Source of the DNA: an uncultured Chloroflexia bacterium
GTDB lineage: Bacteria; Chloroflexota; Limnocylindria; Limnocylindrales; CSP1-4
Direction: 5' to 3'
Length of the DNA stretch: 64,000 bases
Assembly (NCBI GenBank): GCA_963790915.1
Contig: CAWBQS010000005.1
Coordinates: 87,579 to 151,578 of the forward strand
Below are positions 1-64,000 of the stretch, one piece after another. Position 1 is the first letter of the stretch, and the number at the start of each line of letters is the position of its first letter. The notes under the pieces are model-generated. The model did not search any database. It had not been told where the DNA came from and saw nothing but the letters and a program-made list of their open reading frames with translations. The position numbers and the translations under genes are program-made.

Positions 1-782
1 TGGTAGTCGCGTTCAGGATCTGCGACGCTCACGTCGACGACGTGCACGAGCACCCGGGTCCGCTCGACGTGACGAAGGAAGGCGTGCCCCAGGCCAGCGC
101 CGTCGCTGGCGCCCTCGATGAGGCCGGGCAGGTCCGCGATCGTCGGCCGGCGCTCGTCGGATGGGTCGTCCGCGGCCAGGTCAAGCACCCCAAGGTTGGG
201 CTCCAGGGTCGTGAAGGGATAGTCGGCGACCTTGGGGCGGGCGGCCGTGAGGGCTGCCAGCAGCGTGGACTTGCCCGCGTTCGGCAGGCCCACCAGGCCC
301 ACGTCGGCGATGAGTCGCAACTCGAGGCGCACACGACGCACCTCACCCGGCTCACCCTTCTGAGCGTGCTTGGGTGCCTGGTGTGTGGCGGTGGCGAAGT
401 GGGTGTTGCCCAGGCCGCCACGCCCGCCGCGCGCGATCATGACCTTCTGGGCCGGGAAGACGAGGTCGGCCATGAGGTCCCCGCTGACGGCGTCGAAGAT
501 CACCGTGCCGGGTGGCACGGGCAGCTCCGTGTCAGCGCCAGCGCGACCGTGGCGCCGGGAGCTTTCGCCCGGACCGCCGGGCTGCGCCCGGAAGTGATGG
601 CGGTTGCGATAGTCCACGAGCATCGTCTGGCCGACGTCCACGACGAGGTACACGGAGCCACCACGGCCGCCATCACCGCCGTCGGGTCCCCCGCGAGGCA
701 CGTGGGCCTCGCGACGGAAGCTGGCGGCGCCGTCGCCGCCCTTGCCGGCCGTGACCGTCAGCTCGACCTGGTCGAGGAACAC
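1..782 (-). CDS. obg: GTPase Obg/CgtA (N-terminal ~260 aa; C-terminus lies beyond the left window edge)
   Basis: The minus-strand frame is open from 782 to base 1. It is not in the ORF track because it has no in-window stop. Translation starts MFLDQVELTVTAGKGGDGAASFRREAHVPRGGPDGGDGGRGG (Obg glycine-rich fold). It continues to the P-loop GLVGLPNAGKSTLL and DLPGLIEGA. GTG start at 782 with GGGAG about 10 nt upstream. Confidence 0.9.
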   Translation of the reverse strand, partial: MFLDQVELTVTAGKGGDGAASFRREAHVPRGGPDGGDGGRGGSVYLVVDVGQTMLVDYRNRHHFRAQPGGPGESSRRHGRAGADTELPVPPGTVIFDAVSGDLMADLVFPAQKVMIARGGRGGLGNTHFATATHQAPKHAQKGEPGEVRRVRLELRLIADVGLVGLPNAGKSTLLAALTAARPKVADYPFTTLEPNLGVLDLAADDPSDERRPTIADLPGLIEGASDGAGLGHAFLRHVERTRVLVHVVDVSVADPERDY

Positions 783-839
783 GCGCGCGTCACTCCCGAC
801 TGATCGTGTCTGTGGCGGTGACCCGGTGGTCACCCATCA

Positions 840-2156
840 TCACGAGGAGGCTTCCGCCGCGCTCTGTCGCATCAGGGTGGCCAGGAACTCCGTATTGGAC
901 TCCGTCTTCGAGAGGCGGTTGAGCAGCAGCTCGATGCCCTCGTTGGTGCCCACCGCGCTCAGCATGCGGCGCATCGTCCAGACCATCTTGAGCACGGGCT
1001 CCTCGAGCAGCAGCTCCTCCCGGCGAGTGCCGGAGCGCTGCACATCGATGGAGGGAAAGATGCGCTTCTCGGAGAGCTTGCGGTCCAGGATGAGCTCCGA
1101 GTTGCCGGTGCCCTTGAACTCCTCGTAGATGACGTCGTCCATGCGCGAGCCGGTGTCCACCAGACAGGTGGCGATGATCGTCAGCGAGCCACCTTCCTCC
1201 AGCTTGCGGGCGGCACCGAAGAAGCGCTTGGGCGGGTAGAGGGCCACCGGGTCGATGCCGCCGGTGAGCGTGCGGCCGGAGGGCGGCAGGGCCAGGTTGT
1301 AGGCGCGCGAGAGGCGCGTGATGGAGTCCAGCAGGATGACCACGTCACGCCCGCCCTCCGTCTGGCGCTTGGCGATCTCCAGGGCCATCTCCGCGACGTG
1401 CGTGTGGTTCTCCGTGGGCTCGTCGAAGGTGCTGGAGATGACCTCGCCCTTCACGGAGCGCCGCATGTCCGTGACCTCCTCCGGGCGCTCGCCGATGAGC
1501 GCCACCATGAGGAGGATGTCCGGGTAGTTGCCGCTGATGCCGTTGGCGATGGCCTTCAGGAGCATGGTCTTGCCGGCCTTGGGCGGGCTCACGATGAGCG
1601 CACGCTGGCCCTTGCCGATGGGATTCACCAGGTTGACGAGGCGCTGGCTGAGGTTCTTGGGGTCGTTCTCGAGGTTGATGAGCTGGTAGGGGTGGATCGG
1701 GGTCAGCTCGTCGAAGTGCGGGCGGCGGCGGGCGTCGAGAGGGTCCATGCCATTGACCGTGTCGACGCGAACGAGACCCCAGTACTTCTCGCCCTTCTTG
1801 GGCGGCCTGGGGATGCCGGCCACACGGTCGCCGCCGCGCAGTCCGAAGCGGCGCACGAGGCTGGAGCTGATGTACACGTCGTCCGGGCTGGGCATGAGCC
1901 CGCGCCGACGCATGAAGCCGTAGCCGTCCTCGACGAGATCCAGGATGCCGGCCGCATAGCGCTGCATGCTGTCATCCGGCCGGCGCGGCATGCCCGGGTC
2001 GGCCGTCTCGTCGCGGGCAGCGCCGTCTTCGGCGACCTCCATGTCCGCGCCGTAGCGCTCGACATCATCTGCGTCCCGGTACTCGCGTTCCCTGGTATCC
2101 ATCGTTCGGGTGTCCGTCCTCGCGGCGTGGGGGTGCTCAGCCTGGTGAGGGCGCAC
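840..2156 (-). CDS. rho: Transcription termination factor Rho
   Basis: 438-aa ORF with an RNA-binding domain (GYGFMRRRG), Walker [18 protein letters not shown], Walker [17 protein letters not shown], and [17 protein letters not shown]. The start is either GTG 2156 or ATG 2102. Confidence 0.95.
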
Positions 2157-2489
2157 GCGCGGCGGCGCACCTGGTGGCTGTTGGGGTGAGTGCCCGTGCC
2201 GGACCTGCTAGCCGAGGACCGAGCGGATGCCGGCATGACAGCGGCGTCCAGCACCTGTGGGCTGGCACGATGGTAGCACGCACCGGGGGGCGGTCAAGCC
2301 CCGGGTGGGTTCGTGTCACCGGCCGGCGAATCTGTCACCCATAAGCGGCCAGCGACTTCATGCATTTCCTGCGGGGCGCGGCATGGGACGCCTGGCCTGG
2401 GACCCAAGGCCCCGCGCGGGGTGCCGCAGGCTTGCGGCGCATGCCCCTCGGGTGCCGCAGGCTCGCGGCGCATGCTGCGGAGCGCGCCC

Positions 2490-3152
2490 TCAGCCCTTGG
2501 CGGCGTCCGCGGTCGCCTTCGCCCAGTCGGCCTTGAACTGGCTGATGCCCTTGTCCGTCAACGGATGGTGGACCATCTGCTGGAAGACCTTGAAGGGCAG
2601 CGTGGCGACGCCCGCACCGGCCAGGGCGCCGTCGATGACGTGCCGCGGGCTGCGTACCGACGCGACGAGGACCTCCGACTCGAAGCCATGCATCTCGATG
2701 ATGGCCGCCAGCTCGCGGATCATCTCCATGCCGTCCTGGTTGATGTCGTCGAGACGACCCACGAACGGCGACAGCAACCAGGCCCCGGCCTTGGCCGCCA
2801 GGAGGCCCTGGGCGGCGCTGAAGATGAGCGTGCAGTTGGTCTTGATGCCCTCCTCGGCAAAGCGGGAGATGGCCGTCAGGCCGATCTCGCTCATGGGCAC
2901 CTTGATGACGATGTTGGGAGCGATGTGGGTGAAGGCACGGCCTTCGCGCAACATGCCCTCCAGGTCGTCGGCGATGACCTCCGCGCTGACCGGACCGGAG
3001 GTGATGGTGCAGATCTCCTCGAGGACGGATTCGTAGGAGCCGCCGCCCGCCTTGGCGAACAGGGTCGGGTTGGTGGTGACGCCGTCCAGCACGCCCCAGC
3101 TGTGCACGGTGCGGATCTCGTCGATGACGGCGGTGTCCAGGAAGAGCTTCAT
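2490..3152 (-). CDS. tal: Short-form transaldolase / fructose-6-phosphate aldolase family protein
   Basis: 220 aa. MKLFLDTA, GVTTNPTL, VIKVP, TNCTLIFS and SPFVGRLDD are the motif set of the ~220-aa class of transaldolases. Confidence 0.9.
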   Translation of the reverse strand: MKLFLDTAVIDEIRTVHSWGVLDGVTTNPTLFAKAGGGSYESVLEEICTITSGPVSAEVIADDLEGMLREGRAFTHIAPNIVIKVPMSEIGLTAISRFAEEGIKTNCTLIFSAAQGLLAAKAGAWLLSPFVGRLDDINQDGMEMIRELAAIIEMHGFESEVLVASVRSPRHVIDGALAGAGVATLPFKVFQQMVHHPLTDKGISQFKADWAKATADAAKG

Positions 3153-3363
3153 GAGGCGGGGACTCCTGCGAGTGCAGCGGGTGGCGATGACTGCTCGCGA
3201 TTGTACGTCGCCACCGGATCGCGACGGCGTGGGCGGTCCGGGTCGACCGCCGCTGAGACCGTGGTCTGTTGGACAGGGGTAGCTACACTGGTCGCGAGGC
3301 GGCTGTCGTCAGGTCGGTCGCCGTTCCCGGTATCTGGATCCCAGGTGGGTAAGGAGGATTCCG

Positions 3364-4320
3364 ATGCAGGTCCGAACACCCGTCGCCCTGTCGCTCAGCG
3401 CGCTCATCCTCGCGCTCGCGGGGGCCAGCGCCGTCTCCGCGCAGGGCGCGGCGCCGGCGGTCGGCGAGCCGGTCCCGGTCGTTGACGCCGAGGGCGTCGT
3501 CCACGGCAGCGTCACGGTCAAGGAGGTGGTCGACCCGTTCACCGGGTTCGACCCGGCAGCGCCACCGGCGGATGGCATGCGCTACATCACGATCACCGTG
3601 ACGTATGAGGCCGCGCCGGACCAGTCGCTCGACGCCCAGCCCTACCAGATCGTGCTCCAGGGCGCCAACGGGACGATCTTCTACCCGCAGTACGTGCCGC
3701 GCCCCGCGGATAGCAAGATCCCGGACCTGCAGAGCCAGCTCATGGCCCCGGACAATCGCCTCTCCGGCGTCATCGGCTACATCGTCCCGACGACGGAGGC
3801 CATCGCCAAGGTCGCCTTCTCGCCCTCCGGGGATCGCCTCAGCGACATCGCTGATCTGGGCGCGACCGAGGCACCAGCTCTCGGCGAAGCGGTCATCTAC
3901 ACCGACGCGAATGGCGCATCGGTGAGCGTCTCAGCGGCAATCATCGACCCGTTCACGGGCTTCGACCCCGCCTACCCGCCCGCCGAGGGCACGCGCTTCG
4001 TCGTGGCCGAGGCCGTCTACGAGGGCAGCGGCGATCTCCCCTACTACGCGGACCCCTGGGACATCTATCTGCGGGACAGCACGGGCCTGCTCATCGCGCC
4101 GACGAGCGTCTACGTGCCACCGGGGACCACGCCGGTGAGCCTCGAAGGCCAGACGATGAACCCTGGGGACCGAGTCTCCGGCTATGTCGGCTTCGCGGTG
4201 CCGGCCGAGATGCAGATCGCTGACGTGCTCTACTACCCCGAGTCGGGACGCGTCGTCTCATTGGGCCGAACTGGCGGTGCCGTGTCGCCGGCGGAGGCGT
4301 CACCCGGCACCGACGGCTGA
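3364..4320 (+). CDS. Secreted protein with two tandem ~150-aa domains (DUF4352-like Ig-type fold suspected)
   Basis: Shine-Dalgarno (SD) sequence AAGGAGG upstream. Signal peptide MQVRTPVALSLSALILALAGASAVSAQG. Internal duplication: VVDPFTGFDPAAPPADGMRY... and IIDPFTGFDPAYPPAEGTRF.... The family name is from memory and not verified. Confidence 0.75.
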   Translation: MQVRTPVALSLSALILALAGASAVSAQGAAPAVGEPVPVVDAEGVVHGSVTVKEVVDPFTGFDPAAPPADGMRYITITVTYEAAPDQSLDAQPYQIVLQGANGTIFYPQYVPRPADSKIPDLQSQLMAPDNRLSGVIGYIVPTTEAIAKVAFSPSGDRLSDIADLGATEAPALGEAVIYTDANGASVSVSAAIIDPFTGFDPAYPPAEGTRFVVAEAVYEGSGDLPYYADPWDIYLRDSTGLLIAPTSVYVPPGTTPVSLEGQTMNPGDRVSGYVGFAVPAEMQIADVLYYPESGRVVSLGRTGGAVSPAEASPGTDG

Positions 4321-4477
4321 CGACCGCCGGGCACCACCGACACATCATTCCGGAGCCAGGAACACCCCAGGCCTGACCAGGACCAGCTGGCCGGCTTCAT
4401 CCCGCCGGACCCGGTCGCTCACGTCCTGGTGGGCTCGCAGCCGCCCCGAACGGTGGCCCATCGGGCCGCCCCGGCAG

Positions 4478-6262
<1,785 letters not shown>

Positions 6263-7177
6263 TCACTCGGCGGCTGCCCTGGCGACGCCCCCACCGGCCA
6301 GGTCCTGCAGCACAGTGATGAGGGCGGAGTGGTCGTCGTCGGCCCGGCCGGCAGCGGCCGCGGCGCGCATGAGCTGCTCCACGATAGCGCCCGCCGGGAG
6401 AGCCACACCCGTCTCGCGCGCCAGCTCAGCGGCGTTCTTCAGGTCCTTGAGGTGCAGTCGGATGCGGAAGCCCGGCTCGAAGGAGCCCGACAGGAACTTG
6501 TCGCGGCGCATCTCCAGCACGCGGGTGGCAGCCAGGCCGCCCTGCAGGACATCGGCGATGCGAGCCGGGTCCACGCCCGCTCGTTCGCCCAGCACCAGCG
6601 CCTCGGATACAGCCTCGATGACGACGCCGACGACGACCTGGTTGCAGATCTTGACGACCTGCCCGGCGCCCGCCGGACCGACGTGGACGATCGTGCTGCC
6701 CATGACCTCCAGGATGGGGCGGGCACGCTCGAAGGCCGCCTCGCTGCCACCGACCATGATCGAGAGCGTGCCAGCGATGGCGCCCTTGTCGCCGCCGCTC
6801 ACGGGAGCATCGAGGGCCTCGGCACCGACAGCCTGGGCGCGAGCCGCCAGGTCGCGTGCCAGCGATGGTGCGATCGAGCTCATGTCGATGGCCAGCCAGC
6901 CGGGGCGAAGAGCCTCGAAGGCGCCATCCTGGCCCAGGTAGACCTCGCGAACCTCGGGCGAGTCGGGGAGCATCGTGATGAGGACATCGGTCTCGGCGGC
7001 GACCTGGCGAGGCGAGCTGCCGGCCGTGGCCCCGGCGGCCACCAGCTCCTCCACGGCCGCCGGGACGACGTCCAGGACGGTCACCCGGAAACCGGCCGCC
7101 AGCAGGTTGCGGGCCATGGGGCGGCCCATGATGCCGAGCCCGATGAAGCCGATGCTGGGATGGACGTCGGTGGTCAT
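6263..7177 (-). CDS. NAD(P)-dependent beta-hydroxyacid dehydrogenase (3-hydroxyisobutyrate / 2-hydroxy-3-oxopropionate reductase family)
   Basis: 304 aa with N-terminal Rossmann motif IGFIGLGIMGRPMARNL and family-typical length and C-terminal helical domain. The substrate cannot be assigned. Confidence 0.85.
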   Translation of the reverse strand: MTTDVHPSIGFIGLGIMGRPMARNLLAAGFRVTVLDVVPAAVEELVAAGATAGSSPRQVAAETDVLITMLPDSPEVREVYLGQDGAFEALRPGWLAIDMSSIAPSLARDLAARAQAVGAEALDAPVSGGDKGAIAGTLSIMVGGSEAAFERARPILEVMGSTIVHVGPAGAGQVVKICNQVVVGVVIEAVSEALVLGERAGVDPARIADVLQGGLAATRVLEMRRDKFLSGSFEPGFRIRLHLKDLKNAAELARETGVALPAGAIVEQLMRAAAAAGRADDDHSALITVLQDLAGGGVARAAAE

Positions 7178-7359
7178 GGCGTGGACCTCCCTACTGGCGC
7201 GCGGGATGCGCTGACGATGCGGTCATCGGGGCGCGGACCGGCAGTGGGTGCTCCGGTGGCGCCAATCCCGAGTCTGCCACGCCAGGCCCTCGCGTGGCCT
7301 GGCGATGTCGGGTCGGCAGCGCGTATCGTGCCGCGACCGTGCGGCGGCGCGGTCGCGCG

Positions 7360-7740
7360 GCCTGCGCGTGGTCGACGTCCGCGCGGTCGACCACGCGGAT
7401 GGGGGCTCTGGAGCCGCCAAGAACGCCCGGCGGCGGTGCCTCGAGCCTCGATCGCGCGGTCGACCACGCGGCGCCGGGGCCAGGAGCGCCGAGAACGCCC
7501 GGCGGGGGTGCCTCGAGCCTCGATCGCGCGGTCGACCACGCGGCGCCGGGGCCAGGAGCGCCGAGAACGCCCGGCGGCGGTGCCTCGAGCCTCGATCGCG
7601 CGGTCGACCACGCGGCGCCGGGGCCAGGAGCGCCGAGAGCGCCCGGCGGCGGTGCCTCGAGCCTCGATCGCGCAGTCGACCACGCGGATGGGGGCCCTGG
7701 AGCCGCAGGCAGGCCCGGCGGCGGAGCCTTGGCCCGGCGG
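7360..7740. repeat. Tandem 72-bp repeat array A (5 full units plus a partial one) with palindromic core CGCGCGGTCGACCACGCG
   Basis: GTCGAC centres at about 7371, 7386, 7459, 7531, 7603 and 7675. Units 2-4 are almost identical (gcctcgatcgcgcggtcgaccacgcggcgccggggccaggagcgccgagaacgcccggcggcggtgcctcga). Confidence 0.9.
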
Positions 7741-7852
7741 CCACGCGCGGACGTGCCACTCCCGGGCCGGCGTGGTGGAGAGAGGACGGGATCCGCGGGC
7801 ACCATCCCGCGGACACCCTGCTACCGCGCGGGCAGTCGACCGGCTGCCCCCG

Positions 7853-8941
7853 CTAGTGGACGAGCCGGACCTCCCCGGTGACGTCCACCTGGAAGGACCC
7901 GTCCGGTGCGGCACAGTAGTTCTCGTCATCGACCCGGTAGTTGCCCGGGACGTTGCCGCAGTTCGATTCGATGACGGCGCCCTCCAGCCACTTGGCGTGT
8001 GGGTTGCCTTCGCCCGTGAAGACGACCGCGGCAAAGCCGACGATGTGATAGTAGGCGTTGCTGCCGGTGCCGCCGGCCGTGTCCCAGACCGGCACCCACA
8101 CCGGGATCTTGTTCGTGATGTAGAAGGACAGATCGCCCCACTCGTTGCCGGTCAGCGTGGAGATCCTGTCCACACTGCCCGGTTGGCCGACCGCCGAGCA
8201 ACAGCCGTGTGAGTTGGAGGGCGGCCCGATCTGCGAGTCCAGGAAGGGCTGGCTCATCTTGCAGCCACCGTCGGCGAGCATCCCCAGGCTGCTGGTCCAG
8301 TCGCACTTGCCGCCCTGGCCCTGCAACCCGAAGGAGAGCCAGCCGAAGCCGCCCGGGATGTTGAGCTGTCCGGAGGTGAGGCTCCGAACGCAGTCGTCCA
8401 GGTCCGTGATGGGGCACGAACGGTGACCCCGGATCACCGAGTCCTGGATGCCCACGGGCATGACCCCGGCGCCGATGCTGCGGCCCGGCGTGAAGGCCGT
8501 GGCCGTGGTGGAGGTCGCCCAGTCCGTGACGCCGATGACCCCCAGCAGGAAGGGTCGCCAGTTGGTGCGAGCGTTGACGACCACGCCGAAGGCGCCGGGC
8601 GGGATGCTGCCGGCGCTCACCACGTCTCCGATGGCAACGCCGCTCTCGGTGACGTACTGCGCGCTCACCAGCTCCGCATCGTTGGCCGCCAGCACTGACC
8701 TGATGGCCGCCTCGACATTGCCCGCCGACCCCGAGCCAGCGGGACGGTCAGTCAGGGACACGCCCACGATGCGCGTGCCGGCCATGGCAGCGAAGTCCGC
8801 TGCGTTCTGGGTGGCACGGCGCTGCGCGAAGGCGAAGCCGCCGTCCACCACCACGGCAGCACCCAGGACGATGGCCACGAGACCGAAGGCGAAGAGCGCC
8901 AACGTCTGGCCTCGCTGGGATCGGCTGTCAGGGGCGTGCAT
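7853..8941 (-). CDS. TadG-like Flp-pilus assembly protein (pseudopilin-type N-terminus)
   Basis: 362 aa. The N-terminus RGQTLALFAFGLVAIVLGAAVVVDGGFAFAQRRATQNAADFAAMAG matches the TadE/G-like N-terminal domain. The Cys-rich C-terminal part carries PGGFGWLSF. Confidence 0.75.
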   Translation of the reverse strand: MHAPDSRSQRGQTLALFAFGLVAIVLGAAVVVDGGFAFAQRRATQNAADFAAMAGTRIVGVSLTDRPAGSGSAGNVEAAIRSVLAANDAELVSAQYVTESGVAIGDVVSAGSIPPGAFGVVVNARTNWRPFLLGVIGVTDWATSTTATAFTPGRSIGAGVMPVGIQDSVIRGHRSCPITDLDDCVRSLTSGQLNIPGGFGWLSFGLQGQGGKCDWTSSLGMLADGGCKMSQPFLDSQIGPPSNSHGCCSAVGQPGSVDRISTLTGNEWGDLSFYITNKIPVWVPVWDTAGGTGSNAYYHIVGFAAVVFTGEGNPHAKWLEGAVIESNCGNVPGNYRVDDENYCAAPDGSFQVDVTGEVRLVH

Positions 8942-8949
8942 CTGGCCTC

Positions 8950-9546
8950 CTAGTTGATGACCATCGTGGCCGAGCCGCTCAGCGGCACGGACCCGATCAG
9001 GGAGCCGATGATCGGCGTGACGGGCGAGTAGGTGTATTCGACCCTCACCGAAATGAGGTCGCCGTCCGTCCCGACGGCCGTGCCGGCCAGCGTCTGGCAG
9101 CCGTTGCCCAGGCCTCCGGGCTGGTCTGTCCAGTCACCGGAGGGTGCCGGATCCAGGGACGAACCCTCATTGCAGCTGATATGCACCGCGCTCAGCGTGC
9201 CGAGGCTGACCGCCATGCGGTTGACGGCCTCGCCGACGTGGGCACGCAGGTTCGCCACCGTGGCCGGGCAGACGTGGGCGCCCGGATTCCCCGGACCGAT
9301 GGCGCTCGCAGAGCTGACGCAGCTGGGGGCTGTGACCCCCACCCAGGCCGCCTCGGTCGCCGCAAGCCGGGCGCCTTCCCGAGCCGCCTGGGAGAGTGCG
9401 GAGTTGGTGTAGACCATGCGACCCACGTCGAAGATGCCGACCAAGGCCAGAAAGAAGACCGGGATGACGAGGGCGAACTCGACCAGTGCCTGGCCGGACT
9501 GGGCCCGGCGGGCGCTGGTGAGCCTCGTCATGCGGCGCGCTCTCAA
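8950..9546 (-). CDS. TadE-like pseudopilin
   Basis: 198 aa. SGQALVEFALVIPVFFLALVGIFDVGRMVYTNSALSQAAREGARLA is a typical TadE N-terminal segment. The start overlaps the stop of the upstream gene. Confidence 0.8.
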   Translation of the reverse strand: MRARRMTRLTSARRAQSGQALVEFALVIPVFFLALVGIFDVGRMVYTNSALSQAAREGARLAATEAAWVGVTAPSCVSSASAIGPGNPGAHVCPATVANLRAHVGEAVNRMAVSLGTLSAVHISCNEGSSLDPAPSGDWTDQPGGLGNGCQTLAGTAVGTDGDLISVRVEYTYSPVTPIIGSLIGSVPLSGSATMVIN

Positions 9547-10409
9547 TGGTCGCTCACGGTCATGTTCGTGGAGCAGAGCTGCGAGCTCCCCGCCAGCAAT
9601 GTCTGCGCCTTGATCTTCTTGCCGCCCGTGTCGTTCGTCAGGGTGCCCGTGAAGCCCGCGACGTCATGCCATGTGTGCGGCGCGCCCAGATCGTTCCAGT
9701 AGGTGTTCCGGTAGTCCGGGACGATGCAGCGGGGCGGCGGCGTGGGTGCGGGAGTGGGCGTCGGTGAGGGCGAGGGAGTCGCGGTCTCGCCGGGAGCGAG
9801 GGAGGGCGTGGGGGATGGTGTCGGCGTGGGAGTCGGGGTGGGGGTTGGCGTGGGCGTGGGCGTCGGGGGCGGGGTCGGCAGCGGCGGGATGGTGGGCCCC
9901 GGCAGGATCGTCACGTCAGCCGGATTGAGGATCGGGGCCGTGGCAGATGCGGTGAGGTTCAACGAGCCACCGAAGACGTTGCCGATGATGGGCGTGAGGA
10001 AGGTGAAGGGTTGCTGCACCGCCACCGTCACCTGGTTGCCGATGCCGGTCGCGAAGTCGGCTGCGGCGTGGCAGTCCAGCGGCGCGCCAGGGTTCGCGGG
10101 TGAGAAGCAGCGCGTCGACGACACCGTCAGCGCGCCCGCGCCACCCTGGCTCTGGGCGTTCGTCTCCCGCAGGGCGGCTGCCGTCACCCCGGTGCTGTAC
10201 TGGCCGCTGCTGAAGGGTGTGTCCGCCGCACGCAGCGCGGCGTAGCTGGCCCCCTCGCGGGCGGCGTTATTGACAGCGATGTAGCTGAAGAAGAGCCGCC
10301 CGAAGTCGACGGCGAGCAGCATGAGCAGCAGCAACGCGGGCAGGATGAGCGCGAATTCGACGAGCGCCTGCCCTTGCGAGCGATGCCGACGCCTGAAGAC
10401 CTGGGGCAC
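9543..10409 (-). CDS. TadE-like pseudopilin with Pro/Thr-rich linker and small C-terminal domain
   Basis: Taken as the in-frame part of track ORF 9543..11132. It starts at GTG 10409, with GGAGAG 6 nt upstream: VPQVFRRRHRSQGQALVEFALILPALLLLMLLAVDFGRLFF. Linker: PTPPPTPTPTPTPTPTPTPTPSPTP. The upstream 240 codons of the track ORF are Arg/Gly/Pro-rich read-through. Confidence 0.75.
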   Translation of the reverse strand: MPQVFRRRHRSQGQALVEFALILPALLLLMLLAVDFGRLFFSYIAVNNAAREGASYAALRAADTPFSSGQYSTGVTAAALRETNAQSQGGAGALTVSSTRCFSPANPGAPLDCHAAADFATGIGNQVTVAVQQPFTFLTPIIGNVFGGSLNLTASATAPILNPADVTILPGPTIPPLPTPPPTPTPTPTPTPTPTPTPSPTPSLAPGETATPSPSPTPTPAPTPPPRCIVPDYRNTYWNDLGAPHTWHDVAGFTGTLTNDTGGKKIKAQTLLAGSSQLCSTNMTVSDH

Positions 10410-10497
10410 TGAGGTCTCTCCTGGCGAGTCAGGGTGTGTGCTCGGCGACACTCCGACCGGTCTATGTCCAAAGGTACTGGGTAGCCTATGGGCCGAA

Positions 10498-10526
10498 AGT
10501 ATAAGGCGCGCAGCATAGCCTGCCAA
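10498..10526 (-). promoter_or_regulatory. Sigma-70-type promoter candidate for the tadE-tadE-tadG cluster
   Basis: The minus strand reads TTGGCA, a 17-nt spacer, then TATACT. It lies in a locally AT-richer 170-bp intergenic stretch about 85 nt upstream of the GTG at 10409. Confidence 0.5.
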
Positions 10527-10579
10527 CGAACGGACAGTGCCTACTGGCCCAAATGCTGGTGCCTCGGCGCCCCACGTCC

Positions 10580-11473
10580 TTACCGCGGGGCGGGGGCCGA
10601 GCCGCGCTCCTCCAGCCTTCGGCCGGCAGCCACGAGCTCGGCGGATCGAGCGACCCGCGCCGCACGCGTCGACGCTCGCCGGGCGGTGGCGATCCAGAGC
10701 AGGAAGGCGCGGCGGGCGGTCGGCGGCAGCGCCTCCCACAGGTCGGCGGCACCAGCACGCTCCGCGAGCGCGGCGGCCAGGTCGTCCGGAACGATCATGT
10801 CCTCGACGGGTTCGAGGAACGTCCAGGTGCCGTCCGCCTTGGCCGCATCGACAGCCGCCCGACCGGCTGGCTCCAGGCGGCCCTGGGCCTCCAGTCGGGC
10901 GATGCGATCGCGATTCGTGCGGGCCCAGAGGCTGCCCTTGCGGCGCGGCGACCACCACAGCATGCCTCGCTCGGCGTCGACCGAGCGGTACGTGGAGTCG
11001 ACCCAGCCGAAGCGCAGCGCCTCGAGCACGGCCTCCTCGTAGGGGATGGCCGGCCGGCCCGAGCGCCGCTTCCACTGGACCAGCCAGACGCCCGTCGGCC
11101 GGGCGTGGTTGTCCGCCAGCCAGGCGCTCCACTGCGCGGTCGTCTCGAGGTGGATGCGCTCACCGGTCGCGACGAGGTCGGGGCGCTGCGGAACGCCTTC
11201 GTCCTCCCCCGCCCCACCGGAGACGGCCGGGATGATGTGCACGACGCTGGCCTCGCCGAGTGGCGCCGCCAGGTCGGCCGGCCGGCCATCGACGAAGGCG
11301 TTGATGTGCGGCCGCAACCGCGGCCCGGGCTGGCAGAGGCGATCCCACGTGCCCGGGTACCGGGCGTCGATCAAACGGATGACCGCCGCCACGTCCGCGG
11401 CATCCACGCGCCAGTGTCGGGGCATGCCCGGGAAGAGCGCGGCAAGCGAACGCGGCATGTGCACCGTGGCCAT
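10580..11473 (-). CDS. Fusion protein: MoaD/ThiS-like beta-grasp domain (internal ...IIPAVSGG) + YdeI/OmpD-associated-family domain
   Basis: ATG 11473 with AGGAG 9 nt upstream, in frame with track ORF 10580..12583. The N-terminal 87 aa are MATVHMPRSLAALFPG...RYPGTWDRL...HINAFVDGRPADLAAPLGEASVVHIIPAVSGG. After an acidic linker comes TAQWSAWLADNHARPTGVWLVQWKRRSGRPAIPYEEAVLEALRFGWVDS...PRRKGSLWARTN (YdeI-like). The second domain has no independent start codon. Confidence 0.7.
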   Translation of the reverse strand: MATVHMPRSLAALFPGMPRHWRVDAADVAAVIRLIDARYPGTWDRLCQPGPRLRPHINAFVDGRPADLAAPLGEASVVHIIPAVSGGAGEDEGVPQRPDLVATGERIHLETTAQWSAWLADNHARPTGVWLVQWKRRSGRPAIPYEEAVLEALRFGWVDSTYRSVDAERGMLWWSPRRKGSLWARTNRDRIARLEAQGRLEPAGRAAVDAAKADGTWTFLEPVEDMIVPDDLAAALAERAGAADLWEALPPTARRAFLLWIATARRASTRAARVARSAELVAAGRRLEERGSAPAPR

Positions 11474-11502
11474 GGCCGGTGGCTCCTGCGACCTCGCGGG
11501 CC

Positions 11503-12583
11503 TCAGGTGTCCAGCTCGAGGACTTCGACGGACGAGATGCCGGGCAGGAAGTCGGCCAGGAGGCCCCAGCTCCGACCCTCGTCGCGGCTGCCGAAGAGCT
11601 GCCCCGTGCTGGTCCCGAAGTACACGCCCACCGGGTCGTGGCGGTCGGTGGCCATGGCGTCGCGCAGCACGCCGAGGTAGGCGCCCGACTGGGGCAGGCC
11701 CTCGCGCTGATCCTGCCAGCTGACGCCCTCGTCGTGGCTCACCCAGACAGCCGCACGCCCGTCGGGCATGTAGCGGCCGTGCTCGGGGGTGCTGAGCGGC
11801 ACGGTCCAGATAGTGCGCGGGTCGTGCGGATGGACGGCCATGGCGAAGCCGAAGTCGGTGGGCAGCCCGGCAGTCGATCTCCTGCCAGCGGCGGCCGGCA
11901 TCGTCGGAGCGGTACACGCCGCAATGGTTCTGCTGGTAGAGGACCTCGGGGCGGTCGGGGTGGAGACCGAACTTGTGCACGCAGAAGCCGGTCTCGACGT
12001 CCTGGTCGGGCATGTAGTCCGCCCGGACCCCGCGGTTGCGAGCCTCCCAGGTGCGACCGCCGTCGGCCGTGTGGAAGACACCCACCGACGAGATGCCCAC
12101 CCACATCCGGGCCGGGTCCGTCGGGTGGGGCACGATGGTGTGCAGGATGAGCCCGCCGTAGCCGGGCTGCCAGTCGGGACGGGAAGGGTGCTCACGCAGG
12201 CCGGCCACGTGCGACCAGGTGGCGCCGCCGTCATCCGAGCGGAAGAGGCCGGCCGGTTCGACGCCGGCATAGATGGCGGTCCCGGCCGCGCGGAGGTGCC
12301 AGACACGCTCGACGGCGGGGACGCCCTCTCCATCGCCATAGGTGAGACCCTCACCGGACTGGCTCCACGTCTCTCCCAGGTCCGTGCTGCGCCAGACGAC
12401 CGGCCCGTACCAGGGACTGCCGGCGGCCGCAAGCAGCGCGCCGCGCGCCTGGTCCCAGGCGACGTGCTGGATGGGCATGGCCTGGCACCACGGCCCGCGC
12501 AGGCCGGCGGGCTCCCGATCGGCATCCAGCTCCAGGCTGAAGGCGCCCTTGCGAGTGCCCAAGAGGATGAGCGTGCGCGCCAT
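11503..12583 (-). CDS. BNR/sialidase-like beta-propeller protein (WD40/YVTN/BNR-like repeat family); one apparent frameshift near 11875
   Basis: ATG 12583 with AAGGAGG upstream. Repeated S/TxDxGxTW motifs: STDLGETW, SDDGGATW, TADGGRTW, SDDAGRRW, SHDEGVSW, SRDEGRSW. The protein continues in a second frame (track ORF 11503..12525) after ...RRWQEID. Deleting one base restores EIDAGLPTDFGFAMAV. Confidence 0.75.
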
Positions 12584-12666
12584 CGCTGCCGACCTCCTTC
12601 GTGGTGATGATCGAGAGCGGCAGTGTAGCCACCCGCGAGCGGCCGGGTCCGCGACGAGTCGGGGCG

Positions 12667-13500
12667 TCAGTCCCGCATGGGTCCGACCCCGACTCGGGCC
12701 ACGCGGCCCGTCGCTGGCCAGCTTTCGGGGCCGCAGATGTAGGCCGGGTCACGCTCCGGCCGCGGGCTGCGCCACGCTCCCCAGTCCTGCGGCCGACGCG
12801 GCAATCGGCCATCCGCGAGGGCCTCGGCTACCCATGCCGCCACGTCAGAGAGGTGCTCCCACGACTGCCACGCCACGCCCTGGGCGTCACACCACCTTGC
12901 GAGGCTGCCCTTGGCGAAGACGACATCGGCGTGCCACGCGGCATATCGGTCACTGGGCCCGTCGCCGATGAAGACGACGGCGCGTCCGGCCGAGCGGTGG
13001 CGGGCCAGCCGCTCCCGCTTGCACGTCCCGCAGTCGTGGCAGACCGGATGGCCGAAGGGGAACGCGACCGCGTCACCCCCACGCCCGGGGACGGCGACGT
13101 TGGTGGCCACGGGCAGGTGCGCCAGGCCAAGACGTCCCAGCAGGCGCTCCACGTGGAAGCCCAGGCCGTCACTGACGATCTCGAAGGCGGCTCCGACCCC
13201 CTCCACGACCTCGACCAGTTGACGGATCGAGGGGTCGAGCGTCACCTCGTCGACAGCAGCCAGCAGGGCATCCCCGTCCAGCTTCAGGGCGTCCATGTCC
13301 CAGGCCGTCAGGTCGCGCGAGCCCATCAGGCCATCGACGTACAGCTGGTCGACGCGGCGCACCTCCTCCTGATCGGGGGCGAACCGAGCGAGCAGGAAGT
13401 CACCCACGTCCTGGCGCGTGATCGTCCCGTCGAAGTCGATGAGGACGCTGAGAGGGGCGCCCGCGGAGTCGAAGGAGGGTCGCTCGGGGGCGCGGCTCAC
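12667..13500 (-). CDS. HAD-IB family phosphatase (MtnX-like)
   Basis: 277 aa with DFDGTIT motif I, a CHDCGTCK motif as in MtnX-type enzymes, and FIGDGPSD motif IV. Confidence 0.75.
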   Translation of the reverse strand: MSRAPERPSFDSAGAPLSVLIDFDGTITRQDVGDFLLARFAPDQEEVRRVDQLYVDGLMGSRDLTAWDMDALKLDGDALLAAVDEVTLDPSIRQLVEVVEGVGAAFEIVSDGLGFHVERLLGRLGLAHLPVATNVAVPGRGGDAVAFPFGHPVCHDCGTCKRERLARHRSAGRAVVFIGDGPSDRYAAWHADVVFAKGSLARWCDAQGVAWQSWEHLSDVAAWVAEALADGRLPRRPQDWGAWRSPRPERDPAYICGPESWPATGRVARVGVGPMRD

Positions 13501-13628
13501 GGGTGCATGCAGGAGCGGTTCATGGATGGGGCACGGAACGAAGCGCAGCTCGCAGCGCCGGCGGTGGCCGCGAGACGACGAAGCCGGGTCGCTGCGACCC
13601 GGCTCCGAGCGGGTTCGGTGCGTTGGCC

Positions 13629-13787
13629 CTAGAGGCCGGGCTCCTGTCCAAGCTCCAGGGCCTCCTCGTCAGCCTCCTCGGTGAGCTTCAGCCAGATGTA
13701 GAGGCCCGCGAGGACCACGAGGGGCACGATGACGGCCGCCGCCATGAGCAGGCCGAGTACCGCAGCGATGAACTTGATCACACCCAT
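13629..13787 (-). CDS. Small (52 aa) single-pass membrane protein, hypothetical
   Basis: ATG 13787 with GAGGAG 9 nt upstream. MGVIKFIAAVLGLLMAAAVIVPLVVLAGLYIWLKL followed by an acidic tail. Confidence 0.35.
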   Translation of the reverse strand: MGVIKFIAAVLGLLMAAAVIVPLVVLAGLYIWLKLTEEADEEALELGQEPGL

Positions 13788-13937
13788 GTGGTCGATCTCC
13801 TCGAGTGGCAGGCGGACCGTGCGCCTGACGGGATATGACGTGTCGATCGGCAAGACGATGGCACGCATGGCCGGAACGTGCAAGTGCGCCCCGTCATGCA
13901 CGCCCTTCGGGCGTTGGCAGCCGCGGTCTTCCGCGGG

Positions 13938-14483
13938 TCAGCGCGCTGGCGCTGCCGGAGACGTCGGCGAAGGCTCCTCTGCCTTGTGCTCGCCTCGCAG
14001 GCCCGGACCCTGGCGGACCATCGAGGAGAGGTCCTCCGGGGTGAACTCCACGAGCTGGTGGCGAGCGCCCTGCCGCGTGCTCATGAGCAGGCGCAGCACG
14101 TAGGCACCGTCCTGTTCGAAGAAGAAGATGTCGCGCGGCTTCTGGTCGTCGATGTAGCGGCCGACGACGCGCAGGGCGCGCTCGTAGCCTCCGGCCACCG
14201 GCGAGCCATCGTTCGCGGGGGCGGGCCGACGACGCGCGTGCGCATCCTCGAGGAAGCGCACGATGTCCTCGTCGAGGAACGTGTAGGTCTCCTTCGTGAT
14301 CGCGATCGATGGGTCCTGCCAGGCGGAGCCCGAGCGGGTGTGACCCGCGAGACCCTGCAGGATGAAGCCATCGGGCGCCTCGGCGAGCAGGATCTCACGA
14401 AGACCGCGCTGGTCGATGAAGGCGCCGATGGAGCGCAGGACCTCCTCGTAGTCCTGGCGTGGACTCCCTTCGTAGATGCGCAT
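13938..14483 (-). CDS. Hypothetical protein with internal two-fold repeat
   Basis: ATG 14483 with GGAGAA upstream, in frame with track ORF 13938..14732. High GC3. The two halves align: YEEVLRSIGAFIDQRGLREILLAEAPDGFILQGL / YERALRVVGRYIDDQKPRDIFFFEQDGAYVLRLL. Confidence 0.55.
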   Translation of the reverse strand: MRIYEGSPRQDYEEVLRSIGAFIDQRGLREILLAEAPDGFILQGLAGHTRSGSAWQDPSIAITKETYTFLDEDIVRFLEDAHARRRPAPANDGSPVAGGYERALRVVGRYIDDQKPRDIFFFEQDGAYVLRLLMSTRQGARHQLVEFTPEDLSSMVRQGPGLRGEHKAEEPSPTSPAAPAR

Positions 14484-14827
14484 CGAGGTTCTCCGTGGTC
14501 CTCCCGGTCGATGACTCCGCCAGCACCCGGTTCGCAGGCACACGGCATCGGAGCGAGGCAGCCAAGACGATAGCCTCGTCCCGGTCGGCTGGCAAGGAAC
14601 GTCCGGGCGGATCGGACCGGTACTGTCGTCAGGGTCCGCGTCCCAGCCTGATGGTCCGGACCCCAGCCCTCCTGTACCAGGGCGCGCGCGCACCGGAACG
14701 CATGGCGGTGGCTGGACGGCCATGGGTCCCACGCGTACGATGTGACCTTCGGCTCATGGTCATGAGGCCACTCGGCCCATCCGGGCAGGGCACGGGACGG
14801 GTGCCGACCGACACGAGGAGAGGAGTC

Positions 14828-15196
14828 ATGCGCACGATCCCCATCGCACTGGCTGCCGCATCCCTGGTCGCTGCAGTGGCGGCGCCGGCGCTTGCGACCA
14901 GGCCCACGGACCCGGATGTCGTGGGCGACGGCCACCGGGTGACCATCTGTCACGCCACCAGCAGCCACAACCCTGACCACTACTGGAACGAGATCACCGT
15001 CGACATCGCCAGCAGCGGTGGGCTCACGAAGCTCATGGGCCACCGCGAGCATGCGCTCGGTGAGCCGAACAACCGCGGACGGACGGACGTCATCCCCGCC
15101 TTCATGTATGACGGCGAGGCGTACGGCCCATACGGTGACGACGACCAGGAAGGCCTGCCCGAGGCCTGCCAGGGCGAGGAGTACCAGGACAACTAG
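14828..15196 (+). CDS. Small secreted protein, hypothetical
   Basis: ATG 14828 after AGGAGAGGAG. Signal peptide [44 protein letters not shown] motif and an acidic C-terminus. Confidence 0.6.
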
Positions 15197-15449
15197 GGCG
15201 CACCGCACGCGCCACAGCGACAGCCATGAGGGCCGTCCGGTCGGACGGCCCTCGCCGAGCTGCAGGTTGGCGAGGCTGCTCCGTCGCACACGAGCGAGGG
15301 TAGCGCGCACGGTCGGGCGTGGCCGGGCGGCCGGTATGATGGGCCCCCAGAGCCACCCGCCCACACCCGGTCGACGATCTCGTCCTCCGGGAGCCATGCC
15401 GCCGGTCCGGCCGATGTCCCGACCACGGCGCCTCGAGGAGCACGCATCC

Positions 15450-17546
15450 GTGACCGGCACCGCACCGACCATCGACCCCCAGCTGGCCGTCAACACCATC
15501 CGGGCCCTCGCCATCGACGGCGTCCAGCAGGCCAACAGCGGGCATCCCGGCGCACCCATGGGCGCGGCTCCCATGACCTACGCCCTGTGGACGGGCTTCC
15601 TTCGCCACGCCCCGGGCCGGCCGGACTGGTTCGACCGTGACCGCTTCGTGCTCTCCGCAGGGCACGCCAGCATGCTGCTCTACTCGATGCTCCACCTGAC
15701 CGGCTACGGCCTGCCGCTCGAGGAGCTCAAGCGCTTCCGCCAGCTGGATTCCCTGACCCCGGGCCACCCCGAGTACGGCCTGACGCCCGGAGTCGAGGCC
15801 ACCACGGGTCCCCTCGGGCAGGGCTTCTGCAACGGCGTGGGCATGGCCATCGCCGAGCGCCGCCTGGCCGAGGAGTTCGATCGACCCGGCCACGCCATCG
15901 TCGACCACTGGACCTACGTGCTCTGCTCGGACGGCGATCTCCAGGAGGGCGTCACGGCGGAGGCGGCCAGCCTGGCCGGACACCTGAAGCTGGGCAAGCT
16001 CGTGGTCCTCTACGACGACAATGACATCCAGCTCGACGGCCCCACGAAGATGGCCTGGTCGGAGGACGTCCTGGCCCGCTTCGCGGCGTACGGCTGGCAC
16101 ACGCAGCGCGTCGACGATGGCAACGACCTTGGCGCCATCTCCGCCGCCATCAGCGCGGCCCGAGCGGACGAGCGGCCCTCGATCATCTCCGTGCGCACCA
16201 TCATCGCCTTCGGCTCCCCGCACAAGGCAGGCACCTCGGAGGCCCACGGCGCGCCGCTGGGCGCCGACGAGGTGCGCCTGACCAAGGAGGCGTACGGCCT
16301 GGACCCTGAGCGCAGCTTCGACGTCCGTCCGGACGTGGCAGCGCACTTCCGGGCGGCGGTGGGCGCCGGTGAGGAGCTCGTGCGCGACTGGGAGGAGCGC
16401 CTGGAGACCTACGCCGCCGACTTCCCCGCCCAGGCCGCTGAGCTGCGCCGTCGCATCGCCGGCCAGCTGCCGCAGGACTGGGACGCGGACCTGCCGAGCT
16501 ACGCCGTGGGCGATGGCCTGGCCACGCGCAACGCCTCGAAGAACGCCCTGCAGGCGCTCAAGGGCCGCCTGCCGGAGCTCATCGGCGGTTCCGCGGACCT
16601 CTCCGGCTCCAACCTCACCGACCTCTCCGGCGAGGCTGACTTCAGCGCCACCGAGGCGGGCCGTAACATCCGCTTCGGCGTGCGCGAGCACGCCATGGGC
16701 GCCATCGCCAACGGCATCGCCTACCACGGCGGCCTGCTGCCCTTCGTGGGCACCTTCCTCGTCTTCAGCGACTACATGCGCGGCTCCGTGCGCGTGGCGG
16801 CACTCTCGGGGCTGCGCGTCACCTACGTCTGGACGCATGACTCGGTGGGCGTGGGCGAGGACGGGCCCACGCACCAGCCGGTCGAGCACTACGCCGCCCT
16901 GCGGGCCATCCCCGGACTCACGTTCGTGCGCCCCGGCGACCCCAACGAGACCTCGGCCGCCTGGGCCCTGGCCGTGGAGCACCGCGGCGGACCGGTGGCG
17001 CTCGCCCTCTCCCGCCAGAAGCTGCCCGTGCAGCCCGGCACCGCGGAGCTGGCGCGCGCCGGCGTGCGCTCGGGCGCCTACGTCCTGGCCGAGGCCGTCA
17101 CCGTGGATGGCACGGTCACCGGCCCGGAGCTCATCCTCATCGCCAGCGGCTCCGAGGTGGCCCTGGCCATGGCCGTCCGCGAGACGCTCACCGCGGAGGG
17201 CGTGCGCACGCGCGTCGTCTCCATGCCCAGCTGGGAACGGTTCACGGCGCAGCCGGCGGCCTATCGCGACGAGGTCCTGCCGCGCGACGTCCGCGCCCGC
17301 GTCAGCATCGAGGCCGGCGTCTCGCTGGGCTGGGAACGCTGGGTGGGCGATGGCGGCGCCATCGTCGCCGTTGACCGCTTCGGCCTCTCGGCTCCTGCCG
17401 AGCAGGCCTTCGAACGCCTCGGCCTGACCACCGAGGCCGTCACGCAGGTGGCTCGCGGCGTCATCGCCGGCGAGGTGCGTGGCGTCGTCTCGGCCGCCAG
17501 CTCGCATGGCGGCGGCACCACCCTGGCAGCCGTGGAGGCGCGCTGA
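15450..17546 (+). CDS. tkt: Transketolase
   Basis: GTG 15450 after GAGGAG, in frame with track ORF 15018..17546. [27 protein letters not shown](Y)G, GDGDLQEG, and [19 protein letters not shown]. Confidence 0.95.
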
Positions 17547-19277
17547 TGGACACGACCCTGACCCTCCCCGCCGCCCTGCAGGCCGCCGTGGACGCGGTCC
17601 TGCAGCGCGCCATCGCCGAGCGCTGGGCCAGCCGACTGTGGGACCGCGACACCAGCCTCTGGAGCAGCGATCCCGCCGTCCAGGAGCGGATCCGGGACCG
17701 GCTCGGCTGGCTGGGCGCGCCGGCAGCCTTCCAGGCCGATGCGGCGGAGCTCACCGCCTTCGGCGAGGCGGTCGAAGCCGAGGGCTACACCGACGCCGTG
17801 GTCATGGGCATGGGCGGCTCGTCGCTGGCCCCGGAGGTCATCAGCCTGGTCTACCCGGAGTCGGACAAGGGCCTCAAGGTCCATGTCCTCGATTCCACCC
17901 ACCCGGAGGCCGTGGCCAGCCTGGACGCGGCGCTCGACCCGGCGCGGACCATCCGCGTCGTGGCCACCAAGTCGGGCACTACGACGGAGACGCTGGCCTT
18001 CCTGGCGCACGCCTGGGAGCGCGAGGAGCACCGCGTGGGACGCTTCCCGCACAGCAAGGCTGGCAACAGCTTCGTCTCCATCTGCGACCCCGGTGCGCCG
18101 CTGGCGGCCATCCCGCACTCGGAGCACTTCCGCGAGACGTTCCTCAACCCGGCCGACGTGGGCGGTCGCTACAGCGCCCTGACCAACGTGGGCCTCGTGC
18201 CGGCGGCCCTCCTGCGCCTGGACATCGAGGCGCTCCTCGACGACGCCCGCATCATGGCCGAGCAGACGCGCGCCGACAGTGCGGAGAACCCGGCGCTGGT
18301 GCTGGGTGTCGCCATGGCCGCCCTGGCGCAGGCCGGCCGGGACAAGCTCACCTTCGTCATCGAACCGGACCTCGCCTCGCTGGGTGCCTGGCTGGAGCAG
18401 CTCATCGCGGAATCCACGGGCAAGCAGGGCGTGGGCGTCGTACCCGTCGACGGCGAGCCGCTGGGCGCGCCCGGCGTCTACGGCGACGATCGCGTCTTCG
18501 TGCGTCTTGGCCCAGCCGGTGACGAGGAGTGGCACGCCTCGATCGACGGCCCCATGGCCGCCCTCTCGGCGGCCGGTCACCCCATCATCGACCTCCGCCT
18601 CGACGACGCCTCCTGGGTCGCCGCCGAGTTCTTCCGCTGGGAGTTCGCCACCGCCGTGGCCGGCATCGGTCTCGGCGTCAACCCCTTCGACGAGCCCAAC
18701 GTGACGGAATCGAAGCGCAACACGGCGGCCGTCCTGGAGGACTACCGGAGCCAGGGACACCTGCCGGTCGTGGCGCCGGCCGCAGAGCGCGGCGCCCTGC
18801 GGGCGTGGACGCAGCTCGGAGCGGACGGCCTGCCGCTTGACCGCGGGGACCTGGTGGCAGCGCTGCGCGGCCACCTCGCCCGGGTGCCCGCCGTGGGCTA
18901 CTTCCAGGTGGGCGCATACATCGCGCCCACGGCCGCGCGCATCGGAGCGCCTGCGCGCCATCCAGGCGCGGCTCCGCGATGCCACGGGCCGCGCCTCCAC
19001 GCTGGGCTACGGGCCGCGCTTCCTGCACTCCACCGGTCAGCTCCACAAGGGCGGCGCGCCCATCGGCTGCTTCATCCAGCTCACCGGCGGTGGGTCGCCG
19101 GACGTCGCCATCCCGGGTCGTCGGGAATCCTTCGATGTCCTCGTGCGGGCCCAGGCCCTGGGCGACTTCGAAGCCTTCGGGGCCCACGACCTGCCGGCCA
19201 TCCGTATCGACCTCGGGGCGGACGTGGACGCCGGGCTGGCCGAGCTGGAGGAGGCGCTCACCGAGGCGCTGGCCTGA
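17546..19277 (+). CDS. pgi: Glucose-6-phosphate isomerase (type found in Tal-Pgi-like enzymes); apparent frameshift near 18944
   Basis: The start overlaps the tkt stop (TGATG). MGMGGSSLAPEV, ATKSGTTTET, and GGRYSALTNVG. The C-terminal 110 aa (ERLRAIQARLRDATGRASTLGYGPRFLHSTGQLHKGG...) lie in the next frame (track ORF 18837..19277). Deleting one G in atcggagcgc restores continuity. Confidence 0.85.
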
Positions 19278-19309
19278 TGGCAGCACGAGCGTAGCGGGGG
19301 GAAGCGACC

Positions 19310-21202
19310 ATGGCCGGGCGTGCCACGGGGAGGACACGGCGGGCGGCGCCCGCGCCTGCGCGATCCGACGATACGACAGCGGAGGCCGTCGAGCCGGCGG
19401 CTGCGCCATCCGACGACCCCACGCCGCAGGCCGGCGAGCCCGCGGCGTCCGCCCAACCCCAGCCGGCGCCCCGGCGGCGCCGCACGTCCAGCACGGCGTC
19501 ACGCGACGGCGGTGACGGCGCGGGCACGGCATCGCGCCGCTCCAGCGATCCGCAGGCGGCTCGCCATGTCATGCACCGCGGCGCGGAGCTGGACGCCGCG
19601 GATGTCAACCCGTTACGCCAGGGAACGCGCCTGGAGCGCGTGCCGGATCCCTGCCTGGTGGTCATCTTCGGCGCCACGGGCGACCTCTCGCACCGCAAGA
19701 TCCTGCCGGCCTTCTACAACCTTCGGCGCGCCGGCCTGCTGCCCGCGGAGACGAGCATCGTGGGCTACTCGCGGCGACCGTATTCGGACACGGACTTCGC
19801 CGCGGAGATGCGCCAGGCGGTCACGGAGCACTCGCGCAACCGCGTGGAGTCGGCGCTCTGGGAGGACTTCGCGGACACCATCCACTACCAGCAGGGTGAC
19901 TTCAAGGACCCCGCGGCCTACACCCGGCTGGCCGAGCGCCTGGACCAGATCGACTCGGCCATGGGCTGTCGCGGCAACCGGCTCTTCTACCTCGCCACGC
20001 CGCCCTCCGCGTACGAGGACATCGTGGCCAACCTCGGGGCAGCTGGCCTGGCCGATCGGACGGGCTCCTGGTCGCGCATCGTCATCGAGAAGCCCTTCGG
20101 GCACGACCTGGCCTCCGGCCGGCAGCTCAACGACTCCGTCATGTCCGTCTTCGACGAGTCGCAGGTCTACCGCATCGACCACTACCTGGGCAAGGACACC
20201 GTCCGCAACCTGCTCGTGTTCCGCTTCGCCAATGGCATCTTCGAGCCCGTCTGGAACCGGCGCTACGTGGACCACGTGCAGATCACCGTGGCCGAGGACC
20301 TCGGCGTGGAGGGCCGCGGCGCCTTCTACGAGGAGGCCGGCGCCAGCCGCGACATCCTCCAGAACCACATGCTGCAGCTCCTCAGCCTGGTGGCCATGGA
20401 ACCGCCCATCGACCTCGAGGCTGACGCCCTGCGCGACGAGAAGGTGCGCGTCCTGCGCGCCGTCGACACGGCCTGGACGCCGGGCCGTGTCCGCAACGAC
20501 GTCGTGCGCGGGCAGTACCGCAGCGGCTGGGTGGCGGACCGCAAGGTGGTCGGCTACCGCGAGGAACCGGACGTCGCACCTCATTCCAGCGTGGAGACCT
20601 ACGTCGCACTGCGCCTGGAGGTGGAGAACTGGCGCTGGGCCGGTGTGCCCTTCTACCTGCGCGTTGGCAAGCACCTGCCGCGGCGGGCCACGGAGATCGC
20701 CATCCAGTTCAACCGGCCGCCGCTGACGCTCTTCCGGGAGAGCGCCTCGGACCCTGAACCCAACATGCTGGCCATGCGCATCCAGCCGGATGAGGGCATC
20801 CTGCTGCGCTTCGCTGCCAAGGTGCCGGACCTGGGCCTGGACGTGCGCAGCGTCAACATGGACTTCACCTACGGCTCGACCTTCCTGACGGACGCCCCGG
20901 AGGCCTACGAGACGCTGCTCCTGGACGCCATGCTCGGCGACGCCTCGTTGTTCACCCGCGCCGACGAGGTGGAGGCCGCCTGGAGCCTGGTGACCCCCCT
21001 CGATGAGCTGTGGCACGAATGGGGCGGTGGCGGCGGCGAGACGCGCGGCAGCGACGCCCGCAAGGGTGCATCGGGTCGGGGCAGCCGCGTCACGGCCGGC
21101 AAGCTCGACGGCAGCCTGCAACCGTACGAGGCAGGCAGCTGGGGGCCGGCGGCGGCGGATCGACTCCTGGAGCGTGACGGGCGGCGATGGCGACGCCTGT
21201 GA
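19310..21202 (+). CDS. zwf: Glucose-6-phosphate 1-dehydrogenase
   Basis: VIFGATGDLSHRKILPAFYNL, RIDHYLGKDTV, and ILQNHMLQLL. The first 87 codons are low-complexity (Ala/Pro/Arg/Ser). ATG 19571 is an alternative start. Confidence 0.93.
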   Translation: MAGRATGRTRRAAPAPARSDDTTAEAVEPAAAPSDDPTPQAGEPAASAQPQPAPRRRRTSSTASRDGGDGAGTASRRSSDPQAARHVMHRGAELDAADVNPLRQGTRLERVPDPCLVVIFGATGDLSHRKILPAFYNLRRAGLLPAETSIVGYSRRPYSDTDFAAEMRQAVTEHSRNRVESALWEDFADTIHYQQGDFKDPAAYTRLAERLDQIDSAMGCRGNRLFYLATPPSAYEDIVANLGAAGLADRTGSWSRIVIEKPFGHDLASGRQLNDSVMSVFDESQVYRIDHYLGKDTVRNLLVFRFANGIFEPVWNRRYVDHVQITVAEDLGVEGRGAFYEEAGASRDILQNHMLQLLSLVAMEPPIDLEADALRDEKVRVLRAVDTAWTPGRVRNDVVRGQYRSGWVADRKVVGYREEPDVAPHSSVETYVALRLEVENWRWAGVPFYLRVGKHLPRRATEIAIQFNRPPLTLFRESASDPEPNMLAMRIQPDEGILLRFAAKVPDLGLDVRSVNMDFTYGSTFLTDAPEAYETLLLDAMLGDASLFTRADEVEAAWSLVTPLDELWHEWGGGGGETRGSDARKGASGRGSRVTAGKLDGSLQPYEAGSWGPAAADRLLERDGRRWRRL

Positions 21203-22456
21203 CCCGGATCGCCCTCGAGGAGGCCGGCACCTGGCGCTGGTACGCCAGGACGGACTCCATCCGGGGTACCACGGAGGCCCTCTCCCGGCTCTGGGGTCGG
21301 GTGGCGACGGGCACGGACGACGCGGCGGAAGCCGTCCACAGCGAGGCCGGCGCCGCCATGGCCCGCGGCGACCCCCGCCTGGCTGGCGCCATGCCCGCCG
21401 ACGATGATGTCGTGCGTGTGCGCACCCGCACCAGCGTCCTCACGCTCGTGGCCGTGGCGCCCAGGCCGGAGCTCGTGGACCGCACGATGGCCGCCGTGGG
21501 CACCCTGGCGGCGCGGCATCCCTCCCGGGCGGTCATCCTCTCGCCCACCGACCCCGATGGCCCATCCCGCTTCGTCGCCCATGTCACCGCCTCCTGCCGA
21601 CTCCCGGAGCGGGGGCGCAGCGAGATCTGCACCGAGGAAGATCCTCATCCGTCTGGGCGGTGAGCTGGCACAGCACCTCGCCAGCACGGTGGCGCCCCTG
21701 CTCATCCATGACCTGCCCGTCGTCCTCTGGTGGCCAGATGATGTGCCCTTCGGACGGCCCGACTTCCGGGAGCTGGCCGACGAGTGTGACCGGCTCTTCA
21801 TCGACTCCGGCCACTTCCGCGGCGATGGCCTGGCACGGCTCACGAGCATGGCGGCGGCCGTGCGCGAGGGGCTCGTGGTGCACGATGTGAGCTGGATGCG
21901 ACTGATGCTCTGGCGCGAGCTGCTGGCCTCCTGCTTCGACCATCCGCTGCTCACCCGCGAGCTGCGCCAGCTGCGCACCATCCGCATCGACGTCGCCCGG
22001 CCCGGCACGGACGTGCGCCTCTCGCGCGCGGCGCTCTTCGTGGGCTGGCTCGTGTCGCGCCTGCGCCTCAGCGTCCTGGAGCCGCTCTGGCGCGGCCCGG
22101 ACGAGACCTGGAACGCCCGACTGCACTCGCGCCGGCACGACATCAACGTCGCCATCCGGCCGGTGTCCGTGGAGTACAGCGGTGCGGCCCGCTCGACCGG
22201 ATCGGTGGTGCGCGCCGAGCTCGTCGCCGAACGGCCGGACGCCAGGACGACCGTGACCATCACGCGCCAGCAGGACCACCTGCTGGCCACGGCCGACTGG
22301 AACGGCGCGCCCATCGTGCGGCGCGCCAGCCGGCTCGAGCCGTTCGACGAGGTGCCCTACCTGGCCGATTCCCTGGACCGCACCAGCCACGAACGCCTCT
22401 TCGGCCAGGCGCTCGACAAGGCCGTGGCGCTCTGCGGCGAGGGCCTCAAGGCATGA
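21187..22456 (+). CDS. opcA: Glucose-6-phosphate dehydrogenase assembly protein OpcA; apparent frameshift near 21638
   Basis: It lies between zwf and pgl with overlapping start and stop codons. VRTRTSVLTLVAVAP..., then in the next frame ILIRLGGELAQHLASTVAPLLIHDLPVVLWWPDDVPF. Removing one A in gaggaagatc joins the two parts. Confidence 0.85.
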
Positions 22457-23295
22457 TCGCGGACGCGGACCGGGTCGGCGGCCGCCGACGACGGCCAGCG
22501 CACGGCGCGAGCGACCGGGTCCCGTGGTCATCGTCTGTCGCCGATGCAGACGGCATCGCCGCGCGTGCCCTGGACCTCTGCGTGGACCGTCTGGGCGCCG
22601 CCATCCGCCAGGTCGGCGAGGGCCACCTGGCCCTGACCGGCGGCTCATCCGCGGCCGCCCTGTTCCGGCGACTGCGCGAGGGCCAGCGCAGCGGCGCCCT
22701 CGACTGGAGCCGCGTCCACGTCTGGCAGGGCGATGAGCGGTTCGTGCCGCTCGACCATCCGGACTCCAACTGGGCGGTCGCGCAGCGCGACTGGCTGAGC
22801 GACACGGTGGCGGGCGCCATCCCGGAGGAGCAGCTCCACCCGATGCCCGTCGGCGAGGCCATCACGGCCGGCCACGATGCCACGTGGGCGGCCGCCCGCT
22901 ACGCGGCCGAGCTCGAGCGCTGCCTGCCGCGCCGCTACGGGCGGCCGGCCATGGACGCCTGGCTCCTGGGCGTCGGTGGCGACGGCCACATCCTGTCGGC
23001 GTTCCCCGCCGGCGAGTGGCTACAGGATGATGGGCGCCTGGCCCTGGGTGTGCCGGCGCCCACGCACATCACGCCGCACGTGGCCCGGGTGACGCTCGCA
23101 CCGCGCCTGCTGATGGCCGCCGGCCTGCTCGTGGTCATGGCACCGGGCGCCGCCAAGTCGGCCGTCATCGCCGACTGCTTCCGTGCCGACCGGGAGCCCG
23201 CGCGCCTGCCCGCGCAGCTGGCGCTGCGCCCGAACGCCGTCTGGCTGTTGGATCGCGACAGCGCCGCTGACCTCAGGACGCGCCAAGGCCGATGA
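22453..23295 (+). CDS. pgl: 6-phosphogluconolactonase
   Basis: 280 aa with LALTGGSSAAALF, VHVWQGDERFVPLDHPDSNW, and LLGVGGDGHILSAFP. ATGA overlap with opcA. Confidence 0.85.
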   Translation: MIADADRVGGRRRRPAHGASDRVPWSSSVADADGIAARALDLCVDRLGAAIRQVGEGHLALTGGSSAAALFRRLREGQRSGALDWSRVHVWQGDERFVPLDHPDSNWAVAQRDWLSDTVAGAIPEEQLHPMPVGEAITAGHDATWAAARYAAELERCLPRRYGRPAMDAWLLGVGGDGHILSAFPAGEWLQDDGRLALGVPAPTHITPHVARVTLAPRLLMAAGLLVVMAPGAAKSAVIADCFRADREPARLPAQLALRPNAVWLLDRDSAADLRTRQGR

Positions 23296-24061
23296 GGACG
23301 ACGCCGAGCACCGCCAGCGCCACGCCCGCCACGCGCACGCGGCTGAGTCGCTCGTGGAGGAATGAGCGCGCCAGGAGCGCCGTGCCCACCGGGTAGAGCG
23401 AGGAGATGACGACCGCGACCGACAGCGTGCCCTTGGCCGTGGCGAGCAGGAAGGCCACGTTGCCGCCCAGGTCGCAGAGCCCGGTCAGCGAGCCCAGCAC
23501 GAACGCTGCGCGGCCGGGCCGCATGGCCGGCTGGCGCCCCAGGGCCGCCAGGCCCAGGAAGCCCACGCCGACGACGCTGACACCGGCCACCTTGACCATG
23601 ACCATGGGCCACCACGTGTCGCCCCCGGCGTCATGCGAGGCGTCGATAGAGACGAAGAAGGCGGCGAAGGCCAGGCCGCTGGCCACGATGAGCAGCCACT
23701 CCCGCGCCCGCGAGCCATGGTAGGTGGGCAGCACCGGTGTGCCCAGCCGCCGGTCGGGCATGGCGATGAGCACGACGGCCGCCATGGCGGCGAGCATGCC
23801 GAGTCCGATCACGGGCGTCAGCGGATCTCCGCCCAGGAGGCCCACGGTGGCCGGGATGGCGGCCGCGAGGAGCGCCGTCAGTGGCGCCACCAGGCCCATG
23901 GTGCCCCGCGACAGGGCAAGGTAGAAGAGCGCCAGGCCGATGGCGCCGGCGGCACCGGCGACCGCAGCCCAGCCGAGCGCGATCGAAGGGGGCACGGCCT
24001 CGCCCGTGATGAGCAGGGCGGCGAGCGCGACGACCAGCCCCACGCCCTGGCCAAGCAGCAC
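23273..24061 (-). CDS. EamA/DMT-family transporter (true N-terminus probably extends to about 24169)
   Basis: Multi-pass hydrophobic protein. The same frame stays open upstream and reads LSSLLGPLLALAAAVAWGAGDFAGG (a typical EamA TM1) with no ATG or GTG. A CTG at about 24169 follows GAGGAG, so this is either a non-canonical start or an indel. Confidence 0.7.
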   Translation of the reverse strand: MLLGQGVGLVVALAALLITGEAVPPSIALGWAAVAGAAGAIGLALFYLALSRGTMGLVAPLTALLAAAIPATVGLLGGDPLTPVIGLGMLAAMAAVVLIAMPDRRLGTPVLPTYHGSRAREWLLIVASGLAFAAFFVSIDASHDAGGDTWWPMVMVKVAGVSVVGVGFLGLAALGRQPAMRPGRAAFVLGSLTGLCDLGGNVAFLLATAKGTLSVAVVISSLYPVGTALLARSFLHERLSRVRVAGVALAVLGVVLIGLGAS

Positions 24062-24165
24062 CGCGAAGACGCTGCTGGCGAGCCGGGTGGTGATGCCGCC
24101 GGCGAAGTCTCCGGCCCCCCAGGCGACGGCCGCTGCGAGCGCCAGGAGCGGACCGAGCAGCGAGC

Positions 24166-26682
24166 TCAGGACGGCTCCTCGGGCGGCAGGCGGTCGAACA
24201 GCCCGCCCAGGCCCGCGGTCGTGGTCCCCGCGCCGCCTGGTTCGCGAGGATCGGCCGGGGGTCGCTCAGCCAGGCGGAACGGATCGACGACGCCGCTGAC
24301 CGGGTCGGGCGAGTCGGAAACGGCGCCGGCGGACGGCGCCGGGGGTGACCCGGCGGAGCGCGCCGCGACCGGGGCCGGCGTGACGGGCTGCGCGGCGGCG
24401 GCGGTGGTGAGGGCGGGGGCGGTGTCGGTCGTGGATGCCGTCGGTGTGGTGGGAACGGCGGTCGGGGCAGCGACGTCGGCCGGCGCGGGTTCGGTGGCAG
24501 GGCGCGGCACGGCGGCGGCGGTCACGACCGGGTCGTCGGGCAGCGGCGCGACGGCCTCGGTGCTGGGGGCCTCGAGGACGACCAGCTCGTCCGCGGCAGC
24601 GTCGAAGCGGTCGGAGCAGGTGAGCAGGATGACCTGGAAGCCCTGCTCGGCGGCCACGTCCTTGAGCAATGCCAGGGCCTGCTCGGCACGATCGGCGTCG
24701 AAGGTCACGAATGGATCGTCGAGGATGATGGGCGGCCGCCGATCCATCGTGACGAGACGCACGAGGCCGAGTCGGGCGGCCAGGAAGAGCTCATCGGCGG
24801 TGCCCCGCGAGAGCTGCCCGACGTCCACGAGGGCGCCGCTCTCCGGCGCGCGCACGCGGAACGCCAGGCTGCGCTCGTCCACGTGGACCTCACGGTAGCG
24901 GCCACCCGTGACGCGCTCGACAGCCGGGCCCATGTGCTCTTCCAGGTACCGGGCCGCCGTCTTGAGGGTCGCCCGCTCGGCCTCCACGATGGCGTGCAGG
25001 GTGGCTTCGTAGAGGACGACGCGGCCAAGCAGCTGCACCTCGCGGGCCCGGGCCGTGGCCAGCCGCTCGGCCAGGGCCGCCACCTGTTCGGCGTCGCTCC
25101 GATCGGCATCCAGACGGCCCTGCGCCTGGTCCTCCTCCGAGCGAGCCTGGTCGCGGCGCGGCGCCGTGGCATCCACGCGGCGCTGGGCAGCGCCCCGGGA
25201 TGCTGCCGGATCCCGACCCAGGTCGCCCATGGCAGCCAGGGCATGCGCGGCCCGCTCCGCCGCGGCGGCCGCCTGATCACGCTCCTGGGCCAGCCGCTGC
25301 GCGTCGCGCTCCACCACACCGAGGCCGCGCAGCTCACCTTCGGTGTGGGCCAGCTGCTCGGTCTGCTCCTCCAGTGCGGCCAGGGCGGTGCGGGCCGTCT
25401 CCACGTCCGGCATGCGCACCTCCTCGAGGAGCTGCTGCAGCTCGCGGCGGCGGCGGCGGAAGCGATCCTCCTGCTCGTGCAGCATCTCGCGGTGGCTGGC
25501 GGCCTTCTCCTCGGCCATCTCGCGCGCCAGCCCGACGTGGCGGACCCGCGTGGCCAGCAGGAAGGCCCGGGCCAGCGTGACGATGGCGACCAGTCCGCCG
25601 GCGGCCAGGGCGGCGGCGCCCATCTGTCCCGGCAGCATCGCGCCTGCCAGGGCCCCGATCACCAGGGCGGCGATGGCGACGACCAGCCAGGGACGCGGGG
25701 AGGGCGGCGCCGACAGGGCCTCATCCTGGCTGGCGATCTCCGTGTCCACGTCGAGCTCCGCCCCGGCCTCGGAGAGGTCGTCCTCGATGACGCCAGCGCG
25801 GCTGACGGCGGTGCGCAGGGCTGCCAGCGGGACCGAGGTGGGCCGGTCACGCTCGAGCTCCTCCACCTGGGCGACCAGCTCCGAGGCGCGACGGTACTGC
25901 TCGTAGCGCGCCTGGGCCGCATCGCGCTGCGCGGCGAAGTCGGCGGCCCGCGTGGCTTCCGCCAGGTCGGCCTGCAGGGTCGCGAGCTCCGCGTCCAGGG
26001 CTTCGCGGCGGGCGTGGGCGTCGGCCCACTGGGCTCGGTCGGCCTCGAGTCGGGCCAGCCCCTGCTCCTCCGCGGCGAGACTCGTCTCCAACGCGGCGAT
26101 GTCCTCGCGGATGGCCTTGAGCAGGCCCGGGTTCTTGGCGCCCTCCGTGCGGTAGCGGTGGACGGCCTGCTCCAGCTTCTTCTTGGCGCGGCCCGTACCG
26201 CGCTCCGCGCCGCTGATGGCCTTCTGAAGACGGTCGGAGATGGCCGGAGCGCCGCCCTGCAGCTCACCGAGCTCAGCGTGGCCGACGCTGGCGGTAGCCT
26301 GGTAGAAGGCGTCATCGGGGATGCCGGTCAGCTCGGCGACCTCGTCCTGGATGCGCGCCGGGTCGCGGATCATCTCGTCCTCGAAGCTCAGCAGGGCCTC
26401 CGCGCGGGGACCGCCGAAGCGCTTCACCAGCCGTCCCGGCTGGCCGTCGACCTCGAACTCCAGGGCGACCTCCGGCAGGGCGTCCGTGCCCCAGCGGTGC
26501 AGCGCCCGGACATCCTCGCGGTTCGAATCGGCCTTGCGAAAGAGGACGAGCGCGAGGGCCTCGTGGATGGTCGACTTGCCGGCCTCGTTGGGGCCGCGCA
26601 CGATGGTCAGGCCGGCAGCCGGGTGCAGGTCCAGCGAGGCGTGGCGCTTGACGTCCGTGAGGGTCAGGCGGGTGATGCGCAT
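24166..26682 (-). CDS. SMC/Rad50-fold AAA ATPase, SbcC/YhaN (SbcE)-like, with central hydrophobic hairpin
   Basis: 838 aa with N-terminal Walker A RGPNEAGKST, long coiled-coil segments, two predicted TM helices (WLVVAIAALVIGALAGAML, AALAAGGLVAIVTLARAFLLA), signature LSRGTADELFLAARL, and Walker B PPIILDDPF. The ~150-aa Pro/Ala/Thr tail is low-complexity. Confidence 0.85.
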   Translation of the reverse strand: MRITRLTLTDVKRHASLDLHPAAGLTIVRGPNEAGKSTIHEALALVLFRKADSNREDVRALHRWGTDALPEVALEFEVDGQPGRLVKRFGGPRAEALLSFEDEMIRDPARIQDEVAELTGIPDDAFYQATASVGHAELGELQGGAPAISDRLQKAISGAERGTGRAKKKLEQAVHRYRTEGAKNPGLLKAIREDIAALETSLAAEEQGLARLEADRAQWADAHARREALDAELATLQADLAEATRAADFAAQRDAAQARYEQYRRASELVAQVEELERDRPTSVPLAALRTAVSRAGVIEDDLSEAGAELDVDTEIASQDEALSAPPSPRPWLVVAIAALVIGALAGAMLPGQMGAAALAAGGLVAIVTLARAFLLATRVRHVGLAREMAEEKAASHREMLHEQEDRFRRRRRELQQLLEEVRMPDVETARTALAALEEQTEQLAHTEGELRGLGVVERDAQRLAQERDQAAAAAERAAHALAAMGDLGRDPAASRGAAQRRVDATAPRRDQARSEEDQAQGRLDADRSDAEQVAALAERLATARAREVQLLGRVVLYEATLHAIVEAERATLKTAARYLEEHMGPAVERVTGGRYREVHVDERSLAFRVRAPESGALVDVGQLSRGTADELFLAARLGLVRLVTMDRRPPIILDDPFVTFDADRAEQALALLKDVAAEQGFQVILLTCSDRFDAAADELVVLEAPSTEAVAPLPDDPVVTAAAVPRPATEPAPADVAAPTAVPTTPTASTTDTAPALTTAAAAQPVTPAPVAARSAGSPPAPSAGAVSDSPDPVSGVVDPFRLAERPPADPREPGGAGTTTAGLGGLFDRLPPEEPS

Positions 26683-26685
26683 CCG

Positions 26686-27865
26686 TCAGGCCAGCGTGAC
26701 GCGGTCGGGATCGTCGAGCAGGAGGCGGCGCCCCAGGCGCAGGACCTGCCGGGACAGCGCTGCGGCCTCGGCGTCGCCCTTGGCCTCGGCATCGGCGAGG
26801 CGCCGCTCGACGTCCGCGATGAAGCGGCCGGCGACGGTGTCGACGGGGATGGTCGGCCCGGGCGCCAGCTCCACCACGCTGCGGTCGACGACGCGCAGGT
26901 GCAGGAAGGACGGGCCGGCGACACGCTCGACCTCCTCGGGCACGATCTCCAGATCGTCGTGGGCGACGCCCACGAGTGACAGCTCCAGGACGAGGTCCGG
27001 GTCCGCCAGGTCCAGGAGGCGGCGCAGCAGCTCATCCTGGCTGGCCAGGCCAGCCGCATCCACGGGCTCGCTGCGGAACACCGTCCGACCGACGTGAACG
27101 CGCTCCAGCTGGACGCCGGCACGGGCCTCCGCAGTTTCCGAGAGATGCACGATGAGCACGTCACCGGCGCCGTCCTGGTCGACGGCCACGGGCTCCGGAG
27201 CACCCGGGTAGGCCCACGTGGTGGCGCCGGCGCGGCCGGAGAGGTAGGAGTGCCAGTGGCCCAGGGCCAGGTAGTGCAGGCCGCTGGCGGCGATCTCCTC
27301 GTCCCGGAAGAGCACGTCGTCGCGCTCCACGCGCCCGGCGATGAAGCGGGAGCCGTGGATCATCCCGACCTTCCAGCGGGCCCGCCGATCGGCGCTGACG
27401 TCGAAGCCCTCGAGCGGGCTGCGCGGGGCGCGCTTGGTGGCGAAGACGCGACCGTAGATCGCAAGGTCCAGGTCCGCCAGCAGCAGCTCCGGCCGCTCCG
27501 GGGTCAGGAGCGTGAGGAGGTCGCTGCCCGGCGGCAGGCCGGCCATGCGCGGCAGATCGAAGGCGTGATAGATCGAGCGGCTGTCGTAGACGTCGTGGGT
27601 GCCGGGGATGAGGACGACGCGGATGCCCGCGTCCATGAGACGGCGCAGCTCGGCGATGGCGCGCTCCACGGTGCGCTGCGGCTGGGCGTTCGAAATCGAA
27701 GAGGTCGCCGCAGATGAGGGCCGCGTCGACGGGCTGGCGGAGGCCCACGTCGACCGCACGCGCGAAGGCCGCCATCTGGCGCTCGCGCTGCTGCACGGCG
27801 GCCTCGCCCATGTCGGCATGGCGGGCGCCCAGGTGCACGTCGGCGAGGTGCAGGAGCACCGGCAT
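26686..27865 (-). CDS. Metallophosphoesterase, SbcD/YhaO (SbcF)-like nuclease subunit; apparent frameshift near 27694
   Basis: ATG 27865 after GGGGAGGG. MPVLLHLADVHLGA...ALICGDLFD, then in the next frame SNAQPQRTVERAIAELRRLMDAGIRVVLIPGTHD...GHWH. Removing one T from gatttcgaa joins the two frames. The stop lies 4 nt before the ATPase gene. Confidence 0.85.
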
Positions 27866-28104
27866 GCGTGGCCCTCCCCTCTGCCTGGCGCGCGGCGGCG
27901 CGGCGGCGGGCCAGCGACGACCTGACCCTGCCCGGCCATTGTGCCACCCTCGCCCGCCGAAACGGAGTGGCTCGCCCGTACGGGACGGGCTCCGGACCAT
28001 CCCGGCCCTACCATCGCCCTCCTCGCCGCGCTCGGGGCGATCCGCGGGGGGTCGCCGGGGGCCGTGCGAACCGCCACACTGTGCGCGTGCGCGTGGAGCG
28101 TGGC

Positions 28105-28350
28105 CGACGGCGCGGGGATGCGTGGTGCCGCGACGGCGATGGGGGGCGCGGGCGCCGACGGCACCGCCAGGCGCCGGGGATGCGTGGTCGACCGCGCGAT
28201 GGGGGGCGCACGGGCGCGCCGACGGCCGAGCGGACCGCCAGGGGCCGGGGATGCGTGGTCGACCGCGCGATCGGAGGCGCACGGGGGCCGCCGACGGCCG
28301 ACGGACCGCCAGGGGCCGGGGATGCGTGGTCGACCGCGCGATCGGGGGCG
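28105..28350. repeat. Tandem repeat array B (3 full units plus one degenerate unit, 71-bp period), same family as array A in inverted orientation
   Basis: ggggatgcgtggtcgaccgcgcgat occurs three times, with GTCGAC at about 28187, 28258 and 28329. A degenerate copy sits near 28120. Confidence 0.85.
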
Positions 28351-28544
28351 TCGTTGCCGGTTCCCGGGGTCCGGTGTACGCTGCGCCAGCAGACACCGGT
28401 GCGCCCACCAGACGGGATCACAGGGACAGGACGGTACAGATGGCGCCCGGCAACCCGACGCTCATCGCCCCCCTGATTCCTGCTGCCTGACGGACGCACA
28501 TCGGCCTGCAACGGTTCGCCATCGCGCCCCCAGGAGGTCCACCG

Positions 28545-28910
28545 GTGTCCTACACGGATCGAACCCTCACATGCGTCGACTGCGGCGTGGAGTTCATCCA
28601 CTCGGCAGCTGACCAGGAGTTCTACGCGGAGAAGGGGTTCGTCTCTGATCCGAAGCGTTGCCCCAGCTGTCGTGCCTCGCGCCGCTCGATGCGCGATACC
28701 AATGGCTACGACTCCCGGGAGATCGGCGGGCCGCGCGGCTACGAGCGTGGCGACTATCGCTCCCCGCGCGAATACTTCGCGGTCATCTGCTCGGAGTGCG
28801 GCAACGCCGCGCAGGTGCCCTTCAAGCCGCGCATGGACAAGCCCGTCTACTGCTCCGACTGCTTCCGTCTCGTGCAGGCCCGCTCGGGGAGCGACGCCGC
28901 GCGCGCCTGA
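28545..28910 (+). CDS. CxxC-x17-CxxC zinc-ribbon domain protein (two ribbons joined by an Arg/Gly/Tyr-rich linker)
   Basis: GTG start after AGGAGG. CVDCGVEFIHSAADQEFYAEKGFVSDPKRCPSCR and CSECGNAAQVPFKPRMDKPVYCSDCF. Confidence 0.8.
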   Translation: MSYTDRTLTCVDCGVEFIHSAADQEFYAEKGFVSDPKRCPSCRASRRSMRDTNGYDSREIGGPRGYERGDYRSPREYFAVICSECGNAAQVPFKPRMDKPVYCSDCFRLVQARSGSDAARA

Positions 28911-29233
28911 CCCCTCCGCTCCGACCCAGGAACCGTCGGCGGCCCGCCTCACGCGACGCTCGGAAGCCCCGTGAGGCGCCTCCGTCCGTGGCCGCGCGGA
29001 CGGCCTTCGGCTGCCGCTGCCCCGTGGCGCAGACCCTCGGCGCTGCTGATCCGCGGCGGACGCCCGTCGATGTGCCAGGGCCCTGGCACAGACGGCCCCA
29101 AGTGCGCTGCCGACCCGCGTGGCGGCGGCTCCACGACGGCGTCCCAGAGTAGACTCGGGCGCAGGCCGACCGACCTGAGGCGCGCCTCCCGGAGGCGCGG
29201 CGAAACCCGGGCTCGACGCAGGAGGGGCTCCCG

Positions 29234-30817
29234 ATGACCGACAGCGCTGCGACACCACGCATGAAGATCACCTACGCGACGCTGCGGGCAGACAACGAGG
29301 ATCTGCACGCTGCCTTCGAGGCCGGCGTCGTGGCGGCGCGCGCCCGCCTGGGCCGCTCCTGGCCCAACGTCATCGGCGGCCAGGGGCGTGGCGCCGAGAC
29401 CGAGTTCGAGGTGCGCTCCCCCATCGACACGGACATCGTGGTGGGGCGCTTCGCCCGGGGCACCCGCGCCGATATGCGTGACGCCATCGACGCCGCACGG
29501 GCCGCCCAGCCGGCCTGGCAGGCCCTGGGCTGGGAGCGCCGCATCGAGATCCTCCGCGCCGCCGCGGAGCTCATCAGCAGCCGACTCATGGAGTACGGCG
29601 CGCTGATGTCGATCGAAGTCGGCAAGAACCGCATGGAGTCCCTGGGTGAGGTCGAGGAGAGCGCCGACCTGCTGCGCTACTACTCGCAGACCGCCATCGA
29701 CAACGACTTCTACCAGCGACCCATGGGCAACCTTGGAGACCCGGCCACGCACACCCGCTCGGTGTTGCGACCGCACGGCGTCTTCGGCGTCATCTCGCCC
29801 TTCAACTTCCCGATGGCCCTGGCCGCCGGCCCCACCGCCGCGGCCATGCTGGCCGGCGACACCTGCATCCTCAAGCCCGCCAGCGCCGGCGCCATGAGTG
29901 CCGTGCTCCTCGTGGAGGCCTATCGCGACGCCGGAGTCCCCGATGGCGTGGTGAACCTCGTCATGGGCCCTGGCTCGGAGGTCGGCGCGGAGCTCGTCGC
30001 CAGCGAGGCCATCGACGGCATCGTCTTCACGGGGTCCTACGAGGTCGGCATGGGCCTCCAGCGCGGCTTCACGCGCCAGTACCCGCGGCCCTGCATCGTC
30101 GAGATGGGCGGCAAGAACCCGGCCATCGTCATGGCCTCCGCCGATCTGGACGAGGCGGCCGAGGGCATCATGCGCTCCGCCTTCGGCTTCGGCGGCCAGA
30201 AGTGCTCGGCCAACAGCCGCGTCTACGTGGAACGCCCGGTCCACGACGACCTGGTGCGCCGACTGGTGGAGAAGACGGAGGCCATCACCATCGGCGATCC
30301 GCTCCTGCGCGGCAACTGGCTGGGCCCCCTCACCGACCAGGCGGCCGTGGACCGCTATCTCGACGCCGTGGCCGAGGCCCGTCGCGACGGCACCGTCTTC
30401 TGCGGCGGGGAACGTCTCACGGAGGGCGCGATGGCCCGCGGCTTCTACGTGGAACCGGCCATCGTCGGCAGCCTCCGCGCCGACCACCGGCTCTTCCGCG
30501 ACGAGCTCTTCGCGCCCTTCACCGCCGTCCACCCCGTGGACTCCCTCGATGAGGCTCTGCGCCTCTCCAATGAAAGCATCTACGGTCTGACCGCCGGCAT
30601 CTACAGCGCCGACCAGGACGAGGTGGAGCGCTTCCTCGAGGGCATCGAAGCCGGCTGCCTGTACGTCAACCGACGGGCCGGTGCGACCACCGGCGCCTGG
30701 CCGGGCGTGCAGCCCTTCGGCGGCTGGAAGGGCTCCGGCTCGACCGGAAAGGCCGCCCTAGGACCCTGGTACGTGGCCCAGTTCCTGCGCGAGCAGAGTC
30801 ACACCATCGTGGACTGA
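29234..30817 (+). CDS. pruA: Aldehyde dehydrogenase, L-glutamate gamma-semialdehyde (1-pyrroline-5-carboxylate) dehydrogenase type
   Basis: 527 aa with FNFP, VEMGGKNP, FGFGGQKCSANSR, and the C-terminal GVQPFGGWKGSGSTGKA typical of P5C dehydrogenases. Confidence 0.85.
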   Translation: MTDSAATPRMKITYATLRADNEDLHAAFEAGVVAARARLGRSWPNVIGGQGRGAETEFEVRSPIDTDIVVGRFARGTRADMRDAIDAARAAQPAWQALGWERRIEILRAAAELISSRLMEYGALMSIEVGKNRMESLGEVEESADLLRYYSQTAIDNDFYQRPMGNLGDPATHTRSVLRPHGVFGVISPFNFPMALAAGPTAAAMLAGDTCILKPASAGAMSAVLLVEAYRDAGVPDGVVNLVMGPGSEVGAELVASEAIDGIVFTGSYEVGMGLQRGFTRQYPRPCIVEMGGKNPAIVMASADLDEAAEGIMRSAFGFGGQKCSANSRVYVERPVHDDLVRRLVEKTEAITIGDPLLRGNWLGPLTDQAAVDRYLDAVAEARRDGTVFCGGERLTEGAMARGFYVEPAIVGSLRADHRLFRDELFAPFTAVHPVDSLDEALRLSNESIYGLTAGIYSADQDEVERFLEGIEAGCLYVNRRAGATTGAWPGVQPFGGWKGSGSTGKAALGPWYVAQFLREQSHTIVD

Positions 30818-30933
30818 AGCGCCGACCGCACGTCCCCGGTCCGGGCACGGCGGTCGGTCAGCCGGGGGTCGGCACAGACGGCCGTGCAAGGATCAGGCCT
30901 CCTCGGGCGTTCTATCAGTAGCAGGAGGTGCTG

Positions 30934-31416
30934 ATGGAGTCCGTGGTCACGATGAGCCGTCTGGCGCCTTCGTTCGAGGCGACGATGGCTCCCCACTACG
31001 AAGGTCTGCTGCGCCGGTTGACGTTCATCGTCGGCGACCCCGAGGATGCCCGCGACCTCGCCCAGAGCGCTTACCTGCGGGCCTTCGAAGCCTGGTCGCG
31101 GTTCGACGGTCAGAACCCCCGCGCATGGCTCTACACGATCGGCATCAACCTGGCCATCCGGGAGCTTCGCAGGCGCAAGGTGCGGCTCCGTCGCTCTGCG
31201 CCGCCGGACGCCACCTGGGCGCTCGATGTGGACCCCGACCTATGGCAGGCCATCGCGGAACTGGACGCCCGACATCGGGCAGCACTCCTGCTCAACGTGC
31301 TGGACGGCTACACCCAGGCAGAGGTCGCGCAGGTGCTGGGTGTTCCCCCGGGAACCGTGGCGAGCTGGCTCTACCGGGCCAAGGCGCGCATCCGCGAACG
31401 ATTGGGTGAGGTGTGA
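30934..31416 (+). CDS. ECF-type RNA polymerase sigma factor
   Basis: ATG 30934 lies 5 nt after AGGAGG; the track ORF begins at the GTG inside the SD sequence. Region 2: DLAQSAYLRAFEAWSRFDGQNPRAWLYTIGINLAIRELRRR. Region 4: GYTQAEVAQVLGVPPGTVASWLYRAKARIRERL. Confidence 0.85.
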   Translation: MESVVTMSRLAPSFEATMAPHYEGLLRRLTFIVGDPEDARDLAQSAYLRAFEAWSRFDGQNPRAWLYTIGINLAIRELRRRKVRLRRSAPPDATWALDVDPDLWQAIAELDARHRAALLLNVLDGYTQAEVAQVLGVPPGTVASWLYRAKARIRERLGEV

Positions 31417-31856
31417 TGATGGACCGAGATGACCTGATGCTGCGGGAGCGCATGGCGCGGTTGCTCGCGGCGGCGCCCGTGGAACCCGCACCTCAGCTCG
31501 ATCGCCTCCGCCTGGAGCGCAGCCGCCGGGCGAGGCCGCGCCTCGTCCTCGCGATCGGGCTGGCACTCCTCATCCTGACCTCGCTAGCGGTGAGCCTGCC
31601 CACGACGTCTCGCTCGACCTTTCAGAGCCAGCTTCGTGCCCTCGGTGTCCCTGCCGACGCCGAGATCATGACGGTCGGCGGAGATGAATCGGGGAACGTA
31701 AACGTCGTCCTCTACCGCGACAAGAGCGGTCGCGTGCATCACATCGGGAGAGCCGTGGGCTACGAGGACGAGAACGGCAAGACGCATATGTTCGAAGACG
31801 ACGACCCAAAGCCCACGCCCACACCGCGCCCGGTTCCGGCGCACGGCACGGAATGA
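31413..31856 (+). CDS. Putative anti-sigma factor: single-pass membrane protein with a small extracytoplasmic domain
   Basis: The start overlaps the sigma stop. It has a cytoplasmic N-terminus, one TM helix (RLVLAIGLALLILTSLAVSL), and an ectodomain homologous to the three downstream 91-aa proteins. The anti-sigma role is inferred from position and topology only. Confidence 0.6.
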   Translation: MMMDRDDLMLRERMARLLAAAPVEPAPQLDRLRLERSRRARPRLVLAIGLALLILTSLAVSLPTTSRSTFQSQLRALGVPADAEIMTVGGDESGNVNVVLYRDKSGRVHHIGRAVGYEDENGKTHMFEDDDPKPTPTPRPVPAHGTE

Positions 31857-32032
31857 ACAAGAGGCTGGGCGAGACAAGGCCAGCCATCAGTGTGCGAACA
31901 CAAGGAGGAGGGTCGCATGGATGAACCGTCGGTATCGCGGTTTCCCGGATGCCGACCGTCAAGTGACCCCACCGTCCATTCTCATGGGAAGGACGTGATC
32001 ACAGTCTTCTCACATCAGGAGGGGGGATATCG

Positions 32033-32521
32033 GTGATCAAGTTCGCGCAGATCTCGACGGGGCTCGCCTCTGTGACGCTCGCATTGGCTGGCGTGGTCGG
32101 TGGCGCAGTGCCCGTGGCCGCGGACAACATCAACAGCTGCTCGGTCGGCAATTCCAATCAGGTGGTGAAGGTGTTCGAGAACACCGACTTCAACGAGTAC
32201 GACGACGGCATCAGGGATGACCTCTGCTGGCTGGATGGCTACTCGCGCGATGAGGTCTTCGCGACCGGTGAGTCCGGCCTCGACGACATCGGCGAGGATG
32301 AGAGCTACCACGACCTGGTGTCGTCCTACAAGATCAAGAATGACGGCGTCGATGGTCTCTGCGTCTGGTTCTACTACAACGAGAACCGGAGCGGCTCGGT
32401 CGCCGAGAAGGCGTGGGCGGGACCAGGGGAGGGTGTTGTCCCCTACGCCACCGCCCAACACAACGACGCCTACGACAGCGTCGATCTCAAGCGCATCAGC
32501 CAAACACAGTGCATGAGTTGA
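32033..32521 (+). CDS. Secreted Cys-containing acidic protein, hypothetical (beta/gamma-crystallin-like or I36-inhibitor-like fold possible)
   Basis: GTG after AGGAGGGGGG. Signal peptide ...VTLALAGVVGGAVPVAADN, four Cys, and VKVFENTDFNE / CVWFYYNENRSGS motifs. GC3 is high although overall GC is lower than in the flanks. Confidence 0.6.
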   Translation: MIKFAQISTGLASVTLALAGVVGGAVPVAADNINSCSVGNSNQVVKVFENTDFNEYDDGIRDDLCWLDGYSRDEVFATGESGLDDIGEDESYHDLVSSYKIKNDGVDGLCVWFYYNENRSGSVAEKAWAGPGEGVVPYATAQHNDAYDSVDLKRISQTQCMS

Positions 32522-32543
32522 CCCAGCACGAGGAGACAACACG

Positions 32544-32819
32544 ATGGACAAGCGCATCGCTCTCATGCTCGGCATGGTCCTGGCCCTCGCCACCGCCGTG
32601 GTCGCCACCAGCCTGCCGGCATCCTCGGAGTCGACATTGGAAGCCAACTACCAGGCGAAGCTGCGCGCAATGGGCGTCCCCGAGGGCGTCGAGATCTTCT
32701 CCATTCGGGGCGACGAGCATGGCAACCTCTTCGACATCCGCTACCGCGACAGCGACGGGGATGTCCACATCATCGCCCCGCTCGTAGCTCCCAAGGAGAC
32801 CCCTCGGCCCGGCAAGTAG
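32544..32819 (+). CDS. 91-aa membrane-anchored/secreted protein, paralogue 1 of the anti-sigma ectodomain
   Basis: SD sequence GGAGACAAC. MDKRIALMLGMVLALATAVVATSLPASSESTLEANYQAKLRAMGVPEGVEIFSIRGDEHGNLFDIRYRDSDGDVHIIAPLVAPKETPRPGK. Confidence 0.75.
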   Translation: MDKRIALMLGMVLALATAVVATSLPASSESTLEANYQAKLRAMGVPEGVEIFSIRGDEHGNLFDIRYRDSDGDVHIIAPLVAPKETPRPGK

Positions 32820-32903
32820 CACCGTCGGCGACACGTCGAGGCGGACCTGAGACGGGTCAGCCTGGCTCAGTGCCGGGCTGAGCAGCACAAGGAGACAACA
32901 GAT

Positions 32904-33179
32904 ATGAACAAGCGCATCGCGCTCATGCTCGGCATGGTCCTGACCCTCGCCACCGCGGTGATCGCCACCAGCCTGCCGGCATCCTCGGAGTCGACAGTGG
33001 AATCGAACTTCCAGGCCAAGCTGCGGGCCATGGGCGTCCCGGAGGGCGCCGACATCATCACCGCTGGGGCGCACGAAGACGGCAGCCTCTTCGACATCCG
33101 GTACCGCGACAGCGACGGGGATGTCCACATCATCGCCCCGCTCGTAGCTCCCAAGGAGACCCCTCGGCCCGGCAAGTGA
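32904..33179 (+). CDS. 91-aa paralogue 2
   Basis: Same SD sequence, signal-anchor and C-terminal 25 codons as paralogue 1. The middle differs (ESNFQ...ADIITAGAHEDGSLFDIRYRD). Confidence 0.75.
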   Translation: MNKRIALMLGMVLTLATAVIATSLPASSESTVESNFQAKLRAMGVPEGADIITAGAHEDGSLFDIRYRDSDGDVHIIAPLVAPKETPRPGK

Positions 33180-33214
33180 CGTCGTCGGCCCGTGGCGGGT
33201 CCGGAGACAACACG

Positions 33215-33490
33215 ATGGACAAGAGAATCGCGCTCATGCTCGGCATGGTCCTGACCCTCGCCACCGCGGTGATCGCCACCAGCCTGCCGGTCTCGTCGGA
33301 GTCGACAGTGGAAGCCAACTACCAGGCCAAGCTGCGGGCCATGGGCGTCCCGGAGGGCGCCGACATCATCACCGCTGGGGCGCACGAAGACGGCAGCCTC
33401 TTCGACATTCGCTACCGCGATAGCGACGGGGATGTCCACATCATCGCCCCGCTCGTAGCTCCCAAGGAGACCCCTCGGCCCGGCAAGTAG
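33215..33490 (+). CDS. 91-aa paralogue 3
   Basis: ATG 33215 inside track ORF 33176..33490, preceded by GGAGACAAC. Nearly identical to paralogue 2. Confidence 0.75.
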   Translation: MDKRIALMLGMVLTLATAVIATSLPVSSESTVEANYQAKLRAMGVPEGADIITAGAHEDGSLFDIRYRDSDGDVHIIAPLVAPKETPRPGK

Positions 33491-33530
33491 CACCGTCGCC
33501 TGGCTGAGCCAGGCAGCGACCGAGCGACTC

Positions 33531-33568
33531 GAGACCCCTGGCCACCACCGCCGATGGCCGGGGGTCTC
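33531..33568 (+). terminator. Strong stem-loop downstream of the paralogue cluster (terminator candidate, weak U-tail)
   Basis: GAGACCCCTGGCCA pairs with TGGCCGGGGGTCTC for about 14 bp (one G-U) around a 10-nt loop. It is followed by CCCTTGCG. Confidence 0.35.
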
Positions 33569-33693
33569 CCCTTGCGTCCGCGAGACTCGCCTCCTGGAAC
33601 GCCACGAAGCCGTGTCCCGGGCGCGGGCCCTATACTCGGCTATGCAGACTGCATATGTTCCATGCAGGAGGGTCGCCGTCGAAGGAGGGTCCC

Positions 33694-35031
33694 GTGGTCC
33701 AGGTGAAGGCTGACGATCGCGTCGGGGTCATGGCACCGCATCTCGTGACGGAGGTGCCCGGACCACGAGCCCGCGCACACGTCGCCTACGACCAGGCCTG
33801 GACGTCTCCCAGCCTCCCGCGCGCCTACCCGCTGGTGCCCGTGCGCGGCAGCGGCGCCACCATCGAGGACATCGACGGCAACGTCTTCGTGGACTTCGCG
33901 GCCGGCATCGCCGTCAACTCCACCGGCCACGCCCACCCGGACGTCGTGCAGGCCATCCATGAGCAGGCCGAGCGGCTCCTCCACTACAGCGCCTCCGACT
34001 TCTACCTGCCCATCTACGCCCAGACCTGCGAGGCCATCGCGCGCACGGCACCCATGGCCGGCCCGGTGCGCGTCTACCTCGCCAACAGCGGCGCGGAGGC
34101 CGTGGAGGCCGGCCTCAAGCTGGCCCGCCGCGCCACCGGCCGCTCCGGCATCGTCTCCTTCCTGGGCGGCTTCCACGGACGCACCATGGGCGCGCTCAGC
34201 GTGACCGCGTCGAAGGCGGCCTATCACGCCGGTTTCGGGCCGCTCCTGCCGGGCGTCCACCACGCGCCCTTCGGCCACGTCCGCGACCTCGACTGGTTCG
34301 AGGACGTCCTCTTCGAGCGCATCGTCCCGGCCGACGAGATCGCCGCGGTCATCGTGGAGCCCATCCAGGGCGAGGGCGGCTACGTGCTGCCGGAGGACGG
34401 CTTCCTGCCGGGCCTGCGCGAGCTCTGCGACCGGCACGGGATCCTGCTCATCGCCGATGAGGTCCAGTCGGGCGCCGGCCGCACGGGCCTGATGTGGGCC
34501 GTGCAGCACTGGGGCGTGCAGCCGGACATCCTGCTCTCGGCCAAGGGCATCGCCTCCGGTATGCCGCTGGCCGCCGTGCTGGCGCGCGCCGAGATCATGG
34601 AAGCCTGGGGGCCGGGCGCCCACGGCTCGACCTACGGCGGCAACCCGGTCTCCTGCGCCGCCGCGCTTGCCACCCTGGAGCTGCTCCACGACGGGCTCAT
34701 CGAGAACGCCGCGGCGCGCGGTGCGCAGGGCCTCATCGCCCTCGAGCGCATGCGCGAACGCTACCCGGAGGTCATCACGGCGAGCCGCGGCAAGGGCCTC
34801 ATGCTGGCCCTCGGACTGGCAGGGTCGGACCTGGCCGACGCGCTGCAATGGGAGGCCTTCACGCGGGGCGTGCTCGTCCTGGGCGCCGGGCGCTCCGCCG
34901 TGCGCCTCTCGCCGCCGCTCGTCATCGACGAGGCCACCATGGCCAGCGGCCTGGCTACCCTGGAGGAAGCGGTGGCTGCGGTGGCGCACATGGTGGCCAC
35001 GGGCGCGCCGCTCCCTGCGTCCGACCACTAG
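33694..35031 (+). CDS. gabT: Class-III aminotransferase, 4-aminobutyrate aminotransferase type
   Basis: GTG 33694 after GGAGGG, in frame with track ORF 33655..35031. TEVPGPRA, NSGAEAVEAGLKLAR, ILLIADEVQSGAGRTG, and SAKGIASGMPL (PLP lysine). Confidence 0.85.
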   Translation: MVQVKADDRVGVMAPHLVTEVPGPRARAHVAYDQAWTSPSLPRAYPLVPVRGSGATIEDIDGNVFVDFAAGIAVNSTGHAHPDVVQAIHEQAERLLHYSASDFYLPIYAQTCEAIARTAPMAGPVRVYLANSGAEAVEAGLKLARRATGRSGIVSFLGGFHGRTMGALSVTASKAAYHAGFGPLLPGVHHAPFGHVRDLDWFEDVLFERIVPADEIAAVIVEPIQGEGGYVLPEDGFLPGLRELCDRHGILLIADEVQSGAGRTGLMWAVQHWGVQPDILLSAKGIASGMPLAAVLARAEIMEAWGPGAHGSTYGGNPVSCAAALATLELLHDGLIENAAARGAQGLIALERMRERYPEVITASRGKGLMLALGLAGSDLADALQWEAFTRGVLVLGAGRSAVRLSPPLVIDEATMASGLATLEEAVAAVAHMVATGAPLPASDH

Positions 35032-35069
35032 CACCGGTCCACGCGGCGCCGGGCACCGGTGCCCCACTC

Positions 35070-36023
35070 CTACAGTCGCGTCACGGTGATGACCACGACA
35101 CCCGCCGTGACCGCGGCCACGCCCAGCCACTGGCGGGGGCTGATGCGCTCCCCCAGGATGTGCGCGAAGAGCGCCGCCATGACCGCGAACTGCGACGACA
35201 GGATGGCCGTCACGGCGATCGACTCGCGCGCGCCCCAGGCGAACGTGTAGAAGCCGGCCACCTCCGCCAGCCCGGCGAGGATGAGCACGGGCAGCAGGTT
35301 CGCCTGGAAGCGCAGTCGGCGAGTCAGGGCCAGCGGCAGGGTCAGCAGCAGGACGCCCACCACGCGCCCCGCGGCCACCACCCAGCTGGCCGGCACGAGC
35401 TCGCTGGCACGGCCGGCGGAGTAGAGGCCCAGGCCGAAGATGAGGGCCGCGGCCATCGCGAAGCCGACGTAGCGCGCACCGGGCCCCGACAGCGCATCCA
35501 TGCCACCACCCGGCTGCAGCGCCACGACGAAGACCCCCACCGCGATGAGTGCCAGCATGGCCACCAGCAGCGGCGGGGCGGGCTCCCCACTGAGCACGGC
35601 CAGGGTGGCCGCGATGGCGCCCTCCGTGGAGACGATGGGCGCCGTGACGGGAACCTTGCCACCCGCGAGCGCCGCGTAGTTGAAGACCATGCCGAAGGTG
35701 TAGCCAAGCCCCGCCACTGCCAGCCACCCCAGGTCGGCGAGCGCGAGCGGCTGGCTGGGCTGGTCCAGGACCAGCAGCGGCAGCGTCGCCAGCAACCCGA
35801 TGAAGACGACCAGGGCAGTCGTGGACCAGGCACCCAGGACGCGACTGGCTCGCGCCGCAGCGAGGGTGGCCAGCGCCCAGGCGAGCGCCGTCACCAGGCC
35901 GGCGACGACGGCGATCACGGAAGGCGCTCTGGGCCAGGGTCGGTCACGTCGCCGAGGGTACGCCACGCTGGAGCCGCGGGCGGCGTGCGGCGGAACGGCC
36001 ATCCCGGCCACGGATGCGGCCAC
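35070..36023 (-). CDS. EamA/DMT-family transporter
   Basis: 317 aa with about ten hydrophobic segments in two EamA-like halves. Confidence 0.8.
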   Translation of the reverse strand: MAASVAGMAVPPHAARGSSVAYPRRRDRPWPRAPSVIAVVAGLVTALAWALATLAAARASRVLGAWSTTALVVFIGLLATLPLLVLDQPSQPLALADLGWLAVAGLGYTFGMVFNYAALAGGKVPVTAPIVSTEGAIAATLAVLSGEPAPPLLVAMLALIAVGVFVVALQPGGGMDALSGPGARYVGFAMAAALIFGLGLYSAGRASELVPASWVVAAGRVVGVLLLTLPLALTRRLRFQANLLPVLILAGLAEVAGFYTFAWGARESIAVTAILSSQFAVMAALFAHILGERISPRQWLGVAAVTAGVVVITVTRL

Positions 36024-36100
36024 ACCACCGGGCTCTGACGCCGCCGCACGCGGCCCGCCTGCCCCGCCACAGCGGGCGCGTGCGCCGCTAGGATGGCCTC

Positions 36101-37021
36101 GTGACGACCTCCAAGGTGACCAGCCTGCGCGATGCCGTCGCGGCGCTGGTCCGCGACGGTGACAGCGTCGCCATCGAGGGCTTCACACACCTCATCTGCT
36201 TCGCGGCCGGCCATGAGATCATCCGCCAGCGCCGTCGCGACCTGACCCTCATCCGCATGACGCCCGACGTCATCTACGACCAGATGATCGGCGCCGGCGT
36301 GGCCAGCAAGCTCGTCTTCTCCTGGCTCGGCAACCCCGGCGTCGGCGGCCTGCACGCCATCCGGCGGGTCACGGAGGGCACGGAGGCCAGCCTCGAGCTC
36401 GAGGAGTACAGCCACTACGGCATGGTCGGGCGCTACATCGCGGGTGCCACCAACCTGCCCTTCTTCCCGCTGCGCAGCTACTACGAGACGGACATGCCGG
36501 CCGCCAACCCGCGCATCCGGCCGCTGGCCTCGCCCTACGGCGAGGAACAGGTCTACGTCGTCCCGCCGCTGCGACCGGACGTCACCATCGTCCACGCCCA
36601 GCGTGCCGACGCCGCCGGGAACACGCAGATGTGGGGGCTGCTGGGCGCCCAGAAGGAGGCAGCCTTCGCGGCCGACCGCGTCATCGTCGTCGTCGAGGAG
36701 CTGGTGGACGAGTCGGTCATCCGCGCCGACCCCAATCGCACCATCATCCCGGGGCTCATCGTGGATGCAGTGGTGGTGGAGCCGTTCGGCGCACACCCGT
36801 CGTACGCGCAGGGCCACTACGACCGCGACAACGCCTACTACGTCGCCTGGGACGAGATCAGTCGCGATGCGGAGCGCCTGGCGGCCTGGCTGGACGAGTG
36901 GGTCCACGGGCTGCCTGGGCGCGCGGAGTACATGGAGTTGCTCGGGGCGGATGCGCGGGCCCGACTTGCCCCCACGGAGCCAGCACCCGCTGGTCCCATC
37001 GACTACGGGGCGTATCGATGA
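36101..37021 (+). CDS. CoA-transferase subunit A (glutaconate / 3-oxoacid CoA-transferase family)
   Basis: SLRDAVAALVRDGDSVAIEGFTHLICFAAGHEIIRQ and VTIVHAQRADAAGN. Confidence 0.85.
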   Translation: MTTSKVTSLRDAVAALVRDGDSVAIEGFTHLICFAAGHEIIRQRRRDLTLIRMTPDVIYDQMIGAGVASKLVFSWLGNPGVGGLHAIRRVTEGTEASLELEEYSHYGMVGRYIAGATNLPFFPLRSYYETDMPAANPRIRPLASPYGEEQVYVVPPLRPDVTIVHAQRADAAGNTQMWGLLGAQKEAAFAADRVIVVVEELVDESVIRADPNRTIIPGLIVDAVVVEPFGAHPSYAQGHYDRDNAYYVAWDEISRDAERLAAWLDEWVHGLPGRAEYMELLGADARARLAPTEPAPAGPIDYGAYR

Positions 37022-37872
37022 GCGGCGACGGCGGGGGGGCAGCCGCGGCCGGACGGGGCGCCGCGGTGGCCGGGGCCGGAGGGGCGAGTGGCGCCGCGGG
37101 GCCCGGCTACAGCCGCAGCGAGATGATGATCGCGGCCGCCGCGCGCGAGCTGGCCGGCCAGCGCGTCTGTTTCGTGGGCATCGGCCTGCCCAACATCGCC
37201 GTCAACCTGGCCCTGCACACCGTGGCCCCGGACCTCGAGCTCATCTACGAGGCCGGCGCCTACGGTGCCCAGCCGGCACGCCTGCCGCTCTCGATCGGCG
37301 ACCCAACCATCGTCAGTGGCGCGCTGGCGGTCATGTCGATGGCCGACCTCTTCGGCTACTACCTGCAGGGCGGCCGCGTCGACGTGGGCTTCCTGGGCGC
37401 CGCCCAGATCGACCGCTTCGGCAACATCAACACGACCGTCATCGGCGACTATGCCGCGCCGAAGACCCGCCTGCCCGGCTCGGGAGGCGCGTGCGAGATC
37501 GCCATCAACGCGCGCCAGGTCTTCGTGGTCATGCGCCAGTCGCGCCGCTCCTTCGTGGAGCGCATCGACTTCCGCACCTCGCCGGGCAACCTGGGCGGCA
37601 GCGCGGACGCCGCCGGCCTGCGCGCGGCCCAGGGCTGGTCCGGACGCGGACCATCGGTCGTCGTCACGGACCTGGGCGTCTACCACTTCGACGATGACGG
37701 CGAGATGCGACTCGACAGCCTCCATCCGGGTGCCAGCCTGACTGACGTTCGCGACGCCATGGGCTGGCAGGTCCGTGTGGCGGCGGACCTTGGCACCACG
37801 CCCGCGCCCGACTCCGAGGAGCTCCGCCTCATCCGCGAGGTCCTGGACCCAGAGGGGCTCTACACGCGCTGA
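37018..37872 (+). CDS. CoA-transferase subunit B
   Basis: ATGA overlap with subunit A, in frame with track ORF 36631..37872. FVGIGLPN, AAQIDRFGNINTTVIG, and LPGSGGACEIA. Confidence 0.85.
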   Translation: MSGDGGGAAAAGRGAAVAGAGGASGAAGPGYSRSEMMIAAAARELAGQRVCFVGIGLPNIAVNLALHTVAPDLELIYEAGAYGAQPARLPLSIGDPTIVSGALAVMSMADLFGYYLQGGRVDVGFLGAAQIDRFGNINTTVIGDYAAPKTRLPGSGGACEIAINARQVFVVMRQSRRSFVERIDFRTSPGNLGGSADAAGLRAAQGWSGRGPSVVVTDLGVYHFDDDGEMRLDSLHPGASLTDVRDAMGWQVRVAADLGTTPAPDSEELRLIREVLDPEGLYTR

Positions 37873-37989
37873 CCGCTCGGCGCGGCTGGCAGCGCTCCGG
37901 GCCCGCGGCAGCTTGGCGATCCCGGGTTCTCGGGCGCCTGGCCGCGGATCCCGCGCGGCGCGCTCCGGGGGTGTCGCTGGTCCTCGGCG

Positions 37990-38190
37990 CTATTCCAGTG
38001 TGAATGACTCAGCCAAGAGCCTGGCCATCCGAGTCACCCTGGAATGGAACGGCCGCTCCATGGCCGCGCCAGTCACCCCTGACTGGAGCAGCCGATCACA
38101 TGGCCACCTGAGTCACCGGTGAATGAAGCAGCCACGAGCCCGGCCCACTCATTCAGGGGTGAATAGGGGCGCCGGCCAGGCGCACCGGCC
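37990..38190. repeat. Five degenerate ~39-bp tandem units containing GTCACC(N2-3)TGAAT/GGTGA
   Basis: Successive units are cagtgtgaatgactcagcc..., gagtcaccctggaatggaacggcc..., cagtcacccctgactggagcagcc..., gagtcaccggtgaatgaagcagcc... and cattcaggggtgaatagggg. They lie between convergent genes and are AT-richer than the flanks. Confidence 0.7.
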
Positions 38191-38261
38191 GGTGGGCGCG
38201 GGCCGCCAGGGGCGCCGTTGGGCGCGGGCCGCCAGGGCGCCGGTGGCCGGCGTCCCGCACC

Positions 38262-38960
38262 TCAGCCGAAGCTGGAGCGACCCTTCCAGACGAGGTACCC
38301 GCCCACGCCGATGATGACCAGCGGCACGATGACGGCGAGGTCGATGTCGAGGTTCAGCGCATCGGAGACGTCGGCGAGGCCGATGACCCCGAAGATCAGG
38401 CCCAAGACCAGCGACCAGTCGCGGCGCACCCCCTGGACACGCCCGACCGCCCACCCGATCAAGAAGGCAACGCCGACGAGGAAGGCCGTCCACCCGTCAC
38501 CGCTGAGGATGCCCATGTCCGTGCCGACGCTGGCCAGGCCCCAGCCCGTGAGCACGAGGGCCGGCATCGTCGCGCCCCGGGCGCCGCCCAGCAGCCAGGC
38601 CGCCCCGCAGGCGAGCCCGGCGGCCAGGATGATGAGCGAGGAGAAGCTGAGGTCCGGGACGAGCGTCTCGATCAGGAGACCAACACCCAGGACGATGAGG
38701 AGCACCGCGAACCAGGGGAAGGGTCGGCCGCCGGACATGCGCGAGGACGACCAGGACCAGACGCGGACCGGCGGTACGCCGTGGCCATCGCCGGGTCCGT
38801 AGGCGTCTGACCGGTAGCCGCCCGACTGGTAGCCTCCCGGTGGCCGACTGCCGCCGGGCGTGCTGCTGCCACCGGTCGGGCTGGAGGAGGGCTGGTTCGG
38901 CTTGACGGGAGGCGGCGGTCCCACCGGGCGTGGCCCGGGGCCCGGATATGGAGTGCTCAT
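38262..38960 (-). CDS. Membrane protein with Pro/Gly-rich N-terminus (LiaF/DUF-type, hypothetical)
   Basis: 232 aa. The N-terminal ~70 aa are P/G/S-rich, followed by about five TM segments. Confidence 0.6.
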   Translation of the reverse strand: MSTPYPGPGPRPVGPPPPVKPNQPSSSPTGGSSTPGGSRPPGGYQSGGYRSDAYGPGDGHGVPPVRVWSWSSSRMSGGRPFPWFAVLLIVLGVGLLIETLVPDLSFSSLIILAAGLACGAAWLLGGARGATMPALVLTGWGLASVGTDMGILSGDGWTAFLVGVAFLIGWAVGRVQGVRRDWSLVLGLIFGVIGLADVSDALNLDIDLAVIVPLVIIGVGGYLVWKGRSSFG

Positions 38961-38969
38961 GCTCGAATC

Positions 38970-39949
38970 CTAGCCTGCCGGCTCAGCCGGCTCATGCGGC
39001 CGTTGCGGCCCAGCCGGCTCAGGCGGCCGTAGCGGCTTCGCGCCGCCAGCGTGCGGCTCAGCGCCGCCAGCGTGCGGCTCAGCGCCGCCAGTGCGCGGCT
39101 CGACCTCACCCTCGGGACCGTGGCGCGCCGGCGTGCCGGTCCACACCTGGCCGTCAGCGAAACGCTCCGCCTTCCAGATCGGAGCGCGGGCCTTGAGCTC
39201 CTCGATGGCGTAGCGACAGGCGTCGAAGGCAGTCGCGCGATGTGGCGCCGCCACGGCGATGACGACGCTGGCCTCCCCCACCGCCACCTCGCCGATGCGG
39301 TGCACGATGGCCAGCCCGCCGACCTCGAAGCGGGCCTGGATCTCGTCGGCGATCTCGCCCAGGACCACCAGCGCCATGGGCTCGAAGGCCTCGTAGTCGA
39401 GGCTGACGACGCGCTCGCCGGCGAAGCGCGCGGCCTCCGCCTCGTCGCCTGGTGCAGGCGTGCCCGGCGTCTCGCGCGCCTGGCCCAGGAAGAGAGCCAC
39501 GGCACCGTCGGCCGGACTGGCGACCTGGTGGCGAAGCTGGGCAAGCAGTGCATCGTCGAGGGGAATCTCGGTCAGCTCCAGTCGACGCCGCGAGCCGGAC
39601 GGGAGCGCCGCATCAGCGTCGCCGGACAGGGGCGCCGCATAAGCGTCGCCGGTGCCGCCGCCCTTGCCGCCGGAGGCCGGCTCCGCATCCGCATCCGCAC
39701 CACCGGAGACCGGCGGGATGACCGCCACCTCGTCGCCCGCGGCCAGCACCTCATCGCGCTCCGCATACTGCCCGTTGCGGGCGAAGCGCAGGCTGTCCGT
39801 GCCAGCTCCCAGCGTCCGGGTAGCAGCGCCACCAGGGCCGCCCAGGCGTCCGCCACCGTGGCCCCCTCGGGCACCTCAAGGTCCACGCTGCGCTGACCCA
39901 GCTGGGCGCGCTGCATGGCGAAGAGTCGGAGCCGGACCGACAGGCTCAT
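38970..39949 (-). CDS. moaDE: Fused molybdopterin synthase MoaD-MoaE (MoaX-like); apparent frameshift near 39818
   Basis: ATG 39949 has an ATGA overlap with the upstream gene. MSLSVRLRLFAMQRAQLGQRSVDLEVPEGATVADAWAALVALLPG, then in the next frame ...RFARNGQYAERDEVLAAGDEVAVIPPVSGG. An in-frame ~45-aa linker follows, then MoaE (ALFLGQARE..., VVIAVAAPHRATAFDACRYAIEELKARAPIWK). Confidence 0.75.
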
Positions 39950-40821
39950 ACGAGCAGGCCTTCCCCGACGGCCAGGCCGGCGGCCACGATGGTGGAGGCC
40001 ATGACCAGCGCCAGCTCGATGTAGAGCAGCCCGGTGGCCGACTCCATCGAGCGCGTCAGCGCCGTGCGCCAGGCCATCCACACCAGCACCAGCGGGAAGA
40101 CCAGGCCGACGACGAGCCGCAGCCAGACGAAGATGGCATTCGGGACCGCCGAGGGCGGCGAAGGGCTCGCCGCCGGGGACGCCCGTCGAGACCCACGTGC
40201 CGAAGAGGAGCAGCTGGACCAGGATGCGCGCCAGACGAGCAGGCGCGTGCGCCAGCACCAGCGGTCGCTTCCGAGATGCGCGGCGTCACGAGGTACCAGT
40301 GCGCCAGGACGACCGCCGCCAGCGACCCGCCGGTGACCACGGTGAGCACCAGGAGCTGCACGAGCAGCGGCACCGCCAGCGGCTCGCCGCCATCCAGGCC
40401 CAGGCCGCCAGGCCCATGGCAGCGACGCCGGCCACCACGGCGCCCCGCGCCCAGGATGAGCGCCCGCCCACCGCGCCGCAGTCGCAGCCCGCCAGCGACG
40501 GCCAGCGACCGCGAAGACGCCGATGGCCCAGCGCCGCGGCTCGTCGAAGGTGGGGTCGCCGCTGATGGCAAGCTCCGACGGCGCCGGCAGCCCCCATTCG
40601 GTCGCCAGCCAGGCCAGGCCGAAGAGGCTCGCGAGGATGGCGCTGAAGCCGAGGAAGCCCGGCGTGGCGTCGGTGACGAGGCCCAGCAGCCAGGTCAGGG
40701 CGAAGCTGCCCAGGGCCAGCGTACCCAGGAGCACCCAGGTGATGTAGCTGAGGCTCTGGACGATCTGCTCGGTCTCCACGCCCGGAGTGTAGGTCCCCAC
40801 TCGCTGGAGCCCCGCGACCAC
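39946..40821 (-). pseudogene. Polytopic membrane protein gene broken by about five frame changes
   Basis: Hydrophobic, plausible segments alternate between all three minus frames (track ORFs 39946..40821, 40056..40571, 40286..40834, 39572..40258). Arg-rich nonsense fills the gaps between them. Confidence 0.45.
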
Positions 40822-40961
40822 AGTTCCCGCGCATCTCGGCGGCCGTGGCGCGGGCCGCCAGGGTTGGCGGTCGGTGTCACCCGGTGGCGATCAGCCGCCG
40901 TCCAGCGGCGATCAGGCGCCGGCGGGGTTGATGCGCAGTCTCCGGGGTTCCGCGGAATGGC

Positions 40962-43524
40962 TCACCGCTCGCCGCGCCGCCCAGGTGGAAGGGGCCCAGA
41001 GGCGCGCCGAACGGAGGGGCTGGGGGTGTCGGGGTCGTGACGACCGGCGCGGCCAGGGCGATCGGCGCCGTGAGCGATGCCGACATGGGCGCCACGGGGG
41101 TCACGACGACTGACTGGTGATGCCGCGGCGGGCGCTGCTTCCGCGGGCACTGCCGGCGCCTCGGGCTGTGCACCCGCCGGTTGCGGGTTCTGGAGGATGC
41201 GGTAGCCCGCGACCAGGGCTTCGACATCCACGCGTGGCAGGCACACCGTGGGGCCGGGCCGCCCCAGCAGGTAGCCCTGCCCGGCACCGATGCCGAGGTC
41301 GCGCAGGACCCGCAGCTGCTCTGCCGTCTCGAGGCCTTCGGCGATGACGAGGGCTCCCTGGCGGGCCGCCAGCTCGCTGATGGAGCGCAGGACCTCGCGC
41401 GACGTGTCGTGCTGGACGCCCTCCTGCACGAGCGAGAGGTCGATCTTGACGATATCGAAGCGGATCTGTGAAAGGAGGCGCAGGCCGCTGTTGCCGGCGC
41501 CCACGTCGTCGGCGGCGATGCGGACGCCGGCCCGCTGCAGTCCGGCCACGTTGTGCCGCAGCCGTTCCAGGTCGTTGACGGCCTCGCGTTCGGTGAGCTC
41601 GACGATGACACGCCCGGTGCTGAGCTGGTGTCGAGCCAGGATCTCCAGCAGCCACCTGGCCCCGAAGTCGTGCGCCTCGAGGGTGCGCGGCGAGAGGTTC
41701 AGGGTGATGACCTGGCTGGGGTCGATGTCCCGGCTGCCGGCGGCGACGGCCTCGAAGCAGGCCAGGTCCAGCTCCACGATGCGGTCAGCCACCGCGGCCG
41801 CCGCGAAGAGCTGGCTGGGGTTCTTGAAGGGCGTCGAGCGACCCGGCCGGATGAGCCCCTCGAAGCCCAGGATGGTGCCGTCGCGCAGGTCGACGATGGG
41901 CTGGTAGACGGGCTGCAGGTCGCGTGTGCGCAGGACGGCGGCGATGCCCTGGGCGAGACCGTGGTTCTCCGCCTCGTCGGGGACCTGGTCGCGGTCGGCT
42001 TCGAAGACGGCCACCGTGCCACGCCCACTGCGCTTGCAGCGATAGAGGGCAGCGTCGGCCTGGCGCACCAGCTCCGTACGGTCGGCAGCCATCAAGGGTA
42101 CGGAGGAGATGCCGCCCGAGAAGTGGATGGCGCGCTCGCCGGCCTGGGGACGCAGGCAGAAGTGGCGCAGGCGGTTGGCCGCCTGCAGCGCCTCGGGGGC
42201 GGTGGTGTGGGGCAGGATGACGGCGAACTCGTCGCCGCCGATGCGGAAGGCGCGATCGCCGTAGCGCAGCGCGTCACGGATGCTGTTGGCCATGCCCAGC
42301 AGCAGGCGGTCGCCGGCCGGGTGACCCTCCCCGTCGTTCACGACCTTGAGGCCGTCGAGGTCGATGAGCAGCAGCGCCACCGGGATCTTGTGACGCCGCT
42401 GCAGCTCGAGCTGGCGGTCCAGCTCCTCCTGGAAGGAACGATGGTTGCCGAGGCCGGTGAGACCGTCATGCAGTGAGTCCTCGCGCGCCTCGCGGTAGAG
42501 CTGCTCGAGCTGCGACTGCGAGGTCGCCAGGTCGTCGAAGGGCTCCTGGAACGTGCGCGCCAGGGCGACGGCCACGAGGAGGACGCCGATGGCGAAGACC
42601 AGCAGGGCCGCCACCAGGGGAAACTGGTCCGGGCCGGGCACGGCCGGCCAGACGTGGATGAGTCCGAGTTGCGTGCCGTCGTCCGTGCGCCACAGCGGCG
42701 CCGCCGTGGCGGCCCAGCCGGCACGGGCGAGGGCCATCGCCGTGCCCTGCCGCCCGGAGGTGATGCCGTCGATGTGGATGCGCAGGTTGCCCAGCGGGCG
42801 GGCGCCAGGGTCAGCGCTACCGTCGGCGATGGCATCCGTGCGAGAACCGGCCACGATGGTGTCCGTGGAGAGATCCACGAGGGCTGCCCCGCTGGCGATG
42901 TTCGCCGCGCTGGGAGTGGCGGCGAAGAGGTCGGCGATGTCCACCGCGACGGTGAGGACGCCGCTCTCGCGCCGGGTCGAGGAGGTGATCCGCGTGCTCA
43001 GCTCGAGGCTGGCGGAGTGGCCTTCGGATCGTGCCGCGGAGTGTGCCACGGAGCCTGAGGCTGACGCCAGGACGGCCCGGGTGACGGCGGCCGGATGCGC
43101 AGGTGGCAGCGGTGCGCCCGTTGGCAGCCGGTGCGACCGGCACCACGGCCGCGGCCAGCCCACCGGCTCCCCCGAGGCGCACGGCGGCACCATCCGATGA
43201 TCGCGTCAGACAGGCGCCGCTGAGGGCAGCGTCCTCGCCGACGCCGAGCGTGGCCAGCGTCCGGCTGGCGACCTGCTGCTCGGTGCCGCCGCTCACGCCG
43301 TCGAGGAGCTGCGCCAGGTCCTGATCGGCAGCGGCACCCAGGAGGGCTGTCTCGACGGCGGTCATGCGTTCGGAGAGGTCGGCGGCAGCAGCAGCAGTCT
43401 GCCAGGCGCGGCGCTCGCCGGTGGCCAGGTCCGGGTCGGGCTGCAAGGCGCCGATGAGCAGGATGGTACCGACCATCGGCAGGACGGCCAGCCCGAGCAT
43501 GGCCAGCCAGATCCGGATCCGCAT
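40962..43524 (-). CDS. GGDEF-EAL (diguanylate cyclase/phosphodiesterase) protein with N-terminal membrane-flanked sensor domain; apparent frameshift near 43110
   Basis: ATG 43524 (MRIRIWLAMLGLAVLPMVGTILLIG) lies in track ORF 42817..43623. The protein then continues in ORF 40962..43193: a second TM helix, GGDEF (RIGGDEFAV), and EAL (EGLIRP, ELTERE, DDVGAG, EGLET). Confidence 0.85.
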
Positions 43525-43783
43525 GAGGCCGGAGCCACGGCGGAGGCCGGTCGAGAAGTGGCGTGGGAAGGCGATCCTGGTGGTGGGCATATGCGTCGCA
43601 CCAGCCGGGGCTGGTCCGCACATTCAAGGGCTCTCGCGACCGTCCGGTAATGACCCGAAACGCACACGGCGGCACAGGACCGCAGACAGGGGACCCCCTC
43701 CAGATGGCGGCCCGCAGCGGCTGGAGGGAGTCGCGCCCGATTCCGGGTAGGCTTCACCGGCACGCATCCACAAGGAGTCGCCC

Positions 43784-44288
43784 GTGGCCCAGTACGCCAA
43801 GCCGCCCAGCATGATCGTGGACCCCGCCAGGTCCTACACGGCCACCATCGAGACCTCGGCCGGAACCATGACCGCCGAGCTCTTCGTCGCTGAGGCGCCG
43901 CGAACCGTCAACAACTTCGTCTTCCTGGCGCGCGAGGGCTTCTATGACGAGGTCATCTTCCACCGCGTCATCAAGGGCTTCATGATCCAGGGCGGCGATC
44001 CCACTGGGCACCGGCAGCGGAGGCCCGGGCTACCGCTTCGCGGACGAGCCCGTCACGCGCCGCTATCTGCGCGGCACGCTGGCCATGGCCAACGCGGGCC
44101 GCGACACCAACGGCAGCCAGTTCTTCGTCATGCATGCGGACTATGGGCTGCCGCCGAACTACACGATCTTCGGCAAGCTCACCGCCGGCGAAGAGGTCGT
44201 GGACGCGATCGCCACCGCGCCCACGGGCGGGCAGGACCGGCCCCTGGAGCCGGTGCGCATCCTCTCGATCAGCATCACCGAGGCCTGA
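43784..44288 (+). CDS. ppi: Peptidyl-prolyl cis-trans isomerase, cyclophilin type; apparent frameshift near 44007
   Basis: NFVFLAREGFYDEVIFHRVIKGFMIQGGDPTG, then in the next frame TGSGGPGYRFADE...LAMANAGRDTNGSQFF. Removing one G from actgggcacc joins the two frames. Confidence 0.85.
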
Positions 44289-44446
44289 TCTGACCGCCGG
44301 GCCGCGCCTGGCACCGCGCTGACACCTGGCGCGGCGCGGCAGCGGCCAGCCAAGCCGCGCGGCCAGCACCAGGCGCGGCGCGGTAAGCACAGGCGCGCGG
44401 CTGACCCCACCTGGCTGGGCCGTCTGTGCCAGCCACCAAGCTGGCC

Positions 44447-44653
44447 TCAGCCTGCCGGTGAGGCCGACGGCTGCAGGACCTTCAGGGCGTCGTCCAGCGT
44501 GGGTGCCGGCGGAGCTGGCTGGCTGAAGAAGACGAACCAGACCGTGAAGATGGCGGCGGCGACCAGCAGCACAAGCACGATGGCCGCGATGATCACCATG
44601 CGGCGGCGCCTGGCAGCCACCTGCTCCTGGGGTGAGGATGGAGCGCTGGTCAT
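44447..44653 (-). CDS. Small (68 aa) single-pass membrane protein, hypothetical
   Basis: GGAGGA 4 nt upstream of the ATG. RRRRMVIIAAIVLVLLVAAAIFTVWFVFF. Confidence 0.35.
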   Translation of the reverse strand: MTSAPSSPQEQVAARRRRMVIIAAIVLVLLVAAAIFTVWFVFFSQPAPPAPTLDDALKVLQPSASPAG

Positions 44654-44889
44654 GGGTCCTCCGTGACTCGGCGTGGACGCAGCGGCGGCGTCGGTGCGCT
44701 ATCCAAGCACGTCTGCGACTTCCTCGCCACGAGCGCGGCGGGCACGGGCTGCGGCGACAGACCGGGCGCCTGCGCCGGCCGCGCCGCTCGCGCCGGCACA
44801 ACTCGCGCCCAACGCGCCGCTCGCACGCCTCGCGCCGGGCGCGCGCAAGGCGCCAGGCGCCGCTCGCGAGTTCCGGCTCGCCACCGGAC

Positions 44890-45070
44890 GCACTTCCTGC
44901 GAGGTCAGGCTTGTCACCGGGTGAACGATCTCGACCACCCTGGCCCGGGATCGACTGGTTCTTGTCATCCCGTGATCAGGAATGTCAACGCTTGTCACCC
45001 CGTGCACATCCTGGGCAAGAATCGCAGCGCACACGTCAAGTTCGGTCACCCGGTGACAAACGGGGGCGAC
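44890..45070. repeat. Cluster of four TTGTCACC(N1-3)GTGA / GTCACCCGGTGAC dyad motifs
   Basis: cttgtcaccgggtgaacg, cttgtcatcccgtgatcagg, cttgtcaccccgtgcaca and cggtcacccggtgacaaacg. The motif is related to the units at 37990-38190. Confidence 0.6.
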
Positions 45071-45329
45071 GAAAGGGCTGCAGCATCGCCGGCGGCTGCG
45101 AGCAGGGAGTGCAGCCTCGCCGCGGCATCGCTCCGAGCGCGCGGCACCGGCGTGCAGCCTCGCGGATCCTGCCGACGCAGGGTCGAGCAGCTTGCCGACG
45201 CAGGGTCGAGCAGGCCGCCCACTCCGGGCGCGCCGCCTCCGCGTGCAGCCTCGCGGAACCTGCCGGCGCCGACTTGGCCTCGGGCAGTCCCAGGGGCGGG
45301 CCGATCCACGGTCAGCCGCGGCGGGCGCC

Positions 45330-46246
45330 TCAAACGATGGTGATGGCCGGCTCCACCGCCCGCGGGTAACAGCCCATCAGGCGCACCCAGACGCAGACAG
45401 CGCGCAGATCGGCCAGGAAGGTCTTCCCTCCCCCGCCGGGGCGGACGTCCGCGTCAAGGTCCACCCAGAAGACGTACTCCCAGGTGCCCTCGCGGCTGGG
45501 CCGCGACTCGAGCTTGGTCATGTTGATGCGGTGATCGGCGATGACGCCGAGGGCGCGAACGAGCGTACCCGGCTCATTGCGCACGGAGAAGACGAGGGCG
45601 CTGCGGGTCGCTGCCATCGGGACTGGCCGTGGCGGGCACCGGCAGGTCGGGCGCGTCCTCCCGAGCGAGCACCAGGAACCGCGTCCGGTTGCGCCGCTCG
45701 GCCTGGATGTCCGTGGCCAGTACCTCCAGCCCGAAGAGCGCCGCCGCCCGGGGCGACAGGACGGCTGCCGCTCCGCGCTCGTCACGATCGACGATCATCT
45801 TCCCGGAGCCGGCCGTGTTGGTGGCCGCGAGCAGCGTCCACGGCCGTGAGCGCAGGAACGGCTCCGCCTGGGCCAGGGCCTGGATGTGCGAGTAGACACG
45901 CTCGATAGTCTTCCAGGCGCTGGCCGGGCAGCGCCGCCAGGCAGAGGCGCACGGGCACGATGACCTCGCCGACGACGACCTCCTGGCTGTCGAGCAGCAG
46001 GTCGTAGACCTCGCGCACGCCGCCGCCGACGACGTTCTCGATGGGCAGCACGCCGGCCACCGCCTCGCCGGCGGATACGCTGCGCACGACGTCCTCGAAG
46101 AGCGGAACGGCCAGCGCCGACGCGTCCGGGTAGGCGGCCAGGACGGCGTCCTCGGCGAACGATCCGGGCTCCCCGGCGAAGGCGACCGTGAGTCGAGCGG
46201 GGTCGCTCAAAGGCTGGACGCTGACCAGTCGTGCGGGGCTACTCAC
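45330..46246 (-). CDS. pheA: Prephenate dehydratase; two apparent frameshifts (near 45907 and 45620)
   Basis: The three parts lie in three frames. The first is LTVAFAGEPGSFAEDAV...VLPIENVVGGGVREVYDLL. The second is ERVYSHIQALAQAEPFL...TRFLVLARED. The third is the ACT domain TSALVFSVRNEPGTLVRALGVIADHRINMTKLESRPS. The start is uncertain; GTG 46246 is the best candidate. Confidence 0.8.
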
Positions 46247-46277
46247 GGCCGGAAGCCGGTCAGTCGCGAGAGGTCGC

Positions 46278-47897
<1,620 letters not shown>

Positions 47898-47937
47898 GGT
47901 CTCTCCCTGGCTGCTCTGCTGCCTGGCTGCTGTGCCG

Positions 47938-49128
47938 CTAACTGGCGCGGACGCGATCTGCCACGGCCGCGGCGAAGGCGGCGGTGCCGACACGCTGCCA
48001 GCCTCGCTCCTCGCCGTGGGCGCCCATGACGTCCGCAGTGCGGGTCCCGGAATCCAGGGTCGCCCGGACGGCGACCTCGATGGCGTCGGCGGCGGCCGGC
48101 TGGCCCAGCGACCAGCGCAGCATCATGGCCCCCGACAGGATGGTGGCGGCGGGGTTGGCGATGTCCAGGCCGGTCTTGGCCGGCGACGATCCGTGGCTGG
48201 GCTCGTACATGCCGGCCTGGCCGTGCGCCGTGGTGCGCTCGCCGAGCGAGGCCGAGGGCAGCATGCCCAGCGAGCCAGCCAGGACGGAGGCTTCGTCCGA
48301 CAGGATGTCGCCGAACATGTTGCCGGTCACGATGACGTCGAACTGGGCCGGCCGGGTGATGAGGGACATGGCCGTGGAGTCCACCAGTCGGTGCTCCAGG
48401 GAGACGTCCGGGAACTCCGGCGCGACCTCCTCGACGACGGTGCGCCAGAGCCGGCTGGAGGCCAGCACGTTGGCCTTGTCCACGCTGGTCAGCCGCTTGC
48501 GGCGGCCGCGCGCGAGCTGGAAGGCGAGACGGACGATGCGGCGCACCTCCATCTCCGAGTAGATCATCGTGTCGTAGGCCTGCCGGCCGTCGGGCCCGTC
48601 GTGGGCTTCGCGGCGCTCGCCGAAGTAGACGTCGCCGGTGAGCTCGCGAACGATGAGCAGGTCCACGCCGGCGACGCGCTCGGGACGCAGCGGCGAGGCC
48701 TCCACGAGGGACGGCTCGACGAAGACCGGGCGCAGGTTGGCGAAGAGGCCGAGCACCTTGCGCATGCGCAGCAGGCCCTGCTCGGGGCGGACCGTGGCTG
48801 CCGGGTCGTCCCACTTGGGGCCGCCGACCGCACCCAGGAGCACGGCGTCCTGGGCCAACAGCACGTCCAGGTCCTCATCGCGGATGGCCGTGCCATATGT
48901 GTCGATGGCGATGCCGCCGGCGAGGACCTCCGTCCAGGCGAAGCCGAAGCCGAAGCGCTCGGCGGCCGCCTCGAGCACGACGCTGGCGGCGTCCACGATC
49001 TCGGGGCCGATGCCGTCGCCAGGGATGCGCGCGACCTGGTAGGTGGGCCGGGCGCCCGCGCGCGAGTCCGCACCCTGCGGGGCCGTGCCCAGCGCGGCCG
49101 TGCCCGGTTGGGCAGTGTCGCCCGTCAC
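47938..49128 (-). CDS. leuB: 3-isopropylmalate dehydrogenase
   Basis: IPGDGIGPEIV, LLGAVGGPKWD, NLRP, DIVRELTGDVYFG-like segment, and NMFGDILSDEAS. Confidence 0.93.
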   Translation of the reverse strand: MTGDTAQPGTAALGTAPQGADSRAGARPTYQVARIPGDGIGPEIVDAASVVLEAAAERFGFGFAWTEVLAGGIAIDTYGTAIRDEDLDVLLAQDAVLLGAVGGPKWDDPAATVRPEQGLLRMRKVLGLFANLRPVFVEPSLVEASPLRPERVAGVDLLIVRELTGDVYFGERREAHDGPDGRQAYDTMIYSEMEVRRIVRLAFQLARGRRKRLTSVDKANVLASSRLWRTVVEEVAPEFPDVSLEHRLVDSTAMSLITRPAQFDVIVTGNMFGDILSDEASVLAGSLGMLPSASLGERTTAHGQAGMYEPSHGSSPAKTGLDIANPAATILSGAMMLRWSLGQPAAADAIEVAVRATLDSGTRTADVMGAHGEERGWQRVGTAAFAAAVADRVRAS

Positions 49129-50822
49129 GGGGTGACCTCCTTCGCGCCGACGGTGCGGCCCGCCGCGGCATCCGCCGCAGCGCCGGCCGCGCCGGCTGTC
49201 CCTGCCCCGGCGCCCGCGGCCGCGCTCTCGACGGGCGCGAGCACGCCGGCGGCCTCGTGCCAGAGGAGCTTCTCGAGGGCCGCCAGGTAGGCCTCCACGG
49301 AGGCCTCGATGATGTTCGTGGAGAGGCCGTGGCCGGTAACGGTCTCGGCCGTGCCCTCCGGGTCGATCGACCGCCGGGCGCGCACCATGACGCGGCCCTG
49401 GGCATCCTCGCCGCCGGAGACGGCGCGGATCTCGTAGTCGGTAAGGCGGGGATACCAGCCGATGAGCGGCTCCACGGCCGTGTCCACGGCCACGAAGAGC
49501 GCGTCCACCGGGCCGTTGCCATCGGCCTGGGCGCTGACCGCCTCGCCCTTGACGACGAGCGAGACGTCGCCGCGGGAGCTGCCACCCTTGCTGGAGCTGA
49601 CCGACCAGCCCTCCAGGCGCAGCGGCGCGTCGGCCGCGGCCTCGTCAGCGGGGACGCCGGCGGCCTGCGTCTCGGCCAGGGCCAGCAGGTCGGCGTCGGT
49701 GACCTCCTTCTTGGAGTCGGCCAGGGCGATGGCCTGGCGATAGACGCGGTCGAGTGCTTCGCCCTCCAGCTCCACGCCCAGCTCGTGCAGCTTGCCCTGC
49801 AGGCCGCGACGACCGGAGAGCTTGCCGACCGTGAGCCGAGAGCCTGCCAGGCCCACGGACTGCGGGGTCATGATCTCGTAGGTGAGGGCGTTCTTGAGGA
49901 CGCCGTCCTGGTGGATGCCCGATTCGTGGGCGAAGGCGTTGCGCCCCACGATGGCCTTGTTGGGCTGCACCGCGAAGCCGGTCAGGTAGGAGACGAGACG
50001 GCTGGCGTTGCTGATCTGCTCGGTGTTGACCGTGGACCCGGCGACGTCGAACTCCGTGGGCCGCGTGCGCAGGGCCATGACGACCTCCTCCAGGGAGGCG
50101 TTGCCGGCGCGCTCGCCGAGGCCGTTGATGGTGACCTCCACCTGGCGCGCCCCGGCCTGCACCGCAGCCAGCGTGTTGGCCGTGGCCAGGCCCAGGTCGT
50201 TGTGGCAATGGACGGAGACGGTGGCGCCGGCGCCGACGCGCTCGACCACCTGCCGCGTCAGCTCGCCGAACTCGGCAGGGATGGCGTAGCCCACGGTGTC
50301 CGGGACGTTGACGGTGGTGGCGCCGGCGTCCACGACGGCCTCGAAGACGCGCAACAGGAAGTCGCGCTCGGTGCGGCTGGCGTCCTCGGCACTGAACTCG
50401 ATCTCGGCGTCGGGGCCCAGCTCCTTGCGGGCATAGCGCACCCAGTGCACCGCGGCGGCCAGCGCCGCCTCGCGGTCCATGCGCAGCTTGTGCACGAGGT
50501 GGATGTCGCTGGTGGCGATGAAGAGGTGGAGATGCGGCTTCTCGGCGGCCTTGAGGGCCTCGATGCCGCGCTGCGGGTCACCGTCACGGCAGCGCGCCAG
50601 GCCGGCCACGGCGATGCCCCGGGTCTCCTGGGCGATCCGCGAGACGGCCTCGAAGTCGCCCGGCGAGGCAGCCGGGAAGCCGGCCTCGATGACGTCCACC
50701 TTGAGGCGGACCAGCTGGCGGGCGACCTCCAGCTTCTCGGCGACGGTCAGGCTGGCACCGGGTGCCTGCTCGCCATCGCGAAGGGTCGTGTCGAAGATGC
50801 GTACCGGTACGTCCACGCTCAT
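49125..50822 (-). CDS. leuA: 2-isopropylmalate synthase
   Basis: [44 protein letters not shown], and a C-terminal regulatory domain. Confidence 0.95.
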
Positions 50823-51895
50823 CGTGCTTCCCCCTCCCCCGTTGCCGGCACCGGCCGGGCGGCGCCCGTGGTGGATGCCTGGGCCTGGCCAGCGCTGACC
50901 TCCACCGGGTCCAGCCAGCTCATCTGCGAGCGCAGCCGAGCGCCGACCTGCTCGATCTGGTGGTCGCGGTCGGCCTGCCGGAGCCGCGCGAACTCGGCCC
51001 CACCGGAGTCGTACTCGGCGATCCAGCGGGTCGCGAAACGACCGCTCTGGATATCCGCCAGGACGTCCGCCATGGCCTGCTTGGCGCCCTCGGTCACCCG
51101 TGGGCCGCTCACGTAGTCGCCGTACTCGGCCGTGTCGCTGACGCTGAAGCGCATGAAGTTGAGGCCGCCGCGGTACATGAGGTCGACGATGAGCTTGAGC
51201 TCATGCATCGTCTCGAAGTACGCCAGCTCCGGCTGGTAGCCGGCTTCGACGAGCGTCTCGAAGGCGGCCTTCACGAGGGCGGAGACGCCGCCGCAGAGGA
51301 GCGCCTGCTCGCCGAACAGATCGGTCTCGGTCTCCTCCGCGAAGGTGGTCTCCAGGATGCCGGCACGCGTGGCGCCGATGCCCCGCGCATAGGCCATGAC
51401 GCGCGCACGCGCCGTGCCCGAGGGGTCCTGCTCGACCGCGAAGAGGGCCGGCACGCCGCCGCCCGACTGGTAGACCGAACGGACGAGGTGCCCGGGGCCC
51501 TTGGGCGCCACCATGCCCACGTCGACGCCCGCCGGCGGCACGATGCGTCCGAAGCGGATGTTGAAGCCGTGGGCGAACATCAGGAGCTGGCCGGGCCGCA
51601 GGTTGGGCGCGATCTCGCTGTCGTAGACGGCCTTCTGCACGGTGTCCGGCAGGGCCAGCATGATGACGTCCGCGGCGCGGACGGCCGCCGCGACATCCAT
51701 CACGGTCAGGCCGGCAGACTCCGCCATGGCCCGGCTCTTGGAGCCCGGGGCCAGGCCGACCACGACGTTGACGCCGTTCTCGTGGAGGTTGAGGGCGTGG
51801 GCGTGGCCCTGGCTGCCGTAGCCGATGACGGCCACGGTCTGACCCTCGAGGGCGGCGGGGTCCGTGTCGCTGTCGTAATACATCCGTGCGGGCAT
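50819..51895 (-). CDS. ilvC: Ketol-acid reductoisomerase
   Basis: [24 protein letters not shown], and [11 protein letters not shown]. Confidence 0.96.
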
Positions 51896-51975
51896 GGCGT
51901 TGGCCTTCCTCTAGCTGGTCGAAGGGGCAGGATGGCTGGTGGCGGGCTCGGCGGCACTCCGCTCCGACCGTGCGT

Positions 51976-52596
51976 TCATGGGCGGGGCGCCATGGCCGGC
52001 ACGGGACCCGCGCGCAGGATGGCGTCGACATCGATGGCGCCGGAGCCGCGGCCAAGGGCGATGGTACCGGTGCGCACCATCTCCTTGATGCCGAAGCCAG
52101 CGAGCAGGGCGACCAGCGAGTCGATCTCCTGCTCGGTGCCGGCGTGCTCGACGATGACCGTCTCGGGACCGACATCGAGGATGCGGCCTTTGTATAGCTC
52201 GATGATGCGCAGCACCTCGCCGCGCCGAGACTCGGTGGCGCGGACCTTCACGAGCGCCAGCTCGTGCTCCACGACCGCGGTCTCCGGGAGGTCCTGGACC
52301 TTGAGCACATCGATGAGCCGGTAGAGCTGCTTGGCCATCTGCTCGACAGCGAAGTCGTCGCCGCGCAGGCTGATGGTCATGCGGCTGATGTCCGGACGCT
52401 GCGTGTGGCCGACGGCCAGGGACTCGATGTTGAAGTTGCGGCTGCGGACCATGGAGGAGACGCGGTTGAGGACGCCGGGCTGGTTGTTGACGAGCACCAC
52501 CAGCACGTGGCGGTGCGTCTGGCCTGTGCCGGGCACGTAGCGCTGCTTGGGGGCGCTCTTGTCCGGGGCGGCGATGGGATCGTTCATGGCAGCCAT
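51976..52596 (-). CDS. ilvN: Acetolactate synthase small (regulatory) subunit
   Basis: ACT domain HVLVVLVNNQPGVLNRVSSMVRSRNFNIESLAVG. The start directly abuts the ilvB stop. Confidence 0.93.
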   Translation of the reverse strand: MAAMNDPIAAPDKSAPKQRYVPGTGQTHRHVLVVLVNNQPGVLNRVSSMVRSRNFNIESLAVGHTQRPDISRMTISLRGDDFAVEQMAKQLYRLIDVLKVQDLPETAVVEHELALVKVRATESRRGEVLRIIELYKGRILDVGPETVIVEHAGTEQEIDSLVALLAGFGIKEMVRTGTIALGRGSGAIDVDAILRAGPVPAMAPRP

Positions 52597-54609
<2,013 letters not shown>

Positions 54610-54687
54610 CGCTTCTGCCCTTCCCTGTGCTCTGTCTCGATCATGTCTTCGTCTCGATCATGTCGTCCGCCATGGCTCCCGCCGCCC

Positions 54688-54721
54688 AAAACGAAGACCC
54701 TCGCCGTTCCCGGCGAGGGTC
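54688..54721 (-). terminator. Intrinsic terminator / attenuator hairpin upstream of ilvB
   Basis: The minus strand reads GACCCTCGCCG-GGAA-CGGCGAGGGTC, an 11-bp perfect stem with a GNRA loop, followed by TTCGTTTTGGG. It lies about 80 nt upstream of the ilvB ATG at 54609 and about 24 nt after the stop of the 64-codon ORF. Confidence 0.65.
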
Positions 54722-54745
54722 CTGGTGGTTCGACGTCCGTTGCGC

Positions 54746-54940
54746 CTAGCGGCGCTGCCTCCGCCTCCCCCCAGACTCCCACCGGGAGCCGGTAATCAGG
54801 GCGATAAGCTCGAGACCAAGGGCCTCGAGCGTGCCAAGGAGGAGTACGGCTACGTTCTGGGGCAGGCGGACGGGCACGCGCGTGCCGTCATCACGGATAG
54901 CGATGGCGGTCAGCTGGCGCCGGCGTTCGGTCTGGCCCAT
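54746..54940 (-). CDS. 64-codon ORF (possible ilv leader peptide or small hydrophobic protein)
   Basis: ATG 54940, in frame with the tail of track ORF 54746..55243, with GAGGAG 13 nt upstream. MGQTERRRQLTAIAIRDDGTRVPVRLPQNVAVLLLGTLEALGLELIALITGSRWESGGRRRQRR. Confidence 0.3.
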   Translation of the reverse strand: MGQTERRRQLTAIAIRDDGTRVPVRLPQNVAVLLLGTLEALGLELIALITGSRWESGGRRRQRR

Positions 54941-54980
54941 GTTACGTGGGTGCTCCTCTGGGTGGCGGAGACGTGTGCGG

Positions 54981-55010
54981 ACTCTACACGCTTCGGTGCG
55001 GAGATGTCCA
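54981..55010 (-). promoter_or_regulatory. Promoter candidate for the leader ORF / ilv operon
   Basis: The minus strand reads TGGACA, an 18-nt spacer, then TAGAGT, about 40 nt upstream of ATG 54940. Confidence 0.35.
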
Positions 55011-55160
55011 GCACCGTCCAAGGTCCTGCCGCGCCGCTGCGATGGTCCGGGCGTTCCTGACGTGACGGCATCGGCTCGTGGGCCCACAGTGGCACGAGCA
55101 GCCACGTCGGGCAGGCGCAGCACGCCGATCAAGCCTGGCCCAGGCGCCCACATGCCACGA

Positions 55161-55478
55161 TCAGGTGGGAACGCAGACTTCCACCCAGGAGTCTTCCACC
55201 TGCCGCAGCGCGATGCGTCCGGGGGTGCCGTCACTGAGGACACACCGTGACTCGGTGATCAACTGCTGCGCGCTTCTGACTACCGGCTCCATCTCGATCT
55301 TCGCCTGCTGCCGCCAGCGCGCCAGGAACCGGGCCACGAAGCCGTCGACCGCCTGGCGGGACTCCAGCTTGGCTTCCTCTCGGGCGCGGCGATGCGAGAG
55401 GTGACGCTCGCTGGCGGCAGACTCCGCGGCATGCACGGCCTGATGGCTCTGGTACCCCCCCACAGGGTTCAGGTTCAT
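55161..55478 (-). CDS. Hypothetical 105-aa protein
   Basis: Internal ATG of track ORF 55161..55559, preceded by GAGGAGG. MNLNPVGGYQSHQAVHAAESAASERH.... No recognisable family. Confidence 0.4.
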   Translation of the reverse strand: MNLNPVGGYQSHQAVHAAESAASERHLSHRRAREEAKLESRQAVDGFVARFLARWRQQAKIEMEPVVRSAQQLITESRCVLSDGTPGRIALRQVEDSWVEVCVPT

Positions 55479-55664
55479 CCGAGCCTCCTCGATGGCTGGG
55501 GGGGCCACTCGGGGGCGGTCCCCGTGCCCGAGGTGACCATCGTCCCACCACGTGGCCACACGCCGGGTTCAGCTCCTCGTTCACAAGATACGCCGGGTTG
55601 TCAATGGTCTTCCGGCCCAAAATGCGTTACACATGTCACAGCCTGGTGGAGTGGCCGACGCCCC

Positions 55665-55850
55665 GGGCCCCTCGATCGCGTGGTCGACCGCGCGGATGCT
55701 GGCCCGGGGTCCGCGGCTGACGCTACGCACGGCTCCTCGACCCTCGATCGCGTGGTCGACCGCGCGGATGCTGGCCCGGGGTCCGCGGCCGACGCCAGGC
55801 CGGGCTCCTCGACCCTCGATCGCGTGGTCGACCGCGCGGATGCGCCATCG
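55665..55850. repeat. Tandem repeat array C (3 units, 71-72 bp), same family as arrays A, B and D
   Basis: ccctcgatcgcgtggtcgaccgcgcggatgctggcccggggtccgcgg... occurs three times, with GTCGAC at about 55683, 55755 and 55826. Confidence 0.85.
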
Positions 55851-55897
55851 ATCCCACATAAGCCGCAGTGCAGTGCCCGAGGATAGGGTTCGATTTC

Positions 55898-56737
55898 ATG
55901 ACGCGGCCGCATCCACCGAGGACCCGGTTCGAGCGGCACGCGGCCGACGCCGTCCGGCAGGCGAGGCGCGCGCTGGCCGCGGACCTTCGCAACGGACGGG
56001 AGGACGCGGGCATCAGTCAGCGCCGACTCGCCGCAGTGGCGGGCGTCAGTGACGCGACCATCAGGGCCATCGAGCGCGACGCCGTCGAACCGTCGCTCCA
56101 GGTGGTGGCCCGCGTGGCCACGGCGCTCGGTATGACTCTCGGCGTGCGTCTCTATCCAGGTACGGGTCCGCCGATCCGTGACCACATCCAGGCCGCCATG
56201 CTGGCGGCGCTGCTGGCCATCCTCCACGCACGCTGGCGAGGTCGACCGGAGGTTCCGGTCCATCGCCCGGTCCGAGGCGTAATCGACCTCGTCCTTGACG
56301 CGGCCAGGGAGCCGCTGCTGGCCTGCGAGGCGCATTCAGAGCTGCGACGCCTCGAGCAGCAGATGCGCTGGTTGCGCGCGAAGGCGGACGCGCTGGCTGA
56401 GAGCGGTGGAAGGCGTTCCACGGCGGTCCTGGAGAGGCGCTACACCACAGGCGTCGAGGAGGGTCGTGCCGCCGCTGGCGTCCCTCCCGGCGCAGCCACG
56501 CCGGGAGGAGAGGTCGGGCGGCTCCTGCTGCTGCGTTCGAGCGTGAAGGCGCGCGCTGTGGTCGCCGAATACGCCGACCTCGTGGCGACGGCATATCCAG
56601 CGCGCAGCCGGGACGCCTACGCGGCCCTCACGACCGAGGCGCATTGGCCCGGCGACGCACTCCTCTGGTGCACCGTCGAGGGCGGCCGCGCGACCGTCCT
56701 CGTGCACCCACCACGTGGCATCGTCGTCGGTCGCTGA
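55898..56737 (+). CDS. XRE/Cro-type helix-turn-helix protein with ~200-aa C-terminal domain of unknown function
   Basis: HTH: GISQRRLAAVAGVSDATIRAIERDAVEPSLQVVARVATALGMTL. The C-terminal IDLVLD...LLACEAHSELRRLEQ may be a degenerate PD-(D/E)xK motif (weak). GTG 55868 is an alternative start. Confidence 0.7.
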   Translation: MTRPHPPRTRFERHAADAVRQARRALAADLRNGREDAGISQRRLAAVAGVSDATIRAIERDAVEPSLQVVARVATALGMTLGVRLYPGTGPPIRDHIQAAMLAALLAILHARWRGRPEVPVHRPVRGVIDLVLDAAREPLLACEAHSELRRLEQQMRWLRAKADALAESGGRRSTAVLERRYTTGVEEGRAAAGVPPGAATPGGEVGRLLLLRSSVKARAVVAEYADLVATAYPARSRDAYAALTTEAHWPGDALLWCTVEGGRATVLVHPPRGIVVGR

Positions 56738-56874
56738 TACTGGGATGCTCGCCCGGCGTGTCGTGGGACAGAACAGGCTAGCTTCATCGAGGTCGCTGAT
56801 CCTGGGCTGGTGCCGTTTCCGTCGGCCGCCCGATACACCGCTATGGGCGGCACCTGACTCGATCATTCGCGTGC

Positions 56875-57365
56875 GTGCTGGCGGGCATCGGTGGCCCTAC
56901 CGCCCAGGCAGCGTGGTCGCCGCGTGGATTCGCGCCAGAGGCCGCGTGCTGGCGGGCATCGGTGGCCCTACCGCCCAGGCAGCGTGGTCGACCACGCGGA
57001 TCCGCGCTCAAGGGCCGGGGCGGGCGGCATGGGTGGCCCTTCAGGCCACGGTCGCGTGGTCGACCACGCGGATCCGCGCCCAGAGGCCGCCGCTGGCGTC
57101 ATGGGTGGCTCTTCAGCCCACGGTCGCGTGGTCGACCGCGTGGATCCGTGCCCAGGCGCCGGGGCTGGCGCCGGGCAGACCTCTTCGGCCCACGAACGCG
57201 TGGTCGACCGCGCGGATCCGCGCCCACGCGCCGGGGCTGGCGCCGGGCAGACCTCTTCAGCCCACGGTCGCGTGGTCGACCGCGCGGATCCGCGCCCACG
57301 CGCCGGGGCTGGCGCCGGGCAGACCTCTTCAGCCCACGGTCGCGTGGTCGACCGCGCGAACCCGC
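56875..57365. repeat. Tandem repeat array D (7 units, 72-bp period), same family
   Basis: Core centres at about 56916 (degenerate GTCGCC), 56987, 57059, 57131, 57203, 57275 and 57347. Units 5-7 are nearly identical. A separate 22-bp x2 repeat (cgccgcggtggcctgagggctg) follows at 57366-57415. Confidence 0.9.
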
Positions 57366-57493
57366 GCCGCCGCGGTGGCCTGAGGGCTGCGCCGCGGTGG
57401 CCTGAGGGCTGCGCCGCGGCGGCCACGAGCCCGGTGGCCGCGTCGGCGCACGCCCAGCGCCGAGCCCGTCGGCGCCTCTGCTACGCTCCGAGG

Positions 57494-58959
57494 ATGTCCG
57501 AACCCGCCGCGGCCAGCGGGGCCGCCTCCCCGCGCACGCTCGTCCAGAAGATCTGGGACGACCACGTCGTCCTGCAGGAGCCCGGTGCGCCGACCGTCAT
57601 CGGCATCGACCTGCACCTCGTCCACGAGGTCACCAGCCCGCAGGCCTTCGAGGGCCTGCGGCGCCGCGGCCTCACGGTGCGCCACCCGGAGCGGACGGTG
57701 GCCACGGCGGACCACTCCACCCCCACGCACGACCGCTCGCTGCCCATCCTGGACCAGCAGGCCAGCTTCCAGCTCGCCAAGCTGGCCGCCAACTGCGCGG
57801 AGTTCGGCGTCCCGCTCTACGCCCTGGGCTCGGACCGCCAGGGCATCGTCCACGTCATCGGCCCGGAGCTTGGTCTCACCCAGCCGGGCATGACCATCGT
57901 CTGCGGCGACTCCCACACCGCCACCCATGGCGCCTTTGGGGCCCTGGCCTTCGGCATCGGCACCAGCGAGGTGGAGATGGTGCTGGCCACGCAGACGCTG
58001 CTGCAGCGGCCGCTGCGCACCTACGAGGTCCGCGTCGATGGCCGCCTGGCGCCCGGCGTCACGAGCAAGGACATCATCCTCAACCTCATCAGCCGCATCG
58101 GCGTGGGCGGCGGCACCGGCCACGTCTTCGAGTTCACCGGCGAGGGCATCCGCGCGCTGACGATGGAGCAGCGCATGACCATCTGCAACATGTCCATCGA
58201 GGGTGGCGCACGGGCCGGGCTCATCGCCCCGGACGACACCACCTTCGAGTACGTCGCCGGCCGACCCCACGCCCCAGCGGGCGCCGACTTCGACGCTCGC
58301 CGTGGAGCGCTGGCGCCGCCTGCCCTCGGACCCCGGCGCGGTCTACGAGAAGTCGATCGTCATCGACGCGGCTGCGCTGCAGCCCATGATCACCTACGGC
58401 ACCAACCCGGGCATGGGCATGGGCATCACGGACCGCGTGCCCAGCCCGGCAGGATGCCACGGACGACTCGTCGCGGCGCACCCTGGAGAAGGCCCTCGAC
58501 TACATGGGCCTGGCGCCCGGTGAGCCGCTGCTCGGCCACAAGGTCGATACCGTCTTCATCGGCTCCTGCACGAACAGCCGCATCAGCGACCTGCGCTCGG
58601 CGGCCGCGCTCTTCGAGGGCCGCAAGGTCGCTGAGGGCGTGCGCGTCATGGTCGTGCCTGGCTCGCAGACCGTGAAGGCCCAGGCGGAGCGCGAGGGCCT
58701 GGCCGACGTCTTCCGCGCCGCCGGCGCCGATTGGCGCGAGGCCGGCTGCTCGATGTGCATCGCCATGAACGGCGACCAGGGCGCCCCGGGCGAGTACATC
58801 ATCTCGACGAGCAACCGCAACTTCGAAGGCCGCCAGGGCAAGGGCGCCCGCACCTTCCTGGCCTCGCCGCTGACCGCCGCCGCCACCGCCCTGGCCGGCG
58901 TCATCACCGACCCGCGACCGCTCGTCGATCGCGTCGCGACCGTCCTCGGGAGCAGGTAA
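57494..58959 (+). CDS. leuC: 3-isopropylmalate dehydratase large subunit; two apparent frameshifts (near 58297 and 58452)
   Basis: [54 protein letters not shown], then [38 protein letters not shown] in the second frame and [14 protein letters not shown]...[10 protein letters not shown] in the third. Confidence 0.88.
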
Positions 58960-58962
58960 GCC

Positions 58963-59587
58963 ATGAACCGAGCCGTTCACGACCTTCACCAGCGCGCTCA
59001 TCCCGCTGCCCGCGGAGAACGTCGACACCGACCAGATCATCCCCGCCCGCTTCCTCAAGACGACGGAGAAGTCGGGCCTCGCCGATGCCCTCTTCTGCGA
59101 CTGGCGCTACGACGCCGATGGGACGCCCAGGCCGGACTTCATCATCAACCGCCCCGAGATGCAGGGCCGCCAGATCCTCCTGGCCGGTGACAACTTCGGC
59201 GCCGGCTCGTCGCGCGAGCACGCGCCCTGGGCGCTGACCTCGTGGGGCATCCGGGCCATCCTCTCCACGAGCTTCGCTGACATCTTCCGCAACAACGCGC
59301 TGAAGAACGGCCTGCTGCCCATCGTCGTGGACGCGGACACCCACCGTGCCCTCTTCGACCTGCTGGCCGCCGACCCCGAGGCCCAGCTGACGGTCGACCT
59401 CGAGGCCCAGCGCGTGCACCTGCCGGACGACCAGGACATCGACTTCACGGTCGACCCCTTCGCCCGCCGCATGCTCCTCGACGGCACCGACGAGATCGGC
59501 TGGCTGCTGGCCCGCTCGGCCGCCATCGACGCCTGGGAGGCCGCCCACCCGGCCCGCATCGACACGCGGCCGCTGCCCGCGGCCTGA
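58963..59587 (+). CDS. leuD: 3-isopropylmalate dehydratase small subunit; apparent frameshift right after the ATG
   Basis: The frame of track ORF 59159..59587 extends upstream as TEPFTTFTSALIPLPAENVDTDQIIPARFLKTT.... ATG 58963 is out of frame by one base (atgaaccgag versus the expected atgaccgag). GDNFGAGSSREHAPWAL. Confidence 0.85.
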
Positions 59588-59676
59588 CGGCGAACCGGCT
59601 GCTACGGGCCGCTGCCCGTGCGGCTCGGCGGCGCCCGCCGCTCGTCGCGGTCGGTGGCCAGCAGCCCCGCGATCGC

Positions 59677-60600
59677 CTACCCGCTCACGAAGTCGGCCGG
59701 CTCCATCCCGACATCGATCGTGAGCGAGGCCGGGCCGAACGTCCCGTAACCGAGCTTGCCCAGGAAGGGGGGAAGCGGGCCGCGGAGGGGGACGAAGTCG
59801 ACGCGGACCGCGTCGCCGTCGATCACGAGATCGGTCACCTCGAGCACGATCTCCTCGGGCTCCTCCGAGTCGGGGTCGCGGTATCCGGCGATGTTCAGCC
59901 GCGCCGTCGGAGGGTCGGCCAAGCCGTCACGCGCCGCGTCAAGCGCCGCAGCGAACGTGGCCACGTCCCAGGCGCCCTCATCAGGCTCGGGCCACGCGCT
60001 CGACCATGCCACCGCGGGGACGCCTTCGAGGATGAGGTTGTCTTCCCAGATGGTCATGGCGCTTCCCGCCAGGACCGCCTCGAGGGACGGCAGCGGGTCG
60101 AGCCCCACCGTTCGGCGGACCTCGTCGATGGCTCATGCGCTGCAGGCCCCGATTCGAGGCGCTCGCTGCTGGGGCTGCCTTCGATCCAGGCCGCGCTGTT
60201 GACGCGGCCCTTGACCCCGGGCAGCTTGCCGCCCAGGGCCAGCGCGATGCGGTCGCCGGGCAGCGCGTACGAGATGCGAGCTCTCGCGGCAGGTCTGTTC
60301 CCCGCGGAGCGGGAGCCCCGAGTACAAGGCGTCGACGTCGATCGTGCCGGCGGAAGCGGTTGCCCTTCAGGACCTCCTCGACCTCCAGGCCGAAGGTCGG
60401 ACATCCACGCTCGATCCGCGCCGGGCGGCCGGATGTCGACCACCCGCCCGATGACGACCTGTCTCGCGGTGGGCGCCACTCGCTCGAAGGCGGGCCAGCG
60501 GTTGGGGTTGCCCACGCACTCCGCGAGGGCAGGAGCGGCCGGCGCGAGCGAGACCAGCACCAGGGATGAAGCGAGCGAGGACTCGCGCGAGCGACGTTCA
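59677..60600 (-). pseudogene. Hypothetical secreted protein gene fragmented by several frame changes
   Basis: A signal-peptide-like LASSLVLVSLAPAAPALAECVGN sits in one frame. FGLEVEEVLKGN, ISYALPGDRIALALGGKLPGVKGRVNSAAWIEG and the 143-aa ORF 59677..60108 lie in other frames. Confidence 0.35.
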
Positions 60601-60784
60601 TCTCGAGGATGCCTCCTCAGCAGGCCGCGCTGGTGCAGATGTCTGCTGGAGACTCGGACTCGACGCGGTCGGCCTTGGTGAACCAGCTCCGGCATTGCCC
60701 AGGGTGATTGTCGCACTCCGGTCCCCTACTGAGCCCCGGCGACGCGCCGTACACTGGCGGTCCCCGACGTGCGAGGAACGACCG

Positions 60785-62489
60785 ATGTCCCTGCCCTACG
60801 ACCGCCCCAGCGACCCGGCCAAGCGGCACTCCGCCGCCCTGACCGACGGGCCCGACCGCGCAGCGGCCCGGGCCATGCTCAAGGCCATGGGCTTCACCGA
60901 TGATGACCTTGCGAAGCCCATCGTCGGCGTGGCCACGACCTGGATCGAGACGATGCCCTGCAACCTCAACCAGCGCCGCCTGGCTGAGTTCGTGAAGGCG
61001 GGCATCCGCGAGGCGGGCGGCACGCCCATGGAGTTCAACACCATCGCCATCTCCGACGGGGTGGCCATGGGCACCGAGGGCATGAAGGCCTCGCTCGTCA
61101 GCCGCGAGGTGGTCGCCGATTCCATCGAGCTGGTCACGCGTGGGCACCTCTTCGACGGGCTCGGTCGTGCTCTCCGGCTGCGACAAGACCAACCCCGGCG
61201 CGGCCATGGCCGTGGCCCGCCTCGATATCCCCAGCGTGATCCTCTACAACGGCACGATCTACCCGGGCACCTACAAGGGAGAGCCCCAGGACGTCGTCAG
61301 CGTCTTCGAGGCCATCGGCGCCTACCGGGCGGGCAAGCTGAGCCTCGAGGAGCTCTACGAGATCGAGTCGGTGGCGTGCCCGGGCGCCGGCGCCTGCGGG
61401 GGCCAGTTCACCGCCAACACGATGAGCATGTGCCTGGAGTTCCTGGGCCTCTCGCCTGCCGGCCTCAACGGCATCCCGGCCGAGGACCCGCGCAAGGACG
61501 AGGCCGCGCGACGCTGCGGCGAGCTGGTCATGGACCTCGTGCGCCGGGACGTCCGACCGCGTGCCATCGTGACGCGCAAGTCGCTGGAGAATGCCATCGC
61601 CGGCGTGGCTGCCACGGGCGGCTCCACCAATGCCGTCCTCCACCTGCTGGCCATCGCCGCGGAGTTCGACATCCCGCTCGACATCGACGAGTTCCACGAC
61701 GTGGCGACGCGCACGCCGCTCATCGGGGACCTGCGGCCGGGCGGGCGCTACTCCGCGGCCGACATCGACGCCGCCGGAGGCGTCGGCATCGTCATCCGGG
61801 AGCTGCTCAAGGGCGGCCTCATGCATGGTGATGAGACGACGGTGAGCGGCCAGACGCTCGCCCAGATCGCCGCTGCCGTCGAGGAGACGCCAGAGCAGCA
61901 GGTCTTCCGACCCATCGAGCGGCCCATCAAGACGACGGGCGGCCTGGCCATCCTGCGCGGCACGCTGGCCCCCGAGGGCTGTGTCATGAAGCTGGCAGGC
62001 CACGAGCGACGCCAGTTCAGCGGACCGGCCCGCGTCTTCGAGTCGGAGAACGCCTGCTTCGAGGCCCTCAGGCGGCAGCGTATCGTGCCGGGCGACGTCG
62101 TCGTCATCCGCTACGAGGGGCCCGTCGGCGGACCTGGCATGCAGGAGATGCTCAGCGTCACCGGCGCGCTCGTCGGCGAGGGCCTGGGTGAATCCGTGGC
62201 CCTGCTCACCGACGGCCGGTTCAGCGGCGGGACACGCGGCCTGATGATCGGGCACGTGGCCCCGGAGGCAGCCCTGGGCGGCCCCATCGCCCTCGTGGCC
62301 GAGGGCGACACGGTGACCATCGATGTGGACCGGCGAGCCCTGGACCTGGAGGTCGATGGCGCGGAGCTGGCGCGCCGTCGGGCGGCCTGGACAGCGCCGG
62401 CGCCGCGCTACCGGACGGGCGTCATGGCCAAGTACGCGGCCCTGGTGAGCTCAGCCAGCGAAGGCGCGGTCACCCGGCCCCGCTGGTAG
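60785..62489 (+). CDS. ilvD: Dihydroxy-acid dehydratase; apparent frameshift near 61163
   Basis: ATG 60785 after [38 protein letters not shown], then in the next frame [16 protein letters not shown]...[16 protein letters not shown]...[13 protein letters not shown]. Removing one G from ctcggtcgtg joins the two frames. Confidence 0.9.
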
Positions 62490-62658
62490 GGCTCACTCGG
62501 AGCCGCACTCCGGCACGCGGCCGCGGCACACGGCCGCCCCCGCGGAGAGAGTCAGCGCGGCGGGTGGGAGATGCGGGCTGCGGCGCGGAGAGTCGTTGCG
62601 GCGCGGAGATGGATCGCGGGGCGGCTGGACCGCCCCGCACTGCGTTGGTCTCGAACCG

Positions 62659-63852
62659 CTAGCGCTCGTACTGGGCGCGCAGCGTGTCATCGCCGGGGGC
62701 GTTGTTCTGCCAGGCCTCGGCCAGCCTGGAAGCGTCGCCCGACTTCCACAGCGCGCCCATACGGGCGCCGTTGTGACCGTAGCCACGGGTCACCCACGCG
62801 CCACCGGCGTTCGTCGACTCGATGCGGCGTGGCTTCAACGTGCCGTCCTTGCTGGCCGCGGCCTCCACGACGATGCGCGAGCCGATCCGATCGACCGAAT
62901 AGGCCCGAGACGGGGAACGGACGGTGCCGGTCCCGATGAGCAGCTCCGGCTCCTCGAAGCTCGCGCCATGGTCCCCGGAGAGCCTGACCTTGACCTTGCC
63001 ACCATCGGTGTAGGCGACGACGACGTCGGCCCCGCGCGCCGCGATCTGCGGATCTCGCGTGTCGCCGGAGGCGAGCGTCGTGGTGCCCTCCCGGTCGACG
63101 ACGGGCCGCGGGTCGTCGCTCACGGAGAAGCGCGTGTAGCGCAGATCGTCACTCGCGCCACCGGTCCACGTGACGTGCACCGAGTCCGAGCCGGCATCGA
63201 CCGCGATGCCGGTCTTGGTGTTCGCCTCGCCAAGGCCGAAGACGGAGCGTACCTTGGCCTGTGTGCCGAGTGGCTCCAGGCTGCGCAGCATGAGGCGAGC
63301 ACGCGTCTTGTCACCGCTGCGTTCCAGCCAGGCGATGGCGACGAGCTTGTTGCCGACACAGGCGATCGACACGCGACTGACGACGCGGTCGACCGCGGCC
63401 TGCGTGACGAAGGCCTGACCGGCGACGCCGGCGATGGTGCGGCTGGTCAGGAGCACGTCCCGGTCACGGGAATCATCGCCCGGGTAGTTGGCGACGCTGG
63501 CGGCCCAGATGCGGCCACCACAGATGTCCAGGGACAGGCCCCGCGTGCCGTCTCCGGCGACACGGAAGCGCCGCAGGACGTCATTCGAGTTCAGGAAGCT
63601 GCGGGCACCGTTGGTGCTGTAGGCGACGAACAGGGAGCCTGGGTCTGCACCCTGCCGCCAACCCACCGCGACGACGGGCCCGGTTCCGCCGGCCTTCGTG
63701 GTTGCGGCCACGTCCTGGAGAAGGACCACGCTGTCCTTGGCCAGCGGGTCCGGCTTGGATGCTCCGTATGAGCCCAGGGCGGGCACGGAAGCGGCGATCA
63801 CCAGGGCCAGAGCCAGGGTGCCGCCGGGCAGGAGTCTTCGCTTGACGACCAT
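62659..63852 (-). CDS. Secreted beta-propeller (BNR/sialidase-like) protein, hypothetical
   Basis: ATG 63852 after GGAGGAA, inside track ORF 62659..63948. Signal peptide MVVKRRLLPGGTLALALVIAASVPALG. Repeated STNGARSF / SGDHGASF / STNAGGAW motifs. Confidence 0.7.
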   Translation of the reverse strand: MVVKRRLLPGGTLALALVIAASVPALGSYGASKPDPLAKDSVVLLQDVAATTKAGGTGPVVAVGWRQGADPGSLFVAYSTNGARSFLNSNDVLRRFRVAGDGTRGLSLDICGGRIWAASVANYPGDDSRDRDVLLTSRTIAGVAGQAFVTQAAVDRVVSRVSIACVGNKLVAIAWLERSGDKTRARLMLRSLEPLGTQAKVRSVFGLGEANTKTGIAVDAGSDSVHVTWTGGASDDLRYTRFSVSDDPRPVVDREGTTTLASGDTRDPQIAARGADVVVAYTDGGKVKVRLSGDHGASFEEPELLIGTGTVRSPSRAYSVDRIGSRIVVEAAASKDGTLKPRRIESTNAGGAWVTRGYGHNGARMGALWKSGDASRLAEAWQNNAPGDDTLRAQYER

Positions 63853-64000
63853 GGCGTTTCCTCCCAACACGGTCTTTGCGTTTCTGCGATTCTCCACCCT
63901 CTGCCCCCAGCCTAACCGATGGCCCGCGTCACCGCAGCCGAGCGCCATGCGAGGCTGCTCAGTCGATGCCAGGGACCCGGCGCAATCCGCCGCGGCGGGA

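Follow-up and report, generated by a model that had tools for sequence, protein, structure and literature searches.

A module shared by a putative anti-sigma factor and by the small exported partners of a secreted four-cysteine protein

What the ectodomain of the anti-sigma factor senses is, to our knowledge, unknown for most ECF sigma factors. The locus described here, part of a 64-kb stretch of DNA that was analysed as a whole (the window), raises this question in a particular form: the outer part of a putative anti-sigma factor occurs there four times, once in the membrane protein encoded next to the sigma gene (the long form) and three times in small proteins encoded further downstream (the short forms), behind the gene of a secreted protein with four cysteines (the Cys protein). 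A sequence-only reading had listed these six ORFs, all of which are present on the + strand at the positions given (Table 1), and had treated them as one sigma operon in which free copies of the sensor might act as decoys, as co-sensors or in titration. They are in fact two separable units arranged head to tail, the first consisting of the sigma and long-form genes and the second, a cassette, of the Cys-protein gene and one to three short-form genes. The sigma/anti-sigma pair is of an ordinary stress type and the cassette is previously undescribed. Comparison across loci suggests that the third player, so far missing, is the Cys protein. The outer sensor of the anti-sigma factor is likely to copy the short-form partner, which would make the secreted Cys protein its likely signal.

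Table 1. Features of the locus, with positions in the window
Feature	Position	Strand	Description
Promoter-like element, ECF type	30884..30915	+	GTGCAAGGATC-N12-GCGTTCTAT, core GCAAG-N17-CGTTC, upstream of sigma
ECF (group 4) sigma-70 family sigma factor, 160 aa	30934..31416	+	Pfam Sigma70_r2, Sigma70_r4_2
Long form, putative single-pass anti-sigma factor, 145-147 aa	31413..31856	+	Overlaps sigma stop; AF2 secondary structure
Ectodomain module of long form	31620..31748	+	FQSQLRALGVP...YRDKSGRVHHI; aligned with small proteins
Spacer between units, 176 nt	31857..32032	+	Structured RNA, MFE -70.1 kcal/mol, z = -2.83
Secreted 4-Cys all-beta protein, 162 aa	32033..32521	+	Signal peptide ends ~VAA/DN
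Short form copy 1, 91 aa	32544..32819	+	Hydrophobic N-terminus, module, Pro-rich tail
Variable patch, codons 47-63 of copy 1 (same codons in copies 2 and 3)	32682..32732	+	First strand and hairpin loop of module
Short form copy 2, 91 aa	32904..33179	+	
Short form copy 3, 91 aa	33215..33490	+	
GC-rich hairpin after last short gene	33531..33568	+	14-bp stem, fold -58.4 kcal/mol, z = -4.86

The sigma gene and the putative anti-sigma factor

The product of the first gene matches Sigma70_r2 (E 1.5e-15) and Sigma70_r4_2 (E 3.9e-16) in Pfam, has no Pfam match to region 3 and scores 82.3 bits with the sigma70-ECF model TIGR02937 (cut-off 42.9). It contains sigma2 and sigma4 only, its length falls within the range of ECF (group 4) factors (~160-200 aa) and its gene is followed at position +1 by that of a putative single-TM regulator with an overlapping start. 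The top-scoring subfamily, TIGR02983 (SigE-fam_strep), stays below threshold (109.9 bits, cut-off 141.55), and the nearest sequence relatives in the PDB are mycobacterial SigE and B. subtilis SigW. Orthologues share 68% identity in locus L001 and 50% in L015.

Promoters through which ECF factors are autoregulated have a -35 box of the 'AAC' type and a -10 box of the 'CGT' type. When the regions upstream of four sigma genes are aligned, the blocks TGCAAG.AT and CGTTCTAT are invariant. The element, with the consensus TGCAAGRAT-N14-CGTTCTAT, recurs with the sigma/long-form pair and is also present in L014 and, in a weaker form, in L015. There is a single match across the 64-kb window, and a PWM scan of 191 kb found GCAAG-N17-CGTTC solely 5' of sigma genes (n=6). 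We infer that the element is a promoter and, within the explanation favoured below, that the sigma factor is autoregulated. Neither Chloroflexi nor a GCAAG-N17-CGTTC promoter is mentioned in the text of PMC7826278.

The stop codon of the sigma gene (TGA, 31414-31416) overlaps the candidate starts of the long-form gene (GTG 31413, ATG 31416 and ATG 31419), so that the gene overlap described earlier stands and the translational coupling read from it is plausible. The long form is laid out as a cytoplasmic helix (aa 4-20), a TM segment (aa 42-61), a P-x-x-S motif (aa 63-66), the module (aa 70-112), a 17-aa insert and a Pro/Thr-rich tail. An AF2 model of the 147-aa protein, only moderately confident (overall pLDDT 65), has an N-terminal helix, one hydrophobic helix and then a helix and three strands. 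No Pfam family is found for the long form, which is the commonest situation for putative anti-sigma factors (PMC7826278). An ECF sigma gene directly precedes each long-form homologue whose context was read, and under the working criteria of the same survey (+1 position, overlapping start, single TM, N-terminus inside) the protein would count as a putative anti-sigma factor (PMC7826278). Among family models, NCBIfam NF052375 ('antisigma') scores only 20.9 bits (cut-off 100, E 2.9e-4), and there is neither a Pfam match to a class I anti-sigma domain (zf-HC2, RskA etc.) nor a Cys/His motif. Such class I domains (ASD/ZAS) are cytoplasmic helical bundles of ~80-90 aa, often with an H-x3-C-x2-C motif, and the head of the long form, at ~40 aa with a single predicted helix, is shorter. 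This head and the sub-threshold TIGR02983 score set the pair apart from generic pairs of an ECF sigma and a single-TM anti-sigma factor, which it resembles in having sigma2 and sigma4 only, a regulator at +1 and a conserved promoter 5' of sigma (PMC7826278).

Two sigma/long-form pairs occur in L001. The second sigma is just 28% identical to the first, and its partner, P0010, combines the same module with an N-terminus of unrelated sequence; the cytoplasmic head thus varies with the type of sigma, and the TM segment and module are unchanged. Such a pattern would be expected of a sigma-binding head fused to an exchangeable sensor.

One module in long and short forms

That one module occurs four times at this locus, as had been seen by eye, is borne out by formal alignment statistics (BLASTP E 2e-18 and 9e-18 between the 147-aa and the 91-aa proteins, 45% identity over 74 residues). 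The match is, however, wider than the ectodomain to which it had been restricted: it begins within the hydrophobic segment (RLVLAIGLALLILTS.. vs RIALMLGMVLALATA..) and spans the TM segment, the juxtamembrane motif, the module and the tail, so that a short form corresponds to an anti-sigma-like protein minus its ~40-aa cytoplasmic head. The module is modelled as one helix and a three-stranded sheet (block-mean pLDDT ~76-82, residues 71-110), with L74, R75, G78, V79, P80, Y101, D103 and G106 invariant or nearly so among 18 family members. It matches no family in Pfam or NCBIfam and no protein in the PDB. A distant relation to PepSY domains such as PF03413 and PF13670, which combine a helix with a four-stranded sheet, had been left open and was not borne out: one of the 18 members matches PepSY_2 at E 0.2 and none significantly, and a Foldseek search against the PDB, with a model of moderate quality, returned nothing at E below 0.08. 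The family is tiny, with a few dozen clusters in a set of 5.8 billion proteins, its relatives are all metagenome-derived and the two matches in named genomes are Chloroflexia MAGs.

The P and S of the P-x-x-S motif that follows the hydrophobic helix are invariant in long and short forms; position -1 is always Ser and position -3 mostly Ala, Ser or Thr, with some Leu or Gln. To the eye, P-x-x-S|R looks like a signal-peptidase site, and the short forms, with their signal-peptide-like N-terminus, are predicted to be exported, to be either freed by signal peptidase or retained through an N-terminal anchor; none has a lipobox or any Cys. The three short genes of the window form a 284-nt direct DNA repeat (89-94% identity) encoding proteins that are 82-96% identical, ATG 33215 being favoured over the upstream GTG 33176 as the start of the third because the alignment and the Shine-Dalgarno spacing then match copies 1 and 2. 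Their dN/dS values (0.23-0.49) indicate that all three are under purifying selection. Between copies 1 and 2, dN is 0.35 and dS 0.32 in the variable patch, against 0.06 and 0.22 before it and 0 and 0.05 after it, and the columns of this patch are also the most variable family-wide.

In a tree of ectodomains, at least three clades contain long and short forms side by side. The best-matched long/short pairs, which come from lineages other than that of the window and whose members may lie in different genomes, reach 83-89% identity (long P0026/51/52/53/54 vs short P0043/45/46), 64-70% (P0010/11/19 vs P0025) and 62-64% (P0023 vs P0031, P0044 and P0050). Such interleaving, with up to 89% identity in one clade, speaks for a functional link between the two forms, and suggests that sensor and Cys-protein partner have been either repeatedly exchanged or kept matched. 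The long form of the window itself, with its 17-aa insert, is placed in a long-only clade and its ectodomain is only 51-55% identical to the adjoining short forms.

One form that this link might take, in line with the earlier reading, is direct decoy action or titration, in which the module self-associates and the ectodomain of the anti-sigma factor is bound by short forms, through sheet augmentation or as a heterodimer, and so shielded from proteolysis or exposed to it, the Cys protein being merely an output or a neighbour. Both proteins have the same helix-plus-sheet module, their common TM helix could pair in the membrane and the lineage-wise similarity of long and short forms would be equally expected if the two had to recognise each other. 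There is also a precedent in ECF107, where two putative anti-sigma factors may form one complex or compete (PMC7826278). Against it, the adjoining long and short forms of the window are the least similar type of pair, and the genomic contexts considered next also speak for another partner; we regard direct titration as distinctly unlikely.

Two units and the secreted protein

A short-form gene lies directly downstream of the Cys-protein gene in all of the ~12 distinct Cys-protein loci, with a gap of 14-22 nt where genes were called, and in varying number (two in tandem in L005, two in a JGI relative, three in the window and in L014). Among the Cys-protein loci read, only those of the window's lineage have a related sigma/long-form pair next to the cassette; five of the others, each with at least 2 kb of upstream sequence, have no related sigma or long form beside their short forms, and this makes the Cys protein look like the primary partner. 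Conversely, no cassette was found near the sigma/long-form pairs of L001-L003 and L015 within the sequence read. The two units adjoin only in the window, in the 99.2%-identical L014 and in one JGI contig. The short forms thus belong first of all with the Cys protein, as its partners, and are not accessories of a sigma operon, and the earlier assignment of them to the operon of the sigma factor is not upheld.

The same contexts would also fit if there were no cross-talk at all, that is, if the module were a generic envelope module (contacting, for example, the wall, the membrane surface or calcium) used independently by the anti-sigma factor and by the partner of the Cys protein, the adjacency of the two units being an accident of rearrangement in one narrow lineage. 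The PWM scan found no sigma promoter motif upstream of any cassette, so that the cassette is at most a possible member of the sigma regulon; the G+C content is lower across 30-34 kb (0.66-0.68, vs ~0.73 in the flanks), as would be compatible with a recent insertion; and the module is also found inside bigger, unrelated ectodomains (P0029 and P0035). However, for a generic module the family is tiny, nearly all of its full-length members with context read are coupled to a sigma or to a Cys protein, and the repeated near-identity of long and short ectodomains would be difficult to account for unless both had a fast-evolving partner in common or exchange were ongoing. We regard independent use as rather unlikely.

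The Cys protein belongs to a family of 23 clusters at 40-90% identity, in which Cys36, Cys65 and Cys110 are invariant and Cys160 nearly so. It matches no family in Pfam, NCBIfam, PADLOC or PHROG and has no sequence relative in the PDB. AF2 predicts eight strands (pTM 0.66, pLDDT 85-93 in the C-terminal half), and Foldseek finds nothing significant for this model, its top matches being weak (PirA, the antimicrobial protein MiAMP1 and CBM29, E 0.05 or weaker; probabilities of 0.5-0.8 and E above 0.1 for PirA and MiAMP1). SMPI, SKLP and Protein S are likewise small, secreted, disulfide-bonded, eight-stranded all-beta proteins, of the beta-gamma-crystallin type. By eye, the motifs FEHxxxGG, HDxVSS and NDxYDS of the Cys protein resemble the Greek-key/calcium-binding motifs of beta-gamma-crystallins, the last two recalling the calcium motif N/D-N/D-x-x-S/T-S. 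Unlike in these proteins, no Pfam match to Crystall or Inhibitor_I36 was found in 24 members, nor is there a crystallin among the Foldseek matches.

A signal for the sigma factor and its precedents

The explanation that we favour, tentatively and with somewhat less than an even chance of being right, is that the 45-aa module is a binding partner of the Cys protein, that this module serves the anti-sigma factor as a receptor and that the short forms compete with it. On the outside of the membrane or within the wall, the short forms would bind the Cys protein as an anchor, a chaperone or an immunity protein; the amount of unbound Cys protein, whether the cell's own or a neighbour's, would set the activity of the sigma factor, with competition by the short forms setting the threshold and tandem copies with a variable loop tuning dose or specificity. 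Release of the signal would probably occur by proteolysis at the juxtamembrane P-x-x-S|R. Weighing against this explanation are the modest likeness of the window's own long form to its neighbouring short forms, the sigma/long-form pairs that have no cassette nearby, the absence of the sigma promoter motif from all cassettes and the moderate confidence of the module model. A bolder version, which we consider unlikely when taken whole, holds that anti-sigma sensors were recruited repeatedly (in at least three lineages, with at least two unrelated heads) from the exported partner of a secreted disulfide protein, so that a cell would measure its own or a competitor's protein through competition between paralogous receptor and partner and ligand-gated cleavage at a site derived from a signal peptide.

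In another version, which we hold to be improbable, the Cys protein would be an antimicrobial that the cell secretes, possibly of the killer-toxin or beta-gamma-crystallin type. The short forms would confer immunity to it, and the anti-sigma factor, derived from such an immunity protein, would sense arriving toxin and turn on a defence. The gene order (a secreted disulfide protein and, a few nt further on, small membrane-facing proteins), the copy number of one to three, the hypervariable patch with dN close to dS, the transposases that flank the cassette in L007, L008, L012 and L013, the weak matches to PirA and MiAMP1 and the crystallin-like motifs would all fit. Nevertheless, neither sequence nor structure searches gave a significant match to a toxin, crystallin or immunity family, the 82-96% identity of the three copies of the window implies little breadth of immunity and each locus has a single type of 'toxin'.

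Binding of a secreted protein by an anti-sigma ectodomain has a clear precedent in B. subtilis, where the single-pass anti-sigma factor RsiV directly binds secreted lysozyme and only then receives its first cut, made by signal peptidase at a site that resembles a signal peptide and lies just outside the membrane (PMC6066255). The TM segment and P-x-x-S of the long form are homologous to the apparent signal peptide of the short forms. This likeness is limited to a general feature, a conserved small-x-Ser site, here a candidate for cleavage, after the TM helix: the ectodomain of ~45 aa is unrelated, has no match to DUF4179, the domain of RsiV-type factors in which amphipathic helices cover a signal-peptidase site, and its putative ligand would be self-encoded. 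We know of no free paralogues of RsiV. In Clostridium thermocellum, the ectodomain modules of RsgI also occur in secreted proteins of the same functional system; its sigma factor, SigI, is not an ECF sigma and the modules bind carbohydrate and sense polysaccharide. Such sharing of modules, which the present system has in common with SigI/RsgI, would reveal what the sensor recognises. Here, unlike there, free tandem paralogues adjoin and the module is small and would bind protein. SdpI of B. subtilis, a membrane protein, both protects against a secreted disulfide-containing protein, SdpC, and signals its presence to a transcription factor, SdpR; it is multi-pass and sequesters a repressor rather than a sigma, and it combines in one protein the immunity and sensing that would here be divided between two paralogues. 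In E. coli, finally, an extra exported protein encoded with a sigma/anti-sigma pair, RseB, modulates cleavage of the ectodomain of RseA, but RseB is not a paralogue of that ectodomain and has no associated secreted ligand gene.

The comparison of loci thus puts forward a candidate ligand, the Cys protein, and a built-in competitor, the short forms, and since only six small genes are involved the hypothesis is directly testable. The analysis also defines two protein families with no match in Pfam, NCBIfam or among solved structures in the PDB, whose relatives are apparently confined to metagenomes. If the bolder version is true, an ECF sigma would receive a protein-based self/non-self or quorum-like input whose ligand was identified from genomics alone; if the favoured explanation is wrong, what is left is an ordinary ECF pair adjoining an uncharacterised secreted-protein cassette.

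In the lineage of the window, transcription from the sigma promoter may also continue into the cassette, and a feedback loop would then be closed. The cassette begins on the same strand 176 nt downstream, and the spacer, as searched, has no sigma-70-type promoter, no T-run terminator and no sigma promoter motif; it also lacks the TTGAC box found upstream of the cassettes in L005, L006, L007 and L016. The hairpin behind the last short gene, which has no clean U-run and was therefore missed by a consensus terminator scan, probably marks the end of the transcription unit.

Two neighbouring units

The block that carries the sigma gene is flanked, in the window's lineage, by an aldehyde dehydrogenase gene on one side and a class III aminotransferase gene on the other. 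ORFs of 208-210 aa on the antisense strand of the locus were set aside as artefacts of high G+C, since conservation and dN/dS favour the genes of the + strand, and an Rfam search of 30.5-34 kb gave no match.

Genes of the sigma/cassette block
Feature	Position	Strand	Source
sigma gene, 160 aa	30934-31416	+	ORF call
long form ORF, 147 aa	31413-31856	+	ORF call
Cys protein ORF, 162 aa	32033-32521	+	ORF call
short form ORF copy 1, 91 aa	32544-32819	+	ORF call
short form ORF copy 2, 91 aa	32904-33179	+	ORF call
short form ORF copy 3, 91 aa	33215-33490	+	ORF call

The key to this layout came from related loci. The long form, a single-pass putative anti-sigma protein, lies directly 3' of an ECF sigma gene in every context that could be read (the JGI relative, a related contig; L001, with two tandem pairs; L002, L003, L014 and L015), and stop and start codons usually overlap, as do the sigma stop codon and the candidate start codons of the long-form gene in the window. 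The short forms, small exported homologues that have no cytoplasmic head, have another setting. They are encoded immediately 3' of a Pfam-less protein of 132-162 aa (L005, L006, L007, L008, L010, L011, L012 and L013), which is a homologue of the window's secreted 4-Cys protein (the Cys protein), 41-47% identical to it and with all four Cys and many acidic residues invariant. A profile search with the Cys protein recovered 23 clusters, and in an HMM scan of six-frame ORFs the Cys gene was followed at once by a short form in all loci, in L009 by an ORF that had not been called; L016 and five further metagenomic loci have the same order, the pairing being present in all of ~12 distinct loci. No related sigma/long-form pair adjoins these genes in such loci outside the window's lineage, and in the five with at least 2 kb of upstream sequence the neighbours are PadR and a membrane protein, a GH130 enzyme, RodA/PBP, citrate synthase and a dehydrogenase. 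An uncharacterised sigma gene, truncated where the locus ends, does lie ~5.5 kb further downstream in L010. The Cys protein and its short form(s) are thus a conserved cassette of their own, and the sequence-only reading, which had made the small proteins part of the sigma operon, is unsupported on this point. The placement of the cassette beside a sigma/long-form pair sets the window's lineage apart. Short-form copy number is one in most loci, two in L005 and the JGI relative, and three in the window and L014 (a near-identical ENA contig, 99.2% identical to the window).

Several features of the surroundings were recorded. A multi-pass membrane protein of 284-296 aa without Pfam domains precedes the cassette at L005:2690-3849 and L010:5061-5951 (the two copies are 42% identical); in L005 it comes after the PadR regulator, through which the cassette may be controlled in an alternative way. 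In one lineage (L007, L008, L012 and L013) DDE transposase genes lie immediately 3' of the cassette on the opposite strand, a hint of a mobile cassette or of a variable region around it. G+C content, ~0.69-0.76 in the window overall, is 0.66-0.68 across 30-34 kb, and with ~0.73 on both sides of 30001-34000 the sigma/cassette block may have been inserted between the two flanking genes relatively recently. A 121-aa zinc-ribbon protein with CxxC pairs, encoded two genes upstream (28545-28910) and kept in synteny in L014, where its homologue is annotated zf_Tbcl, has no evident connection to the locus.

In the window the two units are separated by a 176-nt spacer with neither a terminator-like site nor the TTGAC box present upstream of four other cassettes, so that read-through into the cassette from the sigma promoter is possible. 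The spacer RNA is structured (z = -2.8) and a strong hairpin lies 3' of the last small gene. The element GTCC(A/C)TTCT, at 31974-31982 in the window, recurs ~40-60 nt 5' of the Cys gene start in several loci that otherwise diverge; a TTGACA box, which the window lacks, lies upstream of it in L007, L011 and L016. The spacer also holds a 39-codon ORF (31918-32037) with a strong Shine-Dalgarno sequence (AAGGAGGAGG), whose end overlaps the GTG start of the Cys gene. Its frame is broken by a 1-nt indel in L014, and either the ORF is non-coding or L014 has an assembly error. The anti-sigma gene of L014 (L014:5001-5510) was called as 169 aa, with a divergent C-terminus running into the spacer, most likely through an indel in that assembly.

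The module in its long and short forms

The repetition of the ectodomain, first noticed by eye, now has a formal basis: in BLASTP the 147-aa protein matches the small proteins at E 2e-18 and 9e-18 (45% identity over 74 residues). The ectodomain does match, but describing the small proteins as copies of it was too narrow, since the match also takes in the hydrophobic helix. The alignment starts within this helix and runs on through a juxtamembrane S-L-P-x-x-S, a helix xQxxLRAxGVP, hairpins to YRDxxGxVH and a Pro/Thr-rich tail, which makes the small proteins the membrane protein minus its ~40-aa cytoplasmic head. For the long form, prediction gives a helix at the N-terminus (aa 4-20) and a single hydrophobic one at aa 42-61, with a disordered basic stretch between them; a short helix and three strands follow outside the membrane.

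Three architectures were distinguished. In long forms (116-148 aa) the module follows a TM helix, and the N-terminal helix is conserved (D-x-x-L-R-x-R-x-x-R-L-L-A-A-x-P); in short forms (84-93 aa) it is preceded by a basic N-terminus and a hydrophobic segment; and in a few long forms of 316-334 aa it is set inside a larger ectodomain. In the last group (P0029, P0035 and P0039) the module has an additional beta-rich domain of ~150 aa on one side and a conserved C-terminal segment, PPPxVDLGLFR...GELHI, on the other; the idea that these proteins are a 'Rosetta stone' fusion was dropped, their extra ectodomain being unrelated to the Cys protein. Many long forms (P0012-P0018 and P0020; e.g. L003:6001-6417) have two Cys right after the module, in HCVGRCxG, spaced C-x3-C (C-x4-C in P0018); the window's long form reads HHIGRAVG at this position and has lost both.

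The family is a very narrow one: 17 members came from a profile search of 5.8 billion clustered proteins, 26 from an exhaustive HMMER search of 1.84 billion representatives and 23 from a search seeded with short forms; the named genome matches among the matches listed were two 'uncultured Chloroflexia bacterium' MAGs. The genome-collection scan used a pattern for LRA[LMA]GVP-type modules only, and its counts are 'at least' figures, unusable for co-occurrence statistics. Three giant or repeat proteins (P0037, P0040 and P0042) were counted as matches to the YRDxxG beta-hairpin only, not as homologues. Profile and structure searches of the module found no characterised family: Pfam, NCBIfam, PADLOC and PHROGs gave nothing significant for it or for the Cys protein, a PDB sequence search with both family profiles returned spurious designed-repeat matches only, and Foldseek of the 147-aa model against the PDB gave no match below E 0.08. 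The distant PepSY relation that had been left possible is unsupported by the Pfam and Foldseek results.

The sigma factor and the Cys protein

In Pfam, the sigma protein has Sigma70_r2 and Sigma70_r4_2 only. It is above the threshold of the general ECF model TIGR02937 of NCBIfam, and its best subfamily, TIGR02983 (SigE-fam_strep), is below cut-off (109.9 vs 141.55 bits). Upstream of its gene and of those of its orthologues in L001 (sigma 1, 68% identity) and L015 (50%) lies a conserved element, CTGCAAG(G/A)AT-N12-GCGTTCTAT, with the core GCAAG-N17-CGTTC, found by a PWM scan of all 191 kb analysed solely upstream of these sigma genes and present once in the window. It has the look expected of an autoregulated ECF promoter, from which we infer its activity; pattern and PWM scans found no such motif in front of the cassette. 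In ECF classification 2.0, a putative anti-sigma protein at +1 with a single TM helix and no Pfam match is the commonest situation (PMC7826278), and the sigma/anti-sigma half of the locus is therefore ordinary.

The Cys protein has a signal-peptide-like N-terminus, four Cys and, in its AF2 model (pTM 0.66; pLDDT 85-93 in the C-terminal half), eight strands. None of the 24 family members has a Pfam match, and Foldseek with the model found nothing at E 0.001 or better in the PDB or BFVD, the best matches (E 0.05-0.5) being GH140 apiosidase, PirA, CBM29 and MiAMP1. The conserved FEHxxxGG, HDxVSS and NDxYDS are, by eye, what we take to resemble the Greek-key/calcium-binding motifs of microbial beta-gamma-crystallins. 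An affiliation with crystallins, killer toxins or PirA is a lead only, and beside it stands a rival, toxin-immunity reading of the cassette.

How the two units may be linked

A neighbour-joining tree of the ectodomain columns interleaves long and short forms. The long forms P0026, P0051, P0052, P0053 and P0054 are 83-89% identical to the short forms P0043, P0045 and P0046, a likeness that extends through the TM segment; P0010, P0011 and P0019 (long) are 64-70% identical to P0025 (short), in a clade sister to the window's short forms; and P0023 (long) clusters with P0031 and P0044 (short). The matched long and short forms P0026 and P0045 come from different assemblies. The window's long form is in a long-only clade and 51-55% identical to the neighbouring short forms. 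L001 (2238-4429) has two tandem sigma/anti-sigma pairs in which the sigmas are 28% identical and the anti-sigma heads unrelated, while the TM helix and module are the same: evidently the sensor has moved from one sigma-binding head to another, with the head following the sigma and the sensor following the short forms. The pattern suggests a need for the anti-sigma sensor and the Cys protein's partner either to recognise one and the same fast-evolving target or to recognise each other.

A model can be outlined in which the module would bind the Cys protein, the short forms would be its exported or anchored partners, and the long form would be a receptor coupling occupancy to sigma release, with the short forms competing and so setting a threshold. 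In both long and short forms the P and S of a P-x-x-S motif after the hydrophobic helix are invariant. At this conserved site position -1 is Ser and position -3 is mostly small, and the whole resembles a type I signal-peptidase site. A precedent is RsiV, an anti-sigma factor that is cut by signal peptidase only on ligand binding (PMC6066255). Two rivals concern the relation between the forms: a direct module-module decoy action, akin to that put forward in the sequence-only reading, and the absence of any cross-talk between the units. The nearest working parallels are RsiV/lysozyme, RsgI with carbohydrate-binding modules and SdpC/SdpI; by their membership criteria the locus belongs to none of these systems. 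Its unusual features are the sharing of a sensor module between an anti-sigma factor and a secreted protein's partner, the way in which the two forms track each other across lineages, and the adjacency of all parts. What the analysis chiefly offers is a testable ligand candidate for an ECF anti-sigma factor, together with two newly defined, unannotated protein families.

As DNA, the three 91-aa genes are a direct repeat of 284 nt with 89-94% identity, and dN/dS values of 0.23-0.49 among them indicate purifying selection overall. Their differences are packed in codons 47-63 (32682-32732 for copy 1, and the matching codons of copies 2 and 3), the first strand and loop of the module, where dN is 0.35 and dS 0.32; codons 64-91 are almost identical, silent sites included. 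Such mosaic divergence suggests that gene conversion has homogenised the copies around a specificity-determining patch.

Follow-up and report, generated by a model that had tools for sequence, protein, structure and literature searches.

The window analyzed here is a stretch of 64,000 nucleotides from the 3.3-Mb genome of a member of the Limnocylindrales (Chloroflexota), referred to below as G000. Between its ilvB and leuC genes, a gene on the forward strand (55898-56737), single-copy in G000, encodes a 279-aa protein with an XRE-type HTH. As the first-pass annotation had described, this gene is bracketed by two arrays, C with three and D with seven units, both recovered by TRF and by a core search; the repeat unit is 72 bp long and carries an 18-bp palindromic core. 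Array C (55669-55843, forward strand; TRF period 72, 2.4 copies, 95% matches) holds cores of sequence CGCGTGGTCGACCGCGCG at 55677-55694, 55749-55766 and 55821-55838, the last of which stops 59 bp short of the ATG at 55898. Array D (56873-57368, forward strand; TRF 56877-57368, period 72, 6.8 copies) starts about 140 bp past the HTH stop (56737) and ends 126 bp before the leuC ATG (57494), with cores at 56981, 57053, 57125, 57197, 57269 and 57341 and a degenerate first unit near 56909. Over the whole window the core gave 35 strand hits with up to 3 mismatches, compared with 1.46 expected and no more than 5 in any of 100 shuffles. A direct repeat of 22 bp in 2.6 copies (57368-57424, forward strand) abuts array D just upstream of the conserved -10-like TACGCT of leuC.

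The oriented listing of the units shows the three subtypes of array D that had been picked out by eye (units 1-2, 3-4 and 5-7), and the local amplification proposed from them fits the difference in copy number between samples: one assembly (L033) has one unit more, and a short-read contig of another run (X2), which could be a collapsed repeat, has one fewer. The segment from 54.7 to 57.5 kb had also been called slightly AT-richer and taken for a possible inserted module. The former holds for 54.6-55.6 kb alone (GC 0.665-0.69 versus about 0.71 in the flanks) and fails for array D, which is GC-richer (0.74-0.79); the GC3 of the HTH gene is 0.81 versus 0.92 for ilvB. The idea of a recent insertion was not borne out, as orthologs at 52-67% identity occupy the same ilvBN-leuCD slot in other species. 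Judged by sequence comparison, the gene module has long resided in this slot, which is itself plastic, and did not arrive recently.

In G000, the slot between ilvB and leuC contains only a small ORF, an orphan gene and the HTH gene. The conserved 64-aa small ORF (54746-54940, reverse strand) lies upstream of ilvB at the left border of the variable slot, with a promoter-like TGGACA-18-TAGAGT nearby (55010-54981). The orphan gene, orf105 (105 aa; 55161-55478, reverse strand), is divergent from the HTH gene across array C and represents extra slot cargo; metatranscriptome contigs span 55287-55551 in its region. No model in Pfam, NCBIfam, PADLOC or PHROGs matched either of these two ORFs. We considered orf105 as a partner gene and discarded it: it is absent beside the HTH orthologs of the other genomes examined, and one homolog lies in a slot without the HTH gene.

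A predicted nuclease-type fold behind an XRE-type HTH

The N-terminal part of the 279-aa protein (residues ~25-82, from Pfam HTH_3 and the family alignment) belongs, by profile score and by its five-helix HTH fold, to the XRE/Cro-C1 HTH families PF01381 and PF13560, with HTH_3 matching residues 40-91 (3.8e-11, 43.3 bits, curated cut-off 23) and HTH_31 scoring 38.5 bits (cut-off 27); its top matches in Foldseek and hmmsearch were ClgR, DdrO, C.BclI, HipB and SinR. The remainder (residues ~92-279, including a variable linker at 167-205) matched no model in Pfam, NCBIfam, PADLOC or PHROGs, and a profile search of PDB sequences gave matches confined to the HTH part. This domain was folded and searched alone, since full-length Foldseek searches were swamped by HTH matches. 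AlphaFold2 returned a pLDDT of 87.5 for the full protein and of 87.3 for residues 92-279 (pTM 0.82), and predicted for the latter the alpha-beta-beta-beta-alpha-beta order of the PD-(D/E)xK core (in domain numbering, H5-17, E23-30, E36-43, E49-55, H61-77 and E115-122). Its Foldseek neighbors in PDB and BFVD, all of them weak matches (E 0.01-0.5, TM at most 0.41 for the nucleases), were nearly all PD-(D/E)xK nucleases, among them SduA, R2 RLE, SfsA, McrC, NucS, Hjc, Mrr, MmcB and Cas4-like proteins.

Within 42 family sequences, E118, D130 and E144, placed on beta1, beta2 and beta3 respectively, are invariant, as are S147, R150 and R151. The canonical lysine position (146) is occupied by H in the 279-aa protein, giving E144-A-H146, and by Q in most of the others; ExQ variants of the motif are known, for example in BglII. 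The suggestion of a possible degenerate PD-(D/E)xK motif is supported to the extent that the invariant D130 belongs to the IDLVLD segment and E144 to CEAHS, and that the C-terminal domain is predicted to adopt a PD-(D/E)xK-type fold. So modeled, the family is a narrow one, mostly from Limnocylindrales, of about 250 aa and combining an XRE-type HTH with a PD-(D/E)xK-fold domain.

Association of the gene family with core-bearing arrays

The expectation that homologs of the gene would sit beside repeat arrays was examined at 80 family-member loci from different MAGs, and the association lies far above background. Tandem arrays were 3 to 17 times denser beside the gene than elsewhere: 37 lay within 500 bp of it (77.5 kb in total) versus 16 in the remaining 578 kb, a per-base excess of about 17-fold. 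When only intergenic regions were compared, an array was present in 23 of 96 gene-adjacent regions versus 14 of 237 others (Fisher p = 9e-6), and about nine of those 14 in fact belong beside the gene, their regions having been divided by spurious ORFs. Each of the 13 arrays whose period was at least 50 bp fell within 500 bp of the gene. At the threshold used, 52 of the 80 loci have no adjacent array.

Dispersed arrays with a GTCGAC core were found in three of 41 congeneric genomes, G007, G000 and G013, with 77, 25 and 19 counts, respectively, of GTCGAC-N50-80-GTCGAC-N50-80-GTCGAC (0-12 in the other genomes). All three have an ortholog in the ilvB-leuC slot and adjoining arrays bearing the genome's own core, which is CGCGTGGTCGACCGCGCG in G000 and GGTCGACATGTCGACC in both G007 and G013. 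The distant species G057 has an unrelated core, CGATCCATTCGCTGGCAGCAAAC, with 39 occurrences (control 0) spread over at least 13 contigs and for the most part spaced with a period of 72 bp; five copies lie upstream and seven downstream of its gene, the largest arrays among those listed for this genome. The arrangement of gene plus arrays thus recurs with other cores in G007, G013 and G057. Furthermore, the recognition helix of the HTH differs wherever the core differs, and is near-identical in the two pairs that share a core type, namely G007/G013 (SHSTLLALE and SHSTLLTLE) and the loci L064/L065.

The placement of the arrays and the spacing of their cores are also regular. The core nearest the gene starts 77, 84 and 87 bp before the start codon in G000, G007 and G013, respectively, and G008, which has no arrays, possesses one related palindrome, GGTCGATCGATCGACC, at -161. 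Six arrays of G007 and G013 that lie away from the gene have flanks that could both be mapped to G000, where they adjoin each other with no array present; among the mappable cases, only gene-flanking arrays share their positions between species. The 149 core-to-core spacings cluster at 52, 62, 72-73, 83, 93 and 105-108 bp, with a best step of 10.5 bp, the helical repeat of DNA (Rayleigh R = 0.80, a value reached by none of 2000-5000 random sets), although part of this regularity could stem from inheritance of a few ancestral unit lengths. The cores show clear dyad symmetry in G000, G007 and G013 only, and in the other species it was not significant; we dropped it as a general feature of the cores, the inverted-repeat test being non-discriminating in GC-rich sequence.

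Within G000, the family comprises about 55 cores in 13 arrays, the majority of which are far from the HTH gene. The contig that carries the gene holds 9 of 17 core clusters in 14.6% of the genome (p = 2e-4). Two further members lie in the window: array A (7380-7729, reverse strand, five cores), far from the gene and located where synteny with related genomes breaks, and array B (28154-28350, forward strand, three cores and a degenerate one), whose orthologous site in G049 is short and empty. The sites of B and of three more G000 arrays (F, G and H) are likewise short and empty in the closest relatives. Aligning filled sites to these empty ones allowed no insertion borders or target-site duplications to be defined, because the intergenic DNA fails to align at about 80% coding identity. 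No origin- or terminus-centered distribution of the arrays could be established in G000, whose contigs are unordered and show too weak a GC skew; dnaA (at C3:730 kb) lies away from the arrays.

Protein and repeats as one probable system, and the alternatives

Taken together, these results lead us to lean, with somewhat more confidence than doubt, towards the HTH gene (55898-56737) forming one unit with arrays C and D, and towards a family coupled to core-bearing tandem arrays. Protein and repeats probably form one undescribed system. The family would be genetically coupled to arrays with units of about 62, 72 or 83 bp, each with a species-specific conserved core of 16-23 bp. The protein, as a dimer, would bind the core through its HTH; with cores whole helical turns apart, the bound dimers would lie on the same face of the DNA and could join through their C-terminal domains into a larger complex. 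The gene-adjoining arrays may be regarded as "home" arrays. Their nearest core, some 80 bp before the start codon in three species, is in a position that would suit autoregulation, and array D immediately precedes the leuC promoter. Units with the same core may, in some lineages (G000, G007, G013 and G057), have been seeded at other intergenic sites, where they would expand and contract via unequal recombination. The least certain step is that the nuclease-like domain might cut or nick DNA and so drive seeding and amplification. A full partnership of this kind, chromosomal and undescribed, with a co-evolving core, phased home arrays and a nuclease-type domain that amplifies and seeds them, is a possibility that we put forward tentatively.

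The alternative that survives best, although we consider it rather unlikely, is that gene and arrays are co-located passively, the arrays being autonomous MIRU/REP-like minisatellites, selfish or structural, in weakly constrained intergenic DNA and with no biochemical link to the protein. The slot varies from 0.17 to 5 kb, and depending on the species its cargo includes an IS21-like gene, a PD40 propeller, a glycosidase or an oxidoreductase. Some of the array enrichment could be passive, given that the slot is plastic, has long intergenic DNA and also gathers an IS and other accessory genes. The first-pass annotation had named relatives with the gene and no repeats as an argument against a link, and such relatives do in part exist, since at least six same-slot orthologs (G008, G049, G044, G046, P0003 and P0009) lack adjoining palindromic arrays, among them the two most similar homologs whose context was usable (67% and 64% identity). 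Besides, two genomes with no ortholog, G001 and G012, have non-coding tandem repeats of other kinds, likewise with long periods (G001 2 and G012 about 7 per 400 kb), and therefore arrays as such need no HTH gene; both genomes hold distant paralogs of the HTH protein. The G000 arrays occupy convergent, tandem and divergent intergenic settings, and their copy-number variation is ordinary VNTR behavior. Passive co-location would leave unaccounted for, however, that (i) the gene-side enrichment holds against other intergenic regions of the same loci, (ii) in four species the core of the gene-side arrays is the one dispersed in the same genome, and in three of these it is found to the left and right of the gene, (iii) shared positions were seen, among mappable cases, for gene-flanking arrays only, and (iv) the nearest core keeps a conserved distance from the start codon.

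It is improbable, in our estimation, that the locus is a present or past mobile element whose arrays are subterminal binding sites, as at the ends of Tn7 or Mu, whose PD-(D/E)xK domain cuts, and whose non-autonomous derivatives are the dispersed arrays. Arrays on both sides of the gene would fit such an element, particularly in L101 and G057, where the two are inverted relative to each other; in G000 and G007, however, they are in direct orientation. The HTH protein diverges faster than its neighbors and out of step with them (42-68% identity versus 72-92% for ilvB), and family members below 50% identity are found in other genomic contexts, away from ilv/leu, both of which are in line with mobility. 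Against this, the orthologs of different species have remained in one syntenic slot, G000 has a single copy of the gene, and we know of no autonomous transposase consisting of an HTH and a PD-(D/E)xK domain alone.

We give still less credence to an ordinary XRE regulator of ilvBN/leuCD with a ligand-sensing or oligomerizing C-terminal domain, for which the arrays would be unrelated or would modulate promoter spacing. The long-standing synteny with ilvBN and leuCD, the location of the gene between two divergent core promoters and the similarity of its HTH to that of the regulator ClgR, its closest match, would be expected of such a regulator, but the slot is without the gene in 12 of the 20 genus genomes examined, so that it is dispensable for ilv/leu control. 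The family members located away from ilv/leu also speak against this role, which moreover leaves unexplained the same core at a dozen other loci and the family-wide enrichment. Finally, it is very improbable that the arrays act as RNA, with the core forming REP-like hairpins that terminate or stabilize transcripts. In favor of this role, the G000 core can, as read from its sequence, fold into a hairpin with a stem of 7 bp and a loop of 4 nt, part of array C is represented in a metatranscriptome contig, and three G000 arrays lie between convergent genes. Against it, Rfam at gathering thresholds returned no family in the whole window, a search of 54.6-57.6 kb gave no terminator-like sites, and the core of G057 is no hairpin; arrays such as C and D also lie upstream of genes, and spacing in helical-repeat steps is a property of duplex DNA, not of RNA.

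Dispersed, phased intergenic arrays occur across many phyla of bacteria, for the most part without a known origin or binding protein, and the comparative genomics presented here provides one specific candidate protein for such an array family. This candidate has a readable DNA-recognition helix that changes with the repeat core and a conserved nuclease-type active-site constellation, which opens the question to a direct test with one purified protein of about 30 kDa and a synthetic 72-bp array. Coupling of protein and repeats, if confirmed, would represent a second, mechanistically different kind of host-resident gene maintaining its own repeat population, would explain a class of VNTR in an abundant, uncultured lineage of soil and freshwater, and might be a source of new DNA binders or nickases that are sequence-specific and come in natural variants of differing specificity.

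Comparison with known systems

Our literature search found no description of this XRE-HTH/PD-(D/E)xK-like family or of its repeats, which share features with several known systems. As in CRISPR arrays, a short, partly palindromic repeat alternates with a segment of fixed length at a period of 60-75 bp. In contrast to them, the "spacers" within an array are homologous (75-100% alike), nothing cas-like was seen beside the arrays, and unit lengths change in 10.5-bp steps; a CRISPR array was rejected for these loci. With regard to the protein, SfiI, NgoMIV and Cfr10I are Type IIE/IIF restriction endonucleases of the PD-(D/E)xK class that need two or more sites. The C-terminal domain resembles these enzymes in its predicted core fold, with conserved acidic residues on beta1-beta3, and the cores, as candidate targets, resemble theirs in being palindromic and in allowing possible cooperation between several bound sites; the Shedu protein SduA and NucS are structural neighbors as well (weak Foldseek matches, E of at least 0.02). 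The differences are that there is no methyltransferase partner here, that the motif lysine is replaced by H or Q, and that recognition would come from a separate N-terminal HTH.

With the mycobacterial MIRU/VNTR loci, the G000 repeats share their dispersed intergenic location, their tandem units of 40-100 bp, the high-GC genome and a strain-variable copy number, the 13 intergenic arrays of G000 having units in this range and differing in copy number. MIRUs are oriented with operons and can be translated, whereas a coding reading of the 72-bp units was rejected, as no codon asymmetry was seen and variants with periods of 62, 73 and 83 bp rule it out. To our knowledge, MIRUs have neither a conserved palindromic core nor a cognate protein gene that they flank, whereas here there are such a core and a candidate for such a gene.

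Centromere-like and iteron arrays resemble the locus in combining tandem units, each with one dyad site, with an adjacent gene for an HTH protein. The KorB operators of RK2 are dispersed sites. The sopC centromere of F consists of 12 units of 43 bp, each with a 16-bp inverted repeat bound by SopB (PMC3597684). In these systems, too, further copies of the site can be dispersed, where they act in regulation. Unlike partition centromeres, the arrays described here are chromosomal, flank the gene on either side, recur at a dozen or more further loci, and accompany a protein with a predicted nuclease fold and not a ParB fold; profile search and slot comparison detected no gene for a ParA/SopA-type ATPase in the slot.

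The closest parallel in genetic arrangement is offered by REP/REPIN elements and their RAYT genes (PMC3116915; PMC3337134; bioRxiv 10.1101/2021.07.10.451892). In both cases the gene is single-copy, syntenic and for the most part inherited vertically, and it is flanked by the genome's own dispersed intergenic repeat, an arrangement that we found in G000, G007, G013 and G057; the repeats are species-specific, and some copies of the gene occur without a repeat population. RAYT proteins, however, are IS200/IS605-type Y1 (HUH) transposases, whereas in the protein described here only HTH profiles match and the C-terminal fold is predicted to be nuclease-like. The repeats differ as well, being head-to-tail units of about 72 bp with helical phasing and one core each where REPINs are inverted REP doublets, and numbering tens of copies per genome where REPs number hundreds. 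Should the tentative partnership between protein and repeats hold true, it would be a rare phased intergenic array family with an identified candidate binder, and a functional counterpart of RAYT/REPIN built on a different enzyme class.

Gene order and history of the ilvB-leuC slot

The window occupies C5:87579-151578 of G000, a metagenome-assembled genome of 3.32 Mb in 5 contigs (71% GC, 85% complete). Within it, ilvB (52597-54609, minus strand) is followed by a conserved small ORF of 64 aa (54746-54940, minus) with a promoter-like site at 55010-54981, an orphan gene of 105 aa (55161-55478, minus), array C (55669-55843), the HTH gene (55898-56737, plus), array D (56873-57368) 3' of the latter, a 22-bp x 2.6 repeat (57368-57424) and leuC, whose ATG lies at 57494. 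The coordinates of both arrays, their unit counts (3 + 7), distances and unit subtypes, as described in the first-pass annotation, were all correct on re-analysis.

Of 20 genus loci retrieved, 19 have the 64-aa ORF (MGQTERRRQLTAIAIRDDGTRVPV...) immediately 5' of ilvB; the remaining locus is truncated at a contig end. Its promoter-like site, TGGACA-18-TAGAGT, is conserved; the ORF had no family match and may encode a small protein or serve as leader of the ilvBN operon. A search of 5.8 billion proteins gave just four clusters of homologs for the orphan 105-aa gene. In a different genome, one homolog occupies the ilvB-leuC slot with no HTH gene there, and positions 55287-55551 are covered by contigs of two metatranscriptomes (peat and freshwater sediment) at ~97.6% identity. 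The 5' part of the ilvB reading frame includes, at 54415-54531, a tandem repeat (39 bp x 3, 76% matches) that would encode a repeated N-terminal extension before the TPP domain (from about residue 100). On the other border, leuC carries two single-G insertions (58295 and 58452) relative to L033, a locus from a second assembly of the same species with an intact 487-aa gene; they break the frame past approximately residue 267 and are probably assembly errors, not signs of a real pseudogene.

The order ilvB, small ORF, variable segment, leuC is kept in each of the 18 genus loci long enough to show it, with a variable segment of 0.17 to 5 kb. The HTH ortholog lies inside this slot in G000, G007, G008, G013, G049, G044 and G046, as a remnant in G009, and also in the metagenome contigs P0003, P0009, P0015 and P0040 (orthologs of 52-67% identity); the slot of 12 other genus genomes lacks it. 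Most species have a Gfo/Idh/MocA oxidoreductase in the slot, and further cargo includes a PD40 propeller (G010) and a glycosidase (G054). The G008 slot (L028, G008:C6) contains an IS21-like transposase ORF. In G052 and G002 the slot measures only ~180 bp and retains both the ilvB-side promoter and the -10-like TACGCT of leuC; therefore, the extra cargo of G000 is roughly 55054-57470. The 54.7-57.5 kb segment had been regarded as a possible inserted module, a view that is not supported, since orthologs occupy the same slot in several species. Judging from these positions, the HTH gene has long resided in a plastic slot, where it is dispensable, and did not enter it recently. The HTH protein shares 42-68% identity between genus members versus 72-92% for ilvB (in G049, 49% versus 89%), and by this measure the gene is evolving rapidly and not at the pace of the genes around it.

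The HTH protein and its C-terminal domain

Known profiles matched only the HTH part of the protein, the closest solved relative of which is ClgR (40% identity over the HTH). The family is narrow (478 clusters at 90% identity), and the C-terminal domain alone, used as query, retrieved only 304 clusters (50% identity) in 1.84 billion proteins. Because the domain begins near residue 90 in the full-length hits (~250 aa), the architecture of HTH plus C-terminal domain appears to be fixed in the family. The family alignment shows conservation along the entire length, with a variable insert at residues 167-205 and invariant residues that include D95, E118, G127, D130, E144, S147, R150, R151, E153, Q155, R157 and W158. 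AF2 modelled the full protein confidently (pLDDT 87.5), as well as residues 92-279 (pLDDT 87.3, pTM 0.82), predicting an alpha-beta-beta-beta-alpha-beta core with E118, D130 and E144 on successive strands. Foldseek searches found nothing structurally close; among PDB and viral entries, the top matches were nearly all PD-(D/E)xK enzymes (E 0.01-0.5), namely Shedu SduA, R2 restriction-like endonuclease, SfsA, McrC, NucS/EndoMS, Hjc, Mrr, MmcB and Cas4-like proteins. In the putative active site the acidic triad is intact and the Lys position is occupied by H or Q. We have filed the domain as PD-(D/E)xK-like, a putative nuclease. G000 also encodes a distant paralog of the same architecture (C3:1836532-1837053), near which the only repeat is a weak one (48 bp x 2.2).

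Distribution of the arrays in the genome, the genus and the family

The core CGCGTGGTCGACCGCGCG gave 35 strand hits in the window versus 1.46 expected. Across the whole of G000, 55 core sites form 17 clusters, of which 13 are arrays, and C5, the contig of the HTH gene, holds 9 of the 17 in 14.6% of the genome (p = 2e-4). Core spacing is 72 bp in 23 of 38 cases, others including 62, 82, 49 and 53 bp. When units are oriented, the core is common to all and usually preceded by GAT; spacers are similar within an array and different between arrays, some of which are clearly related to one another. Convergent, tandem and divergent intergenic regions are all occupied. Array D is one unit longer in L033 (99.65% identical) and one unit shorter in a wastewater-metagenome contig; the arrays therefore behave as VNTRs, bearing in mind that short-read contigs can collapse repeats. 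No Rfam family matched in the window, and a coding role of the units was ruled out by periods of 62, 73 and 83 bp and by the lack of codon asymmetry. The two flanks of array A (7380-7729; C5:94958-95281) map 17-34 kb apart in the related genomes G052 and G010, and this array therefore sits at a rearrangement junction. A second dispersed repeat, unrelated to the 72-bp family, has a 51-bp unit (CCCCCGTCGCCAAGGCCGCCGTCGTCGGCGCCGCCATCACCCCCGGCCCAT) in ~2.5 copies at four loci (C1:9917, C3:925922, C4:17151 and C5:479136), two of them near contig ends.

None of the 24 genus genomes tested first had the G000 core above background. The G007 ortholog, in the same slot, has arrays on both sides (6 cores upstream and 4 downstream) built on a different palindrome, GGTCGACATGTCG(A/G)CC, which has 111 copies in G007, 16 in G013 and practically none in the other genomes; three cores of this type lie immediately upstream of the G013 ortholog. 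A core-independent pattern, three GTCGAC sites spaced 50-80 bp, was found 77 times in G007, 25 in G000, 19 in G013 and 0-12 in the remainder of 41 genomes. The slot was read in 20 genomes, 8 of which have the gene; the probability of all three array-rich genomes being among these 8 is 56/1140 = 0.049. The core nearest to the start codon begins 77, 84 and 87 bp upstream in G000, G007 and G013, respectively; G008 has no arrays and a single related palindrome, GGTCGATCGATCGACC, at -161. Among mappable arrays, only those at the HTH gene share a position in the three genomes. Six arrays of G007 or G013 that are not beside the gene have both flanks mapping to adjacent, array-free G000 sequence. Where G000 has arrays B, F, G and H, its closest relatives have a short interval with no array, and a synteny breakpoint coincides with array A. 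In L005 (G007:C35, 2200-2642), the last ~50 bp of the HTH gene, stop codon included, has two extra copies in the downstream array with a 108-bp period; this array therefore grew by local duplication including the 3' end of the gene.

Whether homologues are repeat-associated had been proposed as a check, and in 80 loci from other species arrays were indeed enriched beside the gene. With TRF arrays defined by score >= 80, period >= 18 bp and >= 2.3 copies, 37 lay within 500 bp of the gene versus 16 in the other 578 kb (0.48 versus 0.028 per kb), and 28 of the 80 loci had an adjacent array. Counting intergenic regions only, under a crude ORF mask, arrays occupied 23/96 gene-adjacent regions versus 14/237 others (p = 9e-6), a contrast that is understated, since ~9 of these 14 in fact belong to gene-adjacent regions that spurious ORFs had divided. 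Every array with a period of at least 50 bp (13 in total) adjoins the gene, and periods of 72-73 bp (L064, L065, L098, L121, L136) and 62 bp (L099, L101) recur. G057, the genome of L121, has a 23-bp core, CGATCCATTCGCTGGCAGCAAAC, in 39 copies (0 in the control) on at least 13 contigs, mostly with a 72-bp period; 5 copies lie upstream and 7 downstream of its HTH-family gene, in inverted orientation. Five of the 9 core copies of G058, the genome of L098, are at the gene. Recognition helices differ wherever cores differ and are near-identical in both pairs sharing a core type (G007/G013 and L064/L065); this correspondence fits co-evolution, shared descent being another possible source. Arrays up- and downstream of the gene are inverted, like transposon ends, in L101 (4613-4950 and 5754-5977) and G057:C87:34335-36526, and in direct orientation in G000 and G007.

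A candidate protein-array system and its alternatives

Comparative data lend substantial, though circumstantial, support to the suggestion of the first-pass annotation that the HTH protein is the factor linked to the repeats. The 149 core-to-core spacings in G000, G007, G013 and G057 fall at 52, 62, 72-73, 83, 93 and 105-108 bp, with a best-fitting step of 10.5 bp (Rayleigh R = 0.80, reached by 0 of 2000-5000 random sets); taking distinct values once per array, R is 0.70, likewise unmatched. This step is the helical repeat of B-DNA and suggests that cores must face one side of the helix, as for cooperative protein binding, although part of the pattern could stem from a small number of ancestral unit lengths. 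We lean, on comparative grounds, towards a cognate protein-array system in which the protein would bind the core through its HTH, assemble cooperatively on phased sites and regulate its own gene. Nuclease-driven amplification and seeding of arrays would be the least certain part of this proposal.

Against such a link, at least six slot orthologs have no palindromic arrays, the closest two with context included; the gene without repeats in relatives, which had been named as adverse to the idea, is thus partly what we find, three genus genomes having arrays at the gene. Besides, 52 of the 80 family loci have no adjacent array at the TRF threshold used, and dyad symmetry of the core was not demonstrable outside G000, G007 and G013. 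Genomes lacking the ortholog have other long-period non-coding repeats (2 per 400 kb in G001 and ~7 in G012), and both possess distant paralogs of the protein family. G012 has its own 51-bp array family (G012:C19:87874-88300) and several other such arrays. That arrays and gene are passively co-located in permissive DNA, as these absences would allow, seems unlikely to us in view of the enrichment beside the gene, and it still deserves real weight. What weight remains is divided among mobile-element, plain-regulator and RNA readings.

Among known systems, the proposed protein-array system comes closest to REP/RAYT in its logic and to the centromere arrays of the sopC/SopB type in its architecture, and membership of either fails on the defining protein or partner.
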